Shown piece by piece: positions 1-64,000 of a DNA stretch of 64,000 nucleotides; the stretch's first letter is position 1, and each line of letters begins with the position of its first letter. Source of the DNA: Leucoraja ocellata (taxonomy: Eukaryota). The notes under the pieces are model-generated. The model was not told the origin of the DNA and did no database searches. It saw nothing but the letters and a program-made list of their open reading frames with translations. The position numbers were made by a program, and so were the translations under genes. The stretch lies in the NCBI GenBank assembly GCA_036785375.1, contig JAWMAR010000150.1:3534001-3598000 (forward strand), in the 5' to 3' direction.

Positions 1-1144
1 ATGTCAGCTTCTACTAGATGACTATTGTTCCAGTGGATAACTGAGTTTGGGGAGCAGTGTGATGTGCAGTCTTCCCAGCTCTGACTGAAGTCTATCTGCT
101 GAATGCCTGCAAAAGGATTAAACTTGATATCAACAGAGCAGCCCCCAAGTAAATAAATGGGATGCATGAGCTGCTGGGAGAAAGCCATGTTGTTTAATCT
201 TAAGGATCTTATTGGAATATTTAATTTGAACTGGTTAATGTTGTTAAATGATACTAAATATAAATATCCACTTTTTGTCTTGAATAGTTGTGTACAGCTT
301 ACCCAAATTAGCCAGGAGAACTCTTCACACCAATGGATCCAAAATTGTGGCAAAACTTGGTACTTTCGACACGAGTACAAAACTCTTGCGATGTAAATGG
401 TGGTGCTTTTCAGCATAAAGGGTGAAGCTGCTGTGCAATCTGTTGTAATGTTTTAGTTACACTGCTAGTAAAATGCTAAATTAAAGAGTGACTTTTTTTC
501 TTGATGTTGACATAAGCACCCCTGGTTTTGAAGATGGCTCGGTCGGGCTCATTGATCAACCTCCATCCTCATATAGCTTTGCCTTTCCTCCTCTACCTCC
601 AAACTCTAATTTTCAATCTCTTGCGATTCCCTCCAGGACCCAAAGGATGGGTGTATTTTAGTCCGTAGACAAGGTGCAGATTTAAAGGTAGTTGTGAGGA
701 ATCCAATGTTTCTCTCTGCCAAGTTAAAATTCAGTTTTTTTCACCATACTTTAAGTAGAATTCTGTTTAGATGAGATTCAAGTGAATTTGGACCTGCACT
801 GTTGACCTGCGCTCCTCTTTATATCACGTTTAAATGGAACTTTCTCACATGGAAGCCATCTCACTGCTGCACTACAGTTCAAGTTGCTCATCTTTTAATT
901 TAGATGACCCCTCCCATAGAAGCACAAAGATAATTACTTTTGTCCATAGGAGTCTCAGAGCAAGGGTCTGTTTGTACTGCTGCATTGATGCAAAATGCTA
1001 ATGCTATTGCTTGGAGCTCTGCCACTAGATGGTACATTCAAACACCTGCTCTGCCATATTCTTGACTAACCCCTCGTCAGTGCTGGTGGTGACCCGACTA
1101 AACTCTTCACCTCATCATTACTCTCTTACTTTAAATGCCTTCCC

Positions 1145-1400
1145 CTTTAAGAATAAAGGGTAGGCCATTTAGGACTGCGATGAGGAAAAATGTTGTGAAT
1201 CTGTGGAATTATCTGCCACAGAAGGCCAATTCACTGGATGTTTTCATGAGTCAAATATAGCTCTTAGGGCTAACGGAATCAAGGGATATGGGGAGAAAGC
1301 AGGAACGGGGTACTGATTTTGAATGACCAGCCATGATTACATTGAATGTGTGTTGGCTCGAAGGGCCGCATGGCCTACTCCTGCACCCATTTTCTATGTT
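1145..1400 (+). mobile_element. CR1 LINE 3' end
   Basis: TTTAGGACTG..ATGAGG, GTGAATCTGTGGAATT, GGCCTACTCCTGCACC..TTTCTATGTT tail; shared with other copies in the window. Confidence 0.85.
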
Positions 1401-3519
1401 TATTCGCTGTGAAGACAACATTTCCATCTATTCCTTCTGCACAATACCACTCCCTGTGAATCAAGATCAGGACTGAGACCCTGTACAAAATGGATCACTC
1501 TCCCATTCTGTAAGCCATCACTATCTGAAGATGGATGACAATGACCAGATCTAACATCACCAGCACAGCCTTGGACCATCTGATGGATAGAAGTATGAGA
1601 TGACTTGATTCCAGCACTGTTCATGCAACAGTGATCTCCCACCCTCTTGTGCATTAATAACAATATGGTGCAGGCGTTATCTTTGAGGTTAGATGCACTG
1701 CTAACCCTGCTTCTGCAGAATCTCAAAAGCCATAAACAGGATACTCATGAACATTCGTGCTGGTTGATTTATCTATCCATTATGTCCATTATGTCCATTC
1801 GGTTTTATGATACAAGTCCCTTTATTGCATGCGAAAGAATAGACTCCTGGGGATCCTTAACTCGACTAATCAGACTAGCAGAGAAAAATCCAGGAAGCCA
1901 TTGCATGATTACAAATAATACTAGAACTCCACAACTATTATGCATAGCATATCCAACCTGTAGCAGGATCTGCATTGTACTCAATAGTTATCTCAGAATC
2001 CAAAGAAAGTGTTTTGTGAAAGCAAATGAACAACCAGGACAGGTTATGCTTAAAATTGTACCTAAAACAAATAAGGCAGCATCTGCAGAGAGAAACACTT
2101 ACTGTTTCAGGCCAAAGAACCTTTCATCATTTGAATATGGCAGTCTTGGAATTGAGCAGTAGGGACCCACAGCATTGATTGGAGTGATAAACGGTATTGT
2201 ATTGTATTATAGGTTTGGAACGTCGGAACATTGATCAGGGAATTAGCAAGAGGCCATTTCCTCAGGCTAGAAAGGAGACCCAGGCTTGGGATAAGTTCAT
2301 GTAGGACTGAGATGGGAAGGATGTCTTTATGGGAATGTTAACAGTTGCAGTTCTCTGTCCCAGAGACCAGTGGGTGGTCAGTTATCAAATGTATTCAAGA
2401 TAGCGAATAAATTATTTTATAAACTCTTCATGGGAATCATAGGATATGGGGGCCAGATGAAAAGTTGGATCTTAATGAGCCATGATCAGATATTGCATCG
2501 TGGAGAAGCTCCAGGGGCCTTGAAATACTACCCTTTCTCTAATCACCAAGAACTTTCCCAAGAGTCTGACCAAATCTGAACATGCATCCTTTTACTTTGC
2601 TGTCAGCCATCTAACCCCAAATAAATGAACTTTACTTCTTGTGTATGGCATGCACAGCCTAAAGTTGTAGACAATCTGTTCGATTTGATTGTGCACACCA
2701 GGTTGATTGCATTCGTCGAAACAGGCGGACCGCGTGAAAGTTGCAATCTCCCACCCCATGAACTTTGCTGCATGACCCACCGAGTTGCTCCAGCACTTTG
2801 TCCTTTTTATTTTGTAAACCAGCATCTGCAGTTCCGTGTGTCGAGATTCCTCAATAAATCTCAAGAATGACTTGAATTTTTTTTGACAATGTATAAACCA
2901 GCGCTATTTCTGTTCGCCAGGAACCGGGCTTTAATTATGGTGAAACAACTTGCTGTGGAAATTGCTGATTTTAATATTTGCCCTACAATAAATAACCTTT
3001 AAGTTGCTCTTAATTGTAAATATGTATTTTGCAGTGTTGTGAAGCAGCATTTAGCATGCTTTTATTTGACAGACTTGACTTCTGTTGCAAACTGATGACA
3101 TGAATAAATCATCCTATGTTTCCAAGCTGATGCAATGTCATACTCAGGGCTTGTGGTTTTGGCAAAACTTACAGAACCAGATGACTGTGTCAAAGTACTG
3201 ATTGGACAGGAGTGCTAACTCACAAGAGTAACAAATTCAAAATGCCTGTTATTTTTGATGAGTCACCTACAGAAATGGAAGGACGTGCCAATGCTTAAAA
3301 TCGAATGTCATCGTCACTGATTTTTAATGTGAAACATTGTCGCTTGTACAAAATGCAGCACATTTAAACTGTTGGCTGACAATATATTCAATAAACCAAT
3401 TTATACACATGCTTATTATTTGTGGGATTTTCTTTCTCAATGTAACAAAAATGACCAAATTATTCTTAATAACTTTTAAACTCGATATTAATTCACTATA
3501 GTTCTAGTATACTAGAGCC

Positions 3520-4381
3520 CCCCTAGTCCTTACCTTTCACCCCATCAGCCGTCGTATACAACACAATAATCCTCTGATATTTCCACCACCTCCAATGGGA
3601 TTCCACCCCTTTCCGCCTTCCGCAGAGACTGTTCCCTCCGAGACTCCCTGGTTAACTCATCCCTTCCCACCCAAACCTCCCCCTCCCCAGAAGATGCAAC
3701 CCCTGTCGCTATACCTCCTCCTTCAACTGTCCAGGGAGCCCGAAGGCCCTTCCAGGTTAGGCAGAGATTCACTTGCACCTCCTACAGCCTCATCTACTGT
3801 ATCCGTTGTTCAAGATGTGGACTCTTACACATCGGTGAGACCAAACGCAGACTTGGCGATCGTTTCGCGGAACACCTTCGCTCAGCCTGCGTGAGTCAAC
3901 CTGATCTCCCCAGTTGCTGGACACTTTAATTCTCCTTCCCATTCCTACACAGACCTTTCTGTCCTCGGTCTCCTCCATTGTCAAGAGTGAGGCTAAACGC
4001 AAATTTGATGAACAGCATGTTATATGTCGCTTGGGCAGCTTGGTATGAATATTGATTTCTCTAACTTCAGGTAGCCCTGGCATTCCCTCTCTCTATCCCT
4101 CCCCCACTCAAGTTGCACTAGCTTCTCATTTTCACCCTACAAACAACCCTCGTTTCCTTTATCATTGTTGCTTTTTTGCATATCTTTCATTCATTGTTCT
4201 TTATCTCTCCACATCATCGTCTTCAATAACTCTTATCCCTTATCCCTAACCAGTCTGAAGGGTCTCGACCCGAAACGTCACCCATTCCTTCTCTCCAGAG
4301 ATGCTGCCTGTCCCGCTGAGTTACTCCAGCTTTTTGTGTGTATCTTCGGTTTAAACCAGCATCTGCAGTTCCTTCTTACAC
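3520..4381 (+). mobile_element. Penelope-like element 3' fragment (GIY-YIG endonuclease remnant plus terminal repeat)
   Basis: Encodes CSRCGLLHIGETKRRLGDRFAEHLRS; ends in the recurrent ...GACCCGAAACGTCACCCATTCC...CAGCATCTGCAGTTCCTT terminus. Confidence 0.88.
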
Positions 4382-4544
4382 AATATAGTCATGGTCAATA
4401 TGAAACAATAAAACAACAACTTGCAGGTATAGTAATGGGCTGATTTCCTTGATCAGTTAAACCAATTGATGAAAGCTGAAGGTCACATGTAATAAATCAA
4501 TGAAGTTTTAGCTGGGGAAAGCGCCGGTACATTGACAGCTCTCA

Positions 4545-4947
4545 GAGAATGCAAGGGTTTGACCTCCCCACCGTCAAAGGGTTCTACCATAGTCGCTGCC
4601 TCAAAAAGGCAGCCAAAATCATCAAAGACCCACACCATCCTGGGCACACACTCATTTCACCATTGCCATCAGGAAGAAGGTACAGGAGTCTGAAAACTAA
4701 TGTCCAGGTTCAGGGACAGCTTCTTCCCTGCAACCATCAGGCTATTAAACACAACAACAAATAAGCTCTGAGCTCTGAGCTGCAAAGGACTATTATTATT
4801 GCACTATATTTGTTATTTATTGATTTTTTTTTTCTCATCCCTGTTATGTACTATGTCTACAGTCACATATTCTGTTGTGCCGCAGCAAGTATGAATTTCA
4901 TTGTCCCATCTGGGACATATGACAATAAAACACTCTTGACTTGACTC
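4545..4947 (+). mobile_element. Rex1/Babar LINE 3' fragment
   Basis: RCLKKAAKIIKDPHHPGH..LPSGRRYRSL; tail ACAATAAAACACTCTTGACTTGAC. Confidence 0.85.
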
Positions 4948-5989
4948 TAGGCATGCAGCCCAATGATCTAAAGCAACCCACTGCATTTTTCATCAGGGCA
5001 CAGAATCAAGTTAGAATTGATGTTCAAATTTGGGTAAGGAAGGAGCTTGGCGGTAGGGTCATAAGGAATAGTAGAATTAGGCCATTCGGCCCATCAAGAC
5101 TACTCCACCATTCAACCATGGCTGATCTACCTCTACCTCCTAACCCGATTCTCCTGCATTCTCCCCATAACCTCTGACACCCAGATTTGTGCAGCCTAAA
5201 GAACCACTGCTCTCCCAAACAGTCTTGTGTTAAAGGGCAAATTAGGCAGGATAGTTTAGCAATCGGGATATGTGGAACTTGGCACACCATGAGATGAAGC
5301 AACTGGGGGAGGTCACATGACCATGATACTGCCAGCAACTCGGGTTGCATTGATACCCAGTGTATAGAATGAGCAGATGATCACTGGGTTTGCACAGTTA
5401 GGATTCCACCAAGATTATATTGATCATATCCAACCTTTGAGAGGAAAAAAATGCCCATTTGCATTAAGAATCATTGTGTCTACAGTATAGACACAAAATG
5501 CTGGAATAGCGGGACAGGCAGCATTTCTGGAGAGAACAAATAAGTGACATTTCAGGTCGAGACCCTTCTTCATACTTCATATAGAGTTTCAGTTGTACAG
5601 GTCACTGCTGCAAAAAAACAGGTTTAGTCAAGACGTACATTTGGAACATTTGGTCTGTTTGGCACAACTAACAAAAAGTCAGGCACTGCTGGGGTCCTTG
5701 TGAGTGCCCATGGCTCTCGCTTTAATTTTGAGACAGTGAAAAGGGTAAAAAGAGAAGCTGCTGAGAGTGAGGCCAAGTTTCGCTAGGTGGAGGAGAGTGT
5801 TAGTAGAGGGAAATTATTAGGTCTCTGTTCAAGGAAGAAACAGGGCTTTCAGTGGGGATGGAGATTTAAAGGGGTGTTCATGGTAAAGAAGAGGCAACGG
5901 GGTACTAGAAATGAAAAGTTATTGAAGATATGAAGAGAGTGCAAAGCTGTCTCGGGTGTAGGTCAGAGGGGACTCGACAAGAGACGATG

Positions 5990-6600
5990 GATTCAAGATT
6001 CAATTTAATTGTCACATGTACCAATTAAGGTACAGTGAAATTTGAGTTACTATTCAGCCATACTAAGTATAAAAGCAAAAATACACACAGCACTTAAAAT
6101 AAAGTTTGACATAAACATCCACCACAGTGGAATCAACATTCCTCACGGTGATGGAAGGCAATAAGATAAAGTTCAGTCATCTTCCTCCTTTGACCGGGGC
6201 CGTTGCCGGCAGGCCATTGCCGGCAGTCCGCTGTCCAAGCCCTCTCGTCGGGATTATCAAAACTCCGGCGTTGGGACAGATTGGAACACTCCGTGGCATG
6301 GAGCTCCCGAGTCGGCCGCTTCTTAAAGTTTAACACATTGTTAAAGTCCACAGGACACGCAGTCGGCGCTCCGACACTGGAGGAAAGGCCGCACCACTCC
6401 ATGTTGCAGGCCGCAGGGGGGGGGGGAGATGCGACATGGAGAAAAATCACATCTTCATCGAGATAAGTGATTGGAAAAAGTTTCCCCCGATCCCCCCAAC
6501 TCTCACATAAAACATACCAAGAGACATTAAAACAAACATTCAAGACATACTTAAACTAATAAAAACAGAGAAGGGACAAGGCAGTCATTACGGGCACCAC
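5990..6600 (-). mobile_element. Non-autonomous retroposon with a Rex1-like (TTGAATC)n tail
   Basis: Tail resembles that of the 10269-14086 LINE; GC-rich non-coding body. Confidence 0.55.
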
Positions 6601-6616
6601 CGGATGGCTCAATATA

Positions 6617-7655
6617 TAGGTATGTTACAAAACCTACCTGAATCTTCCATGAGAATCTGCCCCACCCCGTGTACGTGATTTTGGCGCTGTTTAGAGGGGG
6701 CGGGTTTAAAACGCGATTTTTACTAGGCTGTTGCAATCGAAAATGTCCAGCCTAGTAAATCATTAACGGAAAATCGCTGAAAGACCCCGTCGCAAAAGGT
6801 ATTATTAGTTTTTATGGCCTTGTAAAATAACTATAGTAGTTTAAAAATCACTCTCTAAACCCGCGACCTCTCGCAGCCCCATGGTTTTATAAAGCAAACA
6901 ATTAAAGGTATGTACCTTATTTTTACATTAAAAGGGGCTTCTTAAGAACCCTGTCTATAAAGTTTACTATAGCGAGTAGCTCATTTTGGGCTCTTTATAT
7001 CCCGCAGTATTTTTCTGGGCATTTGAGGGCACAAATCCAGCGCAATGTGAATGTTCTAAACCAGCGCGTTCACAGGAACCCACTAGAAAGCCGATTTAAA
7101 TTGACTTTAATTTACAGCAATTGAACACTAAATTCCTTCCATTTGGCCTATAAATTGATGTAAATGAGATTTAAAAATCATGTTTTATTGTGAATTATTT
7201 GTGAATATTATTTGGACACTTAGGCTATTTAAAAATGTTAATCATTTATTAAGAAATGGATAGATGTTTAGATCTAGTAATTGAAGTTTGAAATTAGCTA
7301 CAATTGGGTAACTAACTAATTATATGCTTTAATTTCAGATCATCCAAGTAAGATTATTTTATATTTGTTTCAGAATGCTTCAATCTATGATAACTGAAAA
7401 TTTCATTCAGTTCTCTTAATTTTTAAGAAGGTTATGGGCTTTTGACTGTCCACGATCACAGCTTTTTTGTTATGTCCATAGAAAATCAATAGGGAACAAG
7501 ATACTAATTTCCGAGTATGAAAATGGCCATAACTTTTTTATTACTTGAGATATGAAAGTGAATTAGGTGTCAAATTAAACTTATTGTTATGCTTTATCTG
7601 ATGGGATAAATTGCAGACTTGATTTTTTAAATCTCAAAATTTTGTAACATTGCTA
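6617..7655. mobile_element. Non-autonomous DNA transposon with TAG...CTA termini and 7-bp TSD
   Basis: TIRs TAGGTATGTTACAAAA and TTTTGTAACATTGCTA (14/16 match); CAATATA at 6610-6616 and 7656-7662. Confidence 0.85.
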
Positions 7656-7779
7656 CAATATATTTGGAGATGAGTTGTGTGGCACATGAGCAGGAAGAAA
7701 CAATGGGTCTGCTAGGGCAGTCCTTTTTGTGGATTTTAGGAAGGAGATAAAAAGCTATGGAGGGCAGAGGTACTATAAG

Positions 7780-10008
7780 CAGGGCTGCCAACATTGGGTG
7801 AGAGTTGAGAGTGAGAAATTGCGAGGGTGTGGGAGGGGGTGTTCCCTCTCCCATAGTAGGCTCCGGAGGCGGCATTCACCCAGTCCGCTCCTGGGTTAAA
7901 ACTCCATGGGGTGTGGACAGAGTGGTCGACGGACATAGAGCCGCCGGAGGTGAGGGTGGGAGGTGTGTGCCATGCCTCAGGGAGGAAGGGGGAGGAGGGT
8001 TGGTGCCGGTAGTTTGATAGTCCTGCTTTAAACCAATCCCCTCTAGTGCTTGAATCACACATCCTGGGAAAAAGACTATGCATTCACCTGATATTCCCCT
8101 CGTGGTTTTTACTCGCCTCTAAAACAATTTTTGCTTTATTTTGAACTTTCAGCACCCGCAGATATTTGAGCGTGAGAAATTTTGTGATCAGCGTGAGAAT
8201 TTTGTGAAATGCGTGAGTCTCACGCTCAATGCGTGAGAGTTGGCAGTCCTGCTAATAATGCAAACATTTTATGCAAGTTCCAATTGTTTGGACAAAAATC
8301 ACTTATTACTACTTTATAACAGTTAAGTCACTTTAAGACCATTTCAGAAATGATGGCACTCAACAAACAATCAACTAACAAATTAAAGCAAACTAAAAAG
8401 AGATAACATGTTCCCTTTCCTGACTCGACCTCATTAGTACTTTAATGCTGTTAACAGAGCAAAGGGATATTAATATCAAGAATCAAAATGGGGAAAGTGG
8501 GGGCAATTTTGCTTAAATGGTCATTCTAAGCCCATTCAGATCTTCATAGAGTCAGAGTTATACAACATGTACGTGGCTGGCCCAATTTGTCCATAATGAT
8601 CAAGTTGGCATTCTGCATGCCCAGGGACTGGCTGTCGTTCCCAGGTCAGCTCGCGTCCCAGGGACTGGCTGCAGTTCTCAGGTCGGCTCGCCTGCCCCGA
8701 CCCTGCGAAAACAAATTGAAATAAAACTTGTTTTTTTCGGGTTATGGGCCGGATTCAGCCCGTGTACCGTAGGTTGCTGAACCCTGTCCTAGATGTTTGG
8801 CCTTATTGTGATCCTCCCCATGTTTTACAACCGATTCACCTGGTTAGTTTTATCACCGGCTGCTTCATGTTGTCGGCGGTTGCACATCCAACCAAGAAAG
8901 AAGAGACGAGAAGAGATGCGACGTCACTCACAGCCGCCAACTGACGCGCTTCCCCAGACCGCACAGATCGTTGTGATATGGGGCAAAAAAACAAACTGTG
9001 CAGGGAATGATGACAGCGTGAGAATTGGCTGAAATGCGTGACTGTCACGCTCAAAGCGTGAGAGTTGGCAGCCCTGTCTAAGGCCAGGATGTGACAATAG
9101 ACTCACAGGGAGACACATACACAAAGGAAGACACACACAGGGAGACAGACACACACACAGGGAGACAGACAGACACACACAGGGAGACAGAGACACACAC
9201 ACACACGGAGACACAAACACACAGGGATACACACACAGGGAGACAGACACACACGCACACATGGAGACACCGACACACACACAGGGAGACACACAGAGAC
9301 ATGCACACACACACGGAGACACACACAAGGAGACACACACAGGGAGAGACACACACAGGGAAACAGACAGACACACACACACCTTTCCTTCCCCCCCTCC
9401 ATCCTCCCCCTCCCTCCCTCTTTCCTCCCCTTCCTCCCTCCCCCCTCATCCCTCCCTCTTTCCTCCACCTCCCTTTCCTACCCTCCCCCTTTCCTCACCC
9501 TCCCTCTCTTTCCTCACGCTTCCTCTTTCTCCCCTTTCTCCTTCCCTTCCTTCATCCCCTTTGTACATTCCCTCCCCGTCTCTCTTTGCCTCCATCCCTC
9601 CCTTTTTTTCTTTCTCTCTCTCTCTTTCTCCCCTCCCTCTCTTTCCCCGGCCGCCCAATGGGGAGTCTGGCGGGCACGGTGTAGCGTGGATTGGCGGCGC
9701 TGGCGCTGCCGTGTGAGTTGAAGGGCAGGAGGGAGGGAGGGAGCGAGGTTGCCGCGGCAGCCGGAATCACAGCGCTCGCAGATGGCACGCAAAACCGCTG
9801 ACACCCGCTGCCCGGGACCGACGCGCTTCCCCAATCCGTGCAGATCGCTGTCATGCTGCGCAAAGAGACAAACTGTGCAGCAAAGATCCTATAGCTCTGC
9901 TGTGCAAGGATTGAAGACAGCCTGTCAGCGTGAGAATTCTGTCTTCAGCTTGAGAATTGGCTTAAATGCGCGAGTGTCACGCTCAAAGCGTGAGAGTTGG
10001 CAGCCCTG
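7780..10008. mobile_element. Composite non-autonomous DNA transposon (CAGGGCTGCCAAC TIR) with 7-bp TSD
   Basis: One left TIR at 7780 and right-end copies ending near 8251, 9076 and 10008; TSD CTATAAG at 7773-7779 and 10009-10015; subterminal GCGTGAG repeats. Splits a Penelope RT fragment (NLIVP..FYLLPKIH). Confidence 0.82.
9100..9647. repeat. Compound (CA/GA) microsatellite followed by a polypyrimidine tract
   Basis: Directly visible; explains the low-complexity ORFs here. Confidence 0.95.
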
Positions 10009-10388
10009 CTATAAGGTTGGGTTTGGGAAGGAGATACAAGCAGGCAGTGCAGGGCTGGGGTTTTGGGAAAGGGATAGAATTTCACCCCCTCCTCCCCCAC
10101 ACCACCTGGGCTCGCCCCCATTTCATCCCTTCCCCCTCTCCTTCCATCTATATTGCTCTGGTGTTACTATTCACACAGCTTCTTGCCTTAACTGACATCT
10201 TTTGTCTTTCCACCTCTGGCCTACGTGCAACTACCTCCACTCACCTGTATCCACATATGTAGGAAGGATTCAGATTCAATTTAATTGTCATTGTCAGTGT
10301 ACAGTACAGAGACAACGAAATGCATTTAGCATCTCCCTTGAAGAGCGACATAGCAAACGATTTGAATAAAAAAATAAATAATAAGTGT

Positions 10389-10390
<2 letters not shown>

Positions 10391-10420
<30 letters not shown>
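10391..10420. repeat. Poly-G run (30 nt) in the Rex1 3' UTR
   Basis: Directly visible. Confidence 0.95.
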
Positions 10421-10421
<1 letters not shown>

Positions 10422-13286
10422 GATTGGCATCACCGAGGTACGTTGTTTAGTAGAGTGACAGCCGCCGGAAAGAAGCTGTTCCTCGACCTGCTGGTTCGGC
10501 AACGGAGAGACCTGTAGCGCCTCCCGGATGGTAGGAGGGTAAACAGTCCATGGTTGGGGTGAGAGCAGTCCTTGGCGATGCTGAGCACCCTCCGCAGACA
10601 GCGCTTGCTTTGGACAGACTCAATGGAGGGGAGCGTGGAACCGGTGATGCGTTGGACAATTTTCACCACCCTCTGCAGTGCCTTCCGGTCGGAGACAGAG
10701 CAGTTGCCATACCATACTGTGATGCAGTTGGTAAGGATGCTCTCGATGGTGCAGCGGTAGAAGTTCACCAGGATCTGAGGAGACAGATGGACCTTCTTCA
10801 GTCTCCTCAGGAAGAAGAGACGCTGATGAGCCTTCTTGATCAGAGTAGAGGTATTGTGGTCCAAGAGAGGTCATCGGAGATGTTGACTCCCAGGAACCTG
10901 AAGCTAGAAACACGTTCCACCTCCGTCCCGTTAATGTGGATGGGGGTGTGCGTGCCACCTCTGGACTTCCTGAAGTCTACAATGAGCTCCTTGGTCTTCT
11001 TGGAGTTAAGGGCCAGGTTGTTGTCAGCGCACCATGCTGCTAAGTGCTGGACCTCCTCCCTGTAGGCCAGCTCATCGTTGTTGCTGATGAGGCCAATCAC
11101 CGTTGTATCATCTGCATACTTGATGATGGTGTTAGTACCATGTACAGGTGTGCAGTCATAGGTGAAGAGGGAGTAGAGGAGGGGGCTCAGCACACAGCCC
11201 TGAGGAACGCCGGTGTTCAGGGTGAGGGTTGAAGAGGTGTGCTTGTCTAACCTCACAGACTGGGGTCTGTTGGTTAGAAAGTCCAGTATCTAGTTGCAGA
11301 GGGAGGGGTCGATGCCCAGGTTACCGAGTTTGGTGATCAGTTTTGATGGAATAATGGTGTTGAATGCTGAGCTGTAATCGATGAACAGCATTCTTACATA
11401 AGTGTCTCTGTTGTCAAGGTGGGAGAGGGCGGAGTGGTGCCGTTGAGATGGCATCCTCCGTACTCCTGTTCTTGCGGTAGGCAAACTGATAGGGATCCAG
11501 TGTGGGGGGTAGGCAGCTTTTGAGGTGTGCCAGGACCAGCCTCTCGAAGCACTTGGTGATGATGGGGGTAAGTGCAACTGGGCGGAAGTCGTTGAGGCTT
11601 GCCGCAGTGGAGTGTTTTGGCACTGGCACGATGGAGGTGGCTTTAAGGCAAGTGGGGACAACTGCTTGGGCAAGTGACAGGTTGAAGATGTCAGTCCAGA
11701 CGTCTGTCAGCTGCGCAGCACAGGCACTGAGCACGCGCCCGGGGATGCCGTCAGGGCCAGCAGCCTTACGTGCATTAGTCCTACTCAGTGCCACGTACAC
11801 GTCGTAGGGGGTGAGTGTGAGGGGTTGGTGATCGGCAGGTAGCACAGCCTTGATGGCTGTCTCTAGATTGTCCCTGTCGAAGCGGCCATAGAAGTGGTTA
11901 AGCTCCTCAAGGAAGGAGGCGTCGCTGGATGTGGGGGTGATGTTGGAGGGTCTGTAGTCCGTGATGGCCTGGATGCCTTGCCACATGCGTCGGGGGTCGG
12001 AGTTGTTGTTGAAGTGCTCCTCAATCCTGAGCTTATGGCAGTGCTTGGCCTTCCTGATGCCCCTCTTCAGGTTAGCCCTGGATGAACTGTAGGCTCGAGC
12101 ATCGCCTGACCTGAAAGCGGTGTCCCGTGCTTTCAGCAGTAGCCTGACCTCGCTGTTCATCCATGGCTTCTGATTCGGGTATATGGTCACCTGTTTGAGG
12201 GAGGTGACACTATTGATGGTGGAGTTTATAAAGTCCAGAACAGAGGATGTATAGGAATCAATGTCCGTGTGAGAGTCAAGGGTGGCCTGGGCTGCAAACG
12301 CCTTCCAGTCAGTGTTTCCAAAACACTGCTGAAGTGTGAAGTCCGCTTCCTCTGACCAGACTTTAACTGTCCTTACAGTTGGTTTAACCCGTCTGATGAG
12401 TGGGGAGTACTTAGGGAGCAGGAACAATGAGACGTGATCAGACTGGCCTAGGTGGGGGAGGGGGATGGCTTTGTAAGCTTCAGCCATGTTGGTGTAGACT
12501 TTGTCCAGTGTCTTGTCTACTCTAGTGGGGAAGGATACATGTTGGTGGAATTTGGGGAGTACAGTCTTCAGGTTGGAGTGATTGAAGTCACCCGCAACAA
12601 TGAAGGCTGCCTCGGGGTTGTGCGTCTGTTGTTTGCTAATGGCAGTATGCAGCTCTTTCATTGCAAGCTTGGCATTAGCATCAGGAGGGATGTAGGCTGC
12701 AGTCACAACAGTGGAGGTGAACTCTCTGGGCAGATAGAACGGTCTGCATCTAACCAAGAGGAATTCAAGGTTAGCTGAGCAGTGACTCTCGATGATGGTG
12801 GAGTCCGTGCACCATGCTTTGTTTACATAAATGCACAGACCCCCCCCTCTGGTCTTACCAGAGTCTGATGTCCTGTCCGCTCGGAGTAAATGACGCCCCG
12901 ATAGCTGGATGGCGCTGTCAGGAACGTCAGTGTTGAGCCAAGTTTCAGTGAAGATCAAGATGTTGCAGTCCTTGATCCGGTTGTGGGAGGTGATCCTTAG
13001 CCGGAGTTCATCCATTTTGTTTGCCAGTGAGCGCACGTTGGCGAGGAAAAGGCTAGGAATCGCTGCCCTGTGTGGGGCTAGCTCTAACCTGGCCTTTAAC
13101 CCACCTCTGCGTCCCCGGCGGTGTTTTCGTACCCGTCGCCGTCTGTTGGTGCTTCTGGTGGGCCGAGCTGGCTTGGTGCGCGCTGGTGTTCTGCCGCTCC
13201 GTTGCTCCGCGTCTGCGTTACTCCGCAGGCGGTCTTCAGCCCCGCGGCTCTGCTGATGGTCTCCAGCCCTGGGGCTTACCTGGCAT

Positions 13287-13950
13287 TCTCCAGCACCACG
13301 GGTCGGGTGGTGGTCTCCAGCTCCACGGGTCGGGTGGTGGTCTCCAGCTCCACGGGTCGGGTGGCGTTCTCCAGCTCCACGGGTCGGGTGGCGTTCTCCA
13401 GCTCCACGGGTCGGGTGGCGTTCTCCAGCTCCACGGGTCGGGTGGCGTTCTCCAGCTCCACGGGTCGGGTGGTGGTCTCCAGCTCCACGGGTCGGGTGGT
13501 GGTCTCCAGCTCCACGGGTCGGGTGGTGGTCTCCAGCTCCACGGGTCGGGTGGTGGTCTCCAGCTCCACGGGTCGGGTGGCGGTCTCCAGCTCCACGGGT
13601 CGGGTGGCGTTCTCCAGCTCCACGGGTCGGGTGGTGGTCTCCAGCTCCACGGGTCGGGTGGTGGTCTCCAGCTCCACGGGTCGGGTGGCGTTCTCCAGCT
13701 CCACGGGTCGGGTGGTGGTCTCCAGCTCCACGGGTCGGGTGGTGGTCTCCAGCTCCACGGGTCGGGTGGTGGTCTCCAGCTCCACGGGTCGGGTGGTGGT
13801 CTCCAGCTCCGCGGGTCGGGTGGTGGTCTCCAGCTCCACGGGTCGGGTGGTGGTCTCCAGCTCCGCGGGTCGGGTGGTGGTCTCCAGCTCCACGGGTCGG
13901 GTGGTGGTCTCCAGCTCCACGGGTCGGGTGGTGGTCTCCAGCTCCGCGGG
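13287..13950. repeat. 27-bp GC-rich minisatellite (about 24-25 copies, CTCCAGCTCCACGGGTCGGGTGGTGGT), followed by degenerate 18-bp repeats to about 14075
   Basis: Directly visible; two main unit variants (GGTGGTC and GGCGTTC). Confidence 0.97.
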
Positions 13951-14086
13951 ACGGTTGGGCTCCGGGGATCGGGTGAGTACCGGGAGTCGGGCCAGGACCG
14001 GGGGTCGGGTCAGGGCCGGGGATCCGGTGAGGGCCGGGCGTCGGGCGTGGGCCGGGCGTCGGGCGTGGGCCGGGGGTCCAGAACCA

Positions 14087-14940
14087 GAACTGCTGTTGCT
14101 GGTTTAAATCGAAGATACAAACAAAATGCTGGGGTAACAGGCAGCATCTCTGGAGAGAAGGAATGGATGAAGTTTTGGGTTGTGACCTTTCTTCAGACGA
14201 AGAAGTCTGAAATAGAGTCTCGATCCGAACGCCACTTATTTCTTCTCTCGCTGAGTTACTCCAGCATTTTATGTCGTATCCATCTATTATTTGCCAGGCT
14301 TGGTCCTGCACTTCCTCTCTTCCAGTTCGCTCTCCCCCACCACAATCAGTCTCAAAAAGGATCCAGTCCCAAAATGTCACATCCATCTTCTCTAGAGGTA
14401 CTGCCAGGCCCTCTGTGTTACTCCAGCACTTTGTGTGTTTTTTTGGAAACCAGCATCTGCAGTGCCTTGTGTCTACATTGTAATAGATGGGATTGTGCTA
14501 TGGCAAAGGAAGTGGTTGGTAGAGAGGGAAGAGTGCGGCAGGGGGTCATGGAGGGAATGAATGGGCCCTTCGGAACGCTGAAGAGAAAGGGAAGATATGT
14601 CAGGTCATATTCTGTTGCAGGTGGTAGAAATTCTGACGGATGAATCATTGAATGTGGAGGCTGCTGAGGTGAAGGCCGAGGTCGAAGTCAAGGTTTTCTT
14701 TCCTGGTTCTTGCTGTGAGAAGAGTGAGAAATGTGGTGAGAGGACAATTGGCAGCCTTGTCAACTGTGGTAGAGAAATAGCCATGATTAAGGAAAATGGA
14801 AGACAAAAGTGCCAGTGTGGAAAATCCCAACATCAGAGCAGAAATGGTGGCAGGGGTGAAACTAGGAGTATGGAATGGGGTCGTACCAGGAAAGTAGGAA
14901 GAGCTGTGGGACTCAATGGCTGAAAATTATTATTGGTAGC
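14087..14940 (-). mobile_element. Penelope-like fragments, resuming after the LTR element at about 19741-19890
   Basis: Terminal-repeat pieces and a degenerate RT C-terminal region (FLNHGYFSTTVDKA). Confidence 0.6.
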
Positions 14941-15103
14941 CGTAATATATATATAATGTAATTAGCATATGTCATGTCTTGTGCGAGGGACGCATGCGCT
15001 GGGGGAGACTCAAGGTGACGTCTTGCAACAAAGAAGCTTGTTAGTTTACTCCTGTATCTGAGAGTTCTTTTGAGTCAGTTCCAAGTACCCAAAATACACT
15101 ACA
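14941..15103 (+). repeat. 5' LTR (163 bp, CGTAAT...CTACA; terminal TG read as CG)
   Basis: Direct repeat of 18636-18650 plus 19589-19735. Confidence 0.92.
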
Positions 15104-15105
15104 AT

Positions 15106-15123
15106 TGGCGACGAGGAAGGGAT
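15106..15123 (+). promoter_or_regulatory. Primer-binding site, tRNA-Ser(GCT)-like
   Basis: TGGCGACGAGGAAGGGAT lies 2 nt after the LTR; 17/18 complementary to the recalled vertebrate tRNA-Ser(GCT) 3' end (ATCCCATCCTCGTCGCCA). Confidence 0.85.
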
Positions 15124-16725
15124 AGAGTTTGTGAACTCCCCCACCGGACTGTTTTGCAACACGTAGGATTGTTTAACAGTTTAAACTGTAGATACGGAGT
15201 TGTGTCGCAGTTGTTTGCGAGCTGGACAAGAGAGGCCTGCAGATCCCTCTATGCCGGGGACTGCATTTAAAGTATCCGCTGTACAAGTCGGCGAGTTTTG
15301 TCAGGCTATCTCTATGTTGTGTCTACGTGGCAAGATGTCGTCCTTCGGATTGTTACTGATTTTAGACTGAGTTTTCCTTTTGTCAAATTCCTCAAGCTGA
15401 ATAGTCTTTGTATAAGTTTTAGGTGAATTGTTACACCAAAACACACAACAACAGCACGAAGAGGATAAAAGAACAGAAAAAGAAAGGACTGTCAGAAAAT
15501 AAAGGTGGTGTTTGGAAACAAAGTGGAACGGCACCAAGCCAAAAGATTTGCCGCCAAACGGTTTTGGATTGGCGCCAAAGAAAAGCAAGGTTGGAACAGG
15601 AAGCAAGGAAAACAAGTGGGGCAGTAAGTGTCACTGAAGAAAGCAGCCAAAAGCTGGAAGCCTAACCAGCAGGACAGCGATGGTGTCAACTTACCTGGAA
15701 CATTTTCCAGGGCTGTATAGCCCACAGCCAGGCCCAGGAGCCGCCAACGACGTCGAGCGAGGGCCTAGTACCGGGTAGGCCACGGACAGGTCCAGTGAAG
15801 CCACCGACGAAACGGAGTCAGTCCGGCTGGGAGAAGAGTCAGCACAGTCGAGGGAGAAAGCCGGCCGTGTGAGAAGCGGACCGGCAGAGTGAAAAAAACT
15901 GGCCGCGAGAGAAGCGGACCGGTCGCGAGAGAAAGCCCGGTCGCAAGAGACGGCCGTGAGCAGAGAAAGCCTGGTCGGGAGCAGAGTCAGCCCGACCGTG
16001 AGCAGAAAAGAGGGTCCGGCCGCGCAAGAAAAGCGGATGGGCCGAGGTAGAAAGCCCGGACGTGAGAGGAAGTCCAGCCCCGAGCAAAGAGTGGGTCCGC
16101 ACGAGAGAAGCAGGACAGCACTCAAGCACTTCAGCCCGGTCGGGAGTAGAGTCAGCCCGGTCGTGAGGGCTGTGGAGACAGCGGGCAGGCGTCAGCAGAG
16201 CCGACTTGGCAGCGAGCCAGCGGCAGCAAAAGTAACGGTGAAGCACCGGAGGAGCCAGCAAAAGCAGCAAAAGTGGAGGTCTGGTGAGGCCAACAGCAAA
16301 AGTACCAGTGGGGACAGCTCGAGAGGTCGAGAAGGCACTGGAGTCCGTCCATAGGTCGACAAGCTGGACCGGTGAAATTCTTCAAAGTAAAAGCAGGACT
16401 GTAGAATGTAATGCATTGTTCACTATTCCTTCACAGTAAAAGCGGGACTGTTTGGATGTAATGCATTGGTCACTGTTATTAATAGTAAATCTGTGTACAT
16501 AGCAGGAATATGGTTAAAATGTTCTAAATGACTATTAACATGAAATGTTGGTTAACAGTATAAATCTATTATTATAAGAATTAGTAATAGTCAGTAGGCT
16601 GGATCACTTCTTAGTGTGTAGAAGGATTAAGTCTAGTGCAGAATACACAGTGAGAGAAAAGATAGGGCACCTGAATAGCAACAGGTAGCATGGCTTTTCA
16701 AATTGTAGGAAACGTGCCCCAGTTA

Positions 16726-17062
16726 TTTATTTGTTTATTTATTTATTTATTAGTTATTTATTTTGGACAGAATAAAAGAATAAAAAGCAAATGTGAAACA
16801 GCATACAAAAAACAAACACAAATATTTATAAAGTGTCATAAACAATATCCATAAATAAATGAAATCATATGTGTCCGAAAAGGAGCAGGAAGAAGCCAAA
16901 GCTTATTAATTCCCACCCCTTATTCAACTGCTTGTAATTATCTCATACAAATTTAGCAGCTATATGTACACCACATGTACATCACATGTACACCAGCCAC
17001 TATATGTACACCAAATTATTTACATTTGAACACTAATCAAATATTTACAAAGCCATACAAAA
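16726..17062 (-). mobile_element. 5'-truncated LINE 3' end inserted in the gag start (family uncertain)
   Basis: (TAAA)n-type tail on the minus strand; flanking AGTTA at 16721-16725 and 17063-17067. Confidence 0.7.
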
Positions 17063-17317
17063 AGTTAGATTCAGTAATTTTGAGAAATGGACCAAAGTCT
17101 TGGAGGCTTGTTTCATTTCCAATGATATTGCTGCAGAGGAGGAGAAGAAGAGAGCATGGTTCATATTAGGCTTAGGAAGAGAGGGTTATGAAACCTTACG
17201 TATGTTACTCCTGCCAGCAAAGCCCACAGATAAAATGTATGAGGCGTGTAAGGAGGTATTAATGGCTCATTTCTCGCCAAAACCTCCAAGGGCATCCATA
17301 GGGCAGAGTCTATCAAA

Positions 17318-17500
17318 GGACCAAGGTCAAGTGCAAAAGGACAAAGGTCAAATGCAAAAGGACAAAGGTCAAGTGTAAAAGGACAAAGGTCAAGTGCAAA
17401 AGGACACAGGTCAAGTGCAAATGGACACAAGTCAAGTGCAAATGGACACAAGTCAAGTGCAAAGGGACAAAGGGCAAATGCAAAGTGGCAGAAGTCAAAG
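17318..17500 (+). repeat. 21-bp tandem repeat (about 8 copies, GGACAAAGGTCAAGTGCAAAA-like) encoding QKDKGQV/M
   Basis: Directly visible; lies between the gag and IQ segments. Confidence 0.9.
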
Positions 17501-18650
17501 GCAAAGAGAAATTGCCATCCAAAGGGCAACCCTAGCTATTCAAGCTGCATTCAGGGGTATGAAGGTACGGAGAGAAATCCGGAACAAACAGAAGGCAGCA
17601 ACGGTAATACAAGCAGCATGTAGAAGGCACAGAATATACCGCCAATACAAGGCAATGAGATTGGCAGCTATAAGAGTACAAACCCATTATAGGGCACACC
17701 TTCAAATGGAAAGTGATCGCAAATCTTACATGAAGGTATGCAGAAGCGTTGTACTGCTTCAGGCAGCCTACCGTGGAATGCTTGTTCGAAGGCAACTGCG
17801 GGGCATGCATAAATCTGTCAAGGTCATACAGACTTATTATCAGATGTATAAACAGCGTCAGTATTTTAAGAAACTACGCTGGTCTGCCATTGCTGTACAG
17901 CAACGATACAGAGCATGCCAGATAAGAGATGTCCAAGTGAGACAGCATAAGAGTTTGAGGGAAGCAGTGGTGTGTATTCAGGCCTTATACCGCGGGATCA
18001 AAGCCAGAGTATTGGTAGAGAAAACCAAGGCAGCACGCTGTATTAAGTCATTCATAAGAATGTGCATTACAAGAAAGCATTTCTTGATGCAAAAGGCGGC
18101 TGTAGTCACTCTGCAAGCTGCATACCGTGGTTACCGATTAAGGGTACGGTACAGAGCTATGCGACAAGCAGTCTTTTCGATCCAGAGATGATACAAAGCA
18201 TGTAAAATAGGGCATTCCCAGTTTGTGCAATATCAGTCAATGAGGGATACCATTCAAACTGCCTACAAGAGTATGGTGGTTAAGCAAAAGAAATAAGGAA
18301 CAGAAACAGAGGAAATGTTAACTTTAGCAGAATTTCAAGAACTGGAAGAAATCTGCAAATTAGATTAGGATATTTAAAAAGGGAAGAGGCAGAGATACAG
18401 GTGATTAGAAAGATGAGTGGAATGAACCATTATAAGTGCTACGTTTTAGTACGATTATTACAGTTATGAGGATGTAATGTAAGATGACTGTAATAATATA
18501 ATTGTGCAACAGTGTGTTAATCAATTATATTTAACGTACTAGAAATGGTGTTATTCGCCTCCAAGCTAAAGGGGATGCAGTATAATGTATATAATGTAAA
18601 TGGTGTAACCTGCCTCCAAGTTAAAGGGGGAGCAGTGTAATGTATATAAT

Positions 18651-19583
18651 TATTACAGAGAGACACTGAAGATATTCATTTGGAGGATGAGCCATCTTGG
18701 GGAACGGCTGCTAACCAGCAGCCGTCCGTTTAACTCACTTTTTTTTTTGAGTTTTATTAAGTCCTGTCCTTTGTCTGATCGAGAATGGACTTTTTAATGT
18801 GGGGGGAAGGAGGTAATTTTACTTCTAGGTCCCTATCTGGTCGGCGAGGCAGCTTTTTCTCCGGGCTGCCCCATCGACCCGTCCTCGTGGCCTATCAGCG
18901 GGCGTGGAGCGTCGTTTCCTGGCGGAGTGGAGCGGGCGATGCCTTGCCTGGGTCGCCGCGCTGGAGCTCCAGTGAGCTGTGACCGCCGAGATCAACACCT
19001 CCGGGCTGCGGATCTGCGGAGTGGGCGGTGCCGACTCTAACATCGGGAGCCTGGGAGCTCCAACCCAGCGCAGCCTTGTCGGCTTCGGAAGCCGCGGTCC
19101 CCAGTCAGGAAGCGGCCGTTTCAGGTGGCCCAGCCACTGAGAGGACTCTCCCGACGCCGGGGCAAGATCACCCGGTGAGAACGGCCAGGAACATCGGGCT
19201 TCCGTAGAGGCAATAGCGGTGGCCTCAATTGGCCTGACTTTGGGTGAACTGGGGATGGGGACTGGACAATGTGCCATCCCTCACAGTGGTAACCATTGTG
19301 GGGGAATGATTTTTTTTTTTTTTTGTGTATTAGTAAACATGTTAGTCTGTGTCCAAGATGGCTGTCGGAAGGGAGAGTGGACACTGGCGCGCTTTAGCTG
19401 CCGCTGCTCTCTCTTCACATTGTGTTTTTGATTTTTTTGTCTTTGGATTGAATTCTGTTTTTAATTTGTGTTTTGGTGATGTCTTTATTATTTATTTTAT
19501 TCCGATTATATGCTTTATTATTCTTGTTGATCTCTGTAAGGTGTCCTTGAGATTTTTGAAAAATAAAATGTATTATTATTATA
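18651..19583 (+). mobile_element. Non-autonomous retroposon with an L2-like tail, inserted in the 3' LTR
   Basis: Ends TGTAAGGTGTCCTTGAG...AAATAAAATG(TAT)n; TSD ATAAT at 18646-18650 and 19584-19588; GC-rich body. Confidence 0.75.
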
Positions 19584-21759
19584 ATAATGTAATTAGCATA
19601 TATTATGTCTTGTGCGAGGGGACGTATGCGCTCGGGGAGACTCACGGTGGCGTCCTGCAATAAAGAAGCTTGTTAGTTTACTCCTGTATCTGAGAGTTCT
19701 TTTGAGTCAGTTCCAAGTACCCAAAATACACTACAGTAGCCCATCTATCACTTGAGCAAAACATGTCAGAGTATGGTCGAATTGCAGCAGGAATCATAGA
19801 CGGGAAGCAGTGAGTGAGGGTCTCAGAGAACTCCATTCAGGGAAAAAGAAAACTTCTTCAAAGTGGGCACACCTTGAAAAAGGTAGGAGGAGGTTCTGCA
19901 TTAGTTCTGCAATGGCAAATTCATTTCACTGCACCTTCGGTGCATGTGACGAATAAAATTGACTTGGACTTTTGACTTTGCAGTGGAACAGTTGACCAGA
20001 GAAGCAATTCTCCAGCCTAGCACTTGAGATGGAGAAGCCAACAATGGGAAATGGACTGTTATGGACCAAGCAATTGGGAGAGCAGGGTGGATACAACACG
20101 GCAGCAAAAGGAAAACAGATTTGAGTGCAGAAAGCAGTAGCAATAGTTTGGCAATTCAAATTTGGTAACATTGGCATACTAAAAAAAGTTTCTGATACCA
20201 GGAAATAAAGTTGTGAACTCAGATCTCAGCATCATTTCTCGTGGAACATGTTGTGCTTATTAGTAAACCATTCTTTACTTATAATTTCAGCTTTCTATAT
20301 TGATGCCAGTTAACTTTCGATTCTGTTAATTATTCACCGACTGCGTGCTGCCCTTAATTATTATTGTGTCACTTAAACAACGACCTTTTGGAATGTCATA
20401 TAAACTATATTACTAATAGGAATCTTGCCTACTGTATCCACTGGATCTCCTGAATTCAATAAGATTGCATCAAGAAAGGTTTTGAAATCGGTTTAGACTA
20501 AGTACATTGAGACTTCCCAGGAGTCAGTCGCTGTGGTGGATGTTCATATTATTTTTTTAAATTGGGTGTCTTGTTGCTCTTTATTGGTATGACTGTATGG
20601 CAAGTTGAATTTCACTGCACCGTAATTGGTACATGTGACAATAAACAAACCTTGAACCTTGTAACTATTGGTTACATATAGGAACAGCAGTTTCAGAATA
20701 AGGGGTAGTTCAATCTTGGACTGAGATGTGAAGAAATTTCACTCGGAGGATGGTGAATCTTTGGAATTCTCGGTCTCAGGGATATCATTAAATTCATTTA
20801 ATAGAGAGATTAAATTTCTGGATATTAAGGGAATCAAGGGGCTTGAGGATAGTACAGGGAAAAGGCACTAAGGTAGAAGTTCAGCTAAATGTAATTAGTC
20901 AACATTGATTTCGAAAGAAGTCTTTCTTGATGCAACGTTATTGAATTGTGGAGAGCTAGTGGAGAATGTAGGCAAGATTAACGCTAGCTTCTTAAGGAGT
21001 TTTGAAGGACCAAATGGCCGAACCCTACAACTATGTTGTATTTTCTTTCAGGCAAATTGCAAATGACTGAGTAATTTATTTGTCGATAAACATGGGTGTC
21101 CATTGTGCCACAAGATATGAGACTAAAATTATGGTGATAATTGTACACAGTTGTCCTCCAGTCATGGCCTTGTTCCGGAGATATTACCATGTGTTCAATG
21201 GGTGAAGTTGCTATATTTTTGTTTCTTGAACTCTCCAAATAAATGTTCTCAAACTCTCCAAATGAATTCCCATGTTCCATAATCTACACCTAAAATCTTC
21301 CAGTTAAAGAGAGCATTGCAGGAGTGATATAATGGAAACGGGGAAATCAAAAGGCTCATTAGCTTGGTGATTAAATGTGCCCTTTCTTTAAACAAACGCA
21401 ACGTGCCTAATCTCAGTTTACCTCTGCCCCAAAGAATTAGATGTGTTAGACATAATTAAAATACATAACTTAATTTCATTTTGGGAAAGAGGGAAGTGGA
21501 AATTCACTGTGTTTGTTCACCTTAAAAAAACAGATTACTTATGCAAGATAGTGAAGCCATCTTCTCACTGCCTGAGAAGAAACTGAGGATACGAGTCATA
21601 TCCCCTTTAAAACATTTATAACCATCAAGACTATGGAGAAAGATCAACAGCAACTGGCAAACAAATGATCATGAAAAAATAAGCCATTTTAGATTTTTTT
21701 TCTTATCTCTCATTTCCAAGTTTGCAAATTGGCACCATATTTTACATGCAAAATGATGA

Positions 21760-24221
21760 TTCTGAGACTTTTCTGTATCTTATTTATTCTGCATTTAATA
21801 CATCCTGATCTGCCTATACGTTTTTTAGATAAATATCTTGCATTGCCAGCAACACTTCAAAATTAAACATTACAGATTGAAAATATGGCGCAACATGGAA
21901 AAACAGATAGATTGCTGTCAGCAAATACATTCAACAAAGTACCAAGAAACACATACTTGTTACAATATTGAAAAACAATCACAGCCACAAACTGTATCTT
22001 GGTTTACGTACAAGCAGAGGCCAATGCTACCACACACCGAGCAAAACTAAACCGAGTGTGTTGTCTTGACACATACAATTATTGATAATTTAACAGCACA
22101 GAGCAGCATGTCCTACACTGAAATTGGAGCATTGGAGAGAAATATATTTTAAAACAAATTCAAAGGATAAAACTATGCTGGAATCTTTCAAAAATCCCAA
22201 GCAAAAAAGTGCATCAAGCAAACTTTAGCAGCTAACCCTCCAGCACACAAAACATGCACCAAATGCAGTTATTAGTATCCTGAAGGAATGCAAATGATTC
22301 ATGCAAAATGCAGCAGCAGAAAGCTTTCTAAAACACGTTAATGCAAATAGGTCAGTAAATCAGACATATTTCGGATGCACTCCTACACTGAAAGCTCCAA
22401 GACATGGTCCTTGTCTTGAAAATGTACACTTCATCAAAGTTCATCAACAACAAAAAAACACAGAAACAAGCCACTTTCTCTCATAAAAATAAGGATGGAA
22501 AATATTCTGGTATAGCTCAAAGATAGTTGGACATTAGAATGGTGTTTAAGTTAATTAGGTTCAAATTTTTTAAAAAAATACATGTGACCAAAAGGAGTGG
22601 GTATAATGGACTGAAAGTGTTTCACCCACTCTGCACGTAACATTTAAAGCACTAAATAATGTAGACTTTTGCAGAACACAAAATTTACAATCAAAATAAC
22701 TGACAAACATGTTATATACAAAGGCATAAACTATGCAGTATTGTATCATGCTTACAAATTGTAGAGAACAATGAACATCAGAGGCAAGCTTCATACAATA
22801 CTTACAATTCACCCACTACAAATAGCAGCCTGTGGCAACAATACTTCAGGACGGTTTTGGATATTTTAAGCTGATTTCAATTCTGAAGTATAATACCAGT
22901 CTTCAGTGTACTTTCAATAAATTATTAGATCAAATTCCAACACAAAAAACAGTATGTGTTTAATCATTCAAAATGCTACTGACAAATTATCCCTGAAATT
23001 GTCAATGAAAATTTCAATGAAAAGTGAATACAATTCTAATTAAATCCTAATTATAGCTAGGTATCCAAAGAATTTGAATTTCCCAATAACATTTACTCAA
23101 AATATCAGTAATTCAGGTAAAACATTGGAAGGTTTAAGAAGGAACTGCAGGTGTTGGAAAATCAAAGGTAGACAAAAATGCTGGAGAAACTCAGCGGGTG
23201 AGGCAGCATCTACGGAGCGAGTGTCCTCTGCCTCACCCGCTGAGTTTCTCCAGCATTTTTGTTTCCTTCGTTCCATAGATGCCGCCTCACCCGCTGAGTT
23301 TCTCCAGCATTTTTGTCCACAAAACGTTGGAAGGGTACTTTTTTGAAAAAATATGTAGGAACTTGATAAAATTATACAATATTTTTGTCACTAAATCATT
23401 TGCATTCCTTGGAAGCATTTACTTACAACATTTACAGTAATGAAACATGAAGTATCTTCTGCTTAGTGGCCCTTAAAAATGAGGAGAAAAAAAAAACATA
23501 AGTCAGGACTGAATGAAACATTAAGTTAAATAAAAAGGGATGATGCCAAGCAACAAATCTCAAGCAACACTGGAATATTGTTTACATAACCTACATCTTG
23601 AGTAGCCAGCCAAACAAATTTCAATCCTTACTGTCAGTTCATTGCTCTGCCTTTACACATTTGAAACAGCTGGTTATTCAAAGTTTTATGCAGGTCAAAT
23701 AGCCTCTACTGGTAAAACACTTTGACAGATTCTTGTAGACATGATAATATTCATTCACATTTTACAGGAGTTTCCCCACAAGTTAATATGATCCACAACA
23801 ATAACAATTTTTGACGACATTTTTTCTAAAACTAGATATTTTCCCATGTTTCTAGGCCAGGAGATGTGCGTGAATACTTTCGACTATTCACATCATTTCG
23901 GACTCAATGGCAATTTCATATCGACCGCAAGCCAATAGTTTTCTAAAAATCTTAAATTGTGCTGAGATTATCATGCTCTTTTTTAAAAAACACATGAAGA
24001 GCTTAGTGCATTATTTCAAGTCCCAGAGTGATTGTTCAAACTGGGCAGGCACTGGCTTTTTCTCTTAATTTTACCTGGGCCTACAGTTCCTCTGCACTAC
24101 ATCAAAAAATTCTCATCTAAAACACCAGAGCCAAAAAATACAACACTATTTTACAAACATCACTCAAACATCAGTTTGGTTTTGGTAATTCAGGGCAGAA
24201 TTACTGTTGGACAGTGAAGAA
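21760..24221 (-). other. GLS: Probable KGA 3' UTR (about 2.4 kb)
   Basis: AT-rich, mostly repeat-free sequence after the stop. Minus-strand AATAAA at 21783-21788. The end point is inferred. Confidence 0.55.
23134..23320. mobile_element. Short palindromic Penelope-derived insertion within the predicted KGA 3' UTR
   Basis: Inverted CAAAAATGCTGGAGAAACTCAGCGGGTGAGGC arms; flanking AAAACATTGGAAGG / AAAACGTTGGAAGG. Confidence 0.8.
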
Positions 24222-24375
24222 CTATACCATGCTGTCTATGTTCTCCTTGGAGTGCTTTTCTTTTCCATTGTTTGAGTCTTCTGAAGGTATATACTGATTT
24301 TGATAATCTTGAAGGATTGTTACAATATCATGGTGGCCAAAGTGAATCGCCTCATCCACTGGTGTGTTGCCCCAC
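24222..24375 (-). CDS. GLS: KGA terminal exon 19, coding part (WGNTPVDEAIHFGHHDIVTILQDYQNQYIPSEDSNNGKEKHSKENIDSMV*)
   Basis: Acceptor tttag|GTGGGGC; TAG stop at 24222-24224. Confidence 0.96.
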
Positions 24376-24869
24376 CTAAAGTTTTAATAATGAAAAAGCA
24401 AAATTAAATAGTATATTCCAGCTGAACAGCCTGCAAGAAATTTCAAATGACATTATAATCATTACCATAATTTTTCATCAGGATTTACATCCAAAGTAAT
24501 TAAATCACTTATTAAAAATAAACTTTTGAAAATGAAGACTTTTCCTCTATCATGTTTAAGGTTTAGTATTGAGCCAAAAAAATGTCTAAAAATCACTCAG
24601 ATTGCTCCCTCAAAGTTTTCCATTCAGAAGTTTTATATACATTTAGAAAATAGTTTTTTTGAAAGGAAATCTATCGAAACAGGCGACTGCTTAGAATTAA
24701 TATTGTATTTATGAGAGAGAACTTCAGAATTAATCAAGACATGCCACAGGTATCCCAATTATTAAAACATAAACAAGATAGAATCCACAAGCCAATTTTT
24801 GCATAATTTGTGTTAATCACAGTGCTGAAAACAACATGGATATACAAAGTTAAATAACTACCAACTTAC

Positions 24870-24933
24870 CTGTCTTTAGGGAATGGATTTACTTTGCAAG
24901 CTTCTAACAAAAAGCGAACCACCTCCACATGGC
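24870..24933 (-). CDS. GLS: KGA exon 18 ([22 protein letters not shown])
   Basis: 64 bp, AG/GT flanks; separated from exon 17 by a 96-bp intron. Confidence 0.97.
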
Positions 24934-25029
24934 CTATAAATGAAAGTAAATCTGTGATATTCTGTATTATTAGTTGGTTTCCTCACCAATGGTATACGTG
25001 CTACACTATTTCTAGAAAACAAATCATAC

Positions 25030-25106
25030 CTTCAGCAGCTGCTACATGCAGCGCTGTTCGTGAGTCATAGTCCCGCTGCTCCATATCCATAGCAGATAAA
25101 GCAAAC
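25030..25106 (-). CDS. GLS: KGA exon 17 ([25 protein letters not shown])
   Basis: 77 bp, AG/GT flanks, ankyrin TALHVAA motif. Confidence 0.97.
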
Positions 25107-25489
25107 CTGCAAAAGGAGCAAGAAAAAGGTAACAGTTTTCCACAACTTATAAAGTCTCAAGGTAGCTTTACATTTAAATTTTTTTAAATTCCATTATATG
25201 CAGATAAAATAATCTAAAATGTAATACTTCTAAAGTGTAAAATTATACAAAAATTAAAATAAATAAGATGCAAATTTCCAGGTCTGATCTCTTCATATAA
25301 CTTGCAACTGTACAAATAAGTTTTTGGGTGTGAAATAGTTAATAATGCCGAATTAATGTTAGTCATGCGAGACAGACATTCACTGATTTATTTGTGTCGA
25401 TGCACTTCAACAACCTAATCTAGACCAATACCATGAACTAACCATTAATTAAGACCCTTTAAGAAATATATAGATGCATAAATATACAA

Positions 25490-25790
25490 GGGGTGGCACA
25501 GTGGCGCAGCAGTAGAGTTGTTGCCTTACAGCACCATAGACCCGGGTTCGATCCTGACTACGGGTGCTGTCTGTACGGAGTTTATACGTTCTCCCTGTGA
25601 CCGCATGCGTTTCTGCCGGGTACCTCCCACACTCCAAAGACGTACGGGTTTGTACAGTAGGTCAATTGGCTTCTGTAAATTGTCCTTATGTGTAGTATAG
25701 TGCTAGTGCGTGGGGTAATCGCTAGTCGGCATGGACTATAAAGGACTGTAACAGGTTGATGGACCCGTTTCCACGCTGTATCTCTAAAAT
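25490..25790 (+). mobile_element. tRNA-derived V-SINE (HE1-like)
   Basis: A box (TGGCGCAGCAGTAG), B box (GGTTCGATCC), V-domain-like TGTACGGAGTTT..CGTTCTCCC. Confidence 0.85.
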
Positions 25791-26139
25791 CATGGCCAAA
25801 ACATGCCAGACAAAGAGAGTGGTTGCATCATCAGTCCTCTGCCTGCACTTTAATTCCCACTGTTTACAACAATGCATTCTGTGTTGATCACATCAAATTG
25901 TGTCTTAACATTTCCATCAAATTGATGACAAGGAGAGTTCAATCTGATCAGGTATGATAGATTATTTAAGAATTTTTAGGAATATTACTGAATAAAATTC
26001 CAGTGCCTGTGTTGAAAAATCTTACATCGTCCACATCTGATCTCAAGATGGCGCTGGAGGGTGACGATTCTTTGTGGAGCGTGGCGATTCTTTGCATGAT
26101 GGTTCCAGAGAAGAATCTACCACCATCTGATACAATCGC

Positions 26140-26990
26140 TCTACTGCTTTAAACCCAACCTGTTCTTTCTGAACTGTGGCTTCCCCTCTACCATTGCAAA
26201 CAAAGACCTTAACCACATTTCATCCATTTCCCTTATCTCTTCTCTCACTCCCAATCCTCTAGGAAACACCAAGGACAGAGTTACTCTGGTCCACCCCACC
26301 AACATCAACGGAACATACTCCACAATTTCTGCCACCTTCAAAGACATTCCATCAATGGACACTTTCCTTTCTCCTCCCCTTTCAGCATTTCACAAACACC
26401 TTTCTCTTTAAGACTCCCTGGTCCCCTCCCACCAACAATCCTCTGTCTCATGACAATTTCTTTCCCTTGCAACCACAGCCGACGAAACACTTGCCCTGTC
26501 ATCTCATCCCATCCCGCCATTTAGGGATCCAGGCAGTCTATCCCGTTGAAATAGTTATTCACTTTTACTTCTTCGGTGTACAGCATTCGGTGTTTACGAT
26601 ATGGTGTATTCTACACTGAAGAAACCAAAGGTGGTCTGGGTGACCATTTCGCTGAACACTTATACTCGGACCGCAAAGGCCTGCTGGGTCTCCCGGTTGT
26701 TAATGATTTTAACTCCCCTTCCCATCCCTGTACTGACTTTTCTGTCCTGGGCTTCCTCCATTGCCAGAGTACGGCCACATGGAAACCTGCCCTCTCCTCT
26801 CTTCCAGCTTTCTCCTCCCCTCCCATCCCCAACCCCAATTAGTCTGAAGAAGGCTCTTGATCCAACCTGAAACATCATCCATCCATGTACTCCAAAGATG
26901 CTACCTGGCCTTCTGAGTTACTCTTTGGCACTTTCTGTCTGTATTTGTAAACCAGTATCTGCAGATTGGGTAACCGCTTTGCCGGACACC
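26140..26990 (+). mobile_element. Degenerate Penelope-like element fragment
   Basis: YSIRCLRYGVFYTEETKGGLGDHFAEHL (GIY-YIG remnant) plus the same terminal repeat. Confidence 0.8.
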
Positions 26991-27102
26991 TTTAAGGGTA
27001 CCAGTCTGTAGGGGTAACCCTGCTGTTGCCTATCGCTATAACCCCACCCCATTCCCACTCTGAGCCATTGGTCTATGACCTTCTGCACTGTAATGGCATG
27101 TA

Positions 27103-28610
27103 CAAGTCAAGTCAAGTTGAGAGAATTTGTCATGTGTCCCAGATAGGACAATGAAATTCTTGCATGCTGCAGCACAACAGAATATTGTAGGCATAAATAC
27201 AGAACAGATCAGTGTGTCTGTATACCATAGACCATATATATATACAACATAAATAAACAGCAATAGGCTGTTATAGTTCAGAGTGTGTTTGAAGTTGTGT
27301 TTAATAGTCTGATGGCTGTGGGGAAGTAGCTGTTCCTGAACCTGGATGTACCAGATTTCAGGCTCCTGTACCTTCTACCTGATGGCAGCGGAGAGATGAG
27401 TGCGTGGCCAGGATGGTGTGGGTCCTTGATGATGTTGGCAGCCTTTTTGAGGCAGCAACTGCGATAGATCCCCTCGATGGTGGGGAGGTCAGAGCCGGTG
27501 ATGGCATGGGCAGTGTTTACAACTTTTTGCAGCCTTTTCCACTCCTGGACGCTCAAGTTGCCGAACCAAGCTCCGAACCGGTCAGCATACTCTCCACTGT
27601 GCACCTGTAGAAGTTCGAAAGAGTCCTCCTCGACACACCGACTCTCCATAATCTTCTCAGGAAGTAGAGGTGCTGATGAGCTTTCTTTATAACTGCATCA
27701 GTGTGCTGGGACCAGGAGAGATCTTCGGAAATATGCACGCCCAGGAATTTGAAGTTCTTGACCCTTTCCACCATCGACCCGTTGATATAAACGGGATTGT
27801 GGGTCCCTATCCTCCCCCTTCCAAAGTCCACAATCAGTTCCTTGGTTTTGCTGGTGTTGAGAGCCAGGTTATTGTGCTGGCACCATTTGGTCAATAGGTC
27901 GATCTCTCTTCTATACTCTGACTCCTCCCCATCAGTGATATGTCCTACAATAGTGGTGCCTTTGGCGAACTTGATGATGGAGTTTGCACTATGTCCGGCT
28001 ACGCAATCGTGAGTGTAGAGTGAGTACAGCAGGGGGCTGAGCACGCAGCCTTGAGGTGCTCCCATGTTGATTGTTATCGAGGATGACACATTTCCACCAA
28101 TACAGACAGACTGTGGTCTGTGAATGAAGAAGTCGAGGATCCAATTGCAGAGGGATGCGCAGAGACCCAGATCTGAGAGCTTGGTAACCAGCTTGGAGGG
28201 GATGATGGTATTAAATGGCAAGCTGTAATCAATGAATAACAGCCTGACATATGGGTTTTTGTTGTCCAAGTGGTCCACATCCAAGTGGAGAGCCAGTGAG
28301 ATCGCATCCACTGTTGATCTGTTGTGGCGGTAAGCGAACTGCAATGGGTCCAGGTTCTTGTCGAGGTAGGAGTTGATATGCGCCATTATCAACCTCTCAA
28401 AGCACTGGTCGATAGTCATTGAGGCACGTCACCTTGCTCTTCTTATTATTGATGCCCTTTTAAAGCAGGTGGGAACTTCAGACCTCAGAAGCGAGAGGTT
28501 GAAAATGTCCGTAAAGACTCCAGCCAGTCGGTCCGCACAGGTTTTTAAACACGTCCGGGTATACCATCAGGTCCAGACGCTTTCCGAGGGCTCACCCCTT
28601 CTGACGTCGG
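27103..28610 (-). mobile_element. 5'-truncated Rex1/Babar LINE (RT fragment)
   Basis: ORFs 27553..28419 ([19 protein letters not shown]) and 27278..27649; (CTTGA)n tail. Confidence 0.92.
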
Positions 28611-29824
28611 CCTCTGTTCATCCACGGCTTCTGGTTAGGAAACACTCAGAAGGTTTTTGTTGGGATGCAGTCCAACAAACTCAAGGAACAGCACCTCATC
28701 TTGCATCAGACAATGCTGCAGCCTTCTGGACAAACACTGAACTACTGCTTCAAGAAGCTTGAATTGGCAGTCTATAATCAGTCATCCAATCCATGACATT
28801 AGCTCAGTTTGGTTTTTTTTTAACCTCTCCTTTGTCTCTCTGGAAGTGGAGGACACATCCAGCTGTGACACATACTCCACTGCGAAATCTCCTCAAGGTA
28901 TGCCTACTTTGAAGACAATCTCCTCCTCTCTCCGGAGACAGTTTCACAACCTCCTATCAGTCTGAAGAAGGGTTTTGGCCCAAAACGTTGCCCATTTCCT
29001 TCACTCCATAGATGCTGCTGCACCCGCTGAGTTTCTCCAGCATTTGTGTATACCTTCGATTTTCCAGCATCTGCAGTTCCTTCTTAAACACTTATTGCTT
29101 GTCTTTCTGCTCTGCATTTCCCAACTACAAGATTCTTTTGTCTATGTTCTCCTGCACTAACTGCTCCCCACTCACTCATTGATCAGATAACCTTGTGAAC
29201 CTTTTATTTCCATTGACACCTTGGTTTTACCCTATCACAGACATTCCCTCCCCTCCACCCTCCCAGCAGTTTATTATCTTGTCTCCTTCCCAGTTTGGAT
29301 GAAGGGAGTTCAACCTAAAAGATTAACATTGGTCCAATTCCCACAAATGCGGTCTAATCTGCTGAGTATTTTCAGCATTATAATTAGTAATCTGAATGGC
29401 AAAGGATATAGCTAAGCCTCTCATAATAAAATTAGATTCATAGAGGACGAGTGAGTTCCTTCAAGTAAAAATTAATGCGGTGACAATTCAGATATATTTC
29501 TTCATGTGAATTCCTGCAATTCATATCCTTAGAGGCTGATCCTTCACTCAAAATGTTCCCATTTAACTGAAGTGTCAAATAAATTTAAAAGAAAACCGAA
29601 GTGGTCTCCAAAAAAATGTATTTACATCATACACACAAAATCACAGAGAGGGACTCTTTGTCATCCTACTGTTGTCAGCATCAGCACCTTTTGCAAATAC
29701 AGCAGATATTCCAACATGATAAATGGGCACAGAAAATTATTTGCTGGAATTATTAAATGCAGCTGCATAAGCATTTTCATTTCTGACTTATGTAAACTGG
29801 ATACTCTAATAAATCACGTCTGAC

Positions 29825-30345
29825 AAGTAACATACTTTGGGGGGGAAAAAACATTGCGAATGGCAAAGTGGCTTAGGTTATTCATTGCTCATCGAATGCA
29901 AGGGGAAGGTATACAGTTGATAGCAAAGGATATGCAGAGGGAGCTTGGGATCCGGGTTCATAGCTCCTTGGAAGTGGCAACACGAGCAGATAGAGTGGAA
30001 AAGAAGCATACCCTCATTGGTCACAGCATTGGGTATAAGAGTGCAGGAAAACATGATGCAGCTCCACAAGACTTTAGTTAGTTTGAATTTGGAATATTGC
30101 ATGCATTACAGGAAAGGTTAGAAAAGGTTCACCAGAATGTTGTCTGCAAGAAGTCGGACACATTTTGGTTTGTTTTCTCTGAATATTGGAGGTTGAGGTG
30201 AGACCTGATAGAAGTATATAAAATGATGAAAGGCATCGATAGGGTAGCCAGTCAGAACCATTTTGTCCCGGATGGAAGTGTCAAAGACCCGAGGCCATAG
30301 CTTTAAGGTGAGAGGTGCAAAGTGTAAAGGAGATGTGCGGGGGCC
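29825..30345 (+). mobile_element. Degenerate CR1 fragment
   Basis: QRELGIRVHSSL; RLR.DLIEVYKMMKGID; KTRGHSFKVRG. Confidence 0.8.
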
Positions 30346-30795
30346 AGAGAGCCTGTTCCTGTGTTGTACTTTTCTGTGTTCCATGTTTGTATTAATGCCA
30401 CAACTTTGTAGTTACTTAAAACTTGCATTTATTGAATTGGCAAATTACGTTCTTTCTGTCTATTTCAATTCCAATCAAATCCCTTGCACTTAGTCAACCA
30501 AAGTACTTAATGCAGTTCCAGTATTTCTTAATGCAGTTCCAAAATCATTTTGTTGCACAAAGATACAAAAATATGCTTTTTAATAACCTAATCTTTAATC
30601 TGGAAGGAGCAATAATAACAATTCTCAATGTCAATTCCCAACCCTTAGCCATTGTTGTAAATGAAAGCATCTGGTAAGTTTGTCTACATCTTACATACCA
30701 CAACCTAGATTACTAAATAAAGATCTTTGCAAATGCAAGTCGACATGCCACATTAAATTGGTGAAACACATAAACCTAATTGTGAAAAATCTTAC

Positions 30796-30857
30796 CTTCT
30801 GAGTGCAGACACATCTCCAGTATAAGCAGCAAAGAGAAGGTTGATTACAGACTTCAC
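30796..30857 (-). CDS. GLS: KGA exon 16 (VKSVINLLFAAYTGDVSALRR), start of ankyrin region
   Basis: 62 bp, AG/GT flanks. Confidence 0.97.
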
Positions 30858-32779
30858 CTAAAAGGGAATAGGAAAACAAAAGAGCATTTTGAATTCACTT
30901 CCAAACATGCATCTTTAAAAATGTTGGAATTATAGCTGCTTCCACAAATATGAAATAATCAAGGACAATACAAAGTAATTAAAAATCCCAGTTTCTTCCA
31001 TGCAGTAACCTAGAAACATAAGGAACCGCAACATCATCCGAGTACAATGTCATTTATTGCTCTAAATTCTTCACCCATCCCTTCCAAATGTGCCTTGAAG
31101 ATTAAAACCTTGGTTTGTAACTCCTTCTTCACCCTCTCAAATCTTGTAATAAACTCACTCATGTTCTGGCTATTATTGGAAAGCCTCTAACAGATCAAGT
31201 GCCAGATATATAATTAACTTTGGTTTGTTACTTTTCACGAATACCAAGTGACGCACTCCTCTACAGACCGCAAGACTTGTCTCTATTAGTTGAGATGTTA
31301 TGCTTTTGGCTGCAACAATTTAAATTTTGCAGAAACTACCCCCCCCCCTGTATTTTCCATCTTTCCCTGATATTGATATTTAGGCATCCCCTAGCTCTCT
31401 CCACAATTATATCACCTCTATTGCACAAAGTGTAGACAACTATTCTGAATGCATTAACAATTGTTCCTGACTATTTCTATGGTCATTTATTCTTATTGAA
31501 GTCCCTTATTTTCGGTATTGCAACTCTGCTTTTCCAGTTCCCAAGCTGTAGCAGTATTTCCGCGATGTCAGCTATATCAAACTTGAATGCATGCTTGTAA
31601 TTTGTTTTCTTTTGCTTCGTGGCTTCACGTACCAAAGCTCCCATATATCCCAGCTTGCCCTTTTGTTATACTAGTTTGTTATTCACCAGTATGTTTTGGA
31701 CTTATTGGTCATATTGGGTACAAGATGTTTAACAAAATAAAACAAATCCACATGAAGCAGAAATAGACAGGTTTGACACAACAGAAATCAGAGTTCAGCC
31801 AATCCAGATGCCCTTGAGAATGCCAGGATTGCACTTTGAAGCTCGATTTGCTATGGACGCAAAAGTAAATTAACACAAAAAATCTAAAAGCCTGCACATT
31901 AGTGCTAGTTGCAGATATTCTGAATGCAACAGCTACAACTTTGAGGCATAACCCCAACTAACGCTGGAAATCAGTTTGTGATCTATACATCTGTGGTGAC
32001 ATGAGGCACTTATGAAACAAATTCATATGGAGGTGAACTCTACTTTACAGCCGTTCAAGTTATGACAATTCACCCATAGAGACATTAAAGATTTGAGTAA
32101 AATTCACTCTTATGGAATTTCTGTCGAAAAAGTAATTAAAAAAAACCCAACTGATTTCTTGAAAATTTTGAGTTTTGGAAGCATAGACCAGGGCAATAGG
32201 CCTTTTGGTCCAGTTACCATAGCGACCAAGGTGCCTATTGGAACCTGAGCCAGTTCCATTTACCTGCATTAGTCCATATGCCTCTAAATGTTCCTAAGCC
32301 ATGTGTACAAATGTCTTTTCCATAGTGCAATTGCCTCTACCACGACCTCTGGCAACCTGTTCCATATATCCAGCACCCTCTTGTCTCTCCCTTCTAGGAA
32401 GGAAACCCCCTCCCTCTCCAGCCCACCCCTATCGTGCAGGGGTCACTTGTAGTTGCAACAATCCAATCTGTGAACAATTCCAAATAAACTCCTCAGTAGC
32501 AGTTTATCTGATCTGTTCGGTCAGTTTTAAAAACAGTAGAATAAAAAGGATCAATAAATGAAATGATAGAAATAACACATTTCCTCCTCTTATTTGCAGG
32601 ATTAATTTTATGAATGAATGTACAGTGTAATAAATTGAAGGGTAATAAACATGTTAGCTTTCAAAGAAATGATAGGAAAGATTTTTTTGTAAAGCAAAAA
32701 AACAAAATACATTACTTTCTGGATGATCTTCATTGGTGCAAACTTTCCTTTAGCTCACTCCTGTGATCTCAATTGTTGC

Positions 32780-32987
32780 AGTAGACACAAAAAGCTGGAG
32801 TAACTCAGCTGGACAGGCAGCATCTCTGGAGAGAAGAAACGGGTGACATTTTGGGTCGAGACCCTACATCTCGACCCAAAACGTCACCCGTCCCTTCTCC
32901 CCAGAGATGCTGCCTGAACTGCTGAGTTACTTCAGCTTTTTGTGTCTATCTTCGGTTTAAACCAGCATCTGCAGTTCCTTCCTACAC
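32780..32987. mobile_element. Short palindromic Penelope-derived insertion
   Basis: About 80-bp inverted arms around a 7-nt loop; TSD ATCTCAATTGT(T/C)GC. Confidence 0.85.
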
Positions 32988-33723
32988 ATCTCAATTGTCG
33001 CCTCAGGTTTGAGGTGGTGCGCATAGCACAACTGATGTTACCAGAACATGGTTGAGGAAGATATGCCATGCTCAAGAGTATTAAATGGTGCAAGAAGATC
33101 AACATGTATTGTCATTGAGCTTAACAGGGTGAACTGCCATGAGGGGATCAAAGTCCTTTATGTCTGAGAGTGATCAGAGCACAAACTTTCCACGGATTAC
33201 AAAGGAAACGCTAAATTCCTTTGCTCTGTACTCTGGCACCGCCGAATAAATATGTTCCATCATTTTTTTAGAAGTATTAACATGGATTAATGCACATTCA
33301 TACACGTTAAAATGGTTAACCACAAAAAATATCAGTTACCATTTTATCCCTACAAACGCTGATCAGGAGTTTTAAATTCAGATTCAGTTTCCTCCCCAGT
33401 ATTATCAGGCAACTGAACCATCCTATTAACAGCTAGAGAGTGGTTTTGAGCTACTATCTACCTCCTTGGAGCACCTTTGGATTATCTTTAATCAAATTCT
33501 ACCTTGCACTAAACGTTATTCCCTTTACCATGTATCTATGTCTGTACACTGTGGACGGCTCGATTATAATCGTCTATCATCTTTCTGGGCACCATAATGG
33601 TGCTATGGACAACACCTCCACCTTAACTAGATGTCTTTCACTGGCCCTACTGTTGATTACTCTGGTTCTTTAGCTTTCTGCCCTTGTTCGTCCTTTGAGT
33701 TAACCAGAGAATGGACCTGGAGG

Positions 33724-33947
33724 TAGACACAAAATGCTGCAGTACTTTGTGTCCACCTCCAGCTAACAGCGGGGCAGGCAGTATTTCTGGAGAGAAGGAA
33801 TGGGTGACGTTTCGGGTCAAGACCCTTCTTCAGACACAAAACATCACCCATTCTTTCCCTCCAGAGATGCTGCCTGTCCCACTGAGTTAATCCAGCATTT
33901 TGTGTCTATCTTTGGTTTCAGCCAGCATCTGCAGTTCCTTCCTACAC
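33724..33947. mobile_element. Short palindromic Penelope-derived insertion containing a hammerhead-like core
   Basis: Inverted arms; TSD ATGGA(C/T)CTGGAGG at 33711-33723 and 33948-33960. Confidence 0.85.
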
Positions 33948-35411
33948 ATGGATCTGGAGGAATGAGTGATGGAGACGCCTATCAAACAAGAGATGGTCAT
34001 TTTAGCTGATTTCTAAAAGCACCACTTGCAGCAGTACAGAAAGCCACATAACACACATGCTGCAGGAGTACTGGTTTAAAATCAGTTGTTTTTAATATGG
34101 TCAGTTTTGTGGACCCATTGGCATTACATTTTACCCAGTGGATTTGCTATGGGTTAAGTTTTAAGCACAATAAACTAGAGATTTTATACATTAAAAAATC
34201 TTAATTAAATCATTTTTATCAATGATTAAAATAATCAGTGCTCAAGCACAGTTTTGTCTAAATCTCATTATTTACAATAATACATCCAAACTTCTCAGAG
34301 ATGATATTCTAGGAGACTGTGAATGTACTTCCTTGTGATATCTTGGATAAAATTAGTACTTTAAAACTAAATTTGTGTGGAAAGTAGTCTCAGATTTTGC
34401 AATCACTGGCATATCTTTTTATAATTTCTAAAAAGTCTAAAATTAATTTCCAAGACCTGCAAAACAGATGGATTTTAAAAAGAAAGATGTCTACATTTGG
34501 TTAAATATCTATTAATTACAAATTCCATGCAGAAAAGTGTTAAAGCTCCATTTTACCAATAACAATTCAAATTCATCACTCATGAATGTTTAGAAGTGAT
34601 AAACTTTCAGTGTTTTTACCGCTTAAGTGCTACAAATGTTCTTCAGCCATCTGTTTCACCAGCACATTATGTCAAGTGTGATAAACCAGGGGTGAAAACA
34701 AGCCATTTAATAAGTATCAGTTTGACTGTCACATCATTCAGCAGATAAAAAAAGGTTTGTTTTCCTTTACTAAGCATTTTCACTGATGCATCAGCCCATC
34801 AAACCAGGAATGTCAAAGGAAGCTGACAAGGTCATTTATGTAAAGTGTAAATGTATACGATCAATGTCCATGAAATGATTTGCTATAGGCAGTCAGACAA
34901 AATTGAATCCAATTTAATTATAGACATTTTTAATAAGCACAATAAAAATTGTGTGGCCTATTTGTGCAAAATTGCAAAGTAATACATTCAAATTTGTTTA
35001 GTGTTGTTACGTGTACTGGGGTACAGTTAAAAGCTTTTGTTTCTGTGCTATTTAGTTCAAGACTATACATGTTTACAATTAAGCTGTCCACAAATAAAGT
35101 ATACAACATTTAGTGCAAGATAAAGTCTGATTAAAGAAAGTTCAAAGATCTCCACTGAGGTAGATGGAAGGTCAGACCAACCACTCTAACTGATGAGATG
35201 ACCGGGTCAGTTGCCTGGGAAGAAATTGTCCCTGAATTTGGAGGTATCAGTTTTCATACTTCTGTACCTCTTCCTTGATGGGAAAGGGAAGAAGATCTGA
35301 TTGGGGTGAGACACTGTCCTTAATTATGTTGGTTGCCTTGCCAAGGCAGCATGGTGTGGATGGAGCCAATGGAAGGTAAATTCAGTGAATCCATGAAAGT
35401 AAATATCATAG

Positions 35412-35625
35412 TGTGGCGGTTCCTGGGGAGTAGGCCACCCCCTCGGCACTTGATGGACAGGTCCGGGGGCGGCTTCCAGCTACGAAGATAAGAACAGGGA
35501 TTTATGGCGCGAGACCTGTCTTCAGTCTCTCACTGAAGCGGAGAGTAGCGTGCTGTGATTAAAGCCTCAACAGAATTTGCCTGGCTTCTCGCCTTCATTC
35601 CGGGCTCTCTCATGTACCCGCTACA
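35412..35625 (+). mobile_element. Solo LTR (Gypsy-like, 214 bp)
   Basis: TGTGGCGG...CCGCTACA inverted termini, internal ATTAAA, flanks ATAG / AGAG. Confidence 0.7.
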
Positions 35626-38600
35626 AGAGCAGAGTTCTGGCCACAATTTGTTTTCTCTCTCCTTCCTTTCAAACTGCTCACCTTCTGCACCTTGAGACAA
35701 AATTGCCATCCTTCATTCGTGCCTGGAAACTCAGTCCTATTTCCCTCATTCTAATGTCTAACCATGCAGTTCTGAATGGTTCTTGGCATCATTCAAACTT
35801 TTGTTGCATTGAATCAAAAAAACAAACCCTGGCATTAAGCAAATGTACTCAGCTGTTGATAACTAACGTTTGTAGTATTTAGGCTCTTCACTTCTCCCAA
35901 TTCCCTTTTCAGATATTTTAGTTTGACGTTTCTTTTTGAATATATTCCAATCTCATTTTCTATATTTAACATTGCAAATCCTTATGTTTTCCTGAGCTTC
36001 TGGAAAGATGCAAGAATCATACAGCACAAAAATGGTCCCTCACTCATCAGTTTTCGAAAACTATGGCATATCCATGGGAAAGTCCAGAGAAATCAAAATT
36101 TGTGCAAACACTAAATTGACAGAGGTATCATTGTACTAAATCTGTAGCAGAGTTTAGTATGACCTTTTGTTGCAATTATAGCACAAAATTGATGCATATC
36201 TATAGGTTTCATTCGATTAATATTGTGGGCCTTAGAATATTTTATGATTTTTAAAAGATCTTTATTGTTTAAATAACATTTGCAAGTTTGTCTCTAAATA
36301 TTTTTCATAACCGTGGTTCTATAGATTCTGCTTCATCCTTATCTCCACAAAATTCAGTACAATCTTGCTTACAGGGAAGAACTTTTACTCAACTTTCATT
36401 TTAAACTAAAATATCTTTACTAAGCCGTCTGCCTTCTTGATTGTAAATAACTGAATGTTTGTTCTTGTTTACTTTCCACAGCTCCATTTCTTACCACCTA
36501 ACCACCCCAACAAAGTCTATTACTTTGAATATTTTGTAGTATTAATCTCAATCACTACCCTCAGATAATGGTAGGTAATCCCTCAGTGTGAATTCTTGCA
36601 TATTGGGCCATCACATAAAAAGGCATCTCCACACAAAACTCCAATTCTTTTGTTTTCCCTTACTAATTTGAAATTATTGATGTTTATTTCCTGGATTATA
36701 ATGGTATTCATTTCCTCCGTTACTGTACATATTTCCCCATTTCCTATACAACTTAAGGTAAAGGAACTCCAACCTATCAAATAGCTGAATTCTTCAGGTC
36801 CTTTATCTCAATACATACTCTATTTTTTTTTAATCACTAATTTAAGAAAATATCAATTAAATATCAACTGCAATGCCATTATAATTTTATTCTCCAATAT
36901 AATGTGTTCTTTGCAGGGAATATTTATTGTCCAGCTTCAACTGTTGTTTGTGAAGGCAGTACTAACTCCAACATAAGAGATTGAAATGCTATTGATTTTG
37001 GTATATTATTGTCACGCGAGTTGAGATAGCAAAAACTTTGCATGCTAGCCAGTCAAATCCTGCCGTACACTTGCATAATCAAGCCATACACAGCAGAACT
37101 GGTGGCAAGTACAAAGAGAGAGAGTTCAGAATATAGTACTACATACAGCATTATAGCTGCAGTGAAAGTGCCAATTAAAAAAAAAGTGCAAAGGCCACAA
37201 TGAGGTAGGTTGGGAGATTGGGACCACACCCATAGTTTGCAAGAGGTCCATTCAGTAGCTTCATAACAGGAGGGAAAACGCTGTTTCTGAATCTGGTGTT
37301 AAGGTTGAACTATAGTCAATAACTAGGAGTGTGACATAGGTGTTCTTAATATTCAGATGGTCCTGAAACTTTAACTTGTCAGTGATGAGTGTAGCGTCTT
37401 CCATCTCCCAGGTCCTACACTCGACCAGTAATCTAGAAACCTAGAATAAAGACTTGAACATGTCATCAAATCCCACATTGCAATATTGACCATGAAATTA
37501 GGAGATAGCTTTTTGAAATAATCTGGTTTCCTAGTGTCCATTTATTGGAGGACTTACTTGGTTTGCGCTCCATGCATTTCTGGACCAACTAATGCTCAAC
37601 TGCCCTCTGAAATGGGCCTAGGAAGTTAGATTTACTAAACTGCTCTAATGCAATACATGTTACACCATTAGTCTTTAAACACTAATGAGATAAAGCAGCA
37701 GCAGAAATATTCCCATTCTTTACCAATATACATACTCACCAATAAATACAACACATTTTTAGAAGTTATTATCTGCAAGTTATTTTTAAAAAAACAATGC
37801 CTTATTTCTAAATTAAAGATTCATTCAACATATTGACTGCGAAAATGTTACAAAATAGTTTGTGTCATTTTGCAGGATAATAGAATCGTTAATAAGGCTT
37901 GTTTTTAATTGCCCATCCTTCAATGTCCTTGAGAATGCAAAGCCATCTTGAATTGCTGCAATCTTCTAACGGAAGTATTCCTGTGGAGCTGGAGGATAAA
38001 TTCCAGGATTTAAACCGCAGCGACCATGAAGTTGCAGCAATATCAACCCCAGCCCAAGTGAGAATGTCCTTAACTGAGGAAATTCAATAGGTGATGATCA
38101 TTGAACTACTGCCCTCACATGTTTGAGGTGCTGTTGTCCAAGTAGTACTTTGTAGAGGTTACACATTACTATCATATTTCATCACACTCTTGATGTTAAA
38201 TGGATTGAGTTTTAATTATGTCATTTATTTTTTCCTTTTGCATATGCAGCCAAATTAATAAAAAGTCTCAAGTGAACCAAATACGATTCACTTGCTTACA
38301 TTTATATAAACCTCACTGTATATTTGAAATTGGGCAAAGACTTTCCCCTAAGCTTCTGTCAAAACTATTCATGAGATACCCATTAAATGTCAAGCGGAGC
38401 ATGACAATTCACTCCATTCTTCCTGGACTGTGTTATCCCTTCCTTAATCTCCTGCATAGAGAGAATCAAGGTCACAAGTCCACATCTGAATTGTACTACA
38501 TCAATACACTGCGATCGCTGAGGCAGCTATTTTTAAGCTTGGACAGTCTCATTTGATGTAGCAGTCATAATTATCCAAGAGTCTCGACTAACATTTTGCA

Positions 38601-40419
38601 CTTTGATTTATTTGGCTGTTTTGGGTGTAAAGATCAACACCAGCCACAGTGCAAAACTGGCTAATGAATATTTAGATGATGAGAACCCACAAGAAAAAAG
38701 CAGACTATGTACTTGCAATCAATTGGAAAAAATAACAATTTAAACTTTGGTTGCTGCTTTACAAGCAAAATACTGAAACAAATTAAAACCAATAAGGAAT
38801 CAAGTATAGACACAAAATGCTGGAGTAACTCAGCAGGTCAGACAACATCACTGGAATAAATAGATGGATCGTTGATGTTTCAGGTCCGGACACTTTTTCA
38901 GACCATCTGAAGAAGGGTCCCAACCTGAAACTTCACCTCATGTGGTTCTATAAAACTTCGGACATTGCAAAGTGCAGTTTTAAAATGAGCAATTGTTGGG
39001 CTCTCATGCTGCTTACATGTAATGGCAGAACCCTAGATCAATTTCTCACATCTACCCTACTTAGCCATGTTGTTTAAACTTTCCCCTAAGCTCCCTCTCC
39101 TTAACTTACCAGTAACAGCTAACGACCAAGTTATGCATTGCACAGCAGACCAGAATAAGGCACAGAGCCACCTGGCTGCTTAGAAATCTAGAGCACCCTA
39201 GAATCTAGAGTTGCAGACAAAAATCATGTTGAGTACTCTTACCATGGTTCCATCAAGCTCCTGGTAAACTCCTGCCCATTTCCTTTCACAAATGTCACCT
39301 GACCTATCAAGATTCTCCAGCAGTTTTTTAAATTCTGGAAGTAGGCATTACCCATCTGCTGCGTTTACAGCTGTGAATGATTAGTCCGAGCAGTATATCT
39401 TGGGTATCCACCAAAAAACCATCCCAGCCAGTGTGACTTCCAGGTGTTCAGTTTAGACTGGCTAAGAAATAAAGCAAGCCACTGGTATACCTAGAATTGG
39501 TTAGTCAGGTCCTAAGTTAGTCAACCATTAGTTAAGCGCACTTTGAGAAAATACTCTCCCTTGCTATTAAGGAACATTCTTATTGAGAATTGGAGACACA
39601 GATGCAGGATCTAAGCTTTGCATTTAGAAAAAAACAATGACAGCAAATCCATTTTATTAGCCCTCTTGCTCTTGCACACTGATAAAGTTGGGGAAGTCTG
39701 GATTTGTGGAGGAGAGCATTCAATTACTTCCTTACCTTGTTTTTTTTGGAATGTACTGTGACTATGGTTTCTTGGACAATTAGAAAACATTAATGGATTT
39801 GTGTTGTGCTCAAACTTACTCATTAGGCGAGTTAGACCTAAGAAAAGTAGTAATGGCAATGAAAATCTCAAAAATGAGGACAGCATTAGAAATGAAATTT
39901 AAAACACAGGGAAACATGCAATTCTTTTTGCAAATTAGATTTTTCTTTGTGGAGTTTAACCCTCTGTCTTTCCCATCAGTTTTAATATCACAAGCAGTTG
40001 CAGTATGTATTTTGAAACCCTGTTAGTGGCAGTTCTACATTGAACTAGTTAGCATGATTGCATTAATTCTATTAAAAATAAAATGCTTAGTGGGAGAGTC
40101 TCGTTTCATCGCAATGTCGCCTTCACGGAATTTAATCTTTATGGCAAAGCCTTTAACAAACAGAGCAGCATAGAATTTCACTCAGAAACCCTGACTTCCA
40201 ATCTTTTCCCCCCCAAAGTCACCAAAACAATTTCATTTACTACAATGATAATCATTCTTGTGACTCTACGAATGCACAATGGGAATTTTCATCTGTGATT
40301 GAAGTGACCAAATGTTTAGCCATATTAAATAAAAAATGCAAACTGCTTAAATTCAGCCTACAATTTCAATCATATTGTTAGCAAATATATACACAGCAAC
40401 AAATGTGTGATAAAGCTGT

Positions 40420-40425
40420 TTTATT
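40420..40425 (-). terminator. Candidate polyadenylation signal of the GAC isoform
   Basis: Minus strand reads TTTTGTATTTAATAAAACAGCTTTATCACACATTTGTTGCTGTGT: upstream UGUA, AATAAA, CA dinucleotides, then a GU-rich element. Confidence 0.55.
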
Positions 40426-42759
40426 AAATACAAAATAAGTACAAAGTATACTACGCAAACTTAAAATAAATGTTGGTTACTGTTGCAAAGTAAATTACAA
40501 AACAAACAAAATGCACTAGAAATGCAACAAGTATAAAACATTGAAAGCCCAGTGATACAAAATTAATACCATTTTAAAATTGAACATCTTATTTAACACT
40601 TAACACCAAAGGCTCTATGATCTTTGCTTAACACTTTCTGTAATAGAATACTTCTTTACCTGCATCTTACAGAATACTCTCAGGACATCCAAGTCTTTAA
40701 GCTACCATTTCAATTGACTATCAAGATGTTAGCAACTGCCACACAACCACCCATTTTGCAGCATAATAGTAGCAGCGCATTGATATTACAAATATATGAA
40801 TATTAGAATGTACTTTGCTGGAATTTCAAATATACAGATAACATGAAAAACTGAAGGATCAATATACAGTTTCCACATTCACAATGTGGATAGAAAAAGA
40901 TGACAAAATCAATGTTAAAAGCAACATGGTTTAAATTGGGACAAAAAGAAGTGCAATCAATTACATTGCAGTCGTAGCTTTAGCTGCATACAGTTTCTGG
41001 AATATATGCATGGAATTAAATCAATTACAAACATTTATTTTTGGAAAAAAAAAGGATTGCCTACTTAAGTCAAGCAAGCTTCAATTCTACACCGTAAAAC
41101 ACAAAGTCTTTCATTGCAATAAGAAATGGCAAGCAATTTATGTGCTATTAGTATTCCAATTTCTTGCTTTAAATGAATTGATCTACATGCTAATTTTCTA
41201 GACCAGGAGCCCAAAAGCCAGAATGTTTGCAGAGATACATATGTGTGGTGATCTTAATTTTTAATTATCTATGTTCAAAATCTATGTGGAAGTCAGTCTT
41301 TGGTAAATAGGTTACATTGCAAATAAAAGTGTTGCTTTATACATATATATTTTTTCAACTTCAACTGCAGAAATACTAATGTTTGGAGTACTTTGTTAAG
41401 AAACATAGCAAATCAGCAAGCAAATTTATGAGCATTAATATTGATTTTATATCCTAACCATAGAGCAATCCTTTGATTACACTCATTTATATCATGCTCT
41501 TAATAATAAAAACTTGAAAATGTAAACATCTTTCAATTTGAAAGATCAAAAGGAAACTGTGGTATACTGTAGTCAAAATTGCAAACGGCACTATTTGATG
41601 AAACTACAAATTAATCTTTCAGTACCAACAGCTAACAGAATCTACAGATCAGGATTGTGCTATCCAGTCTCATAAACCTACCCCACAATTTATTACATCA
41701 TGGCTGCTCTGAAATACAAATGCATTTAATTCAATCCCAAATCTCCAAAGGCAAATAATCTACGTTAACTGCCAACACACGTCCTCCATACAAATATTCC
41801 TATTAAAGTGCTGATCTAACAATTCTACGATCTGTCAGTTCTAAAATCCAGATTATTTTACCTGTCTGGACTAATCAGATATTTAATTCTGATTTGCAAA
41901 TACTTCACTATAATGTTTCGGTCCTGAGAAATTCTGGTTATGAACAGTTCTTTGCCGATGTCCTTATTTTTTGTTCATGCACCGCCACACACACCTTATA
42001 ATATGACAAGTATAGACGATATTCATAGCATAATACATTTATAGTATCTGCCAGCCAGAAATAAAAATCCAGAAGATGCAATGATGACAGCCTCACTTGG
42101 ATTAAAATCAAATATTTTTGTAATAAATATTTCCTGGCAGTTTCAATATTACAGCTTGACTACATGTAATACTATTCACTGTACAGATTAATCTTAATTT
42201 TAGTCAGCAATGTGCCATTTGTTGATTAAACTGTATATAAAACTCTAGCATTAAATATGCAGCTAAGCCCATTTCCAATATTATGTCCATAGCCTCCTGC
42301 CAAACACGTCTCCAAAAGAAATATCCAGCCTGCAAAGACAAGATAGAACAATATGCTCTTTCTCTGTAACCTACTCCAATCCAGTCATTCATACATACAA
42401 GTGTGTGCGCCAAATGCAAACGCAACAATGCCAACCACCACCACTGCCGAAAGCCTTATTTTCTCAATCATTAAATGTTCTTTGCAGAATCCAGTCTCAT
42501 TCAGTTTTGCCCTAACACTACTGAGAAAGGCAGACTCTACTCTTCAATTGGCCATTTTTCCAGTTACCAGAGAAAAGGAAGGTTAATTAGAGAGAGAAAA
42601 CGCCCACCAAAAAAACTCCTAAAATAAGAACTTTTCAACAAGCAAAGATAAATTGTGAATGCACCCTTTATATTTTTGCATTTCCCCATACCCAATACAC
42701 TTTTGTAGGTATGTTTCAATAGTCTAAAGAGACATGCTTCATATATGTATTAATACTTA

Positions 42760-43745
42760 ACATGGGGCAGAACCAGACAAGAACAAAGCATAGGAATGAA
42801 ATTTGGGGGATGACCAGAGCAGTTAGTTCAGGAACAGAAATTGAGGATCTGAAAAGTTAGGAATGGAAAGGCAGAAGGTTAGAGGAAAGAATGGGACCTC
42901 AAGACCCCAAAAAATTGCAAATAATGTATCACAGGGAGTGGGAAATATTTTAAGTTTTGGTGCAACAAATTCTGGATTGGGAGTAGTAGTTAGAGATAGC
43001 AGAGGCAAGGGCATGATTGCATAATGATGAACTCAGAACCAACATAGTTACAGAGAATGGGGTGATGGGCAAGCAACCTTTAGTACTACTACAATTTAGC
43101 AGTAAAATACTAATGCGGTCACGTATAGTGGATTGGAGTTGGGATACCAGCTCAGAACTCATTGAATGGCCGAGCCTAAAATTGAAGATAAAAGTTATCA
43201 ACAGCAAAGCCAAGGGTGAGGCAGCAAAGGTTCATAAACAAGCATGACGTTGTGAAAGTGGGGGATATCAATTGTAAGATTGCAGAGACAAAATTATGCA
43301 GCAAAATCTGGGTCATCTGTTTCAGCTCAACATAACCAGTGGGGAGGATGGAATTTATGGTCAAGAACAAATTTTATAGGTGGACAGTAATAACTGTGCC
43401 CTTTAAAATCTGGCAAAGAAATTAAAACACAGTGGTGATGTGATAGAACATGGTTTTAAAAATCTTTGCAAGCCAACATTATATATTTGGATGATTTGGC
43501 TACAGGATAGTAAAGGAGAAATCAAAAATGAACCATACCAAATACTAAGAGAAATTTAGGGCAACTATATTGGGATGTAAAGGACACCATAAAGGGATGA
43601 TCGAGAAAGATACTCTCACATTTAAATATTAGATAACTGCTTGAGAGCATACCACTGAAGAATGTGGGCAAGTGCCAGAAGAGGATTAGAATAGACAGGC
43701 ACTTGATGACCAGCACAAACACAAATCAGCTGAAGGGACCAACTC
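42760..43745 (+). mobile_element. Ancient, highly degenerate CR1-like LINE remnant in the predicted GAC 3' UTR
   Basis: CR1-like 3' end (CCAGCACAAACAC....GCTGAAGGGACC) and purine-biased decayed coding texture; weak. Confidence 0.45.
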
Positions 43746-44077
43746 TGAGCTTCTGATCGCAGCTAATTATCAAGGGTTAAATATTTCCCAGGGCAGTCCC
43801 AAGCTGGACATTGAGCAGGAGCAGAGAGATAGTCGCATTTGTAGCATTGGCTAACAGACCTACATGCAAAAAAAAATTTGGGAGTGATGCTTTCAAAGCT
43901 CACAGCACAAGAGCAAACTGCATTATTTACTGTGTGCAAGAAACAATAGAATAGAAGCAAAATATAAATGAGCTTACTCAAAGTTATTATATGATACTTT
44001 TGTGCATACAAATAATTGCATCAGAATCAATCAAAAGTTTTCAAGAGCAGCAAAAACATGAATCAAATCCAACTGTT

Positions 44078-44227
44078 TTAGTTTCTTACAGCAGGACCTT
44101 GCATTCTATATACAACGGTAGTGGAAGAGTCTTCCTCATTTGGTTCAGTTGATACTTTTCTCCATAGAATCCCATTAAGTGCAAGCTCTTTCTGGAGACT
44201 TTCATAATCCATTGATCCGAAGGAATG
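44078..44227 (-). CDS. GLS: GAC-specific alternative terminal exon 15 (HSFGSMDYESLQKELALNGILWRKVSTEPNEEDSSTTVVYRMQGPAVRN*)
   Basis: Acceptor ...ataccag|CATTCC, phase 0, 49 codons plus TAA. Closely resembles the human GAC tail as recalled (HSFGPLDYESLQQELALKETVWKKVSPESNEDISTTVVYRMESLGEKS). Too short for the ORF track. Confidence 0.95.
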   Translation of the reverse strand, partial: HSFGSMDYESLQKELALNGILWRKVSTEPNEEDSSTTVVYRMQGPAVRN

Positions 44228-45426
44228 CTGGTATTTTAAGCAACATGAATTAAATATTTATATATTTTATATCCTGTATGACTGTCAAACAATTACCCAC
44301 TAAAGTTTGATGAATCTCCTCAACCATGTTAACTACCAACAGTGTTAAAATCCAAATAAAATGAAAATTATATAGCGTTCCTTAAAATCAAAATTTTAAT
44401 TAAATAATCTAATAAACTGCCAGAGTATGCATCCATATAGTAACTCGCTCAGTGCCAAAGATTCCCATAATTGTTCCGATATGCTCAAATCACAAAGTAA
44501 GTTTATATTTGTAGAAATGCTCAACTAGAGTCAAGAGTATATAGAGATTGGTGGAATAATTTCCAATCAATTTTGTTCACTTCTTACAAAATGATCTATC
44601 TTAAAGGGTAATTTGGGTACTAGTTTATTTGATGCAAGCAACATTACTATGGAAAAGCAAATATGAATGGCAGTCTACACAACATACAAGAAAATAAAAA
44701 TATTCTTTGAAAAATAATTTTATGCCAATACCTTATGCTTTTAAAAGTACTGAAATATATATCAACAGAACAAGCTGTATCATAGTTAAAATGTATTACT
44801 AAATTTATCCTTTAAATTGCTATTGGCTTTGCTAAATCATAATGCCCCCCATAATGTCTATATCCCACCCATCAGCTGCACAGTTCCCCGGCTGCTGCCC
44901 TGCAAGTTCACTCAAGCTCCTGACTTCACTGCTGTGATGATCATGCATAATGTAACTGCCTCAGACAAATCTTCAGGTAACTGCCCTTTATGAGTTTAAC
45001 GATCATCGGTCTTAAAGTTCTGATTAGTGTAATTTAAAAATTGTTTGAAAGGATTTACACAATTTAAATATTAATTGATTTGCATACTAACAACTTTAAA
45101 CAGGAATTAAAGTCACAAGTTTTAAGGAAAATAAATAACATACCTCTACTTACCGTTTCAAACAAATGGTGTTATGCTACATAAAGCAGGTGTAAAGCCA
45201 AAGGGTTGGATGCAAAGTCTACCTCGCAACTTGACACAGGACATGCATGCGCTGAACTTGGTGCCAAGTCCACTGGCAGCAATGGAAGTTAGGAGTGTTA
45301 GCATCCAACCATTGCAATGTGTAATCAATGAAATGATCGCGCTGACCAACTTTACAACGGCATAAGAATGAAGACGAGGCGTTGCTGTGCTCTGAGCAAC
45401 CTGGTCGAGGGTGTTGGAGAACCGGG

Positions 45427-45665
45427 ATGGAGGGAGGGATGGAAGCAGAAGCAGCGGCAGGGGCAGATGCGGACGCGGAGCAGGGGCTGGCGAGTGTTTG
45501 CGAGGCTGGCGAGTCACTCGCTGCAGCTCCAGCCATGGAGCAGCCTCAGTGCAACAGTCCTGGGCCATCAGAAGCGCTGCGCTGCTGCCGCGATTCGCCC
45601 TAGTGACCAGCATGGACCAGGCTGCGGCTCGGAGCATCCTGGAGGACAACAAGTGGCTGCTGGAA
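45427..45665 (+). pseudogene. Orphan first-exon-like fragment encoding a UBA-like motif (TDP2-like), one frameshift, followed by a GTAGGT donor
   Basis: MEAEAAAG...EALRCCR / FALVTSMDQAAARSILEDNKWLLE|gtaggt, compared with recalled TDP2 LCVEFASVASCDAAVAQCFLAENDWEME; CpG-rich. Confidence 0.6.
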
Positions 45666-45769
45666 GTAGGTACCAAGCACTGCTTAGAAGCAGTGGAAGA
45701 TAGTGGCCTTCAAATGGGAGTGGTTGGAGAAAGCATCCTGCTTGCCTGCTAGATTTTCACTTAATGTAA

Positions 45770-46125
45770 CTGCAGGAAAATTGTTCCCGATGTTAGGGGA
45801 GTCCAGAACCAGGGGTCACAGTTTAAGAATAAGGGGTAAGCAATTTAGGACTGAGATGAGGACAAACTTTCTTACCCAGAGAATCTAGGAATTCTGTGGA
45901 ATTCTCTGCCACAGAAAGCAGTGGAGGCCAATTCACTGGATGTTTTCAAGAGGGAGTTACATTTAATCTTGGGGCTAGCGAAATCAAGGGATATGGGGAA
46001 AAAACAGGAAGGGGGTACTGAATGGGAAAGGGGTATGATGACCAACCATTATCATATTGCATGGCAGTGCAAGCTCGAAGGGCCAAATGGCCTATTCCTG
46101 CACCTATTTTCTATGTTTCTATGCT
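45770..46125 (+). mobile_element. CR1 LINE 3' end
   Basis: LFPMLGESRTRGHSLRIRG; (TTTCTATG)n tail. Confidence 0.88.
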
Positions 46126-46924
46126 TGAGTATATGGCAATAAAACTCGACCACTTGATTTTGAAGCATTCATGCATGGTGGAGGTATAATGTAGTCATAG
46201 GGTGATGCAGTGTGAAAACAGGACCTTCGGCCCAACTTGCCCACACCCGCCAACATGTCCCAGCTGCAAGACCTGCTTTTGGTCCATCTCTCCTAACCCG
46301 TCCAATCCACGTATCAGTCTGTTTCTTAAATGTTGGGATAGTCCTTGCCTCAACTACCTTTCTCTGGCAACTTGTTCCATACACCACCACTTGTTCCATA
46401 TACCCACCATAACCTGGAAAAAGTTACCCCTCAGATTCCTATAAAATCTTTTCCCCTTCACCTTAAATCTGTCCTCTGGTCCTCGATTCACCTACTCTGG
46501 GCAAGAGGCTCAGTGCATTGAAATGTACATTTCTAATGCATTTTAGATTTCTCGGAAGTCTTACTTTAAAAAAAAAAGTAAAATTTCCACAAATATATAC
46601 CCCCTTCATTAATATTATTGATGATTATTCTAAATTCAAATCAAAATGAAATATACGATAAAAAGGAGAATGTATACTTTCAAAATACTCCCCCCCCCCC
46701 CGAGCAAAACATAATCTGTATGATTTTGCAAAATCAGGAATTAAGTGATTATTTCTTGTCCCTTTTTCCAACTACAAAATAAAATTTTAAAAAAAGCACT
46801 TGAAATAACAAAAGTTTTTTTGTCAAATTTTCTGTACCGTGGAAAGCACTGGCGGTGATTCTGGGTGGGTGGGGGTGGGGGATATATCCCCCCCACTTTG
46901 TGAGGTGGGGGATGGCCTGTATTA

Positions 46925-49689
46925 CCATGGTTTTACCGTGTAGAAATTACAGCTGTGTTTATACATAGAAAATAGGTGCAGTTTATAAATAGAATGAAAA
47001 TTATAAGAAAAGCAAGCTAGGTACTCCTAGAAACATAGAAATTAGGTGCAGGAGTAGGCCATTCGAGCCTGCACCGCCATTCAATATGATCATGGCTGAT
47101 CATCCAACTCAGGATCCTGTACCTGCCTTCTCTCCATACCCCCTGATCCCTTTAGCCACAAGGGCCACATCTAACTCCCTTTTAAACATAGCCAATGAAC
47201 TGGTCTCAACTACAGTTTGTGGCAGAGAATTCCAGAGATTCACCACTGTGTTAAAAATGTTTTTCTCATCTCAGTCCTAAAAGATTTCCCCTTTATCCTT
47301 AAACTGTAACCCCTTGTTCTGGACTTCCCCAACATCGGGAACAATCTTCCTGCATCTAGCCTGTCCAGCCCCTTAAGAATTATGTAAGTTTCCATAAGAT
47401 CCCCCCTCAATCTTCTAAATTCTATCGAGTCTATCCAGTCTTTCTTCATATGACAGTCCTGACATCCCAGGAATCAGTCTGGTAAACCTTCTCTGTACTC
47501 CCTCTATGGCAAGAATGTCCTTCCTCAGATTAGGAGACCAAAACTGTACGCAATACTCCAGGTGTGGTCTCACCAAGACCCTGTACAACTGTAGTAGAAC
47601 CTCCCTGCTCCTATACTCAAATCCTTTTGCTATGAATGCTAACATACCATTCGCTTTCTTCACTGCCTGCTGCACCTGCATGCCTACTTTCAATGACTGG
47701 TGTACCACGACACCCAGATCTCGTTGCATCTCCCCTTTTCCCCAATCGGCCACCATTCAGATAATAGTCTACTTTCCTGTTTTTGCCACCAAAGTGGATA
47801 ACCTCACATTTATCCACATTATACTGCATCTGCCATGCATTTGCCCACTCACCCAGCCTATCCAAGTCACCTTGCAGCCTCCTAGCATCCTCCTCACAGC
47901 TAACACTGCTCCCCAGCTTCGTGTCATCCGCAAACTTGGAGATGTTGCATTCAATTCCCTCGTCCAAATCATTAATATATATTGTAAATAGCTGGGGTCC
48001 CAGTACTGAGCCTTGCGGTACCCTACTAGTCACTGCCTGCCATTCTGAAAAAGCCTCGTTTACTCCTGCTGTTTGCTTCCTGTCTACCAGCCAGTTCTCT
48101 ATCCACATCAATACTGAACCCCCAATGCCGTGTGCTTTAAGTTTGTATACTAATCTCTTATGTGGGACCTTGTCGAAAGCCTTCTAAAAGTCCAGATATA
48201 ACACATCCACTGGTTCTCCCTTATCCACTCTACTAGTTACATCCTGGAAAAATTCTATAAGATTCGTCAGACATGATTTACCTTTCATAAATCCATGCTG
48301 ACTTTGTCCAATGATTTCACCACTTTCCAAATGTGCTGCTATCCCATCTTTAATAACTGACTCTAGCAGTTTCCCCACTACCGATGCTAGACTAACTGGT
48401 CTGTAATTCCCCGTTTTCTATCTCCCTCCCTTTTTAAAAAGTGGGGTTACATTAGCTACCCTCCAATCCTCAGGAACTACTCTAGAATCTAAAGAGTTTT
48501 GAAAATACATAGCCCCACTGATTTAAGGGCACCATAATGTTTGGAACACATGGCTTCACAGGCATTTGTAATTGCTCAGATGTTTAATTGCCTCCTTAAT
48601 GCAGGTATAAGAGAGCTCTCAGCACCTAGTCTTTCCTCCAGTCTTTCCATCACCTTTGGAAACTTTTATTGCTGTTTCTCAACACGAGGACCAAAGTTGT
48701 GCCAATGAACGTCAAAGAAGCCATTATGAGACTGAGAAACAAGATTAAAACTGAGACATCAGCCAAACCTTAGGCGTACCAAATTCAACTGTTTGGAACA
48801 TTATTAAGAAGAGCTTACTAATGGCAAAAGGACTGTCAGGTCAAGGAAGACCTCCACGGTTGATGACAGAAGAATTCGCTCTGTAATAAAGAAAAATCAC
48901 CAAACACCTGTCTGACAGATCAAAAATGCTCTTCAGGAGTCAGGTGTGGATTTGTCAATGACCACTGTCTGCAGAAGACTTCATGAACAGAAATACAAAG
49001 GCTACATAGGAATCAAGAGGCTAACAGTTGATGATACAACTGCTGATGGTAGTAGCATAATGAATTCTGAAGTGTATAGACACATCCTATCTGCTCAAGT
49101 TGAAACAAATGCCTCAAAACTCATTGGCCGGCAGTTCATTGACAATGGAAAACAATGATCCCAAACATACTGCTAAAGCAACAAATGAGATTTTCAAAGC
49201 TAAAAAATGGTAAATTCTTGAGTGGCCAAGTCAATCACCCGACCTGAATCCAATTGAGCATGCCTTTTATATGCTGAAGGGAAAACCGAAGGGAACTAGC
49301 CCCCAAAACAAGCATAAGCTAGAGATGGCTGCAATACAGGCCTGGCAGAGCATCACCAGGGAAGACACCCAGCAACTGGTGATGTCCATGAATCGCAGAC
49401 TTCAAGCAGTCATTGCATGGAAAGGATATGCAACAAAATATTAAACACGACTGCTTTCATTTACATGACATTGCTGTGCCCCAAACATTATGGTGCCCTG
49501 AAATGGGGCACCATAATGTTTGTAATTTCTCCATCGTGAAACCAAAATGTATAAAAATGGCCTTTATTAAAATCTGACTATGTGCACTTTAACCACATGT
49601 GATTTTTTTTCTATTACAAATCTCAAATTGTGGAGTACAGAGACAAATAAATAAATGTGTCTTTGTCCCAAACATTACGAAGGGCACTG
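46925..49689 (+). mobile_element. Degenerate Tc1-family DNA transposon (left end partial, interrupted by CR1)
   Basis: Transposase remnants (NSTVWNIIKK, NDPKHTAKAT, WPSQSPDLNPIE); right TIR ends ...GGGCACTG|TA. Confidence 0.88.
46969..48504 (-). mobile_element. 5'-truncated CR1 LINE (RT) inserted in a Tc1 terminal repeat
   Basis: SQHGF, VPQGSVLGP, FADD, RPHLEYCVQFWSP; flanking ATACATAG at 46961-46968 and 48505-48512. Confidence 0.92.
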
Positions 49690-51354
49690 TATAATCGGGT
49701 TAGAGTCATAGAGTGATAGTGTGGAAACAGGCCATTCTGCCCAACTTGCCCACACCGGCCAACAATGTCCCAGCTACACTAGTCCCACTTGCCTGTGTTT
49801 GGTCCATATCCCCCCCCAAACTAGTCCTATCCATGTACCTGCCTAACTGTTTATTAAACAATGGGATAGTCCCAGCCTCAACTACCTCCTCTGGCAGCTT
49901 GTTCCATACACCTACCCCCCTTTCTGTGCCAATGATGCATAGCTGCAAGTTAATGACTGGTGAATGCGTTTGGAATCCCACTGTATAGAGTACATTTATA
50001 TTTCAGTCTTTCTAGTCAGATGCAAAAAACATCTAAAATAACAGCAATGAGATGCAGCTGGGCAAAACTGACGGAAAATCTCTTAAAAACATTTCAATGA
50101 AAACTGCACAACAGTTTGGATACCAGAAGTCTAGATCATTCTACAGTTAAAGATTTCACTCCTAGGTATGAAACAACTTTTCATTACTTTTACAGGCTAG
50201 GAACTACTCAATTCAGAGCAAAAGTTAATTTTCCATGCTTTTTACCTCCAACCTCTGGATGCATCTTTTCATATTGATACAATGACAACAATAGAAAAAA
50301 ACCCAGCTGTGCATACAAGCCTAATGGATGCAGATTATTGAATCAGAAAATAAACAAGGTAGTGCTTTTTCACATCTGTGTCATCAACAAACTATGTCAA
50401 TACAAACTGTACTTTTGGACACCGATAATTTTCAACAAAACTTATATTCCCCCAATACACTTGACTGAATGGTCAATAAGCTGCTCTAACTCCATCACAT
50501 GTTTGAAGATAATAACATTATGGGCCGGATCTCCAACAACAATAAGATGAAGTACAGGAAAGAGATACGAGCGGTCAAGACCTTTCCCTCAATGCCAGCA
50601 AAACAAAGGAGCTGATCGACTTCAGGAAGGGGATAAGTACGCATCCTAGTTTCTATCAATGGTGCTGAAGTGGAGATGGTCAAGAGTTTCAAGCTCCGGT
50701 GCAAATATAACCAGTTAGTCTTGGTCCACCAACCACATTGATGCTATATACACAAGAAAGCACACCAATGTCTTTACTTCCTCAGAAAGACAAGTAATCT
50801 CTCCAAAATATCCTTGGTAAACTAGTGCCCAAGAAACCAAAATAAAATTTCCAATTTAGACTTGCATTTATTCCATAAACCTGGATGCAGTTGTCTATTT
50901 TTGCACCATGCACATGTGTTTTATAAACTGCTTCATGGACTTGCCCTCCCTTTTTTTTTTTTAATCAATCCATATACCCCTTCTCTGCAACTTAATTTAC
51001 AGATACAAGGTTTTTTTTTTAAAGAAAGGCAACTAGAAACTACAAGGTGACTAATTTTGAATACATTGAAATTAGGTAGAACCAGTTGCTGGAAGGAAAA
51101 GGAATACATCTTAGCAGAATTTCTGAATGAACTAAAAACTATTATAAAAACTATTTATAATTTCTGAACTGTTTCTTTCCAGGAAATTATATTTGTACAA
51201 AAGTATGTTATTAATGATCAAGCAAACTATCGTACCTGAAGAGGCAAAAACAAAAACCGACTTATATACTTCAATACCATGTGAAACTTGCCAATTGCAA
51301 GACTGGTTAAATTCAGTCCTGCTTTTATAAATAAAAACCCACTGCAATTATTAT

Positions 51355-51672
51355 TTAGTTTAGTTTCAAGATGCAGCGCGGAAACAGGCCTTCCGGCCCA
51401 CCGAGCCCGCACCGACTTGTGATCCCTGCACATTAAAACTATCCTAATACTAGGGACTATTTATACTTATACCGGGTATACAAACCCAAGCCAATGAACC
51501 TACAAACCTGTGCTTATTTGGAGTGTGGGAGGGATTTGAAGATCTCGGAGAAAACCCACGCAGTCACAGGAAAAACGTACAAACTCCGTACAGACAGCAT
51601 CTGTGGTTGGGATCGAACCCGCGCCTCTTGCGCTGCAAGGCAGCAACTCAACCGCTGCGCCACCGTACCGCC
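51355..51672 (-). mobile_element. tRNA-derived V-SINE, second copy
   Basis: Reverse-complement homolog of 25490-25790 with an (ACTAA)n tail. Confidence 0.85.
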
Positions 51673-51827
51673 CCATTTCAAAGTGAAATTTCCATAGAAC
51701 GGACACTTTTTGGATACTATATATAGGGTGACCCATCCCGAGCAAAATGCAGAAGATTGGTGGATGCCAATGGTAATTTTTGTAACAATGTTTACGTTTC
51801 ATCTTTTAGAACAAAGGTTAAACTTAC

Positions 51828-51920
51828 CCTTACTTCACCACCTTCCCTCCGTGGATCATGTTTTTTTGAAAAGTGCCGCAAATTGTCATAATTATGGAAG
51901 TTAAATAACGAGACAAGATC
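51828..51920 (-). CDS. GLS: Glutaminase exon 14, last exon shared by KGA and GAC ([31 protein letters not shown])
   Basis: 93 bp, AG/GT flanks. Confidence 0.97.
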
Positions 51921-52879
51921 CTAAAAATTGAGAAAATCTGGATTTAATTGACTATTCCAAATATTTTTAAATTAACTACATTATAAATTCACAAACTGCT
52001 TATATTGCAGAAAGATTTAATGCTATAAATGCATGATATACATATTCTGGTGCAGAAACCATAACTTCTTTTTTTAGTTTGGTAGTTGAGAACATACACT
52101 GGAAATGCAAAATGGTACACTTTAAAAGCCTTTAGCACTGCCATCATTGTCCTCCTTTCACACACTGGTTATATCAATAACCTCCCAGCACATCCCCATC
52201 AAGGTCAAGAGCATCTGAAGCATGAAAAGACAGAAAAAAAGATCACTCAGAATGCTCTGCATCTAAGCAGGGAGCAGGGGAAAAGGTTGATCAGATAGAG
52301 CACCAAAGTCATCTGGGGATTTAAGGATCTTCTCCACCCCCCAGACATTTAGCAATTTTGACTCAACAGAAAGAACTAAGCAAATTAAGGTTCAGCTAGA
52401 TACAAAAAAAAGGTTTACTGAGCTGGAACCTTTCTTAGTGAATATCCCATAAATAATATCTCGATGCAATTCATTGTATTGTTTGTTTATGCCTGCTTGC
52501 AAAAATGTGTATACTCCCTGATCTCTTAGATCACTTATGACATAAGCATAATATGTTGGGCCTGGTCTCACTGTATTCAGAGGCAATCTAACAGGACCAA
52601 TTCTTACTGGGATTGACATATTGGCTGGAGTCAAAATCTCTGAACAACGATTGGGGCATTTGGATTGAGGAAAAGATCTACCCCTGCAAGCGAGCAAGCT
52701 TTGGAGCTCTCTCCCCAAAAGGATTATAGAATCATATACATTTTTGGACGGACGGGAAAAAAAGTCAGTACAAGTAAACAATGTAAAAAAAATGAGTCCA
52801 GATTTTATTGAACACTAGAGGCCAGAGGAATAACTCATGTTATATTACTCCCAACAAAATTATTTTGAATTTAGAATTT

Positions 52880-54135
52880 ATATTAATGATTTAGACGGGG
52901 GAATTAAATGTAACATCTCCAAGTTTGTGGATGACACAAAGCTGGGTGGCAATGTGAGCTGCGAGGAGGATGCTTGAGCCTGCAGGGTGACTCGGATAGG
53001 TTGGGTGAGTGGGCAGATGCAGTATAATGTGGATAAATGTGATGTTACCTACTTTGGTGGCAAGAACAGGAAGGCAGATTTTCTGAATGGTGTCAAATTA
53101 GGAAAAGAGGAGGTGCATCGAGACCCATGTGTCCTTGTACATCAGTCACTGAAAATAAGCATGCAGTGAAGAAAGCTTATGGCATGTTGGCCTTCATTGC
53201 GAGACGATTTAAGTTTAGGATCAAGGAGGTTCTACTGCAGTTGCACAGGGCTCTGGTGAGACCGTACCTGGAGTATTGTGTACAGTTTTGGTCTCCTAAT
53301 TTTTTTGAGGAAGGACATTATTGCTATTGAGAGAGCGCAGCATAGGTTCACCCGATTAATTACCAGGAAGGCGGGATTGACATATGATGAAAGAATGGGT
53401 TGACTGGGCTTGTATTTAGAAGGATGAGAGGGATTCTTATAGAAACATATAAAATTCTTAAGGGATTAGACAGGCTAGATGCACAAAAAGGTTTCCCGAT
53501 GTTGGGGAAGTCCAGAACCAAGGGTCACAGTTTAACACAAACTGTGTTTAACTCAAACAAGAGGACATGACTTCAGAATTAAGGGACAGAAGTTTAGGGG
53601 TAACATGAGGGGGAACTTCTTTACTCAGAGAGTGGTAACGGTGTGGAATGAGCTTCCAGTGGAAGTGGTGGAGGCAGGTTCGTTAGTATCATTTAAAAAT
53701 AAATTGAATAGGCATATGGATGAGAAGGGAATGGAGGGTTATGGTATGAGTGCAGGCAGGTGGGACGAAGGGAAAAAAAGTTGTTCGGCACGGACTTGTA
53801 GGGCCGAGATGGCCTGTTTCCGTGCTGTAATTGTTATATGGTTATATGGTTTAACAATGAGGGGTAGGCCATTTAGGACTGATAAGTGGAAAAAGGTCCA
53901 CCCAGATAGTTGTGAATCTGTGGAATTTTCTGCCAGAGAAGGCAGTGGATGCCAATTCACTGGATGTTTTCAAGAGTTAGATTTATCTCATCGGGCTAAC
54001 AGAATCAAGGGATATGGGGAAAAAGCAGGAACGGGGTACTGATTTTGGATGATCAGCCACGATCATATTGAATGGCGGTGATGGCTCGAAGGGCCGAATG
54101 GCCTACTCCTGCACCTATTTTCTATGATTCTATGT
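52880..54135 (+). mobile_element. CR1 LINE RT and 3' fragments (two nested 3' ends)
   Basis: ISKFVDDTKL, RPYLEYCVQFWSP; two subfamily tails; directly abuts the exon 13 donor region. Confidence 0.9.
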
Positions 54136-54165
54136 CATTCATTCAACATCTGTCGTTGCACTTAC

Positions 54166-54297
54166 CTGACAAAACTGAATACCCCTCACACTGTTGCCAA
54201 GTTTGTCCAAAGGTGGAGACCAACACATAATGCCCATCACATTTGGCACTACCAGCAAAATGCCTCCTGAAACTCCAGATTTTGCTGGAAGACCCAC
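54166..54297 (-). CDS. GLS: Glutaminase exon 13 ([44 protein letters not shown])
   Basis: 132 bp, AG/GT flanks, PAKSGV and SPPLD..GNS motifs. Confidence 0.98.
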
Positions 54298-55411
54298 CTG
54301 TTAAAACCAAAAAACTTTTAAAAATACTTCATTGGCACTAAAAAGGAAGGTTTCCACTTGAAAAGGCATATTTTCACAAAAGAACCACCAAAAGACTCAG
54401 GAACATATTACATGGCATATTATAGTAGTAAATGAGCAATGTGCTGAGCAATGCAGAAATAAGTTGTAACAAATGAAGACTGGCCTGCACCAAATTTGGC
54501 CACTGCAATGTTAATTGACAATCGAAATTCATCAGTATCAAATCTGTAGCTTTGCGGGCAACATTAAAACTCAAAGTTTGTGGATGAAAAAGTTCAGAAG
54601 CGTGGCGAGCATTAGGGTATTGAATCTCCAATTATATTGAATGGACAAAATAAAAAAACATTAATGTTGAAAAGTGTGAATTGATAAAAAAAAAGTGGAC
54701 ACTACATAAACTACATTGCGCATTTCCAGAGGCTCTGCAGAAACAGAGACACTTGCGAGGGTCCACGTGCAAAGATTTTTTAATGGAATGGAATTTTAAA
54801 AGTATTTAGTATTGCATACTAGTAATGAATTAGTAACGAATCCAATGTAATGAGCATCCAAAAACAAGGATTCCAGTCGGTAGTTTATTGTGCCCATTTC
54901 TGGTCAGCACACTTTAGAAAGCATGCAAACATCATATACAGACCAGAAGTAATTTAGTCAAATGGCCCCAGGAATGAAGGATTTCAGCTACAAGGTTAAA
55001 ATGGAAAACCTGGGCAACCCCTTTACAGCAAAGATTGAGAGGAGATTTGAAAGGTGTGTGGAAAGTAACAGGTTGCTCCAAGTCAGTGCTAGCTGGTTTA
55101 GAGGGTGTGATATTGTTTAATTTATAGCAGAGTCAAGGGATATGGGGAGAAGGCAGGAAAGCAAAAGGCAGTAAAGACTCCATCTTTTAACATGATATAA
55201 TTTATATAAGATGTTGGTGAGGCCACATTTAAGACTGTTGTGTACAGTTTTGGGCACCATGTTATAGGCAAGATGTTAAGTTGGAAAAGGGTGCTGAGAA
55301 GATTTACGAGGATGTTGCCAGGACAAGGGCCTGAGCTCTAGGGAGAAATAGAACAGGCTAGGACTCTATTCGTTGGAGAGTAGGAGGATAAGGGGTGATC
55401 TTATAGAAGTG

Positions 55412-57945
55412 CAGTGGCAGACCTACATTTTTGGGGCCATGAAGCTTGAACTCTTATGGGGGCCCCTTCCCAACCAGCAACGAGGTCTGGGTAACCACTG
55501 TTATCTTCTTCAATGAGGTTCTTTCACGACAGATCACCACAAATTTTAATTTCCGTCATAAATGTTAATAGTGTTTTAAATTATTTATAATTCTTTTATA
55601 TTAAATATTTAGAATGAAACATCCTGAATTTGAACTTTTCTTTTGTTTACGGCTAGGCTACATGATACTTTAATAACCTTTTAATTTTTATTTTAACTAT
55701 TATTTTGTATTGAATTACACTATATTATTAATATTATTATTTTTAGAAAAAGCAATGTGGACTAAGCATGATATTCACCTCAAGAAAAAAAGTAGGAAGT
55801 ATTGGCAGGGGGTCCAGGAGGCTGGCTAGGCCCCCGGTGGGGGTTGAGGGGGCAACGTCCCTTGAAGCTCCTGCATTTTCAATAAATTGAAAGTGATTCT
55901 CATGCTTTCTGCTGGTAGTTTACATAACAGAAGCATAATTTTTCTAACGCATGAGGGATAAGATGATTAAACCACCATCATTGTGAGGGGCCGAGTGATT
56001 GTAGCCACCGACCTTGTGATGGGCCGAGTAGTTGGAATCACCAACCTTGTGATTCAAACAAACTGTTACTGTCCTTCAGAGCTGTTGATAACATTGTAGA
56101 ATAACAAGATGAGGTAAGGAATGTAGCTGACAACACAGAAGCTAGTGTTTAGGTCAAAGGCAATTAAGTAGGTTAGGGCAACAGCGACTGAGCATGCTTA
56201 ATGAAATAAATGAATATTAACTTTACGCCCCTCATGACAAAGAACCTAATTTAAATGTACATGCGATGTATGATGTGGGAGAAGAGGGAATGATTGATGA
56301 CGCACGGAGGGGAGGGTTGGAAGATTGTGAACCTCGGTACCCTGATTGGAAGGGGTCAGAGGCGTCCGATCAATAAAGACTGTATAATGAATTGTATAAA
56401 AATAGACGTTTTTCCTTTGCTCGGGGTGTCTCAACTTGGAGAGGCACCCGATTCTGAAGACTCGCAAATAAAGCATTTCTTGTTTCCACGATTTAGTCTC
56501 TGAGTAATGATTGTGAGCACAAACTATATCTCACACACATAAACAGTAAAATAACCCCAAAAGATATTTCATGAAATAGACAAATTAGACAATAGGTGCA
56601 GGAGTAGGCCATTCGGCCCTTCGAGCCAGCACCGCCATTCATTGTGATCATGGCTGATCATCCACAATCAGTACCCCATTCCTGCCCCATATCCCTTGAT
56701 TCTGCTATCTTTAAGAGCTCCATCTATCTCTCACTTGAAAGCCTCCAGAGAATTGGCCTCCACTGCCTTCTGAGGCAGAGCATTCCACAGATTCACAACT
56801 CTCTGGGTGAAAAAGTATTTCCTCATCTCCATTCTAAATGGCCTACCCCTTATTCTTAAACTGTGGCCCCTGGTTCTGAACTCTCCCAGCATTGGAAACA
56901 TGTTTCCTGCCTCTAGCATGTCCAAACCCTTAATAATCTTATATGTTTCAATAAATGACATCATACAGCTAAAAAAATCTTTACAAAAAATGTTACCTGA
57001 AATGTCTCTTTGCCTAGCACGGAGATGAAAAAAAAAACTTTGTCACCCAGTTGTGAATTTGTGAAATTCTCTGCCACAGAAGGCAGTGGTCTCGTCTCCT
57101 TCAGCAGCACCTCGGACTCCCTTCCTGAGCTCAGACACCCACTTCTCCTCACCTCACCTACGCTCACTTCACCTCACCTCACCTACGCTCACTTCCCCTT
57201 ACGTACACACCTCGACTAATCCCCTCGCCTCACTAAACCTCTCGCCTCGACGATACCTCACTACCAAACTTCTCTTCACACCTAAACCTCGCCTCAACTA
57301 AATCGTACCTCACTAACCCTCGCTCCTCAAATAAACCTCACCTCACATCTTCCCACCTCAACTTAACTAAATCTCCCACCTCACAAATAAACTCCACCTC
57401 ACAACTAAACCTCCCACCTCACAACTAAACCTCACCTCACACCTAATCCACGGCTCGACTAATCGCCGCCTCTCTCCCGCTAGTTATATCCCCCCCCCCC
57501 AGGCAGCGCTTCACGTAAGCGGAATGGCTCCATCCAGGGGGGCGGGGTCGAGTGCGGAGAGCGGCGCAGGCGCACTGGCCGAGAGAGCCAGTGGGAGGGG
57601 AGGGATGTCGAGTCCAAGCCCTGCGTCCCCCAGCGGCGACCGTAGCCCCTCTCCACAGGAGCGGGAGAGAGGCGGCGATTTGTCAAGGTGGGAGGTTTAG
57701 TCAAGGCGAGGTTTAGCGAGTTGAGGTTTAAGTGTAGGGTGAAGTTTAGTTGCGGCGAGGGGTTTAGTCGAGGTGAAAAATCAGATTCATTTCTAGGAAG
57801 ACAAAAACATCGGAATTGCGATTTAAATCGGAATTCCGATCTAAATCGGAAGAATATATCTGGACTAAAGTCGCTTCTGGGGCCTCTCTGGGATTAGGGG
57901 TCCTGAAGCTTAAGCTTCATTAGTTTCATAGTAGATCAGCCCCTG
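55412..57945. mobile_element. Non-autonomous hAT-like DNA transposon with nested inserts, splitting an older CR1
   Basis: TIRs CAGTGGCAGACCTAC and GTAGATCAGCCCCTG (12/15 match); TSD TAGAAGTG / TAGAAATG; CR1 coding sequence (RGDLIE|YKIVRGID) resumes across it. Confidence 0.8.
56580..56952 (-). mobile_element. CR1 LINE 3' end nested in the hAT element
   Basis: ORF 56731..56964 (IETYKIIKGLD..RTRGHSL..FFTQRVVNLWNALP). Confidence 0.88.
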
Positions 57946-58957
57946 TAGAAATGTACAAAATCGTGAGAGGAATAGATCAGGTAAATGCACAGTTTCTTGC
58001 CCAGAGTAGGAGAAATAGAGAATAGAGGTCATAGTTTCAAGGTGGGGGGAAGATTTAACAGGAACCTAAGAGGCAACATTTTTTCTTCTTTTCTTTTTAA
58101 AGGGTGGTGCGTACATGGAACGAACCGTCAGAGGTATTTGAGGCGGGTGCTATTGCAACATTTAAGAAACATTTAGATAAGTACACAAATGGGTTAGCTT
58201 TAGAGAGAAATGGGCCAAACACAGGCAGGTGGGACATTTAGATTGAACATGTTGGGCCGATGGGCCTGTTTCCACACTGTATAACTATGGCCTTACAACC
58301 CTCAAGGTGAAAGGATACAGTTGTTTTTTTGGTTTGTGGGGTAGGTGGAAGAAACAGGTACAAAATAATTAATAGAGAAGGATTTTTTTAAATACAGACA
58401 CTAAGTAATATCAATCTAGAGTCAACTGCCTATTGTGCCAGAAACAGGATTATTCAATTGTCCTTTAAGGTAGGATGATTTTCATGTTATGTGGAAAGAG
58501 CACAAAGGAGGGGCTCACAAAATTCTTCAACATGAAAGTCAGTGCAGATTTGAAGCAACTAGCTTCTTTCCCCACCATGAATCATTTCAATAAGGAAATG
58601 CTTGAAATAGTAATCTGCTCTATTTGATGTTCAGAGTCTGTAGCAGCTACACAATTAATGAATCCGATTTCATTTTTGAATGCTTCTCAATAAAACAGAA
58701 CAGTAGTTTCAAAATTCATAAATACCCCTGGTCAGAACTATTGCAAAATAGCTGGTGATTTTTGTAAAAGTGCCTTTTAAAAAACAAAGCTGTACAGAAT
58801 GTTCAGAATTAGCCTAACAAAATGTCATCACATGCCTCAAACAACCAATTTATTCCTTTCATGGTCAACAAGACTATCCATATTAAAATTATATATAAGA
58901 AAGATGCTCTAAATTGAATGCTTTGCTAATTCTAGTGAAAATTAAATGTATACTTAC

Positions 58958-59134
58958 ATGAAAGGCAAACTGCCCTGAGAAGTCATACATGCCACATGAA
59001 TGCATCAGACTCAATGTATTCCTAACAGCCTCTGGACTCAGAACTCTCTCTCCTGTGATTGGACAGATGCCACCATTGGCCAGTGTTGCTGCCATTACAC
59101 TGGCTGATTCACAGGTTACTTCAATGGAACACAG
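58958..59134 (-). CDS. GLS: Glutaminase exon 12 ([22 protein letters not shown]...[14 protein letters not shown])
   Basis: 177 bp, AG/GT flanks, conserved CGMYD motif; overlaps ORF 58889..59095. Confidence 0.98.
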
Positions 59135-61380
59135 CTACACAGAATAAATAGTAGTTAGTTTCTCCATTTTTAAATACATCTTCAGACCAAACGTGTGCTT
59201 GTGGGCAGACGGATGAGAATCAGGGAGATAAAACACTTCCAAGACAAAATATGGCGCCTAATTTTAACATTCAGTTAACTTTAACACACACACACACAAA
59301 AAGGTGTTTACATGTAACTGTCTCCAAGGGCAAAAGGTTCTGTTGTTCTAAGCCCACCTAGTAACTGGAGCTCTAAGAGTTGTTTGTCCCCAAGTTAATA
59401 AAGACAATTCATTAGTGCTAATCTTCAATTAGGAATATTAAACCGTTAGATTTTTATTTTAGACTTCCAGCTTGTTTCAGAACCAGAGTCCAAGTCATAG
59501 AAATTTATAATACCGAAAGTGGCCACTTGATCTAATGAAATAAATAGCACTGCCAAGTCTAATAAACATATATTTTTGAATTGGATGCTGGAAATGTGAA
59601 ATAAAACAATGTTGGAAGCACTCAGGTCAGCCAACATTGGTGGAAAGAGAAGCAGCTAACGTTTTATATCAAAGAGACAGTTAAAATAAGGAAAGAGCAA
59701 AAGCAGTTTTTGGGATGGATATACAAAGGGATGGATATACAAAGGGAACATCGGTGATCCGGTGATATCAGGTTTCCAATGGGCATGAATCATCCAGCCC
59801 TAGGCAATAAGGGATATTATGTTTCTTTGTGTTACTGTTGCATTGCTGTGTTGTGGAACATGGCCAGCAGGTCACATAGCACTGGAGAAAAATTGAGCCA
59901 ATAATCACAGATAGACAACTTGCAGAGAAATAGCCTGTTCAGATACAAAACAAATTCAATATTGTGCCCAGGTGGAAGACAAGATGTCGCTCCTCAAGCC
60001 TGCATTGGGCTCCGCCGTAACAGTGCAGGAGGCCACCATGAACGTGAGGCAACAAGCTGAGGATTGACCCTGCAGACTGGACACAGGTGTCCTGTAATGT
60101 AATTACTCTATCTGTACGGATTCTAAACGTACAAAGTCCTGAACATATTGCAGCCCTTCCAGACTACACAGAACTTTAACTTCAGTTAACTTGACTTTTC
60201 TGCTGGTTTGAGAACGATGAGCGATCCATCAAAAATATTGGGTTAACTTTTCTCCTTTAATAAAGCCTGACTTGCTGAGCAAGTCCCACACCATGCTTTT
60301 GACGATTCATAACACATGTCCAATTGCACACATTAAACCATGTTATTGTGATTTTTTTCCCATGGTAATCCTGATCACATATTGTCATAGATATTCCTTT
60401 TGTTCTATTCATACCTCCGGTCACTTTCAGTGTATGTTAAAACTACCTCTTGTAACTATTTTCCCAGTTCTTTGACCCAAAATATTCAAGTTCCCCTTGG
60501 CTTCACGGACGTCCATAACCTCCTTCCCTTCAAAGATTGTACTGGTAAGTTGTTATTGCACTATTCTACCAATTAACATGTAACAGTAAAGTTAAGAATC
60601 ATAACCAAGACTAATCCTACCCTCAAGCTATAGGTAAATTTGTATTTTCCAGTGGTGTCAGGCAGATCAGGGATCTCGAGCAATAAACAAGCTCTGAAGG
60701 TAATGAGTGGGTCATCTGTGGAGGGAATGGACAGACGACATTTTATGTCATGAAGATGCTTCTTCAGACCGAGTGGAGCAGAAAGGGAAAAATAGATTGG
60801 GGTGGGTCGTAGCTTTGCAAGTGATAGGTGGATACAGTTAGGGAAGAGTGGTTGCCAGATGGGTGGAGTAAGTAACAAAGGCTAGGGGATGAAAAGGAGA
60901 CAAAAGGGTGTCAGATAAGGTAATAAGAAGAGGAGTGAAAATGTAAAGCTGGAGGAGGGATAAGGGTGAAGGCACAGGAGATAAAAGTGAAATATGAGAT
61001 GCGGGGATGGGTGATGAGCAGAGAGCAGGGGAAAGTAGCAAGGTGACAGGTGGTAGGAGAAATGTGTGAACTGGTGTTAGGGTGGGGGGTGGGGGAGGGA
61101 GGTGAAGTTTCCAGCTTCTGCAGTTTCTTGTGTCTCCAGATCGGGGATCTTGACCTTGAGTTTTACTTATTGGCTTAGTTCAACAAATCCAGTCACATTG
61201 TAGCTAATCTTGGATTCACTGTATTTTAAATGCCGGATGCAAAACAAGAAATTAAATGTTTTACAACATAATAGATTAGCACCACACACCAATTCAAATA
61301 TAAAACTGAAATAATAAACATCATTGATCTAAGTGTTGTCAGATATAGTTTTATAGTTTGTTGTTAGTAAAACTACTCAC

Positions 61381-61431
61381 CTGAAAATAGAAATCAAGTA
61401 CACCAGTCATATCACTGCCTTCTGGAAAACA
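61381..61431 (-). CDS. GLS: Glutaminase exon 11 (CFPEGSDMTGVLDFYFQ)
   Basis: 51 bp, AG/GT flanks, in phase with neighbouring exons. Confidence 0.97.
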
Positions 61432-61488
61432 CTAAAGATTTTACAAAAATTAGTCATTTGGATCTTCAATGATTGGAACATTAATCCC

Positions 61489-63552
61489 TAGAGCCAGGAT
61501 GTTTAGGCACTAAAAAAACTGAAATATGCAGGCCAAAATGCATAATATAATTACAAAAAAGGCATGGTTAAGGCACTTATTCACAAAAAAAGGATTAAAG
61601 GGGCATGTATTTCCATCACCAAAATATGGTTAAAAATGATAATAAAAGTATACTACTTTAAATGACCAAAGTTGCCTGGTTGCACATAATTACTAGCATT
61701 TTTTTCAAATTATCTGGTGTTAAACTATGCCATCTGTCAGACAGAATATGCTTCAGTTGTGGAAAACGTCTTTCTACCTCAGCTGAGGTCACTGGTGCAT
61801 ACCCAAAAACAAGCTACAGACTCTATATTCATGTCGATATATTGTGCATTACAACTACCTTTGAGAACTTTAGCTAAGTTTTGGATTTCTTCAAGATCTT
61901 TGTTAGCTAAAATCACTCTCACGTTTTCCTTGTATGTCTTTACCTACATCTCCAGGAATTTTACGAATACCGTCTTTTACTTTGTTGAAAACCTGCAAAT
62001 GATTCACTAATATTTCGCCACGTTTTTCAAGGGAAGTGATAGCTTGTGGGAAGTTTGCAAAATTGGAAGCAATAAACACAAGATCGTGGTAGAGGGACTT
62101 TTTCTGCATGATTTCACCGACAATCCTGACTGCAGCAGATTCTTCTTCTTCAAAACAGTTGACGATTTATTTTATCTTTTCAAAATTTGCAGCATAGTAG
62201 AGTACAGCAGAGAGCCATGTACCCCACCTTGTCAAAACGGGATGAGGAGGTAGTGGAATCTCGGGTGCCATTTCCTTGAACAAGTGCACACGTGACGGTG
62301 CTTTGAGGAAGGTTTTCTTCACATTGGAAACTAGGCGATCGACATTTGGAAACAAGCTACGTATGTGCTTGGCAATTCTATGAAGTCCTTGAGTTAAGCA
62401 TGTCATATGCAACATTTTGGGGAATAAAACCTCAAGAGCACGAGCAGCTTTTTTCATGTACGGAGCTGCATCAGTCACAAACAGAAGAACATTCTCGTGT
62501 TTTATACCTTCTGGCCAAAGTACAGCAAGTGAAGATGTAACAACTGAGCAATAGTTGAGCTCTTTGACTTCTCCAATAATTCCGATGTCAACAAATACTC
62601 CATTGATGGTTGATCTGCCTCCAGTGTAGCGATGACCACATTAGCAACATATCTCCCCACAGCATCGGTTGCCTCGTTTATTGAGATCCATATTTGTTTG
62701 CATGCAACTTCATCTCTAACTTTCTGCATACAATGCTGAAGTTGCTGTCAACATAATTTTTCCGTAATGATGACTTGCTTGGTATATATTCCTCTGCGTA
62801 TTTCTCTAAAAAATCTCGGAGTGATTTGTTTTCTAATTTCCAGTTGAATTCCAGCATCAATGAATGCCTTGCACAGATCACTCGAAAATTCAGATTTGCG
62901 ACTAGAGCCAGCAGTAAATGTAGTGAGCAGAGAGCTTGGATATTTCGCTTGGATAGTCTACACCCCAGCGGTATCAACATTAACTTCTCTAATTTTAGAT
63001 AGTCCTTGTCTTCTCCCTCCTACTCACCCCCTTCCAAGCTCTCCTAGTCCTACTGTCTCCATCTCTTCCTTTCTTTTTACCCGCACCCCATCCACATCAG
63101 TCTGAAGAAGGGTCTCGACCTGAAACCTCACATGTTCCTTCTCTCCAGAGATGCTGCCTCACCCGCTGAGTTTCTCCAACATTTTTTGTCTACTTTCGAT
63201 TTTTCCAGCATCTGCAGTTCTTTCGTAAATAGATCTTGGAGAAGACTGAACCAGCGGGCAGCGGCATGAACGAATGAACGAACGACGGTGGCACCCCCGG
63301 TTTCGCCCAGGTGGTGGAAATATTCTTGTAAGTTGCACTATGTTAACACGTTAATAATAAACATTAATATTAATGTGTTAACATAGAAAACATCATTGTG
63401 ATCACGGTACAACTAAAGAAAATTGTACAACCTTTTAGCAAAACGGCAAAAAAAGGCTGATTTAGGCATGATCGTGAAAAAGGCATTATTCTGGTGCAAT
63501 CATCAAAAAAGGCATGAAATGGCACATGAAATTTATGGCAAAATCCTGGCTA
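61489..63552 (-). mobile_element. hAT DNA transposon with decayed transposase (CGGBP1-like/DUF659 type), containing a Penelope fragment at about 62930-63230
   Basis: TIRs TAGAGCCAGGAT and ATCCTGGCTA; TSD TTAATCCC at 61481-61488 and 63553-63560; peptides IWISINEATD..GRYVANV, TDAAPYM, HMTCLTQGLH, TRWGTW; subterminal AAAAAGGCAT repeats. Confidence 0.88.
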
Positions 63553-63762
63553 TTAATCCCCGAGGAAATTATGCCAAAATTGGTTTGTTTGACTATGGGC
63601 TATCTCCTAAACCAACAGCGCTCTCTACGAGATAGTAATGCAAACTTAAAAAATTGAACAAAAATGCACCCATCAGTTGAAAAGTGAACATGACAACTTT
63701 CAATAATAATTTTTTATTTGCATGTATCAATCAAGAAATTTGTTCAAATTAAAGCTACATAC

Positions 63763-63829
63763 CTTCTTTTCCTTTAGGTAGTATCCTATGGCAAAATTTC
63801 TGTCTCCCGTTTCTCTTTCCGACTGAAAC
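63763..63829 (-). CDS. GLS: Glutaminase exon equivalent to human exon 10 ([22 protein letters not shown])
   Basis: 67 bp with AG/GT flanks (tttttag|GTTTCAG ... AAGAAG|gtatgt). The peptide matches the vertebrate glutaminase catalytic domain. Confidence 0.97.
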
Positions 63830-63860
63830 CTAAAAAGTAAAATTAAGACTAAAAGCTCAA

Positions 63861-64000
63861 GGTGAAACCAAAATGTGTAAAAATGGCCTTTATTAAAATC
63901 TGACAATGTGCACTTTAACCGCCTATGATTTTTTCTGTTACAAATCCAAATTGTAGAGTACAGAGGCAATTAAATAAATGATGGGTCTTTGTCCCAAACA
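63861..64000 (+). mobile_element. Tc1 terminal-repeat fragment (same family as 49535-49689)
   Basis: Aligns by eye with the right TIR of the 46925-49689 element. Confidence 0.85.

What the first reader, a model, noticed from the sequence alone, without database searches (positions are those of the whole stretch)
14941..19735. LTR retroelement that has replaced pol with a captured ASPM IQ-repeat array fused in frame to Gag
Seen: every cis signal of a Gypsy element (paired LTRs, GTAGC TSD, PBS, PPT) and no pol. One reading frame runs Gag N-terminus, 7-aa repeats, then about 11 IQ motifs (IQAAFRG, IQAACRR, VQTHYRA, LQAAYRG, IQTYYQM, VQQRYRA, IQALYRG...), spaced 23-23-27-23-23-27-22-23-23 aa. Known: a short-short-long (23/23/27 aa) higher-order IQ repeat is characteristic of the large IQ exon of ASPM, and IQ motifs bind calmodulin. 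The lesions are minor: two point nonsense changes and a later LINE insertion with a 1-nt shift at its junction. Because the TSD flanks the whole unit, it transposed after the capture. Inference: a mobile family encoding a Gag-IQ chimera, analogous to retroviral oncogene transduction. It might give calmodulin/Ca2+-responsive capsids, target the element to the spindle in dividing germ cells, or use the basic IQ array in place of the missing nucleocapsid. I do not know of a prior description but cannot check the literature.
Basis: partly seen in the sequence, partly recalled or inferred. Interest (0 to 1): 0.92.

Follow-up and report, generated by a model that had tools for sequence, protein, structure and literature searches.

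The report
Skate retrotransposon carrying two host genes
A jumping gene in a skate-like fish lost its own enzymes, picked up pieces of two host cell-division genes (ASPM and TLK2) fused in frame to a fragment of its capsid protein, and still spread to well over a hundred places while its parent elements kept that hybrid reading frame open.

Summary
Real, and richer than reported. The window holds one decayed copy of a non-autonomous Gypsy-type LTR family: 152 places carry the repeat-to-IQ joint, most copies with their own 5-bp TSD (19 of 25). Two waves of copies share the cargo; a Leucoraja RefSeq 'ASPM homolog' is this fusion. Copies decay neutrally after insertion, but no break is shared in the ASPM part (4-9 expected) and changes on source lineages give dN/dS near 0.4 (borderline, p=0.049). 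A pol-coding Gypsy lineage shares PBS, leader and PPT: candidate helper. Capture by template switching, even of several genes, is known (PMC5131818; maize Bs1, 1-5 copies); the scale, the capsid-lobe fusion and the kept frame are not found in my searches. What the protein does is inferred, not shown.

The parts
14936..14940 (.). left target-site duplication GTAGC
14941..15103 (+). 5' LTR (starts CG here, TG in most copies; ends ACTACA)
15106..15123 (+). primer-binding site complementary to the 3' end of host tRNA-Ser(GCT)
15124..16689 (+). long non-coding leader; its first 300-400 nt are 79-87% identical to the leader of a pol-coding Gypsy lineage of this genome
   Evidence: indels in it do not keep frame (195 in-frame of 596)
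16690..16725 (+). start codon and first 12 codons of the Gag lobe
16726..17062 (-). later insertion (338 nt, reverse-oriented with a simple-repeat tail), present only in this copy and its haplotype twin
17063..17285 (+). rest of the N-terminal capsid lobe of a K02A2.6-like Gypsy Gag, ending at the HFxPKP linker; no second lobe, no zinc knuckle
17315..17505 (+). 21-nt (7-aa) tandem repeats, 3-14 units per copy, derived from a 21-nt stretch of the ASPM exon (15-18 of 21 identical); stop at 17376 in this copy
17472..18291 (+). captured ASPM giant-exon IQ array (host G000:C28:11699856-11700679, 84%); stop at 18189 in this copy
18291..18413 (+). remnant of captured TLK2 mRNA (ends of three host exons joined); about 598 nt that other copies hold before it (160 nt more ASPM, TLK2 coiled coil) are deleted here
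18568..18635 (+). two polypurine tracts in a 55-nt duplication; some copies have an LTR longer by this unit
18636..19735 (+). 3' LTR (18636-18650 and 19584-19735) split by a later 933-nt insertion of a dispersed repeat (18651-19583)
19736..19740 (.). right target-site duplication GTAGC

Best explanation
SHOWN (about 0.95): a non-autonomous Gypsy-derived LTR family. Everything after the first capsid lobe was replaced by host sequence: ASPM giant-exon IQ repeats and spliced TLK2 mRNA, in sense and in frame, with short shared words at the joints; it then transposed many times in at least two waves and copies decayed. INFERRED (about 0.85): the pieces were joined by reverse-transcriptase template switches on co-packaged mRNAs, and the family is mobilised in trans by the pol-coding Gypsy lineage that shares its primer site, leader, PPT and LTR start. 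INFERRED (about 0.75): source elements were under selection to translate the chimeric frame. MECHANISM I COMMIT TO (0.45 overall): the product works in cis as a packaging adaptor. Its single capsid lobe docks into the helper's assembling shell, the very basic IQ array binds the element's own RNA in place of the lost nucleocapsid, and the TLK2 coiled coil oligomerises it, so this RNA competes for helper particles better than a non-coding one.
For: Family and TSDs. Donors in the same genome: ASPM 84%, TLK2 five exons without introns, 77-95% per exon against 72-78% for TLK1. Joint microhomologies GACTT and TGTG seen by eye. Same cargo in three older copies. Frame: 34 stops at 21 codons, at most 4 of 34 copies share one, shared indels are in frame; 4-9 shared breaks expected if neutral, P(0) 0.0001-0.017; shared frameshifts occur only in the last third of the TLK2 part. 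Amino-acid constraint: singletons 0-fold/4-fold ratio 1.07, differences from host 0.43 (p=0.006) and 0.32 (p=0.037); changes that arose inside the family 15 versus 7, ratio 0.4, one-sided p=0.049. The Gag part stops exactly at the end of a confidently modelled lobe that aligns with capsid lobes (Z 8-8.9, rmsd about 3 A, 72-80 residues). Charge. Candidate helper: 4 of 9 fetched 5' ends of pol-coding elements. Sense-biased RNA over the whole element in three runs.
Against: No protein, binding or packaging was observed. Host-versus-copy dN/dS includes the host branch, so it cannot alone exclude neutral evolution on the element branch; the host-free test rests on three older copies and 22 changes, and the intervals of net dN (0.010-0.032) and dS (0.022-0.086) overlap. 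IQ core residues are only weakly protected (4 of 40 against 57 of 245, p=0.06). The Gag lobe shows no constraint between old and young copies (dN 0.135, dS 0.160) and is only about 33% identical to the candidate helper's Gag, which may be too far for co-assembly; the helper's LTR body differs. Of 30 copies with a start codon only 3 reach an IQ motif and 1 the TLK2 part before a stop. RNA depth is lowest over the IQ core, reads are short, and read-through from host genes is not excluded.
Confidence: 0.45

Rival explanations
1. Only the open frame matters, not the peptide: an unbroken frame from the Gag start to near the PPT keeps the RNA from nonsense-mediated decay (established for long 3' UTRs; recalled), so any in-frame filler would do.
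For: Frame is kept strongly while amino-acid constraint is modest; the frame ends 150-350 nt before the PPT and shared frameshifts are tolerated only there; repeat number varies in whole 21-nt units.
Against: Three estimates give dN/dS near 0.4, which a pure filler would not show; the Gag part ends at a domain boundary.
Confidence: 0.2
2. The chimera steers the element in dividing germ cells: IQ motifs bind calmodulin or spindle poles as in ASPM, the coiled coil binds host TLK1/2 on chromatin, and the capsid lobe ties helper particles to them, giving access to chromosomes at mitosis.
For: Both donors are cell-division genes and both pieces are interaction regions kept in frame; IQ core positions changed less (4 of 40 against 57 of 245); TLK2 in-frame part dN/dS 0.21 (0.10-0.54, host branch included).
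Against: Both mRNAs would simply be abundant where the element is active; ASPM's ASH and CH domains were not captured; p=0.06 for the core positions; 14 of 27 copies share a stop at TLK2 codon 91.
Confidence: 0.15
3. Neutral passenger: the cargo is only spacer between cis signals; in-frame joints reflect chance or survival of the first chimeras, and nothing was selected afterwards.
For: In-frame sense chimeras are common among young LTR retrocopies (14 of 17 in PMC5131818, passage read); copies decay neutrally (ratio 1.02-1.07); the host-free test is borderline.
Against: These are old captures (15% from the donors) with no shared break in about 430 codons against 4-9 expected, while shared frameshifts do occur in the distal TLK2 part.
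Confidence: 0.15
4. The single capsid lobe is a dominant-negative that restricts the helper (as Ty1-derived single-lobe factors do), and the host or the family gains from it.
For: A lone capsid lobe is the architecture of such factors; one (Drt2) is among the fold matches (Z 7.5); the family is transcribed.
Against: That factor is a C-terminal lobe, here it is the first lobe; the family is dispersed and decaying rather than one conserved locus; an element that blocks its helper would limit its own spread.
Confidence: 0.05

Closest known systems
LTR-mediated retrocopies in animals (Tan et al. 2016, PMC5131818; abstract, passages and Discussion read)
   Same: Partial mRNAs replace internal ORFs between LTRs, microsimilarity at joints, several parent genes in one chimera, sense and in-frame, further rounds of retroposition, co-transcription from the LTR.
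   Different: There: young, few-copy loci. Here: an old family with at least 152 places in two waves and several species, fused to a capsid lobe, with signs that source elements kept the frame. Supplements of that paper were not read.
Maize Bs1 (as described in PMC5131818)
   Same: Defective LTR element with exonic pieces of several host genes, same joints in all copies.
   Different: 1-5 copies in Zea; plant; one donor out of frame. Here two orders of magnitude more copies, in a vertebrate.
Acutely transforming retroviruses with gag-onc fusions; HERV-K capture of FAM8A1 (first recalled; second as cited in PMC5131818)
   Same: Helper-dependent genome, intronless host sequence fused in frame to truncated gag.
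   Different: No env, spread in the germ line as a transposon, structural repeat and coiled-coil pieces instead of a catalytic oncogene; TLK2's kinase domain was not captured.
K02A2.6-like Ty3/Gypsy elements
   Same: Gag N-terminus (33-50% identity to Gag-Pol proteins), TG..CA LTRs, 5-bp TSD, tRNA primer site, PPT.
   Different: Second capsid lobe, zinc knuckle and all of pol are missing.
RefSeq XP_055489032.1, 'ASPM homolog isoform X1' of Leucoraja erinacea
   Same: It is this family's product: Gag lobe, 7-aa repeats, IQ motifs (77% over 274 columns; 92% in the Gag lobe).
   Different: Annotated as a host gene; its element origin is not in the name.

Membership tests
Autonomous Ty3/Gypsy retrotransposon | paired TG..CA LTRs with 5-bp TSD | tested here: met
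   32 of 40 copies have both LTRs; 19 of 25 readable independent sites have a TSD with at most 1 mismatch
Autonomous Ty3/Gypsy retrotransposon | tRNA primer site and PPT | tested here: met
Autonomous Ty3/Gypsy retrotransposon | full Gag (two capsid lobes, nucleocapsid) | tested here: not met
   similarity ends at residue about 85
Autonomous Ty3/Gypsy retrotransposon | pol in the order PR-RT-RH-IN | tested here: not met
   no hit beyond the Gag N-terminus in 32 internal regions
Non-autonomous LTR retrotransposon | dispersed copies inserted by an integrase after loss of pol | tested here: met
   different TSDs around the same pol-less body
Non-autonomous LTR retrotransposon | autonomous partner sharing cis signals | tested here: inconclusive
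   a pol-coding lineage shares PBS, leader (79-87%), PPT and first 10 LTR bases, but not the LTR body; none among the 30 best LTR hits
Non-autonomous LTR retrotransposon | mobilisation in trans | not testable with these tools
   needs experiment
LTR-mediated retrocopy (Tan 2016, Bs1 type) | host sequence taken from spliced mRNA | tested here: met
   five TLK2 exons joined without introns; the ASPM part lies within one exon and cannot show it
LTR-mediated retrocopy (Tan 2016, Bs1 type) | microsimilarity at the switch points | tested here: inconclusive
   4-5 nt shared words at two ASPM/TLK2 joints by eye; no simulation of chance; the Gag and 3' joints not resolved
LTR-mediated retrocopy (Tan 2016, Bs1 type) | same joints in all copies (secondary retroposition) | tested here: met
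LTR-mediated retrocopy (Tan 2016, Bs1 type) | sense transcription with the element | tested here: met
   strand bias in 26, 27 and 28 of 28 inner bins of three RNA runs; short reads, no full-length transcript shown
ASPM gene or paralogue | ASH and CH domains, exon-intron structure, C-terminal region | tested here: not met
   one ASH match in the genome, at the true ASPM locus on C28; copies match only the giant exon
gag-onc transducing retrovirus | in-frame fusion of truncated gag to intronless host sequence, helper-dependent | tested here: met
gag-onc transducing retrovirus | env-bearing helper and transforming activity | not tested
   no env in the element; helper not examined for env; activity needs experiment
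Single-lobe capsid restriction factor (Ty1 p22/p18, Drt2 type) | lone capsid lobe | tested here: met
   model of a related Gag, residues 1-81; first lobe here, C-terminal lobe in Drt2
Single-lobe capsid restriction factor (Ty1 p22/p18, Drt2 type) | restricts the parent element | not testable with these tools
   needs experiment

The most novel reading that the evidence does not exclude
A vertebrate retrotransposon has built a new working protein from one capsid lobe and parts of two host mitotic proteins, and uses it to hitch helper particles to calmodulin, the spindle or TLK-bound chromatin in dividing germ cells; it would be a transposon-selected gene born by exon shuffling and spread across skates.
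Probability: 0.15. Interest if true: 0.9.

Novelty: new variant of a known kind. Interest (0 to 1): 0.66.

Why it matters
Known LTR captures of host mRNA in animals are mostly young, few-copy accidents. This family shows such a chimera becoming the standard body of a successful transposon family, with evidence that the hybrid frame was selected for the element's own benefit. It offers a natural series (two waves, several species, donors in the same genome) for asking whether captured host domains can replace viral functions such as RNA packaging, and it explains a false 'ASPM homolog' annotation in a skate genome, a trap for work on ASPM IQ-repeat evolution.

Tried and rejected
Secondary insertion of the IQ piece into one copy: rejected, all 39 other copies fetched and three older ones have the same structure. 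ASPM paralogue or pseudogene: rejected. TLK1 as donor: rejected (72-78% against 77-95%). DNA-level capture of TLK2: rejected, introns absent. 'Tandem elements sharing an LTR' (my first reading of three copies): rejected, these are a longer LTR form with good TSDs. Same-LTR autonomous parent: not found among the 30 best of 1029 LTR candidates; 12 were read in translation by eye, four look like solo LTRs. Apparent pol hit at residues 1536-1591 of P0212: a second Gag start in that protein. Upstream coding frame in the leader: no Pfam match and indels ignore frame. Polarising with the host's internal repeat units gave dN/dS 0.40 (0.23-0.75) but copies are about equidistant from all four units, so host history may be included. 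Pfam does not recognise the Gag lobe directly (DUF7041 E 0.08); Foldseek gave no match under E 0.001 though capsids ranked first; PDB sequence search with the Gag profile hit zinc knuckles, not the lobe; the Atlas gave nothing. Two look-ups of earlier findings were empty. Ten literature searches found no description of this family; Repbase, Dfam and subscription journals are not covered. The 23/23/27 higher-order repeat as an ASPM hallmark is recalled; it was not in the passages of PMC374243 read.
Full report
OBSERVATION. The unit runs from 14941 to 19735 between GTAGC duplications. The LTRs differ at 8 of 151 columns; the 3' LTR starts at 18636 after the PPT and is split by a 933-nt later insertion that resembles dispersed repeats in unrelated host introns. 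The primer site is the complement of the 3' end of a host tRNA: the pattern finds 14 places, and 2 of the 3 loci cut out hold a tRNA-Ser(GCT) gene. The frame from 17037 reads Gag-like sequence, 7-aa repeats and IQ motifs with two stops; Pfam IQ scores E 6.7e-23 and motif starts are spaced 23-23-27-23-23-27-22-23. The copy is more damaged than reported: a 338-nt insert after codon 12 and a deletion of about 598 nt at 18291.

FAMILY. The genome (3.44 Gb, partly both haplotypes, since TLK1, TLK2 and several insertion sites appear twice) gives 470 first-look candidates for the IQ DNA, of which the 40 scored are 95-97% identical, 368 for the TLK2 part, 1029 for the LTR, and an exact count of 152 places for the repeat-to-ASPM joint within 2 mismatches, control 0. 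I fetched the 39 other scored copies. 32 of 40 have both LTRs within the stretch, median LTR-LTR difference 3.9%. After dropping 7 haplotype twins, 25 of 33 sites had both ends readable and 19 of these have a 5-bp TSD with at most one mismatch, 16 perfect and all different (the script chose the better of two possible LTR starts). These copies are the ones closest to the window, so they over-represent one wave. Three copies picked for low Gag identity are 7.2-7.4% apart and 8.2% from the young set in the ASPM part, yet carry the same ASPM and TLK2 joints: an older wave. DNA runs under seven organism labels in seven studies hold 40-47% of the sampled words, and a Leucoraja erinacea RefSeq protein named 'ASPM homolog' is the same Gag-repeat-IQ fusion. 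The host is therefore a cartilaginous fish, most likely a skate (inference). With the slow elasmobranch clock (recalled, no rate tested) the waves are probably tens of millions of years old.

CARGO 1, ASPM. Named protein hits are ASPM. The single ASH match marks the true gene on C28, with CH exons, a giant IQ exon of about 1940 codons and C-terminal exons. The element matches that exon colinearly at 84% over 825 nt, about 890 nt in undeleted copies plus a further 160 nt at 85%. The 21-nt repeats match a 21-nt stretch just at the start of the captured part at 15-18 of 21 bases, so they are amplified ASPM sequence; copies hold 3-14 units.

CARGO 2, TLK2. The part missing from the window copy is the coiled-coil region of Tousled-like kinase 2 (PDB 5o0y, E 2e-35; 79% to skate TLK2). 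It maps to five consecutive host exons spread over 7.7 kb, joined without introns, at 77-95%; the TLK1 locus gives 72-78%. This is capture from spliced mRNA. A 50-nt piece of TLK2 also interrupts the ASPM part, and the joints show 4-5 nt shared words, as expected from repeated template switches.

GAG. The N-terminus finds 243 proteins; 22 of 24 scanned carry retrotransposon-type Pfam matches and several are Gag-Pol polyproteins named K02A2.6-like or Gypsy. Similarity stops at the HFxPKP motif. A model of a related Gag shows residues 1-81 as a confident four-helix domain that aligns to capsid lobes of copia, PEG10, MLV, RSV and Arc (Z 7.5-8.9, rmsd 2.4-3.3 A) and as the first of two lobes in dArc1 and PNMA2. 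The element's own lobe was not modelled. No second lobe, knuckle or pol remains.

SELECTION. After insertion copies decay neutrally: singleton rate at 0-fold over 4-fold sites is 1.07; only 3 of 30 copies reach an IQ motif before a stop. Source lineages differ. In 290 ASPM codons the 34 copies have 34 stops at 21 codons, none shared by more than 4, and shared indels keep frame; scaling the decay rate to 5-8.6% neutral change predicts 4-9 shared breaks, P(0) 0.0001-0.017. Shared frameshifts appear only in the last third of the TLK2 part, and 14 of 27 copies share a stop at its codon 91. dN/dS between host and family, net of decay, is 0.44 (0.29-0.68) for ASPM and 0.21 (0.10-0.54) for the first two TLK2 exons; both include the host branch, and my rough reckoning is that they alone do not exclude a neutral element branch. 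The host-free count (old against young copies) gives 15 changes at 550 0-fold sites and 7 at 104 4-fold sites, ratio 0.4, one-sided p=0.049. Against: IQ core positions p=0.06; Gag lobe shared variants p=0.10 and no constraint between waves. I read this as firm evidence for a kept frame and moderate evidence for a constrained protein.

HELPER. The genome holds pol-coding Gypsy elements. Of nine 5' ends fetched, four share the 18-nt primer site and 79-87% of the first 300-480 aligned bases of LTR end and leader; three of these show the same first ten LTR bases, and the one 3' end with a visible PPT matches at 21 of 23. Their LTR body differs and their Gag lobe is about 33% identical. This is a candidate helper, not a proven parent.

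RNA. Laid on one full-structure copy at 90% likeness, three RNA runs (one polyA, two single-cell, two organism labels) cover all 30 bins; one strand dominates in 26, 27 and 28 of 28 inner bins, the sense strand if the usual library chemistry holds. Depth is mostly 2-50 from 1-6% of each run, lowest over the IQ core; host TLK2 reads may add to the 3' bins; tissue is unknown; no full-length transcript is shown.

HOW IT MOST LIKELY WORKS. Shown: structure, donors, spliced capture, repeated integration, decay of copies. Inferred: template switching inside particles, mobilisation in trans, selection on the translated frame. Committed mechanism (0.45): a cis-acting packaging adaptor, lobe for the helper shell, basic IQ array (55 K+R, 6 D+E in 223 aa) for the RNA, coiled coil for oligomerisation. 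Rivals: frame only (0.2), spindle, calmodulin or TLK targeting (0.15), passenger (0.15), restriction factor (0.05).

KNOWN AND NEW. PMC5131818 (abstract, passages, Discussion; supplements not read) describes LTR-mediated capture with microsimilarity, multi-gene chimeras and secondary retroposition in fly, mosquito, zebrafish, chicken and mammals, and cites Bs1 at 1-5 copies. So the process is known. Ten searches (listings only, apart from that paper and passages of PMC374243) found no account of this family, nor of a captured-gene chimera that became a large vertebrate family with a kept capsid-lobe fusion. Repeat databases were not searchable. Verdict: new variant of a known kind, interest 0.66.

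Noticed in passing
window 11414-14497 (-): A non-LTR retrotransposon endonuclease-RT frame preceded in frame by a 27-nt tandem array of about 25 copies.
   Followed up: no
window 27553-28428 (-): Another reverse-transcriptase-like open stretch of 291 aa.
   Followed up: no
G000:C28:11695119-11701030 (L036): The host ASPM giant exon has an internal array of four units of about 657 nt, 91-93% alike, making it about 1940 codons long.
   Followed up: partly
G000:C28:11760117: A sushi-domain frame downstream of ASPM, like the CFH/F13B neighbours in mammals (neighbourhood recalled).
   Followed up: no
G000:C28:11801050-11801720 (L046): A 21-nt repeat array 73-79% like the element's repeats, without other element parts.
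   Followed up: partly
window 14941-19735 against L056 (C210:3944891-3953391): Same insertion site: flanks 99% identical but the IQ part only 726 of 750, and only the window copy has the 598-nt deletion; possible gene conversion between copies.
   Followed up: partly
G000:C230:1128000-1329139: Seven copies at 24-65 kb spacing on one contig, perhaps a segmental array.
   Followed up: no
L055, L070, L087, L100, L101, L112, L114, L119: A longer LTR form that includes a 55-nt unit with an extra PPT, as if plus-strand priming moved to the upstream tract.
   Followed up: partly
XP_055489032.1 (P0066): RefSeq 'ASPM homolog' of Leucoraja erinacea is an element product; other such names in skate annotations may be too.
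   Followed up: yes
G000:C9:11010401-11069745 and 11633066-11694113: TLK2 appears twice on one contig about 620 kb apart, and TLK1 on two contigs: the assembly seems to hold both haplotypes.
   Followed up: partly
L098: An LTR followed directly by an inverted LTR start and PPT.
   Followed up: no
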